DNA of 64,000 nucleotides from Dehalococcoidia bacterium (GCA_963665775.2 CAXXTF010000002.1:96001-160000), one strand, 5' to 3'. Shown: positions 1 to 64,000, counted from the stretch's first letter. Program-made: numbers and translations. The notes: generated by a model not told the origin, from the letters alone.

Positions 1-234
1 CGCGTCCAATTCGGTGAGGAAGCCGTCGCTACGGGCAGCCCAGGTGACACGGGTAAGTAGCCAGAAGCAGTAGTTGAGGGCGGGGTCGTCTCGAAGCGAG
101 ATCAGGTGTCGTTCGGCAGCCTCAGTGGTGGCCCTTGCAATAGCGGCGCCGTCTGCAGGCGTCTCACCAAGCAGTGCGACGACCGCGTTCCACTTCAACC
201 GATGAGGGAGGCGTCCTAAGCGAATATGACCCAT
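1..234 (-). CDS. N-terminal 78 codons of a hypothetical protein running off the window edge (MGHIRLGRLP...)
   Basis: ATG at 234 preceded by GGAAGGA RBS; open frame to position 1; absent from the ORF track because there is no stop in the window. Confidence 0.65.
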   Translation of the reverse strand, partial: MGHIRLGRLPHRLKWNAVVALLGETPADGAAIARATTEAAERHLISLRDDPALNYCFWLLTRVTWAARSDGFLTELDA

Positions 235-279
235 GAGTCGTCCTTCCGGCGGGTAGGCCGGGGTTTTAGTCGATCGCCT

Positions 280-491
280 CGACCTGCCCCATGAACGCTA
301 CCACACGCTATGTTAGTGCAGCCATTGCCATAGTCTCGATGTATGGCGGGGTGGAGCCTGGCCATGGCAGGATCGCTTGCGGTGCTAGCGGCCGGCAACC
401 AAGAACGCTATACGGGCGCACCGCACTGTAGTTTCATCGCCACGGCTCGCATAGCACCTGTGCTTCTGACCTGCACCCATAAACGCTACCA
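280..491 (-). mobile_element. Degenerate right-end remnants of the IS3-family element found elsewhere in the window
   Basis: 280-466 aligns by eye with 24849-25037 (acctgccc..aacgctaccaca.gctatgttagtg...tgtgcttc); a second IR-like copy tgacctgcacccataaacgctacca starts at 467. Confidence 0.75.
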
Positions 492-637
492 GACGCCACG
501 CTTGCACCCAGTTTGGTGACGGCGCTCGATGGTTGACCGCCCACCACAACTGGTACTACAGTACTACAGCCAGCATGCCTAGAGGCACCTTCCCTTCATT
601 ACGGCGCGGGATCCAACCGCAGAAAGGGACCACTCAA

Positions 638-3600
638 ATGGCGCGAGTGGCCGGAGCCGAGCCCATCTATCGAGTCGCTGATCTCTTTCGGCAACGTTGC
701 CTCATCGAAAGGCGATCACTCTTATGGGGTGAATCAGCTGTGTGGACGCCGGACAATCTGTCCGCGCTGTGGGACGCTTTCGACAAGAGTCGTGACGAGA
801 GCGACAGGTCCTTCTTCGACAAGCTTCGAGACCAAATCAGTGAGCAACCACCCGACGTCCATCGTGTGGCCGCGGATATCTTGGCACTATATCACCTGTT
901 CCCGTCAAATATCGCCGCCGAAACGAAGCTCAACAACGTCAAGACAGTCATCAGCTGGAAACTCCAGGGAGATCTGCCAGATTTCCTGCTATTGGAGAAG
1001 GCCTATTCGAAGGGCATAGGAAGCGGAGGCACGGGGTACCTCACAGGAAGGCCATGGCACTTCGCCTTCCTAATCAAGTTCTCACAAGGAATCCTCTCGG
1101 GAGAAGCCGACCCACTCGACCCGACATCCTGCCAGAAACTCGCCGACTCCGTTGAGAGCCAGATTCGGAGTAGTCGGGCTGCGCGACACGTGATCCTGCA
1201 CCTGCTACACCCGGACAGGTTCGAGCGAATCGCTAGCGAGAGGCACAAGCGCCAATTGATTGAAGCCTTCCAGGACCGAGCGGCCGCGGCAGAAGATCTT
1301 GACGATGCGCTGCTCAGCATAAGGCGTGCTTTCGAGGATGAGTATGATCGAGCGGACTTCGATTTCTACGACAAGGACGTTATCGCCCACTGGAACGCCG
1401 ATTTCTATGGAACCGACGGGGAGTCAGATCCTACCAAGATTGCAGAGCTGCTGGAGAACAAATCGTTAGCGGACAGGGACGTAATTAGCGAAAAGGGCTG
1501 GCAGAAAGCAGTACGGCCCATTACCCGACCCTTCCTACAACGAATAGCAGACAAACTCGGAACCGGGGTGAAATTCTTCTCTGGGAGAGATGCAAAGCTA
1601 AAACGGGAATCCTATGACACGCTCGCCGTCGAATTGGATGGCGTCTCCGCGGTCGTCTATGTTGGATGCGCAGATAACGCTGACGGGAACCTTGAGCAAC
1701 AACTCAGTTGGGGACTGCACTCCTGGGGGGCAGCCGACTCCGCCGAGCAGCGCATACGCGCAGCGGAGAGCCTGAGCATACCAGGATTTACCCTGCGAGC
1801 TATTGACGGGATCAAGGCCAGTGGATTCGGCGGAACAACCGTTGTCCTATTCAGGTCGAGGTCGGCCGAAGAACTTCGAGGTTTGCCGGAAGATGAGCTT
1901 GTAGGCGAAATCGCTGACGACCTCAAAACCATCATTGCCAAAGCTTCTGCTCCGGTCGAGGAGCCCCGCGTCTGGATAGAGAAAACAATCGTACATGGGC
2001 GGCCGCATCGTCAATCCGGAGAGCACGCTCTCGGCAAGGTGCTCTGGTCCCCGCAGCACAGCAGAGGGGGCGGCGACATATATCACTTCATGCGCGACGT
2101 GAAGGAGGGCGACATCGTCCTGCACCTGACGGACAACGAGGCGTTTGCCGGCATGTCAATTGTCGGCAGCCCGGCTGAAGATTTCGCGGGCGTGGCAAAC
2201 TCGGAATGGGGCGAGGGCGATTCATACTTGGTGCGACTCCGGGACTTCGAGAGACTAGATCCACCACTGTCGCGAGAGGTCGTCTTTGAATCCCCTTATC
2301 GAGAGCAGCTCGTCGCGTTACTAGAAGAGGGAGAGAAGAATCTCTTCTATAATCGAGGGCCGAGCCTCAATCAGGGTGCACACCTGACACCCGCGCCCAC
2401 GGCACTGGTCGCTATTCTGAACGATGCGTACCGCCAGGTCGCCGGGCGGCCCCTCGTCGAGTTGACGCCCCCGAAACTCAACGCTCTGCTTGTCGGTACA
2501 GCGGCCTATCAGGAGAAGCACGCTCTGCTCGTTGAGGAACAACTCCAGTCCCAAGATCGAGCGACTTCATGGTGGCACATCCCAATCACAGGTGATCGAG
2601 AGCGAGTGCTGATCGAATCGGGTTACGTGTACTTGTACAGGGGCCAGCCCGGCCAGGAGTTGACGCACCGCTATCATGTGGTCGATCACAGCACCACGAG
2701 CGGCAACACAGGAATCGCCTGCCCCTGGCCCGAATTCGCGCAACCAGAGTTGCTGGACAGGACAAGCGCCGGCCCCGACAGCGACGAAGTATTCAAGACG
2801 TGGCTCTTGATCGACCGCGTCGAAGAGCTCGATCCCCCTATTGATTTGAGCTAGGTCGAGAAGGCGGACGGTGAACCCGCAGATCCGAGCGCCCTTGTTG
2901 GAGGATTTGGACTGTGGCGCACTAAGAAAAGCAGTCGCGCCCACACGTGGATCTTTCAAGCGAATCCGGCGATTTACGACATTCGCGGCTCCATCCAAGT
3001 GCTTCAAGAGGATACTTGGCTCGTGCGGCAACATGGCAACGAGATTCGGCCAGGAGATAGAGTGTACTTGTGGGAGGCCGGACCGAACGGCGGCATTATT
3101 GCGACTGCCGACGTTCTCAGCCAGCCCAGCACGATGTTGTTGCCTGACGAGTCTACGCCTTTCGTTAGAGAGCCGTCCAAGCTGGAAGGTCCACAAAATC
3201 GCGTTACGGTTCGTATTAACAATCTTGTAGACCCGATCCTAACCCGGGAAGAAGTGCTTAGGCAGCCAGAGCTCGCGAACCTCAGCATATTGCGACAACC
3301 GCAAGGGACAAATTTCAGCGTAGATCGAAGACAGTCTGAGGTGCTCGAACGTCTCCTTGCCGAGCGGGATGAGGCGCTGATCAATCCTGAGTACAGTCTG
3401 AACCAGTTGGCTCTTGAGACCGGCTTCGACGAAGCGACGATGGAGCGCTGGGTGCGCGCAATCGAAAGAAAAGGCCAAGCGATAATCTACGGACCGCTAG
3501 GCACTGGCAAAACCTATCTGGCGCAGCAGCTCAGCAGACACATTGTTGGTGGTGCTGACGGACTACAAGATATCGTGCAGTTCCACCCAGCGTATGTCTA

Positions 3601-4213
3601 TGAAGATTTCATACAGGGCATCCGACCTCAGGCCAGCGAAGGTGGCGGACTTGACTATCCGGTGATTTCCGGTCGCTTCGTCGAATTCTGTGCAAAGGCT
3701 CGGATGCGACAGGGACACTGCGTTCTAATCATCGACGAGATCAATAGGGCGAATCTGGCAAGGGTATTTGGCGAGCTGATGTACCTGCTTGAGTACCGCG
3801 GCCGCGAGATCCCGATGGCTGGTGGCGGCACCTTGAAAATCCCCGAGAACGTCCGAGTCATAGGCACCATGAACACCGCCGACCGCTCGATCGCTCTGGT
3901 GGATCATGCGCTTCGCCGAAGATTCGCGTTTTTGGCCCTCTATCCTGATTATGAGGTCCTGCGGAAGTACCACGCATCCACCGGCTACCCCACAGATCCG
4001 TTGGTGGGTGTCCTGCAGGCACTGAACCGACAGATAGGCGACCGGCATTACGAAGTCGGAGTCACCTTCTTCCTGTTGAAGAATCTGGCAGACCATATTG
4101 AGGACATTTGGCGAATGGAGATCGAGCCCTACCTGGAGGAGTATTTCTTTGACCAGCCCGAGAAGGTAGCTGAGTTTCGCTGGGATAGGGTTGGGGAGAG
4201 ACTTTCTCCGTGA
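638..4213 (+). pseudogene. mcrB: McrB-family AAA+ GTPase with extended multi-domain N-terminus (EVE/PUA-like readers), split by an in-frame TAG at 2852-2854
   Basis: ORFs 533-2854 and 2999-4213 share a frame with an open linker encoding the EVE start HTWIFQANP; Walker A GPLGTGKT, Walker B LIIDEINR, McrB signature MNTADRS; ATG at 638. Confidence 0.85.
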
Positions 4214-5424
4214 ATGCCCCTCCCACCCAAATTGTGGAGCTCACAGAGTACGCCACCAAGAGCTTCCCACGCGAGGACATCCCTGACAGCGTAGCCGAGG
4301 CGTTATGGCGGAACCATAGCGCTAAGGTCGCGGTAGAGTTCCCATCACCGAAGACCGCCTATAAGTGGGAACTCACCGCCCAGGGCTGGGTAGGCTACAT
4401 TCCCTTGTCTCCAGAACTGCGTTTGTGGCTTCGCCCAAAGGTGGAGCTGTCCAACCTGTTTCACATGCTTGAATATGCGTACCACCTCAAGAGCTTCATC
4501 TTCCTTGAGGGCCTTTTCGAGTGCCAATCACTCCAGGAATTCTACGAGCGCCTGGCGAATGTCCTGGCCAAACGAATCCTGAACCGCGGCCGCCAGGGAT
4601 TCTATCGAACCTACGTACCCAGAACAGAGCGCCTGCCCTACCTGCGCGGCCGACTCGAGATTCCATCACTGGTACGAGCACCTTGGGACGCAAACATGCA
4701 GTGCCACTATCATGAGCACACCGCTGATGTCGAGGAGAACCAGATCCTCGCCTGGACGCTCTTCACGATAGCCCGGAGCGGCATGTGCTCGGAGCGCGCC
4801 ATGCCGGCAATAAGCCGGGCGCACCGCGCCCTGCAGGGATTCGTAACGCTCGTCCCGCAGGGCCCAGAGGCATGTACAGGGCGGCTCTATCATCGGCTAA
4901 ACGATGACTACAGGCCGTTGCACGCCTTATGTCGGTTCTTCCTAGAGCATAGCGGGCCACATCACGAGACGGGCGATCGAACTATGGTGCCATTCTTAGT
5001 TGATATGGCACGCCTTTTCGAATTGTTTGTCGCAGAATGGCTGGCAGCACACTTGCCGGAGGGGCTGGAGTTGAAGCCTCAAGAAAGTGTAGCCATCGGT
5101 GATGGAGACACTCCTGGCTTTGTAATCGACCTAGTGCTATACGACACGGCCAGTGGCACCGCACGCTGCGTGATGGACACGAAGTATAAGACCCCGACGG
5201 CACCTTCGACTGAAGACATCGCTCAGATAGTTGCCTACGCTGAGGCTAGGGGCTGCCAAGATGTGATCCTGATCTACCCAACTGAACTGCCGAGGCCGCT
5301 TGATGCCACTGTCGGGAGTATTCGAATCCGAAGTCTGGCCTATTCTGTGGACACGGACATCGAGCAGTCAGGGCTCGACCTGATGCATAACCTACTCAAT
5401 GCCGGGCAGTCCGGCGGCTTCTAG
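4210..5424 (+). CDS. mcrC: McrC-family PD-(D/E)xK restriction endonuclease subunit
   Basis: GTGA overlap with mcrB; motifs DMARLFELFV, IDLVL, MDTKYK, DIAQIVAYA. Confidence 0.9.
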   Translation: MNAPPTQIVELTEYATKSFPREDIPDSVAEALWRNHSAKVAVEFPSPKTAYKWELTAQGWVGYIPLSPELRLWLRPKVELSNLFHMLEYAYHLKSFIFLEGLFECQSLQEFYERLANVLAKRILNRGRQGFYRTYVPRTERLPYLRGRLEIPSLVRAPWDANMQCHYHEHTADVEENQILAWTLFTIARSGMCSERAMPAISRAHRALQGFVTLVPQGPEACTGRLYHRLNDDYRPLHALCRFFLEHSGPHHETGDRTMVPFLVDMARLFELFVAEWLAAHLPEGLELKPQESVAIGDGDTPGFVIDLVLYDTASGTARCVMDTKYKTPTAPSTEDIAQIVAYAEARGCQDVILIYPTELPRPLDATVGSIRIRSLAYSVDTDIEQSGLDLMHNLLNAGQSGGF

Positions 5425-5562
5425 CCTCCCTATTAATTGTGTGGTGCCACAATTTCACCCGTATCTGGCAGGGTTAACGGCATGAGAGAAGAAGGCTACG
5501 AAATGGAGTCCGACTGCAGGCACGTTGCATCCAGCGATGATCCGTTCACGGCCCGCATGCGC

Positions 5563-5638
5563 TACGGAGCTGACCCCACCTCAAATCTCTCGGGTTTTTC
5601 TACCCCCTCATCTGTCCCATTATCGCTGACGGTCTACA
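5563..5638 (-). mobile_element. Orphan left end of the IS at 10755-12280
   Basis: About 75 bp identical to 12206-12280 (acggagctgaccccacc...gacggtctaca). Confidence 0.9.
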
Positions 5639-5639
5639 C

Positions 5640-5951
5640 CCAGGTACATCAGGCTCCGGAATCGTCAACACTGATGCGTTGGGCTTCCAATGGGTTGAAT
5701 TGTCTTCGTCAGAGGATGAAGGGAAGTCATTTGCCGTGAGATTTCCGGAAGATACGACTTTGTCATTTCCAACAAGCGATGCGAGAGCAAGAATCAGAGG
5801 ATTCCGATTCAAAGTCAGGTACAACATAGCCACAGAGAAGATTGCAATATATGGTGAAGATTACGTTTCCTTGGTCATGCATGCGATTTTCGAAGACAGG
5901 AAATTCGCCATTTCTCCAGATGGAGCAATCCATGTATTCGGTTCTCCTTGA
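5640..5951 (+). pseudogene. C-terminal fragment of a hypothetical protein, truncated at the IS end
   Basis: Protein-like frame (PGTSGSGIVNTDALGFQW...HVFGSP) begins directly at the IS remnant boundary. Confidence 0.45.
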
Positions 5952-6194
5952 CAGATACCTTGGTTTCGAACTATCGACTTTCGTACTGGAAGGGACTCGA
6001 TGACCAACATAGCCCGAGAGAGTACCATTGAGGTTCCGGGGGTACCCGTAGGATTGCAATCCCTCGCAAAGGAGGACATCGGGATACTGTTAAACGCAAT
6101 ATCGACAATTGCTGACGCACAGGGAATACAATTCCTGCTCAATAAGATTCGTGTGACCGACTGTTTTGAAGACGGAATTTCCTAGTTTAAGGTC

Positions 6195-6223
6195 TTGACC
6201 TTCCGCCCTCCCTGTGCGATAAT
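6195..6223 (+). promoter_or_regulatory. Sigma70-type promoter overlapping the left TIR
   Basis: TTGACC-N17-GATAAT with TG extension. Confidence 0.6.
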
Positions 6224-6265
6224 CATAGTGTGGACAGTGATTACGTACTAAGAAGGACGGAAGGT

Positions 6266-7153
6266 ATGAACATTATAACAGTTTTCGAGCGGTTTCCAAC
6301 CCAAGTAGATTGCATCAAACACCTGGAAAAGGCTCGTTGGGGCGATCAAGCAACCTGCCCCTACTGCACCTCCACCAATACCAAGCCACTCCAGCATCGT
6401 CACCGCTGCTACACTTGTAAGACCTCTTTCAGCGTTACAGTCGGCACCATCTTCCACCATACCCATATGCCCCTTCAGAAGTGGTTCCTTGCAGTTACGC
6501 TCATTCTGAATGCTAAGAAGGGGTTATCAGCCCTGCAACTTTCCCGTGATCTCCAAGTGAACAAGAACACTGCTTGGAGAATTGCTATGCAAATCCGTAA
6601 GGCGATGACCCAATCGGAACAACGTGGACTGCTCACTGGCATCGTGGAGATGGACGAAACGTACATCGGCGGCAAGCCTCGCAAGGGTACTAAAGGCGAC
6701 GGGCCGGATGGCCAGCATCTCCGGGGGCGCGGCACCAGTAAGACCCCCGTGGTGGGGGCCGTGGAACGCGGCGGCAAGGTCACGGCAAAGGCGACCGACA
6801 AGACCAAACTCCGGGGATACCACCTTCGAGCCTTTGTCCGTGAGCGTGTCAACACGTCTAGTGCGGCTCTTGTCACGGATGAGTACAAAGGCTATCTGGG
6901 TATGGACAAGGTACTCCCACACGCCGTTATCAAGCATCAAGACTGGTACGTCGATGGCGATATCCACACGAACACCATCGAGGGGTTTTGGGCATTGCTC
7001 AAGCGGGGCATGTTCGGCCAGTACCATAGCGTGAGTCGAAGGCGTCTACAACGCTACGTAGATGAGTTCTGCTATCGCTACAATCTCCGACACATGGAAG
7101 CTCAGGCAGCATTCGACCAGACTATTAACCGAGGATTGGGGGGGACGGCATGA
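6266..7153 (+). CDS. IS1595-family transposase
   Basis: Zn ribbon CPYC...CYTC, HTH, VEMDETYIGG, LVTDEY, HTNTIEGFWALLKR, YVDEFCYRYN. Confidence 0.95.
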   Translation: MNIITVFERFPTQVDCIKHLEKARWGDQATCPYCTSTNTKPLQHRHRCYTCKTSFSVTVGTIFHHTHMPLQKWFLAVTLILNAKKGLSALQLSRDLQVNKNTAWRIAMQIRKAMTQSEQRGLLTGIVEMDETYIGGKPRKGTKGDGPDGQHLRGRGTSKTPVVGAVERGGKVTAKATDKTKLRGYHLRAFVRERVNTSSAALVTDEYKGYLGMDKVLPHAVIKHQDWYVDGDIHTNTIEGFWALLKRGMFGQYHSVSRRRLQRYVDEFCYRYNLRHMEAQAAFDQTINRGLGGTA

Positions 7154-8028
7154 GCACAGAGCCTTTGAAAGTTATTGCAGGAGCACCAGACCGCCCGTTG
7201 GTGATCGGTGATATTGAGATACCCTGCTACGTAGTGGAGGATGAGACACGGGTTTTGAGTCAACGTGGCGTTACGGCAGGCATAGGGCTTAACCCTGATG
7301 CAGGCTTTAGAATGCCGCAATTCATGGCCTCTAGGAGCATTGCCAAGTACGTTTCGGCGGATTCTATGCCGGCCTTGAAACATCCAGTCCGCTTCAAAAA
7401 TCCCGTTGGGGGAGGTGTTGCTTTAGGCTATCCAGCAACGCTCCTGAGTGACATTTGTGGTGCGGTTCTAGCATGTCGGCGGGCTGGTACTCTGTCACCC
7501 GTGCACACTCACATAGCGGAGCGATGTGAACTTTTATTACACGGCCTTGCCAACGTCGGCATCGTCGCCCTGGTGGACGAAGCTACAGGCTACCAGGACG
7601 TCCGGTCACAACGTGCCCTCGCAAAAATCCTAGAGGAGTTTATAGCCAAGGAACTCCAGCCGTGGACCAGGACCTTTCCCTACGAATTCTACACGGAGAT
7701 TGCCCGTCTGAAAGAGTGGCCAGAGATATACAGCATAAAGCGTCCGTCAGTGATTGGCCACTATACGAATGATATTGTTTACGCCCGCATCGCGCCCGGA
7801 CTCCTTGAAGAGTTGCAGAGCGTCAACCCAATGCTGCCAACTGGTAGGCGAAAGAACCGGCATCATCAATGGTTCACGCCAGACTTGGGGCATCCGAGGC
7901 TGAAAGAGCACCTAGCAGCCGTCACAGCCTTAATGCGGGCCGCCCCGAACTGGGCCGCTTTCCAGCGTAGCCTACAGCGTGCTTTTCACAAACTCAATGA
8001 CGACTTGCCTTTACCCATAGAGGATTAG
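7150..8028 (+). CDS. P63C-domain protein
   Basis: IPCYVVEDETRVLSQRG, VGIVALVDEATGYQD, WTRTFPYEFY, RHHQWFT; ATGA overlap with the transposase. Confidence 0.9.
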   Translation: MSTEPLKVIAGAPDRPLVIGDIEIPCYVVEDETRVLSQRGVTAGIGLNPDAGFRMPQFMASRSIAKYVSADSMPALKHPVRFKNPVGGGVALGYPATLLSDICGAVLACRRAGTLSPVHTHIAERCELLLHGLANVGIVALVDEATGYQDVRSQRALAKILEEFIAKELQPWTRTFPYEFYTEIARLKEWPEIYSIKRPSVIGHYTNDIVYARIAPGLLEELQSVNPMLPTGRRKNRHHQWFTPDLGHPRLKEHLAAVTALMRAAPNWAAFQRSLQRAFHKLNDDLPLPIED

Positions 8029-8030
8029 CT

Positions 8031-9253
8031 ATGGCTGCTAACTTCTCTCATCAGACCATCTGGACAGGTGACAACCTGGACATCCTCCGAGGGATGAACA
8101 GCGAGTGCGTGGACCTCATATACCTGGACCCGCCTTTTAACTCCAACAAGACCTATGAGGCCCCCATTGGCTCGGAAGCTGCCGGTGCTGCTTTCAAGGA
8201 CACGTGGACGCTGTCTGACGTGGATGAAGCATGGCATGGGGAGATAGCGGACAGGGAACCGGTGCTCTATGCCATCATAGATGCTGCCGGGCAGTCTCAC
8301 GGCAAAGGTATGAAGTCGTACCTGATTATGATGGCGGTTCGGCTACTGGAGATGCGGCGTGTCTTGAAGGACACGGGGAGCATCTACCTCCACTGCGACC
8401 CTACGGCCAGCCACTACCTGAAAATGCTGATGGACTCCATTTGGGAACCACGCAACTTTCTTAATGAGGTCATCTGGTACTATCGAGGGGCGGGAGTGCC
8501 CAAGAGTGCTCGTGCCCGACGGCATGACACCATCCTATGGTACGCAAGGCAAGCCGGTAGTCACTGCTTCAACGCGGATCCTATACGTCAACCGTATGCA
8601 GAGACTACCATTGAACGATTCAGTCACTATATAGGGAACATTAGAGGTGGCACGGATTTTGGCCAACAAGCATTGAATCCCATTGGGAAGCATCCAGACG
8701 ATGTCATAACCCATATTCAGCCAATCGCCCCATCAGCCAAGGCAAGGATAGGCTACCCAACTCAGAAGCCAGTAGAGTTGCTTGAAAGCATCTTCTTATC
8801 TTCAAGTAATCCTGGCGATCTTGTCCTAGACCCCTTCTGTGGCTGTGCTACCGCTTGCATTGCTGCGGAGAAGCTGGGTAGGAAGTGGGTCGGCATTGAC
8901 ATATCCCCAAAGCAGCAGACCTAGTTAAACTGCGACTGCATAACGAGATCGGGCTATTCTGGCAAGGGGCGCACCGGACGGATATACCGATGCGAACGGA
9001 CCTGGGAGTTCTCCTCAACTACCGGACACACAAACATACCCTGTTTGGAAGGCAGGAGGGGCTCTGTGCTGGCTGCCAAGTGATGTTCCCGTTCAGGAAT
9101 ATGACCGTTGATCATATAGTCCCGCAGTCAAAAGGCGGGACAGATCACCGAGACAATCTACAACTGCTGTGCAATGCCTGTAACTCGATGAAGGGTGCAG
9201 GGACACAGGAAATTTTCATAGCCAAGTTAACGTCCACGGGCATCAGAAGTTAG
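8031..9253 (+). CDS. N6-A/N4-C DNA methyltransferase fused to a C-terminal HNH endonuclease (1-nt frameshift near 8910)
   Basis: DLIYLDPPF, YPTQKP, DPFCGCAT; adding one base in ccccaaag gives ISPKAADLVKLRL...RTDLG continuous with CAGC...DHIVPQSKGG...NLQLLCNACN. Confidence 0.85.
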
Positions 9254-10379
9254 AGTATGTCAAGACCTTAAACTAGGAAATTCCGTTTGAAGATGACGTT
9301 AATCGATTGCTCAATGAGCGCTCAGGTCTTACAGGGTATGTGGCTGCCCGAAACAATGCGCACGCGATTGGCAAGACCCTTTGGATCCGCTCCCAGCAAG
9401 GAGACCTTAGCTTTGCAGTGATTATCGATGCGAAACAGATAGGCTCGTGGGGGCTCAAGAATCCGCGGTGCCTGACAACCGTACTCCACGAGCTGATTCA
9501 CGTACTCTACGAAGAGCGCCACTTTAAGAGGCTGGGAGAGGAAGAGTACACCGCCGATGCCGACACAAGGGAGCGATGGCTGGACGGCTGGGCCAGCTCG
9601 CTTCTTGATGAGTTCGACGTGGACCGCCTTGTCAACGCTCTAGTTGGCGGACTAGCTACAAAGGATGACGGGCAGCCTTGGTCTCTGCGAGAACTGGATG
9701 AGGATCAGGGGATAGATTGGGTTCAGGGGCTGCTTGATAGTCTTGCCCAGACGCCACGTTTGATAGAAGAACAGGTATGGCAGTTTCAGACTAGGCAAAT
9801 GGGGATCGACGACCTCGCCACGGTGGTGATTCCCGACATCAACGACCTTCTCAAGTTGCTGAGCCGTACCGCTTCGAGGTACGTGGGAACCGAGCTTTGG
9901 CCAGACATTGTAGAGCGAATCAAGGAGACGGACGCCTCTCAACGTTTCTTCAAGGAGCACCTCGATACCATCCTTGGTCAACTTGATGATGCTCAGTTGC
10001 CGTTTGAGGAGTCCGTTCAGATTGTTGCGCATGCAGTAGAAGGGATATTCCACAACAGCGGCCTCAGCTTTCAGACAGTTCCCGAAGGCGTTTACATCTC
10101 CGTTGACACGCCGTCGCGTTAGCTGGAAGTCCCTGGGGGTTGAAGCGCGGTCAAGGATGGTGAAGGCTTGTCCGATGCCCAGACTGTCCATCCTGGGGCC
10201 GGGACATTGGGCAGCCAGTGTAATAGCGACCATCGCAGGGAGGTATGGGACATGCATCGGGTGATGGCGCTGCTTCTGACCACCCTGACATGTCATGGCT
10301 GGCGGGTAGCAGACCCCAGGGAGCCTCACAGAGCCCCCAACCACATCTCGAAGACAGTACCACCTACTATCCACTTTGG

Positions 10380-10694
10380 CCCGCCGAAACGGACCGGGAG
10401 GCGCTGGCTGCCCTCTACAACGCAACCGACGGTGAGAACTGGGAGTACAGTGTTAACTGGCTGAGCGACGCGCCCCTCGGCCAATGGTTCAGCGTCATCA
10501 CAAACGACGACGGGCGCGTTACAGGGCTGGAACTCTGGGACAACGACTTGAGCGGGGAGATACCGGCGGAGCTGGGCAGCCTCTCCAACCAGATAGCTCT
10601 GAACCTCTACGACAACGAGTTGAGCGGGTGCGTGCCAAGCAGCCTGGAAGACCAGTTGACCCCCGATGGCCTTGGCGACCTGCCCTTCTGCTGA
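10380..10694 (+). pseudogene. Plant-receptor-type LRR protein fragment (N-cap, one LRR, C-cap)
   Basis: TDREALAALYNATDGENW...NWLSDAPLGQW, LSGEIPAELGSL, LSGCVPSSL, LGDLPFC; no credible start. Confidence 0.7.
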
Positions 10695-10754
10695 AGCCAC
10701 GCGCCCTCAGCCGAGGACGGACGGCATATCGTCCATATCGTCTGGGCGGCTGAC

Positions 10755-12280
10755 TGTTGGCAACCAGCAAAATTGGGACACATTGAGACCCGAGAGATCA
10801 GGGGTCGGATAGAGGTCTCGTAAGCTCCCTGATGGCCCTATTGTGCTGTCTTCGCCGTTCGATTGTTTGGGCCTGCACCTCCTTTCTTCTTAGTAGGATC
10901 TCCTGCCGCCTTCCCTTGAGGACATCCGAGGGCGTCACGTTGCCGAGGGCCTTGTGATAGCGTCGGTAGTTGTAGTAGCTGACGAAGGCCACGATGGCCG
11001 CCTCCAAGTCTGAAGGCATCTCATACGGCAGTTGGTTCACATCACGCTTGAGGGTCTGGTGGTAGCGCTCCAGCTTGCCGTTGGTCTGAGGATGGAAGGG
11101 CGTTGCCAGGATGTGCTTGATGCCCACCATACCCAGGTAGTCTCTGAAGGCTCTGGATACATAGCCGGGGCCGTTGTCGCTCAGCAGCCTGGTCCGGTCT
11201 GTTATCGGGATCTGGTCCATGCCGGTCCTGTCCACGGCCTCTTGGACCACCTCTATGAAGGAGTCGGATGTCATATCCCTCTGAAGCCTGTGGCCCAGGC
11301 CTGTCCTGAGCTTGTCGAAGGGATGAATCGTGAGTAGTCGTCCATGACGGTGACCATGTAGTAGTAGCCCCAGCCCACCACCCTGAAGTAGGAGGCATCG
11401 GTGGCCCACATCTGGTGGAGACCGGTGGTCTTCCGATGGTACTCCTTACCCGCAGCCAGCTGCATCTCAGCCCTCTTCACCAGCCCCTCCCTGGGCAGGA
11501 TGCGGTAGACAGTAGACTCTGATACGGAGAAGCCCTGGTTGTCGGTGGTCCATGCGGCCAACTGCCGGCAACTCAACTCCGGCATCTCCCTGGCTGCCGA
11601 CAGAACGTAGTTGATCTCCTGGGAAGTCAGCTTGTTCCATGGGGGATTGCCACCTCCCACGTCGTCCTCAAGTCCTTGCTGCTCCTTCCGCCTCAGCCAC
11701 CGGTAGTAGGTGATCCTGGGGACTCCTAGCCCACCCAGGATCCTGCGTTTGGGGAGACCGGAGGAAGCCACCTTGTCCAGCACCTCCGCCTTCTCTGCGC
11801 CACTCATCCGTTGATACTGTCGGCGCCCTGAGGCATTGGTATGGACGTTTTTTTGAGACGATAGACCTCAAGGGACAGATCGGCGACCAACTGCTTTAGC
11901 TCTCCGTTCTCCCGCTTGAGCTGATGGACCTCCTCCCTGGTGGCATCTCGCACGCTGTCGGGGGTGAGCCTCTCCTTGCCCGCTTCCATGAACTCCTTGG
12001 TCCACGAGTAGTAAGAGTGACGCTTGATGCCCTCCCGCCTGCACGATACGAATCTTCTCTTCCGGGGTGTACTTGCGCCTAGTAGCAGCCTTAACCGTTC
12101 CGATGAATGACCTGGCCGCCTCTGTGCGTTCATCAGCGGCCGCTGTTTTACCTGTTTCTGTCTGGGACATCTTTGGCTCCTCTATCTGAAGTGCTCTACC
12201 TCATCACGGAGCTGACCCCACCTCAAATCTCTCGGGTTTTTCTACCCCCTCATCTGTCCCATTATCGCTGACGGTCTACA
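10755..12280 (-). mobile_element. IS3/IS481-like DDE element (orfA + orfB), defective
   Basis: Imperfect TGT-initiated IRs (TGTTGGCAACCAGCAAAATTGGGACA / TGTAGACCGTCAGCGATAATGGGACA); orfA 12170-11804 frameshifted; orfB 11807-10798 with WATD, SDNGPGY, GKLER, frameshifted by a 23-nt insert. Confidence 0.9.
11299..11321. repeat. 23-nt REP-like micro-insertion GCCTGTCCTGAGCTTGTCGAAGG
   Basis: Its removal restores orfB (DDYSRFI-LGHRLQRDM). Confidence 0.8.
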
Positions 12281-12291
12281 GTGAAGGAGAA

Positions 12292-12321
12292 ACGATAGCG
12301 AACAGCTGTTCTTTTTGTCAA
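12292..12321 (-). promoter_or_regulatory. Promoter with a Gram-positive/Chloroflexota-type LexA box in its spacer
   Basis: TTGACA-N18-TATCGT on the minus strand containing GAAC-AGCT-GTTC (12300-12311). Confidence 0.6.
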
Positions 12322-12521
12322 TGGCCTGAGGACAGACCAATATGCCGGGCGAATTCGGCGAATTCCATGCCGCTCAGCGTGCGGCCATACTTCCAATCCT
12401 CCATGTATTGACTGAGAGCGGGTTTCAAATTACTTGTATGCGTGCCAGGGGGGGAGTAAAATCATTTTATAGGGTCCAAGACGCAATATTTTCATTTCCC
12501 GGTACTCGGAGGATAAACAAA

Positions 12522-13238
12522 ATGTTTGGTCGGAACAGAGAAAAGAAGCGGTTCTCCTGGCGATGCGCCGTGCTGCTGGTGGCGGGGAGCCTGCTTTTGG
12601 CGGCCTGCGGCGGCGACGACACCGTGATGTCTCTGAGCGATATCGACGAGACCACCACCGGGGCCGAACTTATAGCGTCGCTTTCCGAAGGTGAAGCCGA
12701 CTGCCTGCGTGCTGCGATAGGGGACGCGAGCTACGAGGCTATGCAGGACCTGACCCTGTCCGAGAGTGCTATGGGATTCGATACGTTCCCGCTGCAATGC
12801 CTGGAGCCGGACAACGCCATCGACCTGAGCGTAGCCATGATGTCGCTCCAGGCGGGCGGGCTGTCCGATGATAGCCAGGCCTGCATCAAGGACGTTTTCG
12901 CAGACTTCGGGGTGCCGGGCGAGGGGATGAGCATGACAGACTCCATGCGCTCCTTTATAACCATGCAGCTCTGCCTGACCGACGAAGAAGCGCAAGCCAT
13001 GTCGGGACCTGTTCCGGAAGAAGACGCATTTCCTTTGCCCTCCCAACTACGCTGCGTATCCGAGCAGACAGACCTGGAGAACCTGTTCATCGTCTACCAG
13101 GCCTTTGCCGACCTGGAGTCGAGCACGGAGCCGCCCACACCATCGCCGGAAATGACGAAGGCGGTGGCCGAGATAATGGCGGCCCAGGAGACCTGCGGCA
13201 TTCCCACCATCATCCAGGGGGAGGGGTCAGCGCCCTAG
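12522..13238 (+). CDS. Cys-rich acidic lipoprotein, paralog 1
   Basis: GGAGG RBS, lipobox LLLAAC; mature domain nearly identical to 51668-52289; upstream TTGTAT-N17-TAAAAT. Confidence 0.85.
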   Translation: MFGRNREKKRFSWRCAVLLVAGSLLLAACGGDDTVMSLSDIDETTTGAELIASLSEGEADCLRAAIGDASYEAMQDLTLSESAMGFDTFPLQCLEPDNAIDLSVAMMSLQAGGLSDDSQACIKDVFADFGVPGEGMSMTDSMRSFITMQLCLTDEEAQAMSGPVPEEDAFPLPSQLRCVSEQTDLENLFIVYQAFADLESSTEPPTPSPEMTKAVAEIMAAQETCGIPTIIQGEGSAP

Positions 13239-13492
13239 GCGGCGGCTCGGGTTACTGCCTGAGCTGAGATATCCGGGGTGTGGGAACCGACGTTGGAGTC
13301 GGATCATCGGCGTGGACAGATGCGTGAGTCTTGGAGGCATCCGAGGATTGAGTATCCATCGTCGGAGCATTCGTTTCCGTGTCATTTGGTGCGCCCTGGG
13401 GTGATGAAACGTTTGCGGCTGTGTTAGCTACGTTGGGCGCTGGTCTCGACATGTCCTATGGTGGGCTCCGCTATGTGGCAGACCCTGGAAGC

Positions 13493-14378
13493 TCACAGGG
13501 CAACCTCCCACCGAAAAGTTTGTAGTACAGTCCCCGTTGGCCCACCATCGTGCATACTAGATAGAACGGAACCATGTAGGGTCACCTTTACGGCCGCCCC
13601 TCCCGGTATCAAGGTGTCATCTGGCACAGGTGCAGTGTATCTGAGCAGGGCGTCACCGGGCACGACGACGATCTCCTTGATAAAGGACTGGATGAAGGCC
13701 CTGCGCTCGGTCAGTTCGCTCTCCTTCAGGAAGTCCTTCATGTCCTTGGCGTAGGCCGCGATGGTGTTCACGTCGTCGAGGACCTTCCGGCGCTGGGCCA
13801 GGACCGCCCTCGCCTGCTCAGCGAAATACTCCAGACGCTCCTGCCGCTCTCGGTGCTCCCTGATGCGGTCTGAGGCGTCGGTCATAACGGCGTCGGACGT
13901 CTCTATGAAGTGCCAGATGCGGCCCAGCTTCCGCTTCACTTCCTCAAGCTCATCCTCGATGGTCTCCAGCCTCTTGCGCTGCTCTCGGGTCACGCCGTCC
14001 ATCTCCTCGGCCACCACCTTGACCAGATCTCGGATGTTGCCCTCAGTGAGGATGTTGGAGCGAATCCTGGCGACCACCAGCTCCTCGAAGCGGCGGGCGT
14101 TGAGCGTGGGAGTCTTGCAGGCGTCCCTGCCGAGCTTGATGGTCGACTGGCAGACGTAGTAGGAGTACTTGCCGCTCTGGGCGAACCGGCCGATGAGCGG
14201 CGTGTTGCACGTCTTGCACTTGGCGAGGCCGCTGAGCAGGTAGGAGCTTCCGACTCTTCGGGGGTGGCTGAACTTGGGTGCGCGGGAGCTCAGATGCTTC
14301 CCGACACGCTGCAACTGCGCCCTGGTGATGATGGCGGGAAACGCCTTCTCCACCCGCACAGGGTCGGCGTTGTCCTTG
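13493..14378 (-). pseudogene. Large serine recombinase, C-terminal half, truncated by IS3
   Basis: YLLSGLAKCKTC, YYVCQS, coiled coil, RAFIQSFIKEIVV; homologous to 20611-21681. Confidence 0.9.
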
Positions 14379-15651
14379 TGACCTTGCCCCCGAAAACGAG
14401 TCCAGGCCCAATGTTAGTAATCAGGGGTTCTGGACCAGAGAAAGGGGGCAGAAGGATTGGGCAGGCAGCATCACACGGCAGAGGAGATCATCAACAAGTT
14501 GAGGGAGGCGGAGGTCGGGCTGGCTAAGGGCCTGGCTGTGCCCGAGGTCTGCAGGAAGCTGGGCGTGGCAGAGCAGACCTACTACCGCTGGCGGAAGGAG
14601 TAGGGCGGCCTGAGGAGGGAGCAGGCCAAGCGGCTGCGGGAGCTGGAGCAGGAGAACCTGCGGCTGAAGAAGCTGGTAGCCGGTCTCTCCCTGGACAACG
14701 CCATCCTGAAGGAGGCGGCGCAGGGAAACTTCTGAGCCCGGCCAAGAGACGACAGGCGGTGGCCTGGGTGCGGAATGCGTTGGGCCACGCGGTCATCTCG
14801 GAGCGCCGGGCCTGCCAGGCCCTGGGGCAGGAGCGATCGACGCAGCGGCGGTGGGGTTCTCCTCCCGACGATGAAGGGAGGCTGCTGAGGCGGATGGTGG
14901 AGCTAGCGACCGAGTACGGGCGCTACGGTTACCGACGGGTGACCGCCCTGCTGCGAGAGGAGGGTTTTCGGGTGAACCACAAGCGGGTAGAGCGGCTCTG
15001 GCGGCGGGAAGGGCTGAAGGTGCCGGCGAAGCAGCCGAAGCGGAGGCGGCTCTGGTTGACAGACGGCTCCTGCGTTAGGCTCAGGCCGACTGAGCCCAAC
15101 CACGTCTGGAGCTACGACTTCGTGTTTACCCGCACCAGCGACGGCCGTCCCCTGCGGCTCTTGACGGTGCTGGACGAGTTCACAAGGGAGTGCCTGGCTA
15201 TCCAGGTGGCGAGGCAGATCACCAGTGATGACGTGCTGGCAGAGCTGGCCCAGCTCTTGGTCGAGCGCGGGACGCCTCGCTACCTGCGCTCGGACAACGG
15301 GCCAGAGTTCACGGCACGTGCGCTCCGGACCTGGCTAGAGCGGGTAGGCGTGCAGACTCTGTATATCGAGCCCGGGAGCCCCTGGGAGAACGGCTACATC
15401 GAGTCGTTCAATGGGAAGCTACGTGATGAACTATTGAATGGGGAGGTGTTCGACACGGTGCTGGAAGCACAGGTCCTCTGCGAGCGGTGGCGACGGAACT
15501 ACAACGAGGTGCGCCCGCATAGCGCTCTCGGCTACCGGCCGCCAGCACCGCAAGCGATCGTGCCATGGCCGGGCTCCACCGCGCCATCCCTGGAGACTAC
15601 GGCGATGGCCACACTAACATAGCCTGTGGTAGCGTTTAGGGGGGCAGGTCA
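14379..15651 (+). mobile_element. IS3-family element, copy 1 (1273 bp; amber in orfA)
   Basis: Ends TGACCTTGCCCCC / GGGGGCAGGTCA; orfB WSYDF, SDNGPEF, IESFNG; GGGAAAC slippery site; TAG at 14601. Confidence 0.95.
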
Positions 15652-15704
15652 CCTACGGTGCACTTGGTTGTCCGAAAGCCGAAAGATCCTGTACTATCAC
15701 GTGC

Positions 15705-17300
15705 GTGATCGGTCAATTGAAGTATGTCGCTGCGGTGGCCGCTCTTCTTCTTACCCTGTCAGCATGTGGGGGGGGCGGTGGAGGGCAACAAGTCCTCACT
15801 TGGGAGCAACTAGAGAATGCCGCTTATCCAGTTGAGTTCGCGGAACCCGATGGAATAGCACACCTAGAAGATGGCGAGTTTCGCCAGCAGGCGGCTCCTG
15901 GCTCTGCTACACAGACCGTTGTTCGCTTGGCCGAAATACGCAGCTTCGGCCGGATCGATAACGGCAGCTCGATCGATGCAGCGCCCATCCTTATCGTGGA
16001 CCCCGGCGGCTCCGGGACGTTCATTTTTCTTGTGGCAGCGCTCAACATCGATGGGCAGCCAGAGATGGCAGCGACCATACTACTAGGCGATAGAGTGGCA
16101 GTTCGCTCGCTCAAGATCGTGGACAGCCAGATCGTCGTTGGCATGCGCGTAAGGGGGCCTGATGACCCGTTCGCGTACCTGACGACTGAAGTTACTCGTA
16201 CCTATGCCCTTGAAGGAAGCGATCTAGTTCTGCTAAGCGAAGAGACTTCCATCGTTCCGCCACCAAGTCCCAGCGATTACGGGTTCGAGCCCGAGCGCAT
16301 CGAGGTCGATGAGGGAGAAAAGGAAACCGTCATGGGGCGTTTAGCCCCAGGGGAACTTGGTGATCACGTTCTTGGAGGAGAGGCAAGACAAGAACTCCAA
16401 GTCGCATTGAGGAGCCAGTTCTCAAATGCCATTCTGTCGGTTTATGGGCTTACTGACGGACAAGTCCTGGTCAGTGTGACGGAGTTCAAAGTTCAATTCA
16501 CCGGCATCTTGCCCAGTAATCAGGACTATGCGATTAGAGTAGTCACGCTGGCTGGAGATGAACTGGACTATCGCCTTGATATCCAGCTTCAGGGGCGTCC
16601 ATCTACCTCTCCTCCTCCAAGCTCTTCGAAAAGCCCCACTCCGGACACCCTGACGGCAACTCCCGAAGCGGCCGCGCCGGTGACCCCAACCCAGGCAAGT
16701 CCAGTTAGTGGTGTTCAGCCACCGTCCGGGGGTGGCTTGTTCGTCTATCTCACTTTCGACGACGGGCCCAGCGCTCCCTTCACGGGTCAAGTGCTCGACC
16801 TTCTTGCCCGTTTCAATGCGAAAGGCACGTTCTTCGCGCTGGGAACCAACGCGCAAACAATGCCGGAGCTTACTCGGAGGGCTGCGTTGGAAGGCCACTC
16901 CTTCGGCAACCACACCATGTCGCACGGTTCTCTCCAGGGAATCGACCACGACGCCTTTTTCAACGAGGTGACAGCAGCTCAGTCAGTTATCGACGAGTTG
17001 GTGGGTGCTGCCTCGACCCGGTGCCTGCGACCTCCCTACGGAGCGACTGACTCCTTTACCCGCGCATATGCTGCGGAACTCGGCTATGCCGTAGTGCTTT
17101 GGGACGTCGATCCACGCGACTGGGCACGACCCGGAGTCGACGAAATCGTTTCCTCCATAGTGGAAGGAAGTGGGCCAGGAAGGATAATCCTTATGCACGA
17201 CGGCGGTGGTGATCGGACTCAGACGGTTGCCGCACTCGAACAAGTGTTAGTCCAGCTCTCCGACTTGGGTTATGCATTCAAACCTCTATTGTGTGCCTGA
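15705..17300 (+). CDS. Lipoprotein with a C-terminal NodB/CE4 polysaccharide deacetylase domain
   Basis: Lipobox LTLSAC; LTFDDGP, GNHTMSH, RPPYG, ILMHDGGG; Pro/Ser/Thr linker. Confidence 0.9.
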   Translation: MIGQLKYVAAVAALLLTLSACGGGGGGQQVLTWEQLENAAYPVEFAEPDGIAHLEDGEFRQQAAPGSATQTVVRLAEIRSFGRIDNGSSIDAAPILIVDPGGSGTFIFLVAALNIDGQPEMAATILLGDRVAVRSLKIVDSQIVVGMRVRGPDDPFAYLTTEVTRTYALEGSDLVLLSEETSIVPPPSPSDYGFEPERIEVDEGEKETVMGRLAPGELGDHVLGGEARQELQVALRSQFSNAILSVYGLTDGQVLVSVTEFKVQFTGILPSNQDYAIRVVTLAGDELDYRLDIQLQGRPSTSPPPSSSKSPTPDTLTATPEAAAPVTPTQASPVSGVQPPSGGGLFVYLTFDDGPSAPFTGQVLDLLARFNAKGTFFALGTNAQTMPELTRRAALEGHSFGNHTMSHGSLQGIDHDAFFNEVTAAQSVIDELVGAASTRCLRPPYGATDSFTRAYAAELGYAVVLWDVDPRDWARPGVDEIVSSIVEGSGPGRIILMHDGGGDRTQTVAALEQVLVQLSDLGYAFKPLLCA

Positions 17301-17943
17301 GGAACAGGGGCCGCCGATGGCTAGGTAGACCCCAGTTGGATTCTAGGGAGCCTTGTACCTAACCCGGGAGGGCGGCTGGTGAGACGCCCTCAAACCGGCA
17401 GCGCCACAGGTGCCACTGGCCCGCCAGCCGCGGCATCTGCCCAGACCGCGACAGGCTCTACGACTTTAAGGCCACCACGCTAGACGGGATTACGGAGTCT
17501 CAGGAGGCGTAGTGGACGGCGTGACCGCCTACATCTCCTCGCAGACACGGCACGGCGCCTCATCAGTGTCGCGCCTTCTCTCGGAACGGCATTCCGCTTG
17601 CAGCGTTATTGAGACGTGCCGAGGAGCGTTCTCGACCTCGCCCGGATCCTTCCCGGCGCGGAGGAGGCTCTGCGAGCGATTGGCCACGTGACACCATGAC
17701 GAGATCGTGTTGCCAACAGCTTTTTTTCATTACCAAAGGTAATGTTTGGTAAGGGTTTGGTAAGGAAAACGACCTCACGCTTGCGTAATTCGGACAAGGA
17801 GCATCCTCTCCGAGGGTGAGGCCGCGCGGGAGGCCGGTCTATCCCACCGACCCGCAGGTGTCGCCCTCCAAGGTCTGTTCCTTCCTCGGGGACCCCGGCT
17901 ATGGGGCCCCCGTTCAAATCAGTGTGTGTATCTGCGCGTCGTT

Positions 17944-18225
17944 TCATTTGACATAATACCCCCGTTGTTCAGGGGTACGTGGGGCAAGGGGGCCTCTACC
18001 GTCGAGCCATTCTTCGTCAATGGCCCCAGCATCCCCACGAATGGCCTTAGTCCTAAGCCGTGCCTCCTCCTGCTCATCCTCCCCCTTCTTCTTGTCCTTC
18101 AGCTTGAAGACAATCATCTTGGCGAGCCAGCGTTCGTTTGGCCTTGCCCTGCCGTACACCTGTGCTAGCTCTTTAAGCCAGACGCGTAGCTCTTCATCTA
18201 GCTGTACTGTTACTTCAGTGGTCAT
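17944..18225 (-). CDS. Small hypothetical protein, possible ribbon-helix-helix N-terminus
   Basis: GGAGG RBS before MTTEVTVQLDEELRVWLKELA. Confidence 0.5.
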   Translation of the reverse strand: MTTEVTVQLDEELRVWLKELAQVYGRARPNERWLAKMIVFKLKDKKKGEDEQEEARLRTKAIRGDAGAIDEEWLDGRGPLAPRTPEQRGYYVK

Positions 18226-18671
18226 CCTATCCTCCGACAGTTCGAACGGGCTTCTTCTCGTAGTTGATCCACGTCCAGCCCGTGCTCGGCGACCGGCGAC
18301 TTCCATATGTCATTCCGCCGGCACATGGTGCGCGGATCGGGCTTGCCGACCGCGAAGAAGGCGCCCGGAAGCGCCGGCCTCAGCGTGGCATCCGTGGCAA
18401 CGTACGTCTCCTCACCGTCTGACCGTCGCGGACCATGCGCAATAGGAGCTTTCGGACCGTGCCACCCTTCATGGCAGCTCCCCACTGGACAAGCTGACTG
18501 TCGATCTTCGGAGTCTGACTCCCTGCGAGACCGTCGATCTTTGCTTAGTAGTTGTAGTTGATCCTTAGCCTTGCCGTAGCTTCGTTCATGCTCTATCTCG
18601 CACAGGGATACGCCGCCCTCTGGGAGGCACTCTCCAGAAGCACATCCTGCAACCTACACACTCTAGATTCC

Positions 18672-18968
18672 CTACGCCGTAGGCTGCGGCTGGTAGCGCT
18701 CGACCTGTATTCGGTCTTCACCCTTGCGCGCTTGCGCTAGGTCGTAGGAAGTCTGCCGTCGCAGCCAGAAATCCGCGCTGGACCATCCAGCCTTTTCAAG
18801 GCGAATGGCCATGTCGGGCGAGATCGCCGCGTGGCCGTTCAAAACCCGCGAAAGGGTGTGACGGGCAACGCCCAAGACCTCCGCTGCCTCTGTGACACTC
18901 AGGCCAAGAGGATCCAAGCAGTTTTCCCTGATGCTGCCGCCAGGGTGAGGTGGATGTTTCATAGTCAT
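18672..18968 (-). CDS. higA: HigA-family antitoxin
   Basis: [29 protein letters not shown]. Confidence 0.92.
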
Positions 18969-18984
18969 GGTCTCTTCCCTCTTA

Positions 18985-19263
18985 CTAGTGATAGTCGACT
19001 AGATCGACGTCGTACACGTTGCCATTTTCAAACCGGCACGTGATCCGCCAGTTGCCCGAAATCGAAATGCTCCACAATCCTTTCAGATCACCCCTGAGGG
19101 GATGCAGTCTGTATCCCGGCAGATCGACGTCGCTCGGCTTGCTGGTTGCATCGAGGTCTGCCAGGGCGAGAGTAATCCGATCCAATTGGTTCGCACCTAC
19201 GCCGCTGGGGTCGCCTCGTTCATAGAGCCGCCTTAGACCCCGATGGTGAAACGACCGGATCAT
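18985..19263 (-). CDS. higB: HigB (RelE/ParE-family) toxin
   Basis: [43 protein letters not shown]; upstream of higA. Confidence 0.92.
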
Positions 19264-19408
19264 AGAAAGAGCATACCGTGTGCCGGTACACTTATCAATA
19301 GCCTCACTACTGTCTCCAACTCTTCGAGACCGCCTTGCGTTTTCCTGCAGTGCTCCCACATGCCGCTCTCGGGACTCGCTGGCCTCCCCAGTAGCGTCTT
19401 GCTGCCGT

Positions 19409-20063
19409 AGTAGTGTCCCAGGAAGTGGTGTAAGAGACAGCAGGGCCAGGCAAGACAAGGGGCCACCGTGTCACCCTCATCAACGACAAAGATGAAGATG
19501 GACGTGTCGGGTCTGTCTGCGTGAGGGGCTGCGGGTGCTGGTCCAGGCAGTGATGGAGGCCGAGATAGCACCAATACCGGGGCCAGCTTTGGCGAGCGCA
19601 GTTCGGAGCGGATCACCTACCGCAACGGCTACCGGGTCTGGCCTTGGGACACGCGCGTGGGCACCCTAGAGCTGCAGGTCCCGAAGGTGCGGGAGGGCAG
19701 CTACCTCCCCTCCCTGCTCGAACCCCGCCGGGCGCAGCGAGCGGGCCTTGCCCGCCGTCGTGTAGTAAGGCCGCACCCACTTCATGACCCAACCTGCTCT
19801 CCAGAGTCCCGCGGCGTACACAGCCGTGGCTGGCGACCATGGTGTGGACGATCTACCAGCAACCTTCTTCCCGCCCTGCGGTCCGGCGGCTCATCGGCGC
19901 GGTCCTCGCCGAGCGGCACCACGAGTGGCAGGCCGCCCGCCGCTATCTGCCCACTCTTGCCGCCGACATCGGCACCGCATGGAGGCATGATGATTCTGCC
20001 CGGAGGGGCAGCCTGATCAATCAGCGAGGGTGACGCTCTTACACCGCCTGACGGGACGTGATC
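19409..20063 (+). mobile_element. Internally deleted IS256-family relic
   Basis: N-terminal RNGYR..WDTRVGTLELQVPKVREGSY and C-terminal RLIGAVLAERHHEW; ends gtccc..ggtgtaagag / ctcttacacc..gggac. Confidence 0.75.
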
Positions 20064-20610
20064 CTGGATAGACGCCAACGCACAGATCTTCGACATGGCT
20101 CTCCAGGCAGGCGCCGTTCGTTCATCAGATACGAAGTCTGCTGGCCGGATCGAGCTCGTGACTAATGGCCGTTTGGGGAGAACGAGCGCCCCGCCTGCAC
20201 GCTTTGAGTCCGAGCAATGTCGTGGACTGAGGTTGCTATGAGCTCAAGGTTAGCGTCAACTCAAATGGTACGCTAGCGATTTGGCTCTGGTTGAACAGTG
20301 ATCCCGATGTTCGTCCAGTGGTGAGTAAAGGTATACCGTTTAGGCTTCAAGTGCAGTGCACTGGCACGACCTAGTAGCACGCCTAAGAGCCTGAGACTGC
20401 CCAAGGCTAGCGCCTTCTGAGCTTTAAGGGGTGGCGTTTAGGCACCCCAGTCTCCCGCACTACGCGACCTGTAGCCGACGGCTGTATCCTGAGTCTTGTA
20501 CAAGACATATGTCGGAGTCAGCGAGGATTTCAAGCCTAGACATTTCCGTACATAGCAGGTGTATAAAGGACCCGAGGGCAGGGTAAAGCTTTCTGACCAA
20601 AAAGCTTGGT

Positions 20611-20639
20611 TCAAGTCCGCTTAGGTGGGCCGGACTTGA
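20611..20639. other. Putative att site at the integrase 3' end
   Basis: Inverted repeat TCAAGTCCG-N11-CGGACTTGA spanning the last codons. Confidence 0.4.
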
Positions 20640-22190
20640 CAAAATCAAGAACCGAGGCCGATTCCGATGTCGCCCCGTCGCTCGGCATGGGCACGGTGTA
20701 CGTCAGCGTCGCCTCGTCTCCGACCACCTCGATGCCCTCGACGAAGTTGCGGATGAGCGCCTTGCGCTCGGGGAACGTCCCGTCCTTCAGGAAGTCCCGG
20801 AAGTCCGCAACGTACTTCACTATCTCCTCGGTGTTGGGAAGGGCAACCCTGCGCTGCTCAAGCTGGCGCTCGGCGTCGTCTCGCGCAGCCTCCAGCTGCT
20901 CCTCGCGGTGCCTCAGAGAGAAGATGCGGGGCGATAGGACCTCAAGGGTCAGCTCGCTCGTCTCAACGGCCTCGTAGAGCCTCTTAAGCCGCTTCCTCAC
21001 GTCGGATAGCTCCGCCTCTATGACCTCCAGCCTGCCGGATATCTCTCCGGCAATGGCGTCGATCTCCTCGGCCACCAGCGTCACAAGCGCCACGATGGTC
21101 TCCTCGTTGAGGATGCGCTCCCTGATCTTCTCCACCACGAACGTCTCCAACCTGGGGGCGTTCAGGTAGCGGGCGCTGCACGTCCCCGCTCCCTCCCTGA
21201 ACAGGGTGCCGCAGATGTAGTAGGCGAACTGGCCGCTCTTGGCTCCCTGGCCGGAGTAGGACTTGCCGCACACTCCGCACTTGAGCAGCCCGCTCAGCAG
21301 GAACTTGCTGCCCACTCTCGCGGGCCTCTGCACCTTCGGCGCGCGGTCCCGCATCGCCTGCTGCACGTCGTCGAACAGCTCCCTCGACACAAGCGCGGGC
21401 CACGCTCCCTCCACACGCACCGGGTCCTGGGCCTTCTCTCCCTTGCTGGTGCGGCCCCAGACGGCGGTGCCGGTGTAGGCTTCGTTGGTCAGCAGGTAGT
21501 GGAGTCCGCCCTTGTTCCAGCGCTTGCCCCTGTTGGTGATGCCCCTGCCGTTCAGGGCCTTGCATATCTCCTTCAGGCCGTTGCCCCGCAGGGAGCTCTC
21601 GAATATCTCCCTCACTACCGGTGCGGCGGCAGGATCGACCTCCAACGTGGGGCGCTCCTTCACCCCGTCGCTGATCTTCACCCGCTTGTAGCCGAAGGGG
21701 CGTTCGAGGCGAGGAAGAAGCCCCGTGAGGCGGCCTCCCGCATCCCACGCACGACGTCCTGGGCAAGATTTTCGCTGTAGAACTCGTCCACGCTCTCGAT
21801 GATGGCCTCCATGAGCTTGCCCGTGGGGGAGTCGTCAGCGTGCTCGGTGATGGACACCACCCTGATGCCCTTGCGCCGTAGCATGGACTTGAAGGCGACG
21901 GCGTGCTCGCGCTTCCTGGTGAAGCGGCTGAACTTCCAGACGAGAATTACGTCGAAGGGGGCCTTCGGCTGGCTGCCCTCCTCGATCATCTCCCTGAACT
22001 GGGGCCGGTCAGCCACGCGTCCGCTTTCGGCCTCGTCCACGTACTCGCGGGCTACGGAGTAGCCGTTGGACTTTGCGTAGTCCTTGAGTGCCCTGAGCTG
22101 GGCGGACACGGACAGGTCCACGTCCTGCCGGTCGCTGGATACCCTGGCGTAGAGCGCCGCCGGTGTGAGCGGCTGTAGGTGCTTCTTCAT
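20611..22190 (-). CDS. Large serine recombinase/integrase (1-nt frameshift near 21697 in a homopolymer)
   Basis: YARVSS catalytic Ser, FSRFTR, APFGY restored by one C, Zn ribbon LKCGVC. Confidence 0.9.
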
Positions 22191-22214
22191 TCTGTCCTCC
22201 TTGGCTATTGCTCT

Positions 22215-24017
22215 CTATTTAGTCTCGGTCCACTCATCTGAAGCTGGACCGGGCCATCTTTCTGACACGAGCTGGGCCATTCGTCGGCTTCTGCATCGAA
22301 TGGTTTTCTCGTCCCAAGAGGGCTGAGACAACAGCTCGTTGTTGAGTAACAGAACGGCGTACTTTTGGAGTTCGTCGCATTTGCTCGTCCACGGGTCGTT
22401 GGACATGGATGAGTTGAGTTTTTGGGTCGCGAGCGTGAGATTGCCAATTGAGTGGATGAGTGTGCTGCGTTGGTATGTCGCTGCATCCTCATCAAGGCCC
22501 TCTGGGAGTGGCCACTTCTCTTTGTCCCAACCTACCGGCATCAAGTGCTCTATTGTCAGATTTGGCGGTACGTTAGTCTGTTCAGACTTTCCCGAGGAAC
22601 GCAACCGGCGCTCAACGCCTTCGAGCACCAATCGTAGCCTGCCCCTGGTCAGCAGGCGATAGAGCGGAGAAGACTCCAGGGCATCGGCCACGGCTTCGTC
22701 GCTGGGTCATTCCCTGGCGTATGCAGTCTGCTCTTTCAGGAATCCGGCGGTAACTGTGTCGGCCTCGCCCAGTCCACTCTCCCGCAAGCGGCTGGCCAGT
22801 TCCAGGACTAGCCTGTTGTAGTCCTTCGTGGTCTGACGGCAAATCATCCTACGGACCAGGAAGCTCTCCAAGGCATTGAAGGCCCTGATGCGCGTTCCTT
22901 CTTCAGCTGACAGGAGCAGCAGAAGTACGGGGGTGATCACGCGGGCCTGCATGACATCCACATGGTAGCAGAACGACTTCTCCTCGGGACTGCGGCCTCT
23001 GGTCGATTCGAAATCACGGTAGTGCACCAGATCTTGCTTGACCTCCGCCATCACTACGTGAACCTCCTGGCCATCAACGTAGCTGCGGAACACGTCAAAC
23101 ACCCTTGTTGGCGAGACCTCCGAACCGGTGCGCATCGCCAGCCAGTAGTTGAGGAGCATGTCCAAGCGCGGCCTGAACAGGCGGCCTTGTCTGACCTCCC
23201 TCCACCACCACCCATCGTCCAAGTTGCCCCAGATGTCACCCTGCCGGTCTCGCTCCCGGGAGAGAACATAGTTCTTGATGAGGTCGGACTGTTCAAGCGG
23301 AGTGCCACGAGCATTTAAGGTCTCGAATATGAGATTCGGATCGTCCTGAGAGCCGAGGTCAATCACAACCATCTGGAGCATCGACGTTGCCGCAGCCTCA
23401 AGTGCATCGATCCTGTGTTCAATTGGTCCTGCCGCGTCTTGAAGCCATTTGCGAACTTGTAGTTGGAAGAACTCGTGCGCTTGGACAATCAGCGACTCTT
23501 CGAAGTCGTTTACGGCGAGTCCATTGTCCATGGCGTGCCTGAACGCTTCCCTGTCGCCCCTGGTGGGCCACAGCTTGAAGATGTGAAGCCTATCGTCCCC
23601 AATGAGTTCTTCGTCGTTGGTAACAAGCTTGGCCAGACGCCTTGCGACTCTCTTGAGGTATGGTTGGTCTGACTCTTCGCAAATCTGTTGAATGGCATCC
23701 AGAAGAAGTTGCAGTGTTGTCACACTCTGTTGGCCGTCAATCACTTCACGCTGGTCGATATCCTTTGCCGCCGTGGGGACCTGCTTGAGAACGACGGCGT
23801 CCAGGAAGTGCGGACTTGTTTTCTGCTCCGCTTCGACTCCGTCGTCACCCGAGCGCTCCAGTTCCTCAAGATAGTTTTCGGCCACGTTGCGGACATCTTC
23901 CCAGAGCGGTTCCCATTGGTCGTCCTGGGACCAAACGTAGGGACGCTGGAAAGGCGGGATGGTGTAGCGGACCTCTTTCTGGAAGAGGTCTTTAGGAGTG
24001 AGAATGTCCGTGTGCAT
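22215..24017 (-). pseudogene. GmrSD-type (DUF262-DUF1524) protein with in-frame TGA at 22707-22709
   Basis: PPFQRPYVW, IDGQQS, IFETLNARG, TIEHLMP, IGNLTL; both ORFs in one frame (ARE*PSDE). Confidence 0.88.
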
Positions 24018-24071
24018 CAGGACCTCCTGTATATTCTTGGACTTCCATGGTGGCTAACGTTCTCTCTGCCT

Positions 24072-24407
24072 CTATTCATTCACCAGGACGTCGATCGTGG
24101 TGCCAAGCGCATTGGCGATGCGGGCCAAGGCCGAGGTCGATCCCGGTTTTAGCCCACGCTCAATCTCGGAGATGTACCCTGCGGCGACACCTGTTTTCTC
24201 GGACAGTTCCCTCAGAGTGATGCCTTGGTGGTTCCGAAACGCCAGGATGGGACCCTTCCCTCGCATAATGTCGAGAGCGACCTCGTGGGAAACACGCACG
24301 CCGTCGTCAGCGTCCTGGGCGGCCAGCGTGTCCTCAAGCTGGCTGTTGCGCTCGATGAGAGCGTCGTACTCCCTTCGAGTCAAGGTGATGGTCTCTTCGC
24401 TAGTCAT
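24072..24407 (-). CDS. XRE-HTH antitoxin
   Basis: ITLRELSEKTGVAAGYISEIERG; overlaps the toxin stop. Confidence 0.85.
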   Translation of the reverse strand: MTSEETITLTRREYDALIERNSQLEDTLAAQDADDGVRVSHEVALDIMRGKGPILAFRNHQGITLRELSEKTGVAAGYISEIERGLKPGSTSALARIANALGTTIDVLVNE

Positions 24408-24657
24408 AAGCCTCCCTCCTGTGTCGAACTCTCAGGACTATCAGGGTTGAGGGCTCGCCATGTTGAGTGGTGAAGATGACGCGGTGGTGGCCGACTCTCA
24501 ACCGCCTGTAGTCGCTGCCAGTCAGTGCAGTGACCTGCCTAGCAAGCGAAGTGGGGTTCTCGGCATACTGCTCAATCTTGGCGATGATCCGCTCTCTGTC
24601 TCGTGCGGCAAGGCGGCGCATATCCCTGATCGCCCGCGTCCCCCATTCGATTTGCAT
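24400..24657 (-). CDS. RelE/ParE-family toxin
   Basis: AIRDMRRL, YRRLRVGHHRVIF, VRHRREAY. Confidence 0.88.
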   Translation of the reverse strand: MQIEWGTRAIRDMRRLAARDRERIIAKIEQYAENPTSLARQVTALTGSDYRRLRVGHHRVIFTTQHGEPSTLIVLRVRHRREAYD

Positions 24658-24848
24658 TCTCTCATACACACACTCTATTTTCTCATTTGGAGAACAGGTC
24701 GTCAAGGGAGGATATCCGGTGCTGGGACCAGGGTAGCGCTGAATCTGGCTGCCGAGCGCGCAGGTGGAAGCGGGCGACGATGCACAACCTAAGTCGCACC
24801 CTCTCTCGTTCTCGGTGGGAGTATGCCCCGCGATCTACGCTCCGCAGT

Positions 24849-26121
24849 TGACCTGCCCCCCTAAACGCTACCACAGGCTATGTTAGTGTGGCCATCGCCG
24901 TAGTCTCCAGGGATGGCGCGGTGGAGCCCGGCCATGGCACGATCGCTTGCGGTGCTGGCGGCCGGTAGCCGAGAGCGCTATGCGGGCGCACCTCGTTGTA
25001 GTTCCGTCGCCACCGCTCGCAGAGGACCTGTGCTTCCAGCACCGTGTCGAACACCTCCCCATTCAATAGTTCATCACGTAGCTTCCCATTGAACGACTCG
25101 ATGTAGCCGTTCTCCCAGGGGCTCCCGGGCTCGATATACAGAGTCTGCACGCCTACCCGCTCTAGCCAGGTCCGGAGCGCACGTGCCGTGAACTCTGGCC
25201 CGTTGTCCGAGCGCAGGTAGCGAGGCGTCCCGCGCTCGACGAAGAGCTGGGCCAGCTCTGCCAGCACGTCATCACTGGTGATCTGCCTCGCCACCTGGAT
25301 AGCCAGGCACTCCCTTGTGAACTCGTCCAGCACCGTCAAGAGCCGCAGGGGACGGCCGTCGCTGGTGCTGGTAAACACGAAGTCGTAGCTCCAGACGTGG
25401 TTGGGCTCAGTCGGCCTGAGCCTAACGCAGGAGCCATCGGTCAGCCATAGCCGCCTCCGCTTCGGCTGCTTCGCCGGCACCTTCAGCCCTTCCCGCCGCC
25501 AGAGTCGCTCTACCCGCTTGTGGTTCACCCGAAAATCCTCCTCTCGCAGCAGGGCGGTCACCCGTCGGTAACCGTAGCGCCCGTACTCGGTCGCTAGCTC
25601 CACCATCCGCCTCAGCAGCCTCCCTTCATCGTCGGGAGGAGAACCCCACCGCCGCTGCGTCGATCGCTCCTGCCCCAGAACCTGGCAGGCCCGGCGCTCC
25701 GAGACGACCGCGTGGCCCAACGCATTCCGCACCCAGGCCACCGCCTGCCGTCTCTTCGCCGGGCTCAGAAGTCTCCCTGCACCGCCTCCTTAAGGATGGC
25801 GTTGTCCAGGGAGAGGTTTGCTACCAGCTTCTTCAGCCGCAGGTTCTCCTGCTCCAGCTCCCGCAGCCGCTTGGCCTGCTCCCTCCTCAGGCCGCCATAC
25901 TCCTTCCGCCAGCGGTAGTAGGTCTGCTCTGCCACGCCCAGCTTCCTGCAGACCTCTGGCACGGCCAGGCCCTTAGCCAGCCCAACCTCCGCCTCCCTCA
26001 ACTTGTTGATGATCTCCTCTGCCGTGTGACGCTGCCTGCCCAAGCCTTCTGCCCCCTTTCTCTGGTCCAGAACCCCTGATTACTAACATTGGGCCTGGAC
26101 TCGTTTTCGGGGGCAAGGTCA
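24849..26121 (-). mobile_element. IS3-family element, copy 2 (intact orfA, altered slippery site)
   Basis: 1273 bp, same IRs; orfA 26043-25765 open; GGGAGAC in place of GGGAAAC. Confidence 0.95.
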
Positions 26122-27558
26122 TTTATGCTCGGGCGACCAGTAGTAGCTCGTGTAGGGGTTCAGGCGGGCCATGACTCCCCTGGGGTGACGGGCTCGTAGC
26201 TCGTACTCGAGGTAGAACGGTATCTCAAGGCCCTCTGCGGTCATCTGCCCCACGGCGTCCGGGGCGATGGCGGAATCGCCCCAGTTGTAGGCCCGGTCGG
26301 ACCTGGCGGTGGGGACGGACCACAGCAACTCGCTGTCGGGGTCGTCCCTGGTCTCGGCCTCCAGCTTCGAGAGGAACCACGTGATGCTGTCGGCGTGCTT
26401 CGTCTGACGAGCCCACGTGTCAATGCGGTGGCCAAGGTGTCGCCGTCGGCTCTGCCGGTCTGTCGTGAGGGCCGTGCTCCAGATGCCCTGCGTCGTGGGA
26501 AGCTGGGCGCGGTCCCGGTGGGTGACGTAGCGGATGCCCTCGGCTGACAGGGTATAGCGGGTGTCGCCGCGTTTTCCTCGACGCTCGACAAGGCCCCAGG
26601 TGTTCACGAGGCTGCGGATCATCTGGCTCACTCGCCCCTCAGAGACGCCGAGCCAGTTGGCAAGGTGCTCACGGGGGATCATCGGGTGGTCGGTCACTAG
26701 GTCAAGCGTCCGCTTCTCAGCCGGGCTGACGCCAAACGTCGGCGCAGCCTGCGCCATCCCCTCAGGGTGGGGAATTGATGCCCGCTTCCGCTCCGGCGAT
26801 TGAGTGCGAAGCGCTCTTCCGGGGCTGCCGTGGGAGCTGACGGCCTCCAGCGAAAAGAACCTGCTGCCGATCACCCACGAGGTGCAACACCAGAGGCGAA
26901 GGTCCCGTCTTTCCAGCGCGTCCCTCGACTCCACGGCGACGTAGCAGTCGCGAAGGTTCCGTTCCTCGCAGAACCTCGTCGTCAGCCTCTGCTCCCAGAT
27001 GCTGGGCATCAGGATCAGGATGGTGTCGGGCCGGCGGGTGTAGTCGTATTCCGCTATGGCCCGCAGCCGGTCGTAGAGCGACCGGCGACGCAGGGCCAGT
27101 CCCTGGCGCACCACGCCAAAGCTGCGGCCGTCGTGCAGGGTGATGGTAGCGTCGAACCGGCCTTTGCGGTAGAACTCCACGTGGGACCGGAGGCCGTCGA
27201 CGCCGGGGGACATTGAGGCGGCGAGTCGGTAGACGGTGGCCACCGCGTCCATCCGGCGGATCAGCAACGCGAGCCACTCCCGCGACACCGGGTAGGCTCG
27301 CACGAAGTCCGAAGGCGTCTTAAAGCCGAGTATCGCGGCGGCCTCGCGGATGCCCTTGGCCGTCAGGTAGTATCTCCGGCTCGAAGGCAGTTGGGCGGTG
27401 CCGTGACTCACCCTCCCAACAATGCGATCAGACAGCAGGCCGGTCAGGGCGCGGTGGACGGTCGCGTGGGCCTCGCCCAGGATGCCCGCCAGTTCCGCCG
27501 AGTCGACGAAGGGCATCCCGCTGAGGTAATGGAGTAACTCTCGGTCAGTAAGGGACAT
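26122..27558 (-). pseudogene. Replication-relaxation-like protein with duplicated wHTH + PD-(D/E)xK modules, C-terminus cut by IS3
   Basis: Two wHTH units (RYYLTAKGI, RYTLSAEGI); IAPDAVG...FYLEYE; stop codon supplied by the IS end. Confidence 0.7.
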
Positions 27559-27657
27559 GTGTCGAGCCTAGCAAAGGATTGGCATAGTGCGCAGCCAGCG
27601 CATGTCAATGTTGTCGAGCCGCTTGCGTAACTATTGTGTTAATGTTACTATTTGAGT

Positions 27658-28935
27658 ATGCCCAGACTATCAATGCTACAGATGATGCTCCTTGAAGAGC
27701 TTCAGTCAGCACCAGCCAAGTCCGTGACAGAGCTCGCCTCGCGAGTGGGCAAGCTCCGCCCGTCCGTCAGTCGCTCCCTAAAGCTGCTACAGCAACATGC
27801 GCTGGTGACTTACGAAGATAGCGAGTGGCGTGCCACTCGTCCTGGTCAAGCTGAATCAGACCGCGCCAAGCAGAAACTAAAGGATATGGAAGCGCAACTT
27901 CAGCGCACCTTCCGAGCCCTAACTCCGCGCGTTTCCATGCCCGTGATAGCACCGGAGACATTCCGCACTATCAAGACACTATCCTCGAGAATGGAGTCCA
28001 TTCTATCGAATCTGTTGACTACCAGTGAGGTCACACGCGCAGGTGCACTTGCACTTAGTCAACTCCATGTGTCCCACACCGAGGCGATCCGACGCGCAAT
28101 TGAACCTCTAGCCCAGTCGCAGATCCAAAGCGCCGCTCTTATCAAGGCTGCGATGGGCACTCAGCTCTTGCCGGACTTCGCGTCTCTTATGCAGACCTAC
28201 AACCGACACTTGGCGAACGCAATCGACGACAGCCTTGCACTCCGAAATCTCTCACTGTCCCGTATCCCGGAACTCCCTGTGGCACGGCTTGGCAGCTTTA
28301 CTCCCCTATCAGTCCATTTTCCAGCAATCACGGAAGCAGTGGAGGCCTTGAGCCGAGAGTTACCATCCCATATTGCAACTCTAAACAGGATGTCGCTGCC
28401 CGAGCATACGCTGGTCTCCGTGTTAGTGCCACCCACGGCAACGGCGGCCTACAGCAGGTCAATGCGTCTCTGGATAGAGGAAGACTCAGGAACTAGCCCT
28501 CCTGAGTCATATCTGCTTGAAAATCCGCACGCCCTAATACATCTGGGCCTCTCAGCGCTCGGTCCGGGATTCGTCGAAAAGCACCAAGGCGCCTGGAATG
28601 CCTTCCGGCAGGGCGGCCCCGACTCTCTTCGGCACGCTGCGGTATCAATGCGTGAACTGATTCGAATGTTCTTCAAACAATTGGCACCGGACCAGGACTT
28701 GGAAGAGAAAGATTCAACTCGCCTCAAGGCCAGGGTTCGTCACATTCTCCAAGGCAGCGGCAGTGGCGCTCAGTTCGTAACGCACATGGCCTTGGGTCTT
28801 GATGGGTTATTCGACCGGCTGAATGCTTACACCCATGGGGATGAGACGGACAAATCCGCTCTGCAAGGGATAATGATTGCTGCGGACGGGGTGTTGCTCT
28901 TCGTTCTCCACAATGTCCATCGTTCCTCCGAGTAG
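27658..28935 (+). CDS. N-terminal wHTH with C-terminal HEPN-like domain (resembles predicted pPIWI-associating nuclease)
   Basis: SVTELASRVGKLRPSVSRSL; PDSLRHAAVSMREL...LAPD...RLNAYTHG (Rx5H). Confidence 0.6.
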   Translation: MPRLSMLQMMLLEELQSAPAKSVTELASRVGKLRPSVSRSLKLLQQHALVTYEDSEWRATRPGQAESDRAKQKLKDMEAQLQRTFRALTPRVSMPVIAPETFRTIKTLSSRMESILSNLLTTSEVTRAGALALSQLHVSHTEAIRRAIEPLAQSQIQSAALIKAAMGTQLLPDFASLMQTYNRHLANAIDDSLALRNLSLSRIPELPVARLGSFTPLSVHFPAITEAVEALSRELPSHIATLNRMSLPEHTLVSVLVPPTATAAYSRSMRLWIEEDSGTSPPESYLLENPHALIHLGLSALGPGFVEKHQGAWNAFRQGGPDSLRHAAVSMRELIRMFFKQLAPDQDLEEKDSTRLKARVRHILQGSGSGAQFVTHMALGLDGLFDRLNAYTHGDETDKSALQGIMIAADGVLLFVLHNVHRSSE

Positions 28936-29094
28936 CGTCACTATTGCCCCCGCTGCCTACTGCGGAGGCAGGGCTGGTAAGATATAACCCTATGTGTTCA
29001 AGCAGATCAGAGGTGATATGGCCCAAAGGTATAGCTCCTGCTCAAGATGCTGGGAATCCTAGTCGAGCAGAGGCGCAAGCCAGCTTCGGCGCTC

Positions 29095-32000
29095 CTACCC
29101 GCCCGCTAGCAGCCTTCTCACAGGGTTCTCGACGGCCTTGCGTACGGTTTGGCCTTCGGTCGATTCGCGTAGCCATCTTCGCAGCTCCCGACGGGCGATG
29201 GTCACAGTTAGCCTGTCTCCACGCTGCTCCCTGAGCTCTTCCAACTTCTTTCCCGCTCTGGCTGCTGCCGTTGCCCCGGCCTCAGCGATGGCGGCGTGTA
29301 ACTCCTGTGCCGGGTCGAACTCCGGGATAGGCAACTTCCAGAGGTGTTTATGAAGATCGCGGGCTCCGAATTGACCCTTCGACATCAACGGTCTCACAGC
29401 TTCTTGCAGGACGTCGCTATTGATGACAGCCAAGAGGTAGTTGGCTTCGTCGATGGTCCTGCACGGAATCCAGTAGAGAAGATGGTCAACCAGTGGCCCG
29501 CTGTCGTGAAGCAACGCAGCCGTCGGCTCCCCAGACTTGGTGTACACCACCCGCACCGGCCTGTCGCCTGCATCTTGCTGCCACTCCAGTTGTGACGAAA
29601 GGTTGCGCACGTAGTCCAGCCTCTCCAACAGCTTCAGCCTGTTGGCCAGAGCCTTGTTGTCCTCCCACAAGCGGCTGACCATCTGCCAGCGCTCCCGCAT
29701 CCGCCGTTCCAGCCCTCCCAGCCGGATGCCGCCGGGACCGTCGTCATCGGTGGGAATAGCGATGTCGCCCCGCTTCAGCGGCAACAGCACCTTCAGAGGT
29801 TCCAGAGTGACATAAGGGGCGATGGTCTCCCCCAGATGCATATCGAACAGATGCCGGTTCTCCACGGTCTGCCCGGTGATGGCGGTCAGGTCCAGGTCTT
29901 TCCACGGAGCCTTGTCCTGGCTGCCCTGCCGGGGGTTCACTGTGACCGTGGGCGCTGCCTGCACGACCGCGGTGTTCTCTGTTTCGTTGACGAAGAACAG
30001 GCAGCGCGGGACGATGGTCGCACCCTGCCGGGAATGACCGCCATAGGGGGACTCTCCAGCCGCGCCGGTGTCAGTGATGACTGTGGACTCCCTCCGCACG
30101 TCGTCGGCTCCCGCCTTCCCCTGCCACCGCTCGACAGAGCCTTCCAAGGGCTTGCCTGAGGCGTCTTGGGAGACCTTGCGGGCGAAGACCACAGAGGCGG
30201 GTATTGGGAAGAAGCTATTGGGTTCCAGCTGTTCCAGGTCCCAGGCCGGTTTGAGGGTAAAGTCCACCGGGACGCTTGTTCCTGACTTGCCTGCCCGCCA
30301 CTGGCCCCTGCGCCACTTGGAGTACTGCCCGGCTTGTAAAGCGCTGTGGGGCAGTACGAAGCCGATGACGCCCCCGTTCTTCAGGTACAGGTCAACGCTG
30401 CGGGTGAAGAACAGCCCCGCAACGTCCTGGTGGGTGGCGTAGCGGCCTCCAGCCCATATGCCATAGCGGTTTCGGCTCAGGTTCTGCAACTCGTCCCGCA
30501 GGATATCGGCGGTCTGGTTGTAGTTGATCCAGGGCGGGTTGCCGATCACCACGTCCATCTTGGAGCGCGACAGCACAACCGGGCGCACCATGTTGCGGGC
30601 GTAGTAGGCCCAGATGTGGTTGCGTCCCCGGTCGTGGAGCCGCTTCATGGTTGCTATGGTGTTGCCGACGACTTGTCGCTCGGTAGGGTCGTTGACGCGG
30701 TTGTCGTCCAGGGCCAGGAAGGGGTCGTCTCCCCGCTTGATGGAGGCCGAAACGTGCCCCATCAAGGCGTCGAAGGTCTCGGCCCGTTCCATAAGGCTGA
30801 CGGGAAAGACCAACTCGGTGTTTCCCTCATCCTCTACTTGGACCGTGACGTTGTGCTCGGCGAACATGTCGCCTGCCCGGAAACGCAGTTGCAGGGCGTC
30901 GCCCAGGTAGACGGGGATGGACAGAGATGCGTCGTATCCGGCGGTGCCTGCGGCGTTGATGGCCGGTCGAGCGGCCAGGGTCCATGCGGCCCGCGCCAGG
31001 TGCACCGCCACCGGGTGAACGTCGATGCCGGTGACTGCCTCCCGCAGCCTGTTGAGGACTTGCCTAGGTTCCCAGTTGGCTTTTTCCGCGGCGGCGATGA
31101 AGTGGGACACCGCCTCTGCCACGAAGGTTCCGGAGCCGCAGGCCGGGTCCAGCACACGCTGGTTCAGCGGGTCGGCGATCAGTTTCCGGACCATGACTCG
31201 GGCCAGCCATGCGGGGGTGTAGTACTCCCCCAACTGACGCCGCTCCTCCGGCGGGATGACGGACTCGTAGAGGGTTGCGGCGGTGTCCGGCGGGGCCTCC
31301 GCCCACTCGAACCGGGCCACCCGGCGGGCCAGGGTTTGCAGCAGCGGGCTGCCTCCAACCTCGTTGGGCCATGCGAAGAAGTCCGACTCCAGCACACCCT
31401 GCAACCCGGTGGCGCTATGCAACTCCCGGCCCTGGAGCAGGTCGGCGGGGTTGTTGGCTGCCAACCGGCGTATGTCGATGCCGAAGGAGGCCTGCACGAC
31501 CATGCCTATCACGGCACTCAGATAGGTGTGGCGGACGAACAGGTCGTCCATTTCCTCCGGGCCTACGCCGACCTTCTCCAACCTAGCGCGCGACTCCTCG
31601 CTCAATCCCTCCGGGGTGTAGGCGACTTCGCCCAGGGCGGTGCGCAGCAGGTCGTACCACAGCCGCCGCTTGACCCGGATGGTCTCCAAGTCGGCGTTCT
31701 CCTCGTAGAGGGCTTTCAGAGAGGCGATGTCGCGCTGATAGGAGGGGCTGTTCGGGCCGAAATCCCCAGAGATTCCCTCTCTATCGGGCCTAACCCCTTC
31801 AAGGGATACCAGGGCCGAATCCCGCAGCCACTCGTGGAGGGCGATTCAGTGATCCGGCTCCTCCAGGGTGAAGGCGTAGGGGCGGACAAGGCGCACCTCG
31901 CCTGCTCCGGGCCACCGCTTGCCGTCGGTGAGCACGCCCATCCGGACCCGGCCTGTTTTCTCCGATTGGGCCAGGTAGTCGTCCAGTTGCTCGACATACT

Positions 32001-32271
32001 GCGGGTTGGGTGCGCCACCGGAAGCCGTTCCGATGCGCCGCTTGAACTCGATGAAGGTGTCTAGGGCCGTCAGGTCAACGGCCCGTCGCGACGCGTCCGA
32101 AGGAGGGTTCTCCTCGACCATCTCCTCGCTGCGAGCCAAATCGGTGAGGATGAGAAAATCCCGCACCGCGCTAGTGATGTTGGCCTCGGCCTCGCCACGG
32201 TCGTGCCGTAGCAGTATCTGCTCTGCGGCGTTGCGGTATTTGGGGTCGCCGATGTCGATGTGGATTGCCAA
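29095..32271 (-). pseudogene. Type IIG-like fused restriction-modification enzyme, N-terminus frameshifted
   Basis: RAVDL..FIEFKR..QLDDY..LTDG nuclease part (31846-32271); LGEYYTP, DPACGSGTF, GNPPW; C-terminal LPIPEFD. Confidence 0.85.
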
Positions 32272-32317
32272 AGTCGTCCCCGGTTCGCTGCGATTCTCAG
32301 ATGGCGGACAGGCAGGT

Positions 32318-32776
32318 CTATCCTTCTCCGACGACGTGGATGGAACGCTCCCATTCTCCAATACGGGCAGGGTCTAGCCGATTTATGCCCTCCAATCGGT
32401 CGAAGTCCGTGTCCGCCGAGATGATGCGATTGGTTCCCAGTCGCTGCATCACCGCCGTATGCACTAGGTCATGGGCGCTGACACCGGGATGGCGGTCCGC
32501 CAACTCCGACGCCGAAAGAACGTCTTCCGCATGGACGGGTTCGATCCGGCCACTCATGGCCTCTACGAAGGCCCGAAGAACCTCCCGGCCCAGCTCCCAA
32601 CGCCTCGAAGCCAGGTAGCGGTGCATCATCTCCTGGAGGACCTCAGAGTTGGTTACGAGCGGCTGCGGCTCCTCGGCTGCCATCCGGAGAATCCGGGCAC
32701 ACGGTTCCTAATAGGGATGGTCCCCACCGGCGGCGTAGATGCGAACGTTGGCGTCAATGAAGACCGCCGGGCTCAT
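32318..32776 (-). pseudogene. vapC: VapC PIN toxin with in-frame TAG at 32708-32710
   Basis: MSPAVFIDANV...HPY*EPC in frame with EVLQE, DLVHTA, SADTDFD. Confidence 0.85.
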
Positions 32777-33005
32777 GGGCGGCCTCCAACTCGCGGGAGA
32801 GGGTGTCGGGGTCTGGCGGGTCTTCTACGTTCAACCCAATCAGCCGTTCAATCGCCTGCTTGCGGCGCGTGCGCAGGATGTCCTCATAGGCTCCGTCGAT
32901 TAGGCGGCGCACCACGGCGGAGATCGCCACTCCGTTCTCCTGCGCCAACTCCTCCAGTCGCCGCCGGTGTTCGATGTCCAGCCGTACGCCCAACCGATTC
33001 GTCAT
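32754..33005 (-). CDS. RHH/CopG-type antitoxin
   Basis: RLGVRLD..RRRLEELA..SAVVRRLI; overlaps the vapC start. Confidence 0.8.
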   Translation of the reverse strand: MTNRLGVRLDIEHRRRLEELAQENGVAISAVVRRLIDGAYEDILRTRRKQAIERLIGLNVEDPPDPDTLSRELEAAHEPGGLH

Positions 33006-33154
33006 ATCGCCCCTCTGTGCGGTGCCATTCGTACGGAGACAATTATCCGTCACCTTGGCCCCGAAGTCAACTCAGCGCGGCTCTCGCCCAAGGCAGCCCT
33101 TGGGTGCCCATATCTGATCCACTTGGCTGTGCTGCTATCTGGAGCAAGGCGACC

Positions 33155-34261
33155 TCATCGCTCGCATACCACACCGTCATTGTCGGCGTCGTTCATGTAC
33201 TCGTATGCAGGATGTCCACGGCGAACAGGGGTAATGCCATGGTTACGCGCCTCTGCGCAGGTGATGCGGCCATTCCCATTGTCATCGTACATCTCTAGTG
33301 CGTTGCTGATCTCTTCGTCTTCTTGCTCAGGTGAGGGAGTCGCTGTCGGGGTCGGGGGAGCTTCTCGCACAATCAATTCCGTGGATGTGCAGCCTGACAA
33401 GATACTCTCCAGTACGTCGCGCTCGCGCTTATCGATTGTGAGATCGTATTGTTGGCGTACCTCGACTACGCGGCTTGCGAACCAACAGCGATTCAGGTCG
33501 GGGAGCCATTCAGTTGCGTCCTTACCGCTCTTCTGCGAGCGATTAACCGCAGGACTAGCCAGGGTGAGATTGATAAGGTCGGAAGCAAACTGTCGCCTCA
33601 TTGCGGTACCCGCTGCGCAGAGGCCACTGTCGTGAGCCTCGGAGCGCGCGACGATGTGCTCAATGTCAGTTTCAGAGGTGCTATCGAACCACTTACCCGT
33701 GTATGGGCCGTAGATGATGCCACCCATGCTTGCAACGATGCGTTGCTCAACAGACTGCGAATAAGGGTAGTCGTCAGAGTCGTACGGCGAACAGCGATCC
33801 TCTGGGGCGACTACAAGCCCACGCCAGACATCCGGGCCGACTGTGGTCTCTGGCGTAGTAGTCGGGGGGCTCGAGCCGATAGGCGGACAGTCAGCCGGCA
33901 GGTTCACCGGCAGCGCCACCACATGTCGCAGGATCGCGAGGGCGTCCACGGCGTCCGCGTCCCCATCGCAATCAATATCGCCCTTGGTTGGAGTCGGGGG
34001 GCTCGAGCCGATAGGCGGACAGTCAGCCGGCAGGTTCACCGGCAGCGCCACCACATGTCGCAGGATCGCGAGGGCGTCCACGGCGTCCGCGTCCCCATCG
34101 CAATCAACATCGCCCTTGGTGTGTACAGACAGGGCGATGCTGTCTGTAGCCTCTGTTAGGGGCGTTGGGGTCGATGTCGCGACAGGGGGCGAGCCTATGG
34201 CTGCCGACACCCCAATGAGAACAATACCACCAACAATTCCTATAATCCATTTTGTACGCAT
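33155..34261 (-). CDS. Secreted protein: two dockerin-like repeats + DUF1524/HNH-like nuclease + Excalibur domain
   Basis: Signal/TM N-terminus; KGD(V/I)DCDGDADAVDALAILRHVV x2; DIEHIVARSEAHDSG, NRSQKSGKDA..WLP; ITCAEAR...DADNDGVVCE. Confidence 0.85.
   Translation of the reverse strand: MRTKWIIGIVGGIVLIGVSAAIGSPPVATSTPTPLTEATDSIALSVHTKGDVDCDGDADAVDALAILRHVVALPVNLPADCPPIGSSPPTPTKGDIDCDGDADAVDALAILRHVVALPVNLPADCPPIGSSPPTTTPETTVGPDVWRGLVVAPEDRCSPYDSDDYPYSQSVEQRIVASMGGIIYGPYTGKWFDSTSETDIEHIVARSEAHDSGLCAAGTAMRRQFASDLINLTLASPAVNRSQKSGKDATEWLPDLNRCWFASRVVEVRQQYDLTIDKRERDVLESILSGCTSTELIVREAPPTPTATPSPEQEDEEISNALEMYDDNGNGRITCAEARNHGITPVRRGHPAYEYMNDADNDGVVCER
33860..34120. repeat. Near-identical tandem duplication with 132-bp period (dockerin-like unit)
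   Basis: Direct comparison of 33860-33988 and 33992-34120. Confidence 0.95.
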
Positions 34262-34398
34262 CTTCAAAGGAACCCCCTTGTGGCAAAGGATCGGCAAACT
34301 CTACCACAAGCTGACCGGGTCCCGCTCTCGCCTCAAGGGGACATGATGCCGCCCCTAAGAGGCAAGAACCCGTCTGATGCTCTGGTAGAGTGTCTAGA

Positions 34399-34427
34399 CC
34401 CTAGCAGATGCGCTATGATTAGTCAAC
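34399..34427 (-). promoter_or_regulatory. Putative sigma70 promoter for the dockerin-nuclease gene
   Basis: TTGACT-N17-TAGGGT with TG extension. Confidence 0.4.
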
Positions 34428-34438
34428 ATACATACGTA

Positions 34439-35889
34439 TGTCGATGTGCAATGATTCTGTTCAGATAGGTAACTGGTCAGTGAGAATGTCAGTCTATGAG
34501 AGGACTGACGTTGACCCCCAGAGAGCAATCGCGACTCCAGGTGTTGCACGGCGTGATGGAGCGGGAGGGGTCGGTGGCTTTGGCGGCCGGGCTGATGGGT
34601 GTGAGCGAGCGCCACGCGTGGCGACTGCTGGCGACGTATCGAAAGGAGGGAGCAGCCGGCGTGGCTCACGGAAACCGGGGCAGAAGGCCGTCGACCGCCA
34701 CAAGCCCCCAGATGCAGGAGCAGGTGCTGGCCCTGGCCGCGGGCCGCTACGCCGGCTTCAACCACGCGCATTTGACCGAGATGCTGGCGCAGCGGGAGGG
34801 CGTCCGCCTGTCCCGCTCCACCGTGCGGCGGATCCTGCTGGCCGGGGGCGTCCGCAGTCCCCGCCGCCGCCGAGCGCGCAAGCGCTATCTGCGCCGGGAG
34901 CGCTACCCCCGGGAGGGCATGCTGCTGCAGATTGATGGGAGCCGGCACGACTGGCTGGAGGGTCGCGGACCCCGCCTGACGCTCATCGGGGCCGTGGACG
35001 ACGCCACCGGGACGGTCCCCTTCGCCTTGTTCCGCGAGCAGGAGGACGCCCACGGCTACTTGCTCATGCTCAAGGAGATCATCGGCCGCCGCGGCGTGCC
35101 GCTGGCGCTCTACAGCGACCGGCATAGCATCTTCCAGCGCTCGCCCCGGGAGCCCGAGAGCTTGGCCGAGCAGCTGCGGGGCCGGCGCGACCCCACGCAG
35201 TTCGCCCGGGCCCTCGGTGAGCTGGGCATCGAGCTCATCCTGGCCCATACGCCCCAGGCCAAAGGCCGAGTGGAGCGCGCCTGGGACACTTTCCAGGACC
35301 GCCTGGTCTCCGAGATGCGCCTCGCGGGCGCGGCGACCATCGAGGAAGCCAACGGGATCCTCGGGGACTTCCTGACCCGATACGATCAGCAGTTCGGCGT
35401 GGCGCCGGCTCAGCCGGGACCGGCCTATCGCCCACTGCCGCCGGGCGTCTCCCTTGATGCGGTCCTCTGCTTCAAGTACCGGCGCACCGTGGCCAACGAC
35501 AACACCGTCCACTTCAACGGCGCCGCGCTGCAGGTGCTCCCCGATGGCCTCCGGGCCAGCTACGCCCGGGCCCGCGTAGAAGTCCACGAGCGGCTGGACG
35601 GCAGCATCGTGGTCCTCCACCAGGGCAGGACCGTCGCCACGGAGCCGGCCCCCGCCGGGCCGGTCGTGCTCAGGGCCCGCAACGGGCGGCGCTCCAACGG
35701 GCAACGACCGACCGCCTCGCCGGCTTGCCCGGCCAGCGACGGTCATGGCGCACCGACAACCGCTCCCCGCCCTCTGGCGAAGACCCATGCCCCGACCACC
35801 ACCAAGCCAGCGCCCCATCACCCCTGAAGAAGAGCGCTACTGACATAGTCATTGAACAACTACCCTGACAGAATCGCTGGACAACGACA
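34439..35889 (+). mobile_element. IS1202/ISNCY-type element; transposase 34496-35827
   Basis: IRs TGTCGATGTGCAATGATTCTGT / TGTCGTTGTCCAGCGATTCTGT; LQIDGSRHDW, YSDRHSIF, AKGRVER; terminal HP*RR (normally HPWRR). Confidence 0.92.
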
Positions 35890-36007
35890 GTCTGGTGGAC
35901 CTAAGTGTACTGTAAAGGTATGGAGAAACAGGTGAAGGAAATTAGTTCGCGAACCTAACTGGCCTGCTATCATGTCGGGAAACTCTCAAGAACACTGAGG
36001 TCTCAGA

Positions 36008-37156
36008 TTGTCCAGATACGCATCATCTTCGAGGAAACTAAACCCATACGCAAATCTTGTCGTGGCGGCGATGGTCTCTGCGGTCCTGTTTCTTATCGTT
36101 GCTTCGTGTGGCGGGTCTGAAGTAGAGGTGTTCCGCATAGGAGCGGTCCACCCCTTGACCGGTGACGGCGCCGCTTATGGACTCCCCGTGCAGCGCGTCA
36201 TAGAGCGGGCGGTGAGCGATATCAACGAAGAGTGGGCAGATCAAGACAAGAGATTGGAGGTTGTCTTTGAGGATGGGAAGTGCAACTCCGACGATGCCCT
36301 TGCCGCAGCGCGCAAACTGGTAGAAGAGGACGACGTAAGGGTCATATACGGCGGCACATGCTCCGACGAAACTCTCGGCATGGCGGCTTACGCCGAGGAG
36401 AACCGTGTGCTGTTGCTCAGTCCACTCTCCGGCAGCGACGCGATATCCGTCGCCGGCGACTACGTCTTCAGGAACTATCCCTCCAACTCCGCCCAAGTGG
36501 ACGCCATGATCGCATTCCTGCAACCGAGGGGCTACCGGAAGTTTGCTCTACTGACGACAAAAACGGAATACGCCCAGGACCTGCGCCGCTCGTATCTGGA
36601 GGACCTACCGGGTATCGGAGGAGAGATAGTGGCCGACGAGGTGGTAGCGGACGACGCCACGAACGTCGATGCCGAGGCCGGGAGAATAGCAGCCGCGCTG
36701 CCCGATGCCGTCATCATCCTTCCGCAGACTATCCCGGCCGCAGGCCTATACGCAGCCGCGCTGCACAACGCCGGTGTGACTGCTCAGGGCATTGGGAACG
36801 ACGTCGCAGGCGTCCCCGAGACGATAGCCGAGTACGGAGAGTTCATGAAGGGGTACTACCTACCTGCCGGCACCTTTAAGAGCGAGGGAGAGGCCAAATT
36901 CGTCGCCTTGCAGGACGAAACGGACTGCGACGTAGGGTACTACTGTGCTACTACCTACGATGGTGTTTTCCTGCTGAGAGACGCCATCGAGCGTTGTGGA
37001 GACAAGGATACAAACTGCATAAAGGACTTCCTCTACGAGACGCAGAAGTGGGAAGGTAGGTTCTACGGGTCTATCTCCTTTGACGAAAACGGCGATATCT
37101 CTGGTTCGTTCAGGATCAATCAAGTGGAGGGTGGTGCGGCCGTACCGGCTGATTGA
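36008..37156 (+). CDS. Branched-chain amino acid ABC substrate-binding lipoprotein (LivK-like), orphan
   Basis: Lipobox VASC; IGAVHPLTGDGAAYG, EDGKC, YVFRNYPSN. Confidence 0.9.
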   Translation: MSRYASSSRKLNPYANLVVAAMVSAVLFLIVASCGGSEVEVFRIGAVHPLTGDGAAYGLPVQRVIERAVSDINEEWADQDKRLEVVFEDGKCNSDDALAAARKLVEEDDVRVIYGGTCSDETLGMAAYAEENRVLLLSPLSGSDAISVAGDYVFRNYPSNSAQVDAMIAFLQPRGYRKFALLTTKTEYAQDLRRSYLEDLPGIGGEIVADEVVADDATNVDAEAGRIAAALPDAVIILPQTIPAAGLYAAALHNAGVTAQGIGNDVAGVPETIAEYGEFMKGYYLPAGTFKSEGEAKFVALQDETDCDVGYYCATTYDGVFLLRDAIERCGDKDTNCIKDFLYETQKWEGRFYGSISFDENGDISGSFRINQVEGGAAVPAD

Positions 37157-37562
37157 CGACGTGTGCGTCACCGCCTCCTGGGCGACCCGGACGGGCTAAT
37201 GGGAGAACAGACTTCGCCAATCCCCGGCCCGCAATGTTACCTATGGGGCCATAATCCCTAACCCTGACTGAACCGGGCCTGGAGATCCTCCATTACGATC
37301 GAGACTCGACGTAACTTTCTAAGTATACTCGAAGTTTTCGTAGGCGTCAGATACGTGACGAGTGCCATCAGGAGTTCCCGCTCAGCTGCCCCATAAGAGG
37401 CTGACCAGTTCCTCCAAGGTCCCCACGCCCTGCATCTGAGAATGAGGCGGGCAGTATACGCAACTTCCGCGATCCGCTGGGGTAACCATCACCCAGCATC
37501 TTTCACGGGGACTCGTTTCTGTCAATGTCGGTCCCGGCGCTAGCACCGAGGTACCCTGAGAA

Positions 37563-38036
37563 GGTGTGTAAACGGTCAGGCGGTGTACCCTCTCTCTGAA
37601 CAAGACGGGCTCAAGGCCCAAGAGAGGAGATACACCGCCGATGGGAAAGAGAAGCACTGGGAGCAGGTCGGAGTCAAGGCCGGAGTGGGAGCAGTAGGAG
37701 GATTGGGTGCGAGGCCAACTCCAGAGGCTGATCCAAGAGCTGCTGGAGGAAGAGATGACGGAATTCCTGGGAAGGGCCAGGTCGGCCCGCAGGTCTGACA
37801 GGGACAACGACGCTGGCTACCAGAACGGATACGCACCGCCCCGAAAGCTGACGCTGAGTTCGGGAACGATACAGCTGAGGAGGCCACGAGTCCGCAACAC
37901 CGAAGAGGAGTTCGAGAGCCGGCTGCTGCCGCTGTTCGTCAACAGGACCAGGAAGGTTGCTGAACTGATCTCCGAGTTGTACCTGCATGGCCTTTCCGAA
38001 GGTGACTTCGACCTGGCGGTGCGGGGACTGCTGGGA
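37563..38036 (+). mobile_element. IS256-family left end and transposase N-terminal fragment
   Basis: ATG 37641, in-frame TAG 37695, QNGYAPPRKLTL, LYLHGLSEGDF; truncated. Confidence 0.8.
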
Positions 38037-38415
38037 GCAGCCGGAGACGGCACCGGCGACAGAGACCCCGAGCGTGGCCAAGAGCCTCCACGAGGCGCGG
38101 CGGCTCAGGCAGGCGGGGGACGTGGACGGGGCGCTGGCGGTCCTCGCCGGCACGGACACAAAGAAGGCTGAGCCGCACCAGGCTCGGTGGGCCTTCTCCG
38201 AGTGGACGGACCTGGTCAAGCGGCGGTTCGGGGACCGGGACGTCCTGGTCTACAGCCAGGGCGCGGGACAGGCCGCAGCCCTGGTGCCCACCGGAAACGG
38301 CGGGACGCTGGAGGTCGCGGCGGTCCTGGGGATGCGCTGGCCGCCCGGCAAGGTCGTCTCGGAGCGCAGCCTCCGGGGGCTGAGGCCCTTGGCGAAGGCT
38401 TGCCCTCGGGCCTGA
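38037..38415 (+). pseudogene. C-terminal part of a hypothetical protein
   Basis: Protein-like frame (SVAKSLHEARRLRQAGDVDGALAVL...) fused to the IS256 fragment. Confidence 0.5.
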
Positions 38416-38696
38416 CCGGAGAGTGGTCCTGCGCTGGCGTAGCCCAAGCAACGGTTGACGACTCGTGAGGCAAACGGGGCGCTTCAGTGCCCTGCTTGGT
38501 CCCTGCGGCGCCGCCTTCTTGCGACTGCTTGCACCCGCGCTCCGTTCCGCCAGGCAGCACCCGGCACGAGGGTCACTGCCTCCTCCGCCCGCTCCTCTGC
38601 GGGCTTCCATCCCTCTTCCCCCAACCCCACACGCATCGCACAGGTCTTCTCCCCGGCTCCGGCCAGGGGTGGGACCTGTGCCCGATGCACGACGGA

Positions 38697-38720
38697 GCCT
38701 GCCCCGGACTTGATTCCGGG
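38697..38720. repeat. 24-nt REP-like unit GCCTGCCCCGGACTTGATTCCGGG
   Basis: Small hairpin (CCCGGA..TCCGGG); shares the GCCTGYCC start with 11299-11321. Confidence 0.5.
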
Positions 38721-38751
38721 ATGCCGCACCGGCCATTCGCCACGGCAACAA

Positions 38752-38823
38752 CGCCCCCTTGTCGGAGACAGTCCCGACCATCGGGACACGGATTCGAGCG
38801 GGACTGTCTCCGACAAGGGGGCG
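38752..38823. repeat. Perfect 25-bp inverted repeat with 22-nt loop
   Basis: CGCCCCCTTGTCGGAGACAGTCCCG (38752-38776) / reverse complement (38799-38823). Confidence 0.95.
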
Positions 38824-38858
38824 GTCCCGCTTCTTCATTACAGCAACTGTCTTGAGAG

Positions 38859-39822
<964 letters not shown>

Positions 39823-39837
39823 GAGCACCTCCTGCGA

Positions 39838-40002
39838 ATTACTGGCCCGTCCTTGCGAGATGCGGGCTTGGTTGGCCCAGGCAACTGTTCGGGCTCCATT
39901 CGGGATGGGCGCGGCGACCCTCGCTGTAATGCGGTCTTCCAAGACCAGGGAGGAAACGGTCTGCCGCGCCCCGATCCGACTTTGAAGTGATTGTCCCATA
40001 CC
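39838..40002 (-). ncRNA. IS110 bridge RNA (target- and donor-binding loops)
   Basis: Two stem/internal-loop/hairpin units whose loop segments match the flanks (TTCCTCC; CATTACAG) and the donor (ACAGTTGC; CAAG); ends approximate. Confidence 0.85.
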
Positions 40003-40029
40003 AAAACCAAGATACAAGGAGGAAGCGAC

Positions 40030-41145
40030 ATGACGACTACGAGCATTGACAGGCACGTCCCCGCACCAGGCAATGGACAGGCTCCGGAGATAGGGGCCGA
40101 GGCGGTTGGATCCGGATCGAGCACAGACAAGCCCGAAACCGAGCTCAGGGCTGCGGCGAGAAGACGCGGGCTCACGATGAAGGAGCTTGCGGCCATGATG
40201 GGCGTGTCCGCGGGATACCTGTCGCAGATTGCGAACGGGCGCCGTCCGTGGACTCCGAAGATGCGGGAGAAGGCCGTGGCGGTGCTGGGAGAGGTCCCCG
40301 GGCAGGGGATCGTCTACCGCCAGGGCGGCGTGGTTACCGGGGAGAGCAGCTTCATCAGGGAGCGCGCCCGCACGATGGGCATGACCATGCAGGACCTGGC
40401 CGACCGCGTTGGGGTGTCCTACAGCTACGTGACGCAGGTGGCCCGGGGCCGCCAGAGCATGGGCGTGAAGGTCCAGGCGCGGATCGAGTCGGCGTTGCAG
40501 GCCCCGGCGAAGGTTGCGCCCGCGCAGTGCGCCAACCGCCAGGGATGCGTGGTGAGCGGCGAGAGCAGCTACATCAGGGAGCGGGCCAGGGAGCTGGGCC
40601 TGAGCCTGCGGGACCTGGCTGACCGCGTGGGCGTCTCCTACAGCTACATGTCGCAGGTGGCGCGGGGTCATAGCAACATGGGCGTGAAGGTCCAGGCCAG
40701 GATGGAGTCGGCGCTGGAGGCCCCGGTGAAGGTCGCGCCCGCGCAGCCTGCCTGCATCGACCGCGAGGCCGTGTGGGACCGGATGAACGCCCACGGTTTC
40801 AGCCAGAACGAGGTTGCACGGCGCGCCGGCATCAGCTCCGCTAACCTCTCCCAGATAATGAACGGCAGGAACAACCCGTCGCCGGTCGTTCTCAGGAAGC
40901 TGCACGGGGTTTTGTTCCAGCCGACGAAGGCGGAGCGGGTCATGCCCGCGGCGCCGGTGGGCCTGGGCGCGGCGCCAGATCCGGCAGGGGGCGCCGTAAG
41001 GGTCGGTGGCCATGTGCCCTGGGGCGCGAAAGCCGAATTCGCGTACCGTGCGGGGTATGACGGCACGGGCCGGGTGTCGGTGACCCACGTCGTCGAGAGG
41101 GGCTACTCCGCCATGTTGAAGCAACGGGAGCCGGTTGCGGCCTGA
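40030..41145 (+). CDS. Multi-HTH (four XRE/Cro units) DNA-binding protein
   Basis: AGGAGG RBS; four units such as LTMKELAAMMGVSAGYLSQI; units 2 and 3 recently duplicated. Confidence 0.88.
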   Translation: MTTTSIDRHVPAPGNGQAPEIGAEAVGSGSSTDKPETELRAAARRRGLTMKELAAMMGVSAGYLSQIANGRRPWTPKMREKAVAVLGEVPGQGIVYRQGGVVTGESSFIRERARTMGMTMQDLADRVGVSYSYVTQVARGRQSMGVKVQARIESALQAPAKVAPAQCANRQGCVVSGESSYIRERARELGLSLRDLADRVGVSYSYMSQVARGHSNMGVKVQARMESALEAPVKVAPAQPACIDREAVWDRMNAHGFSQNEVARRAGISSANLSQIMNGRNNPSPVVLRKLHGVLFQPTKAERVMPAAPVGLGAAPDPAGGAVRVGGHVPWGAKAEFAYRAGYDGTGRVSVTHVVERGYSAMLKQREPVAA

Positions 41146-41360
41146 GGGCGGATATTGGGGCAACGGAGCCGACAGCCTGCCCCTACTGGACACGGGCGGT
41201 ATCGGAGACTTCGCCGTGTCCGCCATCGCCGGCCTGACCAAGGCGCGAGATACGAGGTGCGCATGGCCGTCACCAGCAGCCAGGGCCGAGGTCCTTGCTC
41301 TGGAACCAAAGACCGCCACGGTAACCCGGCGAGTAGGCCCCAGATTCCCCGGCGAACCTC

Positions 41361-41390
41361 TTGACAACGGCGATTCTCATATTATATATT
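41361..41390 (+). promoter_or_regulatory. Putative sigma70 promoter upstream of the adhesin locus
   Basis: TTGACA followed 16-18 nt later by TATATATT. Confidence 0.45.
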
Positions 41391-41536
41391 CGTCCCTAGC
41401 GTAAACTGTATAAGGAGCATCGTAGTGTCACGCGGCCTTCACGAGAAGGTGCAGGGCGCGACGTGATGTACCTGCTTGATAGCACTGGATTGGGACGGAA
41501 TGAACAGAGTCCAGCAAAGGAAGGTATAAGTAAGCA

Positions 41537-44500
41537 ATGAGACATGAGTCCGCCGCTTCCGGCCACGCCCACGAAGGTTCCGTTACTCCGCCGCGCATGA
41601 CTGCGCGCATCTCACTCCCCCCCCGCCCCGCCACATATAGTAGTGCGCAACCGGTTCAGCCACTAGGAGGCCTTCTCCGAAGCGTCCTGGCAAGGGCTGG
41701 TTCACCGCAGGCCCTCCCCCCCTAACTCCAACAACCCCCCTTCCAACCGTTCTTCCTCTTCCCTCCCGATAAGCGCGAGCCGCGCTCTCGAGGCGGCTTG
41801 GCGGTTGTCGCGGCCTTGGCCGTCGGGTTGCTGTTCCTGCTGTCCGGCGGACTGGTCTTGGCGCAGGAGACCATCGAATACGCCGAGAAGGGGAACGGGC
41901 CCGGTAGCGACGTTCACGGCGGAGGACCCGGAGGGGGCATCCATCCAGTGGTCTCTGGGTGGTGTCGACGCCGGCGACTTCACGATCGAGAACGGCGTGC
42001 TTCGCTTCAAGGCGTCCCCCGACTTCGAGAACCCCAAGGGGGGCGGCACGGCGGGCACTTCCAACACCTACACCGTGGAGGTGAAGGCCACCGACGAGAC
42101 GATGAAGGTGGGCACGGAGGCCGTGACGGTCGAGGTGACCAACGTGAACGAGGACGGCACGGTGACCCTGTCGGCACGGCGGCCCCAGACCGACACTGCC
42201 TTCACCGCCGAGGTCACCGACCCCGACGGCGGCGTTGGCCGACGACAAAGTGGCAGTGGGCCAAGGCCAGTTCAAAGAACGGCTCCTACGGAGACATCGA
42301 AGACGCCAACTCGGAGCTCTACACCCCGAAAGATGCCGACGCCGGCTCCTACCTGCGGGCCACGGTCACCTACGAGGACGCGGAGGGCGAGGGCAAGTCG
42401 GCGATGATGGAGTCCGAGTTCCCGTCGCAGCGGATCACGGGAAGTAACAAACCCCCCAAGTTCGCCGACGACCAGGACCTGGTCACGCCCGAGATCCAAA
42501 ACAATGCCGCGCGGACGGTGGCGGAGAACACCTCGGCCGGCAAGACCGTCGGCTCCCCGGTTGTGGCCACGGACGAGAACGGCGACACGCTGACCTACAC
42601 GTTGACGGATGCTGACGGCGGCACGGACGGGGACTCGGCGTCGTTCTCCATCGACTGGGGACGGGGCCAGATAATGACCAAGGGGCTCTGAACCCACGAG
42701 ACCAAGAGCCAGCTACACCGTCACGGTGCGGGCCACGGACCCGAGGGGCATCCCCCGGGGCAGAAATCCGCCGTCATCACCAACAGCGACACCGTAACGG
42801 TGGAGATCACCGTCACCGACGTGAACGAAGCGCCGGCGGTGATGGGAGTCGCCGCGGAGGACTTCAACGAGTCGACGGGCAACATCGACACCGCGCTGGA
42901 CACCTACGAGGCGGTCGACGACCGGTGATGGCGAGTCGCCCGGCTTCCACCTGGTCTGTGGACGGCGCCGACGGGAGCAAGTTCACCGCCGTGGACGGCC
43001 AGCTCAAGTTCAAGAAGAAGCCCGACTACGAGAAGCCCACCGACGCCAACAAGGACAACGTGTACGAGGTGACGGTGCAGGCCTCCGACGGCAAGAAGAC
43101 CGGCATGATAAAGGTGATGGTCTCCGTCACCAATGCCGACGAAGACGGGGTGGTGACCCTGTCCAAGGTGCAGCCGGTGGTCGGCATCCCGGTGAAGGCC
43201 ACGCTGACCGACCCCGACGGCAGCATATCCAAAGCTCACCTGGCAGTGGTCGAGAACGCGACACCGACATCGTCAGACGCCAACTCGGACACCTACACGC
43301 CGGTTGACGTCCGACGTGGAAGACACCCTGACGGCGACGGCGAGTTACTTCGACGGAGAGAGAGCCGATGGCGTTAAAGAAGACCGCGTTCGCGGCCGCG
43401 GATATCAAAGCCGTGGAGCGGGACACCCGCAACAAGCCGCCGGTGTTCGGCGACGAGGACCCGGACACGGCGGGCGTGCAGAACGCCACGGCCACCAGGA
43501 AGGTGGAGGAGAATTACCGCGGCCGACGCCTCTGACGACAGCGCCGCCGACGACGCCGGGGACAACGTGGGCGAAGAGGTCATGGCCACCGACACCAAGG
43601 CCGCCGGCACCGCCGAAACGCTGACCTACAGCCTGGGAGGGGCCGACGCGGCCAAGTTCATTGGGTGCGGGACAACGGCCAGATCGAGGTGGCCGCCGGC
43701 ACGATGCTGGACTACGAGACCAAGAACACCTACAGGGTGACGGTGATGGCCGAGGACCCCCTCGGCGCCTCTGCCTCCATCATGGTCACCATCACGGTCA
43801 CCGACCTGGATGAAATGCCGGACGTGTCCGGGGACGCAAAGGTGGACTATCCCGAGAAGGGCACGCGCCCGGTAGAGGACGTACAGGGCGAAGGACCCGG
43901 AGGGGGCATCCGTCCAGTGGTCTCTGGGTGGTGTCGACGCCGGCGACTTCACGATCGAGAACGGCGTGCTTCGCTTCAAGGCGTCCCCCGACTTCGAGAA
44001 CCCCAAGGGCGGCGGCACGGCCGGCACTTCCAACACCTACACCGTGGAGGTGCAAGGCCACCCGGTGGCGGCAAGCGACGCTAACGTGAACGACGGCCCT
44101 GACCTACGCCCTGCGCGGGACCGATGCCGACGACGGCTGGTCGACCATAGACTCGGCACACGGGCCAGCTGATGACCCTGGACGGCCTTGGACTATCGAT
44201 GACCACGGCCACCTACTCCGTCACGAAAGATGCCGACGCCAGGCAACTCCTACCTGCGGGCCACGGTGCGAGGACGCGGAGGGCTCAAGTCGGCGATGAT
44301 GAAGTCCGAGTTCCCGTCGCAGCGGATCACGGGAGATAACAAACCGCCCAAGTTCCGCCGACGACCAGGACCTGGTCACGCCCGAGATCCAAAACAATGC
44401 CGCGCGACGGTGGCGGAGACCTCGGCCGGCATCACCGTCGGCTCCCCGGTTGTGGCCACGGACGAGAACGGCGACGCGACGTTGACGAGTGCTGACGGCG

Positions 44501-45641
44501 GCACGGACGGGGACTCGGCGTCGTTCTCCATCGACGAGAACGGCTCTGCACGAAACGGATGAGACCCGAACTTGGTGCGGGCCACGGACGCGAGACATCC
44601 CCGTGGGAGGACGGCGCTCGGAGCGTGGCGGAGAACACGGCGGCGGGCGAGGACATCGGCAACCCGGTGGCGGCAAGCGACGCTAACGACGCTGCCCTGA
44701 CCTACGCCCTGAGCGGGACCGATGCCGAGTCCTTTGCCATAGACTCGGACACGGGCCAGCTGATGACCCTGGCGGCCCTGGACTACGAGACCAAGGCCAC
44801 CTACTCCGTCACGGTGACTGCCAGCGACTCAGGCGGTCTCAGTGACTCCATCGACGTCACCATCACCGTGACCGACGTGGACGAAGCCCCGGTGATTGCC
44901 GGGGACGCCGCACCAAATTATGCTGAGAACGGGACGGGCCCGGTGGCCACCTACTCGGCGACGGACCCTGAGAGTGCGACTATCACCTGGTCCCTGGAGG
45001 GTGACGACGCTGCCGACTTCGAGATCAGCGCCGGTGGCGTGCTCACCTTCAACGACCCGCCCGACTACGAGATGCCTGGTGACGCAGACGAGGACAACGT
45101 ATACGAGGTAACGGTGGTGGTCACCGACGGCGAGGAGCAATGCCGGTCACGCGGGACCGTGACGGTCAAGGTCACCAACGTGGACGAGGACGGGACGGTA
45201 ACCCTGTCGGCGTTGCAGCCGCGGGTTGGAGTCGCGCTGACTGCATCTCTTACCGACCCTGACGGCGGCGTCACCGGCGTTACCTGGCAGTGGGCCAGCT
45301 CCGACGCCATGGACGGGACCTTTGCCGACATCGACGGGGCCACGTCGGACAGCTACACCCCGGTTGAGGGAGACGCAGGCAAGTATCTCCGCGCCACCGC
45401 GATGTACACCGACCATCACGAAGAGGGTTCCGGCAAGAGTGCAGAGGCGGTATCCGACAACGCCGTGGTGGCTGGAGAGACCCAGGACCCCTTGCTAACC
45501 CGATATGACGCGAACAGCAACGGCGAGATCGACCGGGACGAGGTCATAACGGCCATCAATGACTACCTCTTCGAGGATGCCATCACCAGAGACCAGGTGA
45601 TAGATGTCCTAAATCTCTACCTCTTCGACTTCGACAGCTAA
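41537..45641 (+). pseudogene. Large cadherin/Ig-repeat surface protein with C-terminal EF-hand/dockerin-like domain, many frameshifts
   Basis: Signal ..VLAQE; repeated PDFENP, LDYETK, VTNVDEDGTVTLS, GKYLRATAMY; terminal RYDANSNGEIDRDEVITAINDYLF; start uncertain. Confidence 0.85.
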
Positions 45642-45693
45642 TTCAAGGGAGGAGGGGCATGCCCATAAGATAAATAAAGGGGGAAGAGAAGCT

Positions 45694-47777
45694 TTGTACA
45701 GATACAGAACAGCGTTGGCGGCATTGATTGTTGGTGTGATAGTGGGTCTGGGGGCGATGTTGGGCTCGGGTTCTTTGGCCGCACAGGATGCGCCCAGCGC
45801 CAGCCGGTCGTTCAACACGGCAACGGTGGCCCAGGGCGGGCAGGTGACGGTGACCATTGCCGCCAGCGACTACGGCCAGGCCGGGGGGGTCACGGAGACG
45901 CTGCCTGCCGGGTTCAGCTACGACTCCAGCAGCCTCGCCGAGAGCCAGGTCAATGAATCCGGCCAGAACGTCAGGTTCACCCTCCTCCAGGGGGACACCT
46001 CCTTCACCTACACGGTCACCGCCTCCAGGGCAACGGGGACCTACACCTTCTCCGGCGACCTCAGGGACTTCGAGCGGAAGGACCACGAACAGGTCGGCGG
46101 CGCTTCCACCGTAACGGTCGAGGCCGCGTCCGAGCCGACGCCCAGCGCCAGCCGGTCGTTCAACACGGCAACGGTGGCCCAGGGCGGGCAGGTGACGGTG
46201 ACCATTGCCGCCAGCGACTACGGCCAGGCCGGGGGGGTCACGGAGACGCTGCCTGCCGGGTTCAGCTACGACTCCAGCAGCCTCGCCGAGAGCCAGGTCA
46301 ATGAATCCGGCCAGAACGTCAGGTTCACCCTCCTCCAGGGGGACACCTCCTTCACCTACACGGTCACCGCCTCCAGGGCAACGGGGACCTACACCTTCTC
46401 CGGCGACCTCAGGGACTTCGAGCGTCAGGACCACGCGGTCGGCGGCGCTTCCACCGTAACGGTCGAGGCCGCGTCCGAGCCGACGCCCAGCGCCAGCCGG
46501 TCGTTCAACACGGCAACGGTGGCCCAGGGCGGGCAGGTGACGGTGACCATTGCCGCCAGCGACTACGGCCAGGCCGGGGGGGTCACGGAGACGCTGCCTG
46601 CCGGGTTCAGCTACGACTCCAGCAGCCTCGCCGAGAGCCAGGTCAATGAATCCGGCCAGAACGTCAGGTTCACCCTCCTCCAGGGGGACACCTCCTTCAC
46701 CTACACGGTCACCGCCTCCAGGGCAACGGGGACCTACACCTTCTCCGGCGACCTCAGGGACTTCGAGCGTCAGGACCACGCGGTCGGCGGCGCTTCCACC
46801 GTAACGGTCGAGGCCGCTCCCTCGGCGACGCCTACGCCTACGCCTACGCCTACCGCTACGCCTACGCTACGCCTACGCCTACCGCACGCCTACGCCTGGC
46901 CCAACTCCAACCCCGACCCCAACCGGCACACCAGAACCTTCTGAGACCGTTACCGTGGATGCCGATGCCGGTCAGACAGTGACCTCAGACACGGAGGAGG
47001 ATGGCGCCACACCTTCAGACCCCGTGGAGACCTCGGTCACGACTCCTAATGGGGGCACCGTGTCCATCGTAGAGGGACCTGCCGACGACGGCCCTCCTGG
47101 TGGCATTGAGTTCTTGGGTCAGCAGGTCAGTATCGAGGCTCCGTCAGCGAGCGCGGCTGACCCTCTGATAATCGTCTTGCGTATAGACGCCTCCCTCATT
47201 CCGCCGGGCCAGAACCAGAATACGGTTCAGGTGCTTAAGGACGGCGTCTTGGTTCCCGCCTGTACCGGCGCACCCGGTGTAGCCGACCCTGATCCCTGTA
47301 TCTCGAACCGGGCCCTTCTCGCCGACGGTGATATTGAGATTACCGTCTTGACCTCGGAGGCCAGCGTGTGGACCTTCGGGGTGTTCGCCACCGTTCAAGG
47401 CGACGTGGACTGCGATGGCGATGTCGACTCCGTCGACTCCCTCAAGGGGTTACGGCATGTGGCCGGGCTGTCCGTGAGCCAGAACGAGCCCTGCCCGGCT
47501 ATCGGCAGCGAGGTTGCCTCCCTGTTCGGCGATGTGGACTGTGACGACGATGTAGACTCTGTGGACTCGCTGAAGATTCTGCGCTCCGTGGCGGGGCTCT
47601 CAGTCTCCCAGATCGAGCCCTGTCCGGACATCGGTATTGCCCGTTGAGGTCACCGCGAGCAGCCCTGTTTCCGGTTCGCCGGTCTCGAGCGCAGCAGGGG
47701 TTACACCGGCCCTGGCGCTGGGCTTTCTAGGCATGGGCGGGCTCTGGGTTGTTGGCAACCGGTTGAGAAAGCGATAA
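45694..47777 (+). CDS. Secreted scaffold-like protein: three beta-sandwich repeats, PT linker, globular domain, dockerin, probable C-terminal TM anchor (frameshifts near 46870 and 47641)
   Basis: Signal peptide; GDVDCDGDVDSVDSL twice; removing one C near 47641 extends the frame to ...ALALGFLGMGGLWVVGNRLRKR*. Confidence 0.8.
45791..46817 (+). repeat. Three near-identical tandem repeats of 345-348 bp
   Basis: Units start near 45791, 46139 and 46484. Confidence 0.97.
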
Positions 47778-48471
47778 AGCCCTGAGGGCGATCTACAAGG
47801 CGATGGCTGGTGCCGAGTCCTGGCCGCACCTGCACTCCCAGGGCGAGTGATACACCTGCCGCTGCTGCGACTCCGTGACGTGCATGTAGATGGCTGTGCT
47901 GGGCGCGCTTTCTTAGCGTCTTCTACTCCGCGCTTGTGCACTAGCCTGAGAACGTCAATGCTGTCCTTGACCACCTTCGTCACCTCCTCACGTCATGCTG
48001 CATTCGTCGTGAGGATGACGCGGTGGTCTCCTTGTAGTTAGACCTCTCTTACACCACTAGCTGGGACTCTACTGCACCGACGCCCGATACGCCCGAGGTC
48101 TGAGTCCGAGGAGCTAGTACTTTTGCTGCAAAGGAAGATGACACGGGCAAAAATGGGTGATCCGCAGGAACCTAGATGGACATTTTCGCTGGACATCGAC
48201 AGCCTGCGGATACCGGATTCCTGGCAATACAGAAAGACACATGAATGCGACTCAGATTCTCTGACCGCTCCGATATCCTGCATCGTCTGCCGGAGTGAGA
48301 ATTCCTATCGAAAACCGCGAACCGCTGCGTCCACCTAGCGCTTGCCTGAGTACGATTGCCGATGGTACAAATACGGGGATCGATCCTGTGTGGCGTTGCT
48401 GTCGCCGGTCTCTAGGGTTAGGTTCAACCTTCATACCGAGACTTGGCCGCCAATCCAACTAGGAGTCATGA

Positions 48472-49623
48472 ATGGCAGAGCGTATATATACCAGGGGTGA
48501 GCAGGGAAGGCTTGAGCCGCTTGAAGAGGAGCCCTTCACAACTGAGGACGAGCTCCAGTCGCTGATCGCCGAGCACCCCGAACTGCTCGACGGCGAGCAG
48601 ATACGGCCGGGCGATCCCCGGCGCTGGCTCCTCATCACTCGCGAGAAGGGGATATCCGAAACCTCTGACTCAGGCGCTCGGTGGGCTGTCGACCATCTGA
48701 TCGTCGATCAGGATGCGGTGCCGACGCTGGCGGAGGTGAAGCGAGGATCGAACCCCGAGATCCGGCGCACCATAGTTGGGCAGGTGCTGGAGTATGCGGC
48801 GCACGCTGCGCGAGCCTGGACCGCGGACGAGCTACGACGTACTTTCGAGGAGTCGGCCAACGCTCATGGCCATGATCCTGGTGAGGTGCTCGGAAGACTG
48901 CTTCGGACGGATGGAGAACCGGATGCTGACGATTTCTGGGAGAAAGTGGCCACGAACCTCTCCGCGAGACGTATGCGTCTCCTGTTCGTTGCTGATGAGA
49001 TACCGGACCCCCTTGAGCGCGTTGTGGAGTTCCTGAACGCGCAGATGCCTAATATCGAGGTGCTTGCGGTCGAGATCAAACAGTTCCGAGGAGAGCGGAC
49101 ACAGACACTGGTCCCGCGCGTTCTCGGTAGGATTGCGAATGCATCCGCTCAGGCGTTGACCAGTAGGCGCCGGAGTCTCAGTCGAGAGACGTTCCTGGAT
49201 CAGTTTACTAGTGACGAGGCACGCAATGCCGCGACACGGATACTTAATGCCGCTAGGGAGTCCGGCGCAGTTTTCGAATGGGGACAGCGCGGTGGTGTCA
49301 GCGTCCGTGGGCACTGCTCGCGCTGGGAGCAGCCAATCACCGTTGCCTGGCTCTACTCGCCGTCAATGAAAGGTGGCGGCTGGATGCGAACCAGAGACTT
49401 CACTTTTGGAGTGGGCATACTCGACTATGATCCAGCACCAGACGAAGAGCTTGGCACAGTCCTTCAGAGGTGGGCGGACATCTTCCGTGACGATTCTTTC
49501 ACAACAGACGCTTCGAGCCAGGGAGTCACCGCGTGGTCGGTTGGCTATGACGCTGCTGCACTCCACATCGACCTATTGACGAGTCGCCTCGCCGGAGTAC
49601 TCTCTGAGTTGAAATCGCTGTAG
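48472..49623 (+). CDS. NucS-like PD-(D/E)xK nuclease-domain protein
   Basis: AGGAG RBS; EDELQSLI, AVDHL, LAEVKR, GQVLEYAA. Confidence 0.7.
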   Translation: MAERIYTRGEQGRLEPLEEEPFTTEDELQSLIAEHPELLDGEQIRPGDPRRWLLITREKGISETSDSGARWAVDHLIVDQDAVPTLAEVKRGSNPEIRRTIVGQVLEYAAHAARAWTADELRRTFEESANAHGHDPGEVLGRLLRTDGEPDADDFWEKVATNLSARRMRLLFVADEIPDPLERVVEFLNAQMPNIEVLAVEIKQFRGERTQTLVPRVLGRIANASAQALTSRRRSLSRETFLDQFTSDEARNAATRILNAARESGAVFEWGQRGGVSVRGHCSRWEQPITVAWLYSPSMKGGGWMRTRDFTFGVGILDYDPAPDEELGTVLQRWADIFRDDSFTTDASSQGVTAWSVGYDAAALHIDLLTSRLAGVLSELKSL

Positions 49624-49640
49624 GTACGTGTTGCGGTTTG

Positions 49641-50025
49641 TGTTGGCAACCAGCAAAAGTGAGACAGTTTGAGATCCGAGAGATCAGGGATCGGATTGAG
49701 GTCTTGTAAGCTCCCTGAGGGCCCTGTTGTGCTGCCTTCGTCGTTCGATTGCTTGGGCCTGCACCTCCTTCCTGCGTCGTAGGATCTCCTGCCTCCTTCC
49801 CTTGAGGACGTTTGACGGCGTCACGTTGCCCAGGGCTTTGTGGCAACGCCGGTAGTTATAGTAGCTGACAAAGGCCACGATGGCCGCTTACCAAGTCTGA
49901 GGGCATCTCATACGGCAGTTGGTTCACGTCCCGCTTGAGGGTCTGGTGGTAGCGCTCCAGCTTGCCGTTGGTCTGGGGGTGGAAGGGCGTTGCCAGTATG
50001 TGCTTGATGCCCACCATGCCCAGCA
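49641..50025 (-). mobile_element. Right-end fragment of the IS type at 10755-12280
   Basis: TGTTGGCAACCAGCAAAA end; orfB 3' part HPQTNGKLER. Confidence 0.9.
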
Positions 50026-50282
50026 TTGACTTGAAGGCGACGGCGTGCTCGCGCTTCCTGGCGAACCTCGAAAACTTCCAGACGAGTATTACCTTGAAAG
50101 GAGCGTTGGGCTGGGCGCCCTCCTCGATCATCTCCCTGAACTGGGGTCTGTCCGCCACACGGCCGCTCTCGGCCTCGTCCACGTACTCGCGGGCGACGGA
50201 GTAGCCGTTGGCCTTGGCGTAGTCTTTGAGCGCCCTCAGTTGGGCGGACACGGACAGGTCGACGTCCTGCCTGTCGCTGGAT
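50026..50282 (-). pseudogene. Serine recombinase N-terminal fragment
   Basis: Near-identical to 21885-22140 (SDRQDVDLSVSAQLRAL...AFKSML). Confidence 0.9.
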
Positions 50283-50319
50283 TGTCCTTGTGTCGTGTCG
50301 GGCCGGTGGAGCGGCTCCC

Positions 50320-50727
50320 TTACAGCGCATTTGAGCGTTCAGTCCCATAGATTCGCAGTTCCGTGTGGCGAGCAAGCACGTCAAAGTCGGCGTCGTTGTG
50401 CAGAATGGGCGCGCCAGCACGTATGGCGGTGGAAGCGATTAGGCAGTCTATCAACCTACGTACGGTCTCTCCTTGCCGCCGGCAACGACGATAGAGCGCG
50501 GCAGCATCGTCGTAGTCCGTCGCCAGGGTTGGTATCACCGCTGCCCGCGCCAGCAGCCGCCGAAGGCTCACTAGGTGTGACTCGTCCCGTGCTCCGGCCA
50601 ACACTTCCATCCCCACCGCATCGCAGACGGCAATCTCTTCCACCAGCAGTTCGTCAACGACATGGCACACCGTAGTTCCCGTGTTTCGCAGGAACTCTAT
50701 CCACGCCGAGGTATCGACCAGTATCAC
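50320..50727 (-). CDS. vapC: VapC PIN toxin
   Basis: ILVDTSAWI, EVLAG, IDCLIA, HNDADFD. Confidence 0.92.
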   Translation of the reverse strand: MILVDTSAWIEFLRNTGTTVCHVVDELLVEEIAVCDAVGMEVLAGARDESHLVSLRRLLARAAVIPTLATDYDDAAALYRRCRRQGETVRRLIDCLIASTAIRAGAPILHNDADFDVLARHTELRIYGTERSNAL

Positions 50728-50927
50728 GATGCGCGGTTGGAACGCATTGCGTCGAGGTCGCCCTCCCATCCGATACCTCGAAGAGAGCGGGCTTCATCGA
50801 CAGAGGCGGGCTCGGCCGCCAGCATCCGCAGCGCGAGGTTGATCGCCTCGCGCTTGGTAGCGAGCCGGTAACGCCGCATGACCTCGGCGCACGCCTGATC
50901 GTCAATGTCCACGTTGGTGCGTGCCAT
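50724..50927 (-). CDS. vapB: VapB antitoxin
   Basis: RTNVDIDD...TKREAINLALR...GWEGDLDAMR; GTGA overlap. Confidence 0.9.
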   Translation of the reverse strand: MARTNVDIDDQACAEVMRRYRLATKREAINLALRMLAAEPASVDEARSLRGIGWEGDLDAMRSNRAS

Positions 50928-51396
50928 GCACGTATCATACACCCGAAGGTGAAGGCTGGCAAGCCCTCCTACGTGAGCAGACGCCACACCATAAGGATGC
51001 TGACCCCAGCAGGGCGAACAACATGGCGGCCGCCAGGCCCAGACTGAGAGCCAATCGTCTCGTCCTCCCGTGCGCAGCGCGCTCCTTGCGATACGCCTCC
51101 GTCACCTCCTCGTATGCGTCTTCGCTGGCGGATGCGGCGTCCCTGGCCTCGTCCCGTTCCCGCTCCAACTCCGATGCCGTCCGCTCCAGTCCCCGCACGG
51201 TCCGCTCAAGGTCTGATCTTGGACTGGGTGAGCAGGTTCGGGTCGAACCGTCGTGAGCGCAACTGATTTGAGGCTGAGTCATAGCGACAGTTGCGGGTAC
51301 CCTATAGCATACGGAACCGATAGAATCTCCGAGAGGCCAATAGCAATGCAAGATTTACGAGACTCTTCAGGAAGGTAGATCCAGTTTCCGAGAACC

Positions 51397-51636
51397 ATGC
51401 CCTCTAGGATTGATTGGACAGACGAAACGTGGAACCCCGTAACCGGTTGCACTCGCGTATCTCCGGGGTGTGACCATTGCTACATGTTCTCGCTCTATCC
51501 ACGCTTGAAAGCGATGGCGGTCCCCGGTTACGAGTCGGCACCGGATGAGGTTCAGTTGCAGCCCCAAAGGTTGGGTGCACCGTTGTCGTGGCAAACGCCG
51601 CGCCGCATCTTCGTCAACAGCATGGCGGACCGATAG
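51397..51636 (+). pseudogene. DUF5131 (phage Gp37/Gp68) N-terminal fragment
   Basis: IDWTDETWNPVTGCTRVSPGCDHCY...IFVNSM. Confidence 0.85.
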
Positions 51637-51667
51637 TTCCTGCGCAGGCTGTAACCCGAGCCGCCGC

Positions 51668-52566
51668 CTAGGGTGCTGACCCCTCCCCCTGGATGATGGT
51701 GGGAATGCCGCAGGTTTCCTGGGCCGCCATTATCTCGGCCACCGCCATCATCATTTCCGGCGATGGTGTGGGCGGCGCCGCGCTCGACTCCAGGTCGGCA
51801 AGGTCGGCAAAGGCCTGGTAGATGATGAACAGGTTCTCCAGGTCCGTCTGCTCGGCTACGCAGCGTAGTTGGGAGGGCAAAGGAAGTGCGTCTTCTTCCG
51901 GAACAGGTCCCGACATGGCTTGCGCTTCTTCGTCGGTCAGGCAGAGCAGCATGGTTATAAAGGAGCGCAAGGAGTCTGTCTCGCTCATCGTCTCGCCCGG
52001 CACCCCGAGCTCTGCGAAAACGTCCTTGATGCAGGCCTGGCTATCATCGGACAGCCCGCCCGCCTGGAGCGACATCATGGCTACGCTCAGGTCGATGGCG
52101 TTGTCCGGCTCCAGGCATTGCAGTGGGAACGTATCGAATCCCATGGCACTCTCGGACAGGGTCAGGTCCTGCATAGCTTCGTAGCTCGCGTCCCCTATCG
52201 CAGCGCGCAGGCAGTCGGCTTCACCTTCGGAAAGCGACGCGATCAGTTCGGCCCCCGTGGTGGTCTCGTCGATATCGCTCAGAGACATCATTGCGGGGGC
52301 TGCGGTGGGATCGGGGGCCGGCGCTGGTGGGCCGGCGCTGCGGTGGGATCGGGGGCCGGCGCTGCGGTGGGATCGGGGGCTGCGGTGGGATCGGGGGCGC
52401 GGTGCGGTCGGCGATCGGGGGCTGCGGTGGGATCGGGGGTCGGCGCTGCGGTGGGATCGGGGGCTGCGGTGGGATCGGGGGTCGGCGCTGCGGACTCGCC
52501 GCACGCCGCGAAAACCAAAGCCCCCGCCACCAGCGCTACCAGCAGTACGGCAAGGGTTTTTGGCAC
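51668..52566 (-). CDS. Cys-rich acidic lipoprotein, paralog 2, with a PDPTAA-repeat linker (frameshifted in the repeat)
   Basis: Lipobox VFAAC; repeat linker; mature domain as in 12627-13238. Confidence 0.8.
52295..52492. repeat. 18/24-bp tandem repeat (GCTGCGGTGGGATCGGGG core)
   Basis: Several exact and corrupted units visible. Confidence 0.9.
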
Positions 52567-52647
52567 ACAAGTATATAATTCCCTAATTTTACTCCCGCCC
52601 CTAGCACGCATAAAAGTAATTTGAAACCCGATCTCAGTCAATCCCCA

Positions 52648-52809
52648 TTATCTAGCGCTTAGAGCGCGCCTGTCAATTCGACCGCTTTCCGTGAGCTTCA
52701 AGCTGATAATCCGGCCATCTTTAATGTCGATGGCTAGATTGCCAGTACCGCCAGTCCCTAGTAGGGCGGCGAGTCTCTGTCGTATCTCGGCGGGAAGCGC
52801 GTCCTGCAT
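52648..52809 (-). CDS. Small DUF2292/YezD-like protein
   Basis: GGAGGAG RBS; GNLAIDIKDGRIISL pattern. Confidence 0.45.
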   Translation of the reverse strand: MQDALPAEIRQRLAALLGTGGTGNLAIDIKDGRIISLKLTESGRIDRRALSAR

Positions 52810-52939
52810 CACTCCTCCGTTACCGGTGCAAGCATCGCTGGATCGCCCCCTAACAGCTGCCAAGCCTGCTCGCGGGACACGCCGGCGTCGATCAACTCCG
52901 CCCCACATCCAGGTCGCCGCCCCGCGTCCAGCCGAGCAT

Positions 52940-53260
52940 CGTGTAGGCGGCGCCCCAGAAGGCCCGCAGCGCTGGCGGCTCCTGCGGCCGCCGCGTCTGG
53001 TCGTCCCTGAGGACGATCTCCATGGTCAGCGACGAGATCTCGTCCGCGAGGACGGTGTTGGCGATCCAGATCGCCGCTACGCGCAGCGAGCCGGCCTCGT
53101 CCACTGCCTGGCCCGACTTGGTCGGCCTGCCGTCGACGTGGGAGATCAGTCCATTGACGCCGCTGAAGGCAGGGAACGCCCCACTGCCGAGCTTGATGAT
53201 GTTGAACGCCTTGGCCAGGGCCGGCATCACGAGCTTCCTTGATTGGCGACGAGGATGAGA
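52940..53260 (-). pseudogene. HK97-type phage portal N-terminal fragment
   Basis: SGQAVDEAGSLRVAAIWIANTVLADEISSL resembles portal N-termini. Confidence 0.5.
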
Positions 53261-53291
53261 TAGGCGCCGACGATCACGAGGCTCAGCGCCG

Positions 53292-53617
53292 CGGACCTGG
53301 CTAGAGCGGGTAGGCGTGCAGACTCTGTATATCGAGCCCGGGAGCCCCTGGGAGAACGGCTACATCGAGTCGTTCAATGGGAAGCTACGTGATGAACTAT
53401 TGAATGGGGAGGTGTTCGACACGGTGCTGGAAGCACAGGTCCTCTGCGAGCGGTGGCGACGGAACTACAACGAGGTGTGCCCGCATAGCGCTCTCGGCTA
53501 CCGGCCGTCAGCACCGCAAGCGATCGTGCCATGGCCGGGCTCCACCGCGCCATCCCTGGAGACTACGGCGATGGCCACACTAACATAGCCTGTGGTAGCG
53601 TTTAGGGGGGCAGGTCA
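53292..53617 (+). mobile_element. IS3-family copy 3, 3' fragment
   Basis: Near-identical to 15326-15651. Confidence 0.95.
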
Positions 53618-53794
53618 CAAAAGGTGCGCTGATCGCCGCGGTGTGGTACGGTTTGCTTGTCAACACGCGATCCTCGAGCCGCACGTTGCAAGAAGCGGAA
53701 CAGCGGCGGAAGCAGTTGATCGATAATCTACCAGCCTTCAGCTTCGATGCGCGGAAGGCCTGTGACAATTCATAGTGAGAAGTGAGGTATCCTG

Positions 53795-54841
53795 ATGTAT
53801 AAGACGCTCATTCTGTTTGCGGTTTTGACCGCTGCCATCTTTATCATGACTGCCTGCTCTACGGGGACTATGAGCAGCCGACTAGACACCGTAAAAGAAC
53901 GCGGCACCCTCATCTGTGCCAGCTCCAACAGTCTTCCCGGCTTCGGTTTCATTGATGAGTCTGGTAACACCAGGGGATTTGACATTGACCTCTGCCGGGC
54001 GGTAGCCGCCGCTGTCCTGGGCAACGCCGACGCGGTGGAGTTCCGCCCTACTACCGCTGCTGAACGGGGTCCGGCGATGCAGTCCGGCGAAGTGGATATG
54101 ATGTCCCGCAACACCACCTGGACCACTTCCCGCGATGGCCAGTGGGGCAACTTTGCCCAGACCATGTTCTACGACGGCCAAGGCTTCATGGTGCCGAAGA
54201 GCCTGGGGCTTTCCACGCTGACTGACCTGAGAGATGCCAAGATATGCGTGCTGCAGGGAACTACCACCGAGCTTAACCTGCAGGACTTCAGCAACCAGAA
54301 CAACATGAACTTCGGCATTGTTACCTTCCCAGATGACATTTCCACCAGGGAAGCGTACCTGAGTGGGCAGTGCAACTCTCTCACCACCGACCACTCCGCG
54401 TTGGTCAGCGCCCTGGCTGGTTTCACCAACCCGGACGAACATATTATCCTGCCCGGCACTATTTCCGAAGAGCCGCTGGGGCCGGTGGTTCCCCACGGTG
54501 ATGAGCAGTGGTACGATATAGTGAAGACCGTAATGGCCATTCTCATCTACGCCGAGGCCTATGGCATTACCTCTGACAGCGTTCCCACCACTGCCACCGG
54601 TGCCTCTGCTGTTGACCGGATGCTTGGATTCACAGGTTCTTATGGCCAGGAGACTATGGGGCTTAGTGATACCGTGGCCCAGGATGTAATCAAGGAAGTC
54701 GGTAACTACGGCGAAATTTACGACCGCCACCTGACCCCTCTGGGACTGGATCGGGAAGGCAGCCGCAACGCCCTATGGAGCACCGCCCCTTGCACAGACT
54801 GCTTTAAGGGTGGGCAGATTTACGCAGCGCCTTTGCGCTAA
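53795..54841 (+). CDS. aapJ: General L-amino acid ABC transporter substrate-binding protein
   Basis: GFDIDLCRAVAAAV, SRNTTWT, FYDGQGF, ISEEPLGP, VGNYGEIY. Confidence 0.92.
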   Translation: MYKTLILFAVLTAAIFIMTACSTGTMSSRLDTVKERGTLICASSNSLPGFGFIDESGNTRGFDIDLCRAVAAAVLGNADAVEFRPTTAAERGPAMQSGEVDMMSRNTTWTTSRDGQWGNFAQTMFYDGQGFMVPKSLGLSTLTDLRDAKICVLQGTTTELNLQDFSNQNNMNFGIVTFPDDISTREAYLSGQCNSLTTDHSALVSALAGFTNPDEHIILPGTISEEPLGPVVPHGDEQWYDIVKTVMAILIYAEAYGITSDSVPTTATGASAVDRMLGFTGSYGQETMGLSDTVAQDVIKEVGNYGEIYDRHLTPLGLDREGSRNALWSTAPCTDCFKGGQIYAAPLR

Positions 54842-54902
54842 CGACTCAACGGCTTGTGAACTACTAAAGTGATATTTAGTGATATTGGAAGGGATAGCGG
54901 AT

Positions 54903-54933
54903 GGGACGGATGGCTCAGGCTGTCTGTCCCTTT
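54903..54933 (+). terminator. Intergenic hairpin with a short U tail (attenuator or stabiliser)
   Basis: GGGACGGATGGC-TCAG-GCTGTCTGTCCC-TTT (with G-U pairs). Confidence 0.45.
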
Positions 54934-55029
54934 GCACCCGGGAGAGGACTAAAGGACGGATTTAAGAGCGTAAAAGGTCGTTGGCGGGCTGTAATCTGGC
55001 CTTCGTAGTGGGGGAGAGCCCTAGTCTCG

Positions 55030-56235
55030 ATGGCGACAGTACTGCGAATCCTAACTTATCAGGGTATACCCGTCTGGCGGCACGTCCTGATTATTCAGTG
55101 GACGGCTCAGATTGTTTCCGGCGTCGTGGTGGTGGCGTTGGTGGTCTGGTTTTTTGCCAACATCAGCAACGCTATTCAGGAACGGGGCATCCCCTACGGA
55201 TTCAGTTTCCTCTCCCGGGAGTATCAAACCCCCATCGGCGATCACTTCATCCCCTACGAGTCCTCCGACACCTTCCTGTACGCCCTCGGCGTTGCGTCTA
55301 CCAATACTCTGCTGGTCGCCGTCATCGGCACTATCCTGGCCACGATGCTGGGCGTTTCCATCGGCCTCGCCCGGCTGTCCGGCAACTGGATTGTAGTCAA
55401 GCTGGCGACAGTTTACGTCGAGTTCTTTCGGAATGTGCCGCTGCTGGTGCAATTGCTTTTCTGGTTCTTCCTCATATTAGCGTTGCCTCCGGTGAGCGAA
55501 GGCTATGTCATCGGTGACCTTCTCTACGTCAATAACGGTGGCATATCGCTGCCCTGGCTCTACGCCGCCAGCGTTAACCTTGCCCTGACCTGGCTTGCGT
55601 TGGCCGTTGTTGCCGTCATCGTCGGCGTTGTGCTGAATAAATGGCTGGCCCACCGCGAAGCTATGACCGGCCGTCCGTCCTATCCTCTGTTGTCGGGCTG
55701 CGCTGCCGTCGCTGTCATCGGCGCCTTGGCCTGGCTGGTCTTGAGCTTCACCACCGGCGAGTCGCCCCTCTCCTTATCAACGCCGGAGCCCCAGGGCCGC
55801 TTCGGACGCATCGTCGGCGGTTTTACCGTGCGGGCCGGATTGCTAGTGCTGCTAATTGGCCTGGTAATGTACACCGCCGGCTTCATCGCCGAAATCGTGC
55901 GTGCCGGCATCCAGTCGGTGGGACGAGGGCAAATCGAGGCAGCCCGCGCTCTTGGCCTTTCGCCGATGAATGTCCTGCGCAACGTGACCTTTCCTCAGGC
56001 TCTGCGCGTCATCATCCCGCCGCTGATTAGTCAGTTCCTGAACCTGACAAAGAACAGCAGCCTGGGCGGAGCCGTCGGCTATACCGACCTGACCAGTGTG
56101 GCCCTGACCATGACCCAGACTGCCCCAGCGGTCTCCATTTTCATCATAGTTATGCTGGCCTACCTGGCAATGAGCCTGACTTGGTCGCTAATCGGCAACT
56201 TGTATAACCGGCACATCCGGTTCGGTGGAGGATAA
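55030..56235 (+). CDS. aapQ: Amino acid ABC transporter permease
   Basis: YVEFFRNVPLLVQL, AEIVRAGIQSV..GQIEAA, NLTKNSSL. Confidence 0.9.
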   Translation: MATVLRILTYQGIPVWRHVLIIQWTAQIVSGVVVVALVVWFFANISNAIQERGIPYGFSFLSREYQTPIGDHFIPYESSDTFLYALGVASTNTLLVAVIGTILATMLGVSIGLARLSGNWIVVKLATVYVEFFRNVPLLVQLLFWFFLILALPPVSEGYVIGDLLYVNNGGISLPWLYAASVNLALTWLALAVVAVIVGVVLNKWLAHREAMTGRPSYPLLSGCAAVAVIGALAWLVLSFTTGESPLSLSTPEPQGRFGRIVGGFTVRAGLLVLLIGLVMYTAGFIAEIVRAGIQSVGRGQIEAARALGLSPMNVLRNVTFPQALRVIIPPLISQFLNLTKNSSLGGAVGYTDLTSVALTMTQTAPAVSIFIIVMLAYLAMSLTWSLIGNLYNRHIRFGGG

Positions 56236-56238
56236 GCT

Positions 56239-57501
56239 ATGGCCTCTCCTACCGCATCGGCCCCGGAAACCATGCTGCCGCCGCGCTCCGAAGTTGGCGT
56301 TATCGGTTGGATGTACGCCAACCTGTTCAACACCTGGTATAACGGCGTCCTCACGGTCATCTCCATCGTCGCCCTGCTCCTGGCCCTGGGATTCGGACTG
56401 AAGTGGATACTCACCAGCGCCGATTGGACGGTGGTAGTCAGGCTGGATGGACGCCTCATAATCGGCTTGTACAATACAGAAGCCGCCTGCCCGGGTCAAA
56501 ACTGTTTCTGGCGGCCCCAGGTAGCTCTCCTGATGGTAACCGCTCTGCTAGGCATGGCCTGGGGACTGAGCGGAAGCCGAGTGACCCGGAACGTTGCCGT
56601 CCTGTCTGCCGGGGTTATGGCGGCCTTTGCCTTTCTGCCTTATCGCCTGGAAACTATGGGGCTGGATGTGCGCCTACTGCTGCTGGCTAACCTGCCGGTC
56701 CTGGCGGGGGGCTGGGCCTTGGCCCGCACACCCCTAGGCACGCGAGTCCGGATTTCCGGCGTGGGGATAGTGATAGGTGTGCTGACCGTGATAGGTGTGC
56801 TGACCCTGGTATTGCTGCGGGGCTTACCGGGGGTGCCCGGTCTGCAGCCCGTTCCCGTCATTTACTGGGGCGGCCTGATGCTGAATCTGCTGCTGGCGGT
56901 GGCTGGTATAACCCTCAGCCTGCCCATCGGCATCGCCCTGGCTCTGGGACGCCGCAGTCACCTGCCAGTAGTAAAGGTGCTGTGCGTGATGTTCATTGAA
57001 GTGTTCCGCGGGGTGCCGTTGATTACCTTGCTGTTCATGTCCCAGGTGTTGGTCCCCCTGGCCTTCCCGGAAGACTTTCCTCAGAATTCGCTGTTTCGCG
57101 CCGCCGTAATGATTACTCTGTTCAGCGCGGCATACATGGCCGAAAATATACGGGGCGGATTGCAAGCCCTGCACCCCGGCCAAGCGGAGGCCGCCCGAGC
57201 CTTGGGTTTGCCCGGCTGGGAAACCACCCTGCTTATCTCCCTGCCCCAGGCCATCCGCAACGTTATCCCCGCCATTGTGGGGCAATTTATCGGCTTGTTC
57301 AAGGACACCAGCCTGGTTTACATCATCGGCATGCTAGACATCGTGGAAATCGGCCGGGTGTTTGTCCAGGGCAACGCGGAATACCGGGGCAGCGCCCGGG
57401 AGGTTTTCGTCTTCCTGGCCCTGGTCTTCTGGGTTTTCAGCTACGGAATGTCCTACATCGGCGGCAAGGTTGAAGAACACCTGGGCGTAGGCCACCGGTA
57501 G
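56239..57501 (+). CDS. aapM: Amino acid ABC transporter permease
   Basis: FIEVFRGVPLITLLFM, AYMAENIRGGLQA, LFKDTSL. Confidence 0.9.
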   Translation: MASPTASAPETMLPPRSEVGVIGWMYANLFNTWYNGVLTVISIVALLLALGFGLKWILTSADWTVVVRLDGRLIIGLYNTEAACPGQNCFWRPQVALLMVTALLGMAWGLSGSRVTRNVAVLSAGVMAAFAFLPYRLETMGLDVRLLLLANLPVLAGGWALARTPLGTRVRISGVGIVIGVLTVIGVLTLVLLRGLPGVPGLQPVPVIYWGGLMLNLLLAVAGITLSLPIGIALALGRRSHLPVVKVLCVMFIEVFRGVPLITLLFMSQVLVPLAFPEDFPQNSLFRAAVMITLFSAAYMAENIRGGLQALHPGQAEAARALGLPGWETTLLISLPQAIRNVIPAIVGQFIGLFKDTSLVYIIGMLDIVEIGRVFVQGNAEYRGSAREVFVFLALVFWVFSYGMSYIGGKVEEHLGVGHR

Positions 57502-57592
57502 GGCTTGGAGCGTTAGCATCACAGCAGTTATGGCACAAACTGCCGGTTGAATTAACCGGCGGAACTAAGGAGAAATAGTGGGAGGTCCTCTT

Positions 57593-58360
57593 ATGACGAT
57601 CAACCAGCAAGCGGCGGCCACGGAAATTGAGGACATTATTGTATGCAGGGACGTGCATAAGTGGTTCGGCAATTTTCATGCCCTCCGCGGCATCTCAACC
57701 ACGGTTAAAAGGGGTGAGATGGTGGTAATTCTGGGGCCGTCCGGTTCGGGTAAGTCGACCTTCATCCGTACCATCAACCGGCTGGAGCAGCACCAGCGCG
57801 GTGAAATCACCGTGGACGGCATCAAGCTGAGCGGTGACGTGCGCAACATCGACGCCATCCGCCGGGAAGTGGGGATGGTATTTCAGTCCTTCAACCTGTT
57901 CCCGCATCTGACGGTAATGCAGAATATCACCCTGGCGCCCACCAAGGTGAGGAAATGGTCTCGCGCCCAGGCTGAAGAAGTAGCGAATGAACTACTGAAA
58001 CGGGTGGGTATCCCCGAGCAGGCTGACAAGTATCCCGCCGAGCTTTCCGGCGGTCAGCAACAGCGGGTAGCCATCGCCCGCGCCCTGGCCATGCAGCCCA
58101 AGGTGATGCTATTTGACGAGCCTACATCCGCCCTGGACCCGGAGATGATTAAGGAAGTACTGGACGTGATGCGGGAACTGGCCGATTCTGGCATGACCAT
58201 GCTGACCGTCACCCACGAAATCGGGTTCGCCCGCGAAGTTGCCGACCGCATAATAATGTTCGACGAGGGAATGATTATCGAAGAGGGCACTCCCGACGAT
58301 TTCTTCAGCCACCCTCAGCACGAAAGGGCCCAAATGTTCCTCTCCCAAATCCTGTCCTGA
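57593..58360 (+). CDS. aapP: Amino acid ABC transporter ATP-binding protein
   Basis: [34 protein letters not shown]. Confidence 0.93.
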
Positions 58361-58572
58361 TTCACTTGTCTGGCATCGACCGAACCATTTATTCAGAGCG
58401 TTCTGGCCGCTTGGAGTGCCGTCGCTGCGCTTTGGTACGAGACTTGCCGATCTCACGCGTCTGGGAAGAAATAGCCAATGGAGGTGGAGGTCCATGAACA
58501 ATGGAGCAAAAACAAGTCAGTCGAAGCCAGGTAGAAGCGGGAGAGTATTCCCCATAGTAGAGCGTGAGGTTA

Positions 58573-59845
58573 TGACCTTGCCCCCGAAAACGAGTCCAGG
58601 CCCAATGTTAGTAATCAGGGGTTCTGGACCAGAGAAAGGGGGCAGAAGGATTGGGCAGGCAGCATCACACGGCAGAGGAGATCATCAACAAGTTGAGGGA
58701 GGCGGAGGTCGGGCTGGCTAAGGGCCTGGCTGTGCCCGAGGTCTGCAGGAAGCTGGGCGTGGCAGAGCAGACCTACTACCGCTGGCGGAAGGAGTAGGGC
58801 GGCCTGAGGAGGGAGCAGGCCAAGCGGCTGCGGGAGCTGGAGCAGGAGAACCTGCGGCTGAAGAAGCTGGTAGCCGATCTCTCCCTGGACAACGCCATCC
58901 TGAAGGAGGCGGCGCAGGGAAACTTCTGAGCCCGGCCAAGAGACGACAGGCGGTGGCCTGGGTGCGGAATGCGTTGGGCCACGCGGTCATCTCGGAGCGC
59001 CGGGCCTGCCAGGCCCTGGGGCAGGAGCGATCGACGCAGCGGCGGTGGGGTTCTCCTCCCGACGATGAAGGGAGGCTGCTGAGGCGGATGGTGGAGCTAG
59101 CGACCGAGTACGGGCGCTACGGTTACCGACGGGTGACCGCCCTGCTGCGAGAGGAGGGTTTTCGGGTGAACCACAAGCGGGTAGAGCGGCTCTGGCGGCG
59201 GGAAGGGCTGAAGGTGCGGGCGAAGCAGCCGAAGCGGAGGCGGCTCTGGTTGACAGACGGCTCCTGCGTTAGGCTCAGGCCGACTGAGCCTAACCACGTC
59301 TGGAGCTACGACTTCGTGTTTACCAGCACCAGCGACGGCCGTCCCCTGCGGCTCTTGACGGTGCTGGACGAGTTCACATGGGAGTGCCTGGCTATCCAGG
59401 TGGCGAGGCAGATCACCAGTGATGACGTGCTGGCTCGCCTGGCCCAGCTCTTCGTCGAGCGCGGGACGCCTCGCTACCTGCGCTCGGACAACGGGCCAGA
59501 GTTCACGGCACGTGCGCTCCGGACCTGGCTAGAGCGGGTAGGCGTGCAGACTCTGTATATCGAGCCCGGGAGCCCCTGGGAGAACGGCTACATCGAGTCG
59601 TTCAATGGGAAGCTACGTGATGAACTATTGAATGGGGAGGTGTTCGACACGGTGCTGGAAGCACAGGTCCTCTGCGAGCGGTGGCGACGGAACTACAACG
59701 AGGTGCGCCCGCATAGCGCTCTCGGCTACCGGCCGCCAGCACCGCAAGCGATCGTGCCATGGCCGGGCTCCACCGCGCCATCCCTGGAGACTACGGCGAT
59801 GGCCACACTAACATAGCCTGTGGTAGCGTTTAGGGGGGCAGGTCA
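58573..59845 (+). mobile_element. IS3-family copy 4 (1273 bp; same amber in orfA)
   Basis: Same IRs; TAG at 58795; GGGAAAC site. Confidence 0.95.
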
Positions 59846-60266
59846 GGCTGATCATCGGAATCTTGGTCCTCTCAGCCACTCCGGCCGCTGGGATCGCGTT
59901 CCGGCTTGCTTGAGGCCCGACAATGGCGATAACATTCTGCTGGTTGATCAACCTCAGGGCTGCGCTAGCGGCCACCTCGGCCTTATCCTGGTTATCTTCG
60001 ATTACGAGGACGACCCTGTAGGTCTCACCGCCTACCTCTAAGCCACCCGCATCAGCGATCTCCTGTACCGCCAAGTTAGCCGCATCAACGGTTTCTTGTC
60101 CCACCTCAGAAAGGCTGCCCGTAATAGGGGCTATTAGACCAATCCGAAACTCTTTTGGCGCTTGTTCGCTGCCGCAGGCAACCCCGATAGCGACGAAGGT
60201 AACCGTCAACACTACTGACAATAAGATCGGGAGGGAAGTATGACGGCGAGGCGCGAGGCAATCCAT
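59846..60266 (-). pseudogene. Branched-chain amino acid-type binding lipoprotein, N-terminus only, cut by IS3
   Basis: Lipobox GVAC; RIGLIAPITG, AIVGPQAS, KIPMIS then IS end. Confidence 0.85.
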
Positions 60267-60385
60267 ATCGCCCCCAAGGTGGATAAAAAAGGCCGATTAT
60301 GTTCGCCGTTCGATTATTACGCTAGATAGGGAACCCCGTTTCCTCTCTCCTGACACGTATGCGATACCTCCCTCGGCATCGAAAT

Positions 60386-63300
60386 CTATCGCGTAACGAG
60401 GGTTTTTCTGCCTGTAAGGATATATGTATGCATTTTCCCCTTGCCCTTCACATCGATAACCCCCCGGTCCTCGAACGCATACTTACTCCTCAACCGTTCG
60501 TATGTCGCTTCCGTGACCTGAATGGAGCCCACAATACCGTGAGATTCCATGCGGGACGCTGTATTTACTGAGTCGCCCCAAACATCGTAAAGGAACTTCG
60601 TCGTTCCAACAACTCCTGCTACTACTGGTCCGCTGTTTATACCTATCCGCATACGAAGCTCTTGGCCGGTCTTTTCATTTAACGCGGCAATCTCCTCCTG
60701 AATGTCCAGGGCCATTTCGGCAATAGCTTCGGCGTGATCCGGCCGTGGGGTGGGCAGTCCTGAGACAAGCATATAGGCGTCTCCAATTGTCTTGATCTTT
60801 TCCATACCATGGCGGTCCGCTAGAGCGTCAAGCGCCGAAAATATTTGGTTCAGCATTTTTACAACTTCTATGGGGGCTAGACGAGCCGACAAGCTGGTAA
60901 AGCCAGCGATGTCGGCAAAGAGAATGCTCACTTCTGCGAAGCTATCGGCAATTTGGTCTTCGCCCTGCTTCAGCCGATCTGCAATGGGGCGCGGCAGGAC
61001 GTTGAGGAGTAAGCTCTCGGACCTTTCCTGTTCAGCGGCCAGGTCCTCCAACGTCGTTCTCAGCCTATTGGTCATATGATTAAAGTTTTTCGCTAGCATG
61101 CCCGTTTCGTCCTCGGTTAGGACTGGCGCCGTCTGAGTCAGGTCGCCGGCGGCTATTCTGATCGCAGTGTCGCTGACTGCGAGAATCGGTCGCGTGATCC
61201 GGCCGGCGATTATATAAACGCCGACCGCGAGGAGTCCGACCGCTATCACCCCGACAGCAGCTAAGGTTCATCCCAGCCGCCGAGCTGGCGCCAGGGCCTC
61301 AGATTCGTGAATCTCGGTGACCAAAGCCAACTCCCTATCGGGAATCCAGCGGTAAAATCCAATGACTGACACTTTTTTGTAGTTCTCATAGATTCCAGAC
61401 CCACGGTCTCCCCTGACAGCGGAATCGATACCCTCGCTGTGCACCCCTCGGGGATACTCTGGCGTACCAAAGCTTTCTCCTGATACCAGCACGTTGTAGG
61501 CGTCTACCAGGTATGACTCACCAGTGTTACCCAACCCAGTACGCTCGTTTAGAATCCTATCCAGCGTGGCGAGGCTAACGTGGGCCGCCACTACCCCTAG
61601 CTGTCGACCAGCATTGCTTATCAGCGGTACGGCCACTGTCAGCGTAGGAGCGAAGTTTACTGGCGACGGATAGACGTTCTGAATTACAGGCTCCACTCGA
61701 CCCTGAGTGAAGTAACGATCGGTAACACGATACTCACCTTCGTGGGCCTTGTTGTTAGCCCGAATCCACCGAAGGACGGCCTTGGGGACAGTCCTTGAAG
61801 AAGCCATCGGGTGCTCCTCTGAATCTGGGATAATGGTTTTGGAACAGAAACCAGCCCGGAAATAAGGAGCACCCAATAGATGCTGCCACAGAACAAACCC
61901 GACCGTATCCGCATCCTCTTTGACGACCATCGCCTGGTGGCCAATGCCGGCCTGCTCCTGCCAGCCACCCTAGCCCGGCACCTGGGCCTGCGGGAACTCG
62001 TCGACCATCACCTTGACCTCGGCGGAGCGCTGGGACGGGCGAACACTGGGGACAAGATGCTGACGCTGGTCGCTTCCGCGCTGGCAGGCGGCGACTGCAT
62101 CGACGACGCCGATGCGCTGCGCGCTGGTGGGACGGTCGGTGTTCTAGGCTGCGTGGTCAAGGCGCCATCCACCCTGGGGACCTTCCTGCGCAGCTTCCGG
62201 TGGGGGCATGTCCGTCAACTCGACCGCGTGAGCCGCCAGTTGTTGGCCCGGGCCTGGGCCGCTGGGGCCGGACCCGGCGACTCGCCCCTGACCATCGACC
62301 TGGACTCGACCATCTGCGAGACCTATGGACTGGCCAAGGAGGGAGCGCGCCACCACGGCTATACCGGCGCCCGCGGCTATCACCCGCTGCTGGCCATTGC
62401 CGCCGGCACCGGCGAGGTGCTGATGTCCCGGCTGCGCGAGGGCCGGGCCAACACCGCCCGTGGCGCCGCCCACTTCCTGCGTGAGACGGTGGGGCGGGTG
62501 CGCTACGGCGGGGCCAGGGGACAACTCACGGTGCGGGCCGACAGCGGCTTCTACGCCCACACTGTCGTTGCCGCCTGCCGGGAAATGGATGTCCGCTTCT
62601 CTATCACCATCCGCCAGCGCGCCAGCCTGCGGGACCTGATCGAGGCGATACCAGAGGAGGACTGGACTCCCATTCCCTACTGGATGGACGGCGCCGCCGA
62701 TGTCGCCGAGACGACTTACACCCCGTTCCAGACCAAGCCGGACGCCGCGCCGGTGCGGCTCATTGTCCGGCGGGTGAAGCCGACGCCCGGTTCCCAGCTC
62801 GCCCTCTTCGCCAGATACAGCTATCACGCCTTCATCACCGACCGCGATGGGGAGACGCTGGAACTGGAGGCCGATCATCGCCGCCACGCCGAGGTCGAGA
62901 ACGCCATACGCGACCTCAAGTACGGCGTCGGGCTGAACCACATGCCGTCGGGGCGCTTCGCCGCCAACGGCGCCTGGCTGGCGGTCCAGGTGATGGCGCA
63001 TAACCTGGCCCGCTGGACAGCCCGCATCGGCCTGGGTCAGCAGATCGTGACCACCAAGACCCTCAGGCGGCGGGTCTTCGCTCTCGTGGGACGGATCACC
63101 CGCTCGGCGCGCCGCCTCACTTTGCATCTCCCCCGGCGCTGGCCTTGGGAAACCCAGTTCAGTCGCGCCTTGGCCCGGCTGCAAGCCATTCCATTCCCGG
63201 CCTGACGGCCAGCCTGCAACTGACCCAACGTCCCCGCAATCTCGCGCCACCCCGGTCGCGAGAGTCCCCTGCTGCGTATCCTCTCGCCATCCCGCGCATC

Positions 63301-63861
63301 GCAACTCCCGCATAGGGCCTTAGGGGCCCTGTGCGGCGACTGAAGACCGTCCGCCGGCCTCCCATCTACCCCAAGACCCCAGGCCATCTCCCCTGTAGCT
63401 CCCTCACCCACCCCCTTCCGCTGTCCTCACGCCGTCCATCCGTGTCCTTCGGTGGATTCGGGGTTAGAGAAGAAGATTCTGCCCCCTACATCAGTGAGAA
63501 ACAGAATTTCAGTCAGGTCCGGGGCAACGGCGGCTGCAAACTGGACTAATTGACCCAGGCTCTCGTAGGACCTTTGATAAGTCTCCGTCCCTTCGTCATG
63601 AGTCAACATTTTCTCTGCTGAATCCCGGACCGCTGGTGTGTCAGCGATTCGCATAACGTTTCCCAACTGGTTTTCGACAAACAGGTTTAATTCGACTTCC
63701 TTAAAGTTGCTGGTAACCTCTAGTCGTGCGAAAGCCGTTTCCTCAAGTGTATCTTGGACCCGAAGGAAAGCCACGATTGACAACGAGGCAACAACTGCGA
63801 CGGACAGTAGCAAGAAGGAGGCCACCATTCGGGCCTTCAGATTCTTTTTCAATAAGCCCAT
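60386..63861 (-). pseudogene. Membrane Cache-HAMP class III adenylate/guanylate cyclase interrupted by IS1380 and an in-frame TGA (61268-61270)
   Basis: Removing the IS rejoins RIFFSN-NKAHEG; HAMP DETGMLAKNFNHM; ILFADIAGFT, KTIGDAY, YDVWGDSVNTASRME. Confidence 0.9.
61759..63462 (+). mobile_element. IS1380-family element; transposase 61880-63205
   Basis: 19-bp perfect TIR CCCGAATCCACCGAAGGAC; 5-bp TSD GTTAG; IDLDST, RADSGF, EVENAIRDLK. Confidence 0.97.
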
Positions 63862-64000
63862 TGTGTTCCTCCTAGAGCGGCCAGGCATCTAGTCGGCCGT
63901 GGGTGGTTCTTGTCACTAGACAGGATTCCCTTCGTCGGAAGTGCCAGCGCCACAAGTACGATATGCGAGGGGCGTGCTACCGATCGGCTGAGTTGGCTCG

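Follow-up and report, generated by a model that had tools for sequence, protein, structure and literature searches.

The segment from 6173 to 9285 of the window (the whole 64,000-nucleotide stretch of DNA that was analysed) is very probably an IS1595-family transporter insertion sequence (tIS) that recently entered a host gene beside an McrBC-like system; this degree of confidence applies to the account of core, cargo and leader as a whole. Its constant core would consist of a DDE transposase and a translationally coupled P63C protein, followed, between P63C and the right end, by what appears to be a slot for variable cargo; the present cargo would be one gene, encoding a beta-class DNA methyltransferase (MTase) with a C-terminal HNH nuclease. 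The first-pass annotation, which had proposed a self-mobile restriction-modification (R-M) or defence cassette with P63C as its regulator or accessory, was partly right. Methylation, cleavage, defence and addiction, as well as any role of P63C in transposition, are activities that we infer from the sequence.

Boundaries, insertion site and mobility

A sequence check confirmed an IS1595-family element of 3113 bp that ends in perfect 27-bp terminal inverted repeats (TIRs; left, 6173-6199, + strand; right, 9259-9285, - strand, 100% complementary to the left one) and is flanked by identical copies of the 8-bp target site duplication (TSD) tttgaaga at 6165-6172 and 9286-9293, bearing out both of these features as initially described. 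The inverted-repeat search returned arms of 28 nt (6172-6199 and 9259-9286, 100% complementary), which correspond to the 27-bp TIR plus one flanking base. Chance is far from sufficient to produce an exact 8-bp direct repeat around a 27-bp perfect inverted repeat. The tight coupling of the three genes was likewise found as reported: an ATGA at 7150-7153 joins the transposase stop to the overlapping P63C start, a 2-nt gap separates the P63C stop (8026-8028) from the MTase ATG at 8031, and the HNH-frame stop (9251-9253) falls 5 nt short of the right TIR.

In silico removal of the element and one TSD copy gave a host ORF of 333 aa (6000-10122, + strand, computed from 6000-6172 and 9286-10122), and a Pfam search of both halves returned no family. 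At 0.75 kb upstream of the insertion lies a gene pair formed by a McrB-like gene with EVE and AAA_5 domains (2999-4213, + strand; 5.2e-07 and 5.5e-19, respectively) and a McrC-like gene (4210-5424, + strand; McrC model 5e-25, 88 bits, below the 338-bit cut-off).

The insertion of the element is probably recent. An empty-site joint (6164 to 9286, with eight shared letters) was present in a contig of public run X6, the contigs being short assembly pieces and the shorter side of the joint measuring 22 letters, under the caution mark of 30. The same genome contains a second, diverged copy (copy 2), whose first 450 bp are 99-100% identical to the element and which lacks the right end and the MTase ATG, its single MTase-HNH ORF being otherwise intact. 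Of 80 related loci, 13 carried the same TIR, with six changes at most, at both element ends, and the titles of their records name at least six phyla; the TSDs of these sister elements included four perfect 8-bp repeats and two with 7/8 matches. The initial reading of a self-mobile IS1595 element with passenger genes was thereby supported. That the element is instead an inert relic, with the frameshift described below as one sign of decay in a dead copy, is improbable: cargo decay is frequent in relatives and the losses in copy 2 fit such a history, but in the present copy the 27-bp TIRs are perfect, the TSD is exact, and neither the transposase ORF nor the P63C ORF is broken; moreover, this copy matches copy 2 at 99-100% over those 450 bp, and the empty-site allele occurs in a public run.

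Transposase and leader region

The transposase (295 aa, 6266-7153, + strand) is encoded in an ORF open from GTG 6230, and the ATG start at 6266 (MNI...) agrees with the homologue consensus. It matched DDE_Tnp_IS1595 (PF12762; 1.9e-32, 112.8 bits, cut-off 27), NF033547 (198.1 bits, cut-off 75) and Zn_ribbon_IS1595 (PF12760; 3.6e-07, 30.5 bits, cut-off 25.4), and the four zinc-ribbon cysteines were invariant in 25 transposase homologues. The DDE domain, the zinc ribbon, the TIRs with their 8-bp TSD and the evidence of transposition place the element in the IS1595 family. Its ends read CGGAATT, which may agree with the CGGnnTT end consensus of the ISNha5 group, reportedly characterised in ISfinder also by large size and passengers; the present element has 3113 bp and carries passengers.

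A candidate sigma-70-like promoter (6195-6223, + strand) is formed by TTGACC (6195-6200), a 17-nt spacer and a TG-extended GATAAT (6218-6223), with 10 of 12 positions matching. The promoter that had been placed in the left TIR stands in so far as the hexamers are present and the -35 hexamer lies inside the conserved inner TIR end in 10 of 12 aligned relatives; the scan did not rise above chance (three sites, against 2.9 expected in shuffles), so by itself it lends this promoter no support. The segment 6198-6209 pairs with the ribosome-binding region at 6254-6265 to form a predicted leader hairpin (6198-6265, + strand; -33.1 kcal/mol, z -4.57, equally stable shuffles 0/200), and 7 of its 15 consensus pairs showed compensatory changes on both sides among 12 relatives. 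Transcription would begin at the sigma-70-like promoter, with its -35 inside the left end. Transcripts entering from outside would also include the 5' arm, which would pair with the ribosome-binding site of the transposase and so block translation; this block on read-through is predicted from the structure and its covariation. Fold-back inhibition in IS10 and IS50 relies on a sequence just within the end that base-pairs with the ribosome-binding site of the transposase, both arms being present only in transcripts begun outside the element. The arm logic would be the same here, as read from the hairpin prediction and the compensated pairs.

Association of P63C with the transposase

The P63C-domain protein (292 aa, 7150-8028, + strand) matched PF10546 at residues 160-251 (2.4e-27, 95.8 bits, cut-off 26.1). 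Its AlphaFold model (pLDDT 80.5) suggests a probable two-domain DNA-binding protein, whose N-terminal domain weakly resembles the DNA-binding folds of DdrC, Dachshund and APSES proteins; all structural matches had Z < 8, and those of APSES/KilA-N type were weak (Z 3.2-5.2).

Among the best 80 P63C loci, 37 had an IS1595 transposase immediately upstream of P63C, 16 more had a divergent IS1-like DDE gene beside it (with TIRs of their own in the three loci checked), and in 27 no transposase adjoined it. P63C thus appears to be a regular partner of the transposase in this lineage and in related IS1/IS1595 lineages, and its association is with the transposase, not the methylase. A regulatory or accessory role of P63C in the R-M module was not supported, because P63C accompanies the transposase whatever the cargo, including the cargo-free element L061; MTase-HNH genes also transpose with IS1595 transposases that have no P63C. 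The divergences of transposase and P63C were moderately correlated (Spearman 0.38 over 276 pairs), and discordant pairs exist (e.g., 92% identity for the transposase vs. 52% for P63C).

Temperate phages, satellites and small plasmids also encode full-length P63C homologues (32-46% identity), which were detected in 64 phage records (from Stx phages, P22-like Salmonella phages, phages of Gordonia and Burkholderia, and Streptococcus satellites) and in 30 plasmid records, one of them of 5.8 kb. In the phage and plasmid matches inspected, no IS transposase was found beside the P63C homologue. Together with the 27 loci without a transposase, these homologues imply that P63C could itself be cargo. 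It is possible, though in our judgement doubtful, that P63C is the commonest passenger of these transposons rather than a partner of the transposase, and that it acts for the host, for instance by excluding phages or causing abortive infection, as a two-domain DNA-binding protein laid out like BstA. The reshuffling of P63C and transposase against each other, the transposition of IS1595 elements without P63C (G402, below), the defence or addiction type of the other cargo, and the two-domain layout of the P63C model, comparable to that of BstA, together with the weak APSES/Dachshund-like matches of this model, all favour a passenger. Yet P63C invariably comes first behind the transposase, its start overlapping the transposase stop; elements retain it whether they carry further cargo or, like L061, none, and it is found beside transposases of three different groups. 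Moreover, a PADLOC search, which includes a BstA model, returned no family for the P63C protein at E 0.001 or better. BstA is described as a prophage defence protein of ~300 aa in which a KilA-N-like DNA-binding domain at the N terminus is joined to a separate C-terminal domain, and it occurs on prophages and plasmids (Owen et al. 2021, PMC8585504). The two proteins share a length of about 300 aa, a two-domain layout, and carriage by prophages and plasmids; they differ in the missing PADLOC match and the weak fold matches, so the likeness is one of layout, P63C being unmentioned in the BstA paper and showing no sequence or profile link to BstA here.

Variable cargo behind P63C

The slot behind P63C held an MTase-HNH gene in 8 of the 37 transposase-P63C loci, so that the co-carriage of these genes by related elements, named as a check in the first-pass annotation, was observed. 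The other loci carried an Eco47II-type restriction endonuclease with an MTase (a classical two-gene R-M pair occupies this slot in L046), DUF6731, a gene for a PemK/MazF-like toxin, one resembling a Clp protease, genes of unknown kind, or nothing, as in L061, an element of 2064 bp formed by the transposase-P63C core. As the third slot varies among elements that share TIR and core, and is empty in L061, the cargo would be dispensable for transposition. Genes inside the ends that appear dispensable, judging from this variation, are what distinguishes a transporter IS.

The MTase-HNH gene was broken by in-frame stops, frameshifts or deletions in five of the seven distinct P63C-type elements that carry it elsewhere (L037, L039, L043, L051 and L054), indicating that the cargo is often not maintained. 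It was also found in IS1595 elements without P63C, namely G402 (four copies of 2479 bp with 99.96-100% identity, and an 8-bp TSD at both copies examined), G306 (two copies) and G370. MTase-HNH recurs beside IS1595 transposases that have 29-37% identity to the present one, in both orientations and with or without P63C; in G386 the fusion had no transposase within 6 kb.

The methyltransferase-HNH fusion

The MTase part (8031-8924, + strand; as assembled, it ends with TAG at 8922-8924) has the DPPF motif followed by ...DPFCGCAT of beta-class N4/N6 DNA methyltransferases and matched N6_N4_Mtase (PF01555; 2.2e-41, 142.7 bits, cut-off 26.7), its closest PDB relatives being M.RsrI and M.MboIIA. SPPY/F is typical of N4-cytosine MTases; from DPPF, the target base is probably N6-adenine. 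The linker and HNH domain (8909-9253, + strand, -1 frame) display CxxC ... DH ... N ... CxxC-N, which we take to be the catalytic and zinc motifs of HNH nucleases, and matched HNH and HNH_5 (PF01844, 2.1e-13, 50.6 bits, cut-off 21.4; PF14279, 51.2 bits). An alignment of eight fusion proteins showed the DPPF, DPFCGC and HNH motifs to be kept and the middle to be hypervariable, and this middle region presumably confers specificity.

A single MTase-HNH polypeptide, as had been proposed, is a natural form: one intact ORF is present in copy 2, L055 and L049/L050 and in a contig of the present locus (below), and the protein family is large, with at least 8000 matches and both PF01555 and an HNH family in 119 of the 120 matches listed. 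These sequences point to a large natural single-chain family, most likely acting as a one-protein R-M or addiction module. It was considered unlikely that the protein is an orphan methylase, with an HNH domain that makes nicks or assists the spread or regulation of the element (e.g., by methylating ends or promoter to time transposition). Dam methylation times IS10 transposition, and the repeated association of the fusion with diverse IS1595 transposases, the absence of a separate specificity or control gene, and an HNH part whose best model matches were the nickase-type IscB and Cas9 HNH domains, all below cut-off, are compatible with such a role. Most IS1595 elements and 29 of the 37 transposase-P63C elements, however, have no MTase-HNH, from which it follows that transposition does not need the fusion; the same slot holds a classical R-M pair in L046, the fusion also occurs without a nearby transposase in G386, and a variable middle between conserved motifs would be the pattern of R-M specificity diversification.

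In the present copy as assembled, MTase and HNH lie in two frames: that of the MTase closes at 8922-8924 after ...GIDISPKQQT*, and that of the HNH domain gives KAADLVKLRL... from 8909. The break falls at a C4A3 run (8905-8911, + strand), and a comparison with public contigs, a partial answer to the suggested check of reads at 8905-8912, yielded a C5 allele that gives one ORF. Record 31 of public run X7 (8876-9109, depth 29) has one inserted C behind 8904 and is otherwise identical, this contig being a short assembly piece and the only otherwise exact match among the contigs listed; the same insertion was seen at low depth in runs X11 and X1. Ten of ten relatives with this junction read GIDxSxKA... 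in one frame. The frame break is most likely a one-base shortfall in the C run, by assembly error or very recent 1-nt deletion, since both the C5 contig and the one-frame relatives make these likelier than programmed control. Among the alternatives first offered (error, mutation or a limit on nuclease output), it is thus the last that the data speak against.

Under such control the C4 allele would be real and would give two forms, the MTase alone and a minority fusion made by -1 frameshifting, keeping methylase in excess over nuclease. Insertion sequences commonly use ribosomal frameshifting, and C CCA AAG (8906-8912) has the form of an X XXY YYZ slippery heptamer in the MTase frame; a -1 slip there leads into the HNH frame (...ISPKAADLV...) with the same protein as the C5 allele, and the zero-frame stop follows four codons later. 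Against this, the two-frame layout occurred in none of the 10 relatives, one base lost from C5A3 yields such a heptamer by construction, the fold at 8913-8992 had no standout structure (z -0.79, equally stable shuffles 42/200), and the only otherwise exact contig is C5, leaving little room for the idea. Whether the shortfall is an error or a recent deletion, some fusion protein could still arise by -1 slippage at this heptamer.

Comparison with known systems

In a wider and tentative reading, which we hold as a possibility only, IS1/IS1595 transposons with a P63C companion would be cross-phylum miniature shuttles for defence and addiction genes, with a fixed two-gene core and a dedicated right-end cargo slot. 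Bacteria that live together, some of them in sponges, would exchange through this slot MTase-HNH proteins with different specificities, classical R-M pairs, toxins and genes of unknown kind. P63C would then account for the success of these carriers, through end or target recognition, through regulation, or as a defence gene itself, and MTase-HNH would represent an uncharacterised class of one-protein restriction-modification enzyme.

Cargo-carrying IS1595 elements are already known, and the present element is a further example. The transporter groups of the family are reportedly ISNha5, ISNwi1+ and ISPna2+. Like them, the element encodes a DDE transposase of the ISXO2/IS1595 type with a zinc ribbon at its N terminus, is bounded by short TIRs and an 8-bp TSD, and holds passengers inside its ends; in addition, it shows a constant transposase-P63C core with a swappable third slot, in records titled as at least six phyla. 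A 'transcription regulator' passenger is listed for the IS1595 member ISNha5 in a review (PMC11891212).

Transposon-like R-M units, as presented by Furuta, Abe & Kobayashi (2010, PMC2853133), consist of R-M genes between inverted repeats with 8-bp direct repeats and an empty site in a related genome, and R-M genes linked to transposase homologues are also described there. The flanking repeats, the 8-bp direct repeats and the empty site are shared with the present element, whereas those units are mostly of two genes without their own adjacent transposase inside the repeats, and here one fused gene lies in a complete IS.

The literature search found no paper on a single chain with a beta-class MTase and a C-terminal HNH domain. 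Single-polypeptide Type II R-M enzymes (Type IIC/IIG/IIL) such as MmeI and BpuSI are known, and the fusion resembles them in that a single chain holds MTase as well as nuclease and a single variable recognition region presumably serves the two activities. The characterised enzymes MmeI and BpuSI combine an N-terminal PD-(D/E)xK nuclease with a gamma-class MTase, whereas in the present protein a beta-class MTase is followed by a C-terminal HNH domain.

Structure and recent insertion of the element

Window positions 6173-9285 hold a transporter insertion sequence (tIS, an insertion sequence with passenger genes) that is sound and well formed and has moved recently. A repeat search recovered perfect inverted arms at 6172-6199 and 9259-9286, which comprise the 27-bp terminal inverted repeats (TIRs, 6173-6199 and 9259-9285) and one further base of flank. 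The direct repeat tttgaaga lies on either side, at 6165-6172 and 9286-9293. All four reading frames inside carried clear domains: an IS1595-type transposase (DDE_Tnp_IS1595, 1.9e-32, plus a zinc ribbon; NCBIfam NF033547, 198 bits for a cut-off of 75), a P63C protein (2.4e-27), an N6_N4 DNA methyltransferase (MTase, 2.2e-41) and, in a different frame from the latter, an HNH domain (2.1e-13). The tight gene spacing described in the first-pass annotation was confirmed: the ATGA overlap is at 7150-7153, 2 nt separate P63C from the MTase start at 8031, and the right TIR follows the last stop after 5 nt. Of the promoter placed in the left TIR, the hexamers TTGACC and GATAAT separated by 17 nt were present, but the scan overall was no richer in sites than shuffled sequences.

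Computed excision of the element with one copy of the duplication restored a 333-aa host open reading frame. Logan contigs from four public sequencing runs were compared with 5900-9600. Runs labelled as sponge metagenomes contain small shares of the stretch. In run X6, a contig links 6164 to 9286 with 8 letters common to both sides, corresponding to an empty target site; as its shorter side has just 22 letters, this is a good hint rather than proof. A DNA search with the whole element among 60 relatives did not recover the element as such, only short MTase or transposase segments in 13 of the 60 genomes. Other contigs from runs X6 and X7 (depth about 19) join 6194 to 9263, from the inner left to the inner right TIR, skipping 3,068 bp; these could represent a miniature element that has lost its interior, or an artefact of assembling across the inverted repeat.

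In the leader, 6198-6209 pairs with 6254-6265, the ribosome-binding region; the 96-nt fold had an energy of -33.1 kcal/mol (z -4.57), and the long-range helix was kept in the consensus of 12 relatives, where 7 of 15 pairs had changed on both sides. Transcripts started outside the element would fold the 5' arm onto the ribosome-binding region and be silenced. Because this arm lies upstream of the likely transcription start from the TIR promoter, only read-through transcripts would be affected, an arrangement that we take to resemble that of IS10 and IS50.

The frame break between the MTase and HNH domains

The MTase frame ends in ...GIDISPKQQT*, and the HNH part continues in the -1 frame (KAADLVKLRL...). 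In run X7, a 235-nt contig over 8876-9109 (depth 29; 22-28 in the adjoining exact contigs) differed from the window solely by one extra C behind 8904, which was also found at low depth in runs X11 and X1. With five C residues instead of four, the MTase-HNH gene is a single open reading frame. The possibility that the break limits nuclease output had been raised in the first-pass annotation, and C CCA AAG, in the correct register, does have the form of a -1 slippery heptamer; losing one base from C5A3, however, produces one by construction. A regulatory frameshift was not supported by the five-C contig, by the relatives, all of which read the junction GIDxSxKA... in one frame (10/10), or by the downstream fold, in which no structure stood out against shuffles. 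The apparent frameshift is most likely a homopolymer miscount that had looked regulatory, and a caution for annotation. The related locus L037 was considered as a second instance and rejected, since its break sits in a different, degenerate sequence.

A diverged junction allele was also present over 8876-9109 in runs X6 and X7, with 16 differences and two inserted bases, behind 8905 (an A) and 8940. It co-occurs with the window-like allele in both runs, and its net gain of two bases would again shift the frame.

P63C accompanies the transposase across variable cargo

A P63C protein alignment was used to search one genome per species, which gave at least 563 confirmed relatives; the best 80 loci were analyzed. 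An IS1595-family transposase lay directly upstream of P63C on the same strand in 37 of these 80, including nearly all the loci with a P63C identity of at least 53%. The TIR of the window element (up to 6 changes in 26 nt) was found at both ends in 13 of the 80, from records titled as Dehalococcoidia, Alphaproteobacteria, Terriglobia/Acidobacteriota, Latescibacterota, Nitrospira, Longimicrobiales and others; the flanking target-site duplication (TSD) was a perfect 8 bp in four of the 13 and matched at 7 of 8 positions in two. Element lengths ranged from 2,064 bp to about 3.8 kb, and the shortest (L061) has no gene besides the transposase and P63C; its TIRs are of another type, and its TSD is CAAAAATA.

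The slot behind P63C was occupied by MTase-HNH on the same strand in eight loci, which amount to seven distinct elements because L049 and L050 are copies from a single genome, and by a homologue in reverse orientation in L057. Elsewhere it held an Eco47II-type endonuclease with a separate N6_N4 MTase (L046), DUF6731 with an unknown gene (L052), a PemK/MazF-like gene (L066) or a Clp-protease-like gene (L071). Other cargo reading frames had no Pfam or PADLOC match (Pfam was empty for 14 of 20 cargo frames, PADLOC for seven unknown cargo proteins). From these varied contents it follows that P63C is tied to the transposase and not to the methylase. The combination of transposase, P63C and MTase-HNH initially singled out is thus real but modular, P63C going with the transposase while the cargo varies, and the role of P63C as a regulator of restriction-modification (R-M) cargo was not supported.

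Two sister elements carried further features. In L048, with the same TIR, the cargo slot contains a reverse-strand match (9096-9941) with 31% identity to an IS1595 transposase, which could be a second transposase, either nested or placed back to back. A 2,373-bp sister element with perfect TSDs is present in two copies in one alphaproteobacterial genome (L040 and L041, 8001-8924), and its P63C frame has two stop codons, at aligned positions 55 and 60.

In 16 further loci of the best 80, P63C adjoins a divergent reading frame of about 290 aa with weak IS1-type DDE matches. The three loci checked (L077, 6852-10319; L108, 6083-9195; L107, 6914-9131) enclosed the divergent DDE gene and P63C within perfect or near-perfect TIRs of their own (GGTAGTGGGTCAGTTTG...), so that P63C is also the companion gene in a second type of transposon. 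No transposase was found beside P63C in the remaining 27 loci. Full-length P63C homologues were also found in 64 phage and 30 plasmid records, among them p63 of Myxococcus phage Mx8, which by its name we take to be the namesake of the family. P63C was detected in 7 of the 400 other genomes of the phylum sample; in six fetched neighbourhoods, an IS1595 transposase was present in none and an MTase about 1 kb away in one. This small phylum sample did not reveal the transposase-P63C association that is seen in the all-species scan.

For the comparison of histories, 24 elements with both genes intact were selected from the 37 adjacent-transposase loci, the window element and its second copy in the same genome, excluding duplicates and loci with broken genes. 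Transposase and P63C pairwise identities were moderately correlated (Spearman 0.38, 276 pairs), with extremes in both directions: L052 and L055 shared 92% in the transposase and 52% in P63C, and L047 and L042 shared 69% in P63C and 38% in the transposase. The pairing has been retained, but with exchange of partners. Complex predictions for the two proteins (alignments A3 and A2) scored 0.00 in both runs, which is evidence neither way.

An AlphaFold model of P63C, built from a 50-row alignment without L040 (on account of its two stop codons), had a mean pLDDT of 80.5 and a pTM of 0.52, with a beta-rich N-terminal domain and a helical C-terminal part. Neither the model (Foldseek, E up to 0.001) nor the sequence (nothing below E 0.3) matched the PDB, and no PADLOC family was matched. 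In a wide structural search, residues about 10-145 resembled the N-terminal domains of DdrC (Z 7.0, rmsd 4.2, 98 aligned) and granulovirus Orf22 (Z 5.2), as well as Dachshund (Z 5.0), Swi6 (Z 4.1) and Mbp1 (Z 3.2), all below the search tool's level of Z 8, so they may reflect just a common arrangement. DNA binding by the modelled N-terminal domain is a reasonable inference.

MTase-HNH as a recurrent passenger

MTase-HNH, in which the MTase is of the beta class, is a very common fusion and a candidate for an R-M enzyme in a single protein, whose recognition region could be swapped. The protein from the second copy had at least 8,000 relatives, and 119 of 120 among the matches listed, at 66-83% identity, combined PF01555 with an HNH family. 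The intact 405-aa protein of L055 matched 183 of the 401 genomes in the phylum sample (E up to 1e-20), mostly through the MTase part; the sample includes three unpublished genomes, on which no specific claim is built. In the alignment, the MTase motifs DPPF and DPFCGC and the HNH core CxxC...DH...N...CxxC-N were conserved, and the middle was hypervariable, with very different lengths. The nearest solved MTases were M.RsrI and M.MboIIA. The fusion was broken by in-frame stops, frameshifts or internal deletion in five of the seven distinct P63C-type carriers from other genomes (L037, L039, L043, L051 and L054).

Neighbourhoods around strong full-length fusion matches covered nine places in five genomes, and P63C was found at none of the nine. 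Genome G402 harbored four copies, 99.96-100% identical over 2,479 bp (L147, 5005-7483), of an element containing only an IS1595 transposase, 29% identical to that of the window element, and an intact 459-aa fusion, with 25-bp TIRs and an exact 8-bp TSD at both copies whose junctions were read. Genome G306 carried two copies of a 4,010-bp element in which the fusion lies on the opposite strand, an arrangement repeated in G370; a transposase was 4 kb away in G354, and none was present within 6 kb in G386. Several IS1595 lineages thus carry MTase-HNH as a recurring passenger.

The second copy and the genomic neighbourhoods

The genome comprises two contigs (2.35 Mb), and a second, diverged copy of the element starts at C2:647814. 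Identity to the window copy was 96.6% for the transposase, 86% for P63C, about 68-74% for the MTase and 59% for HNH. At the DNA level the two copies form a mosaic, 99-100% identical over the first 450 bp, 73-91% in P63C and unalignable in the MTase middle (14-33%); in its P63C region the second copy shared 97-99% identity with L037, which belongs to a different Dehalococcoidia record. The MTase-HNH of the second copy is an open frame of 471-492 aa, with ATT where the window MTase has ATG. No match to its right TIR was found genome-wide, allowing up to six substitutions.

Just upstream of the window insertion, an EVE + AAA_5 (McrB-like) gene is followed by a McrC-like gene (2999-5424), and the pair has the look of a modification-dependent restriction system, next to which a methylase gene has arrived. 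The second copy starts 0.74 kb after another McrC-like gene (L008 47-1264, C2:645860-647077), 26.6% identical to that of the window, and 1.5 kb downstream of this copy lies a CRISPR-like array (L008 6898-7444, C2:652711-653257) of at least nine repeats of about 28 nt with 61-nt spacing. Both copies therefore sit in defence-type neighbourhoods. A McrC-like neighbourhood as a preferred target was rejected: the flanks of the 80 related loci contained no McrC-like gene (0/80), the two McrC-like genes are distant at that identity, and two of two copies are too few. Downstream of the window element, an integrase-core (rve) fragment (10798-11409, reverse strand) and a recombinase zinc-ribbon frame (13493-14359, reverse strand) give the region the look of a mobile-element graveyard.

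Comparison with described systems

R-M-type genes are here able to move as cargo of a complete 3-kb insertion sequence, and the recurrence of these ends and this core in records whose titles name at least six phyla points to one concrete route by which defence and addiction genes can spread within a community. The steady partnership of P63C with IS1 and IS1595 transposases was not found described in the searchable literature, where the term P63C is swamped by other uses and the domain itself had two incidental mentions; no paper on MTase-HNH fusions was found there either. A review (PMC11891212) mentions in passing that ISNha5, of the IS1595 family, has a transcription regulator as its passenger. 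Furuta et al. 2010 (PMC2853133) describe R-M units that are transposon-like, with 8-bp duplications as well as empty sites; the window element likewise has an 8-bp duplication and a probable empty site.
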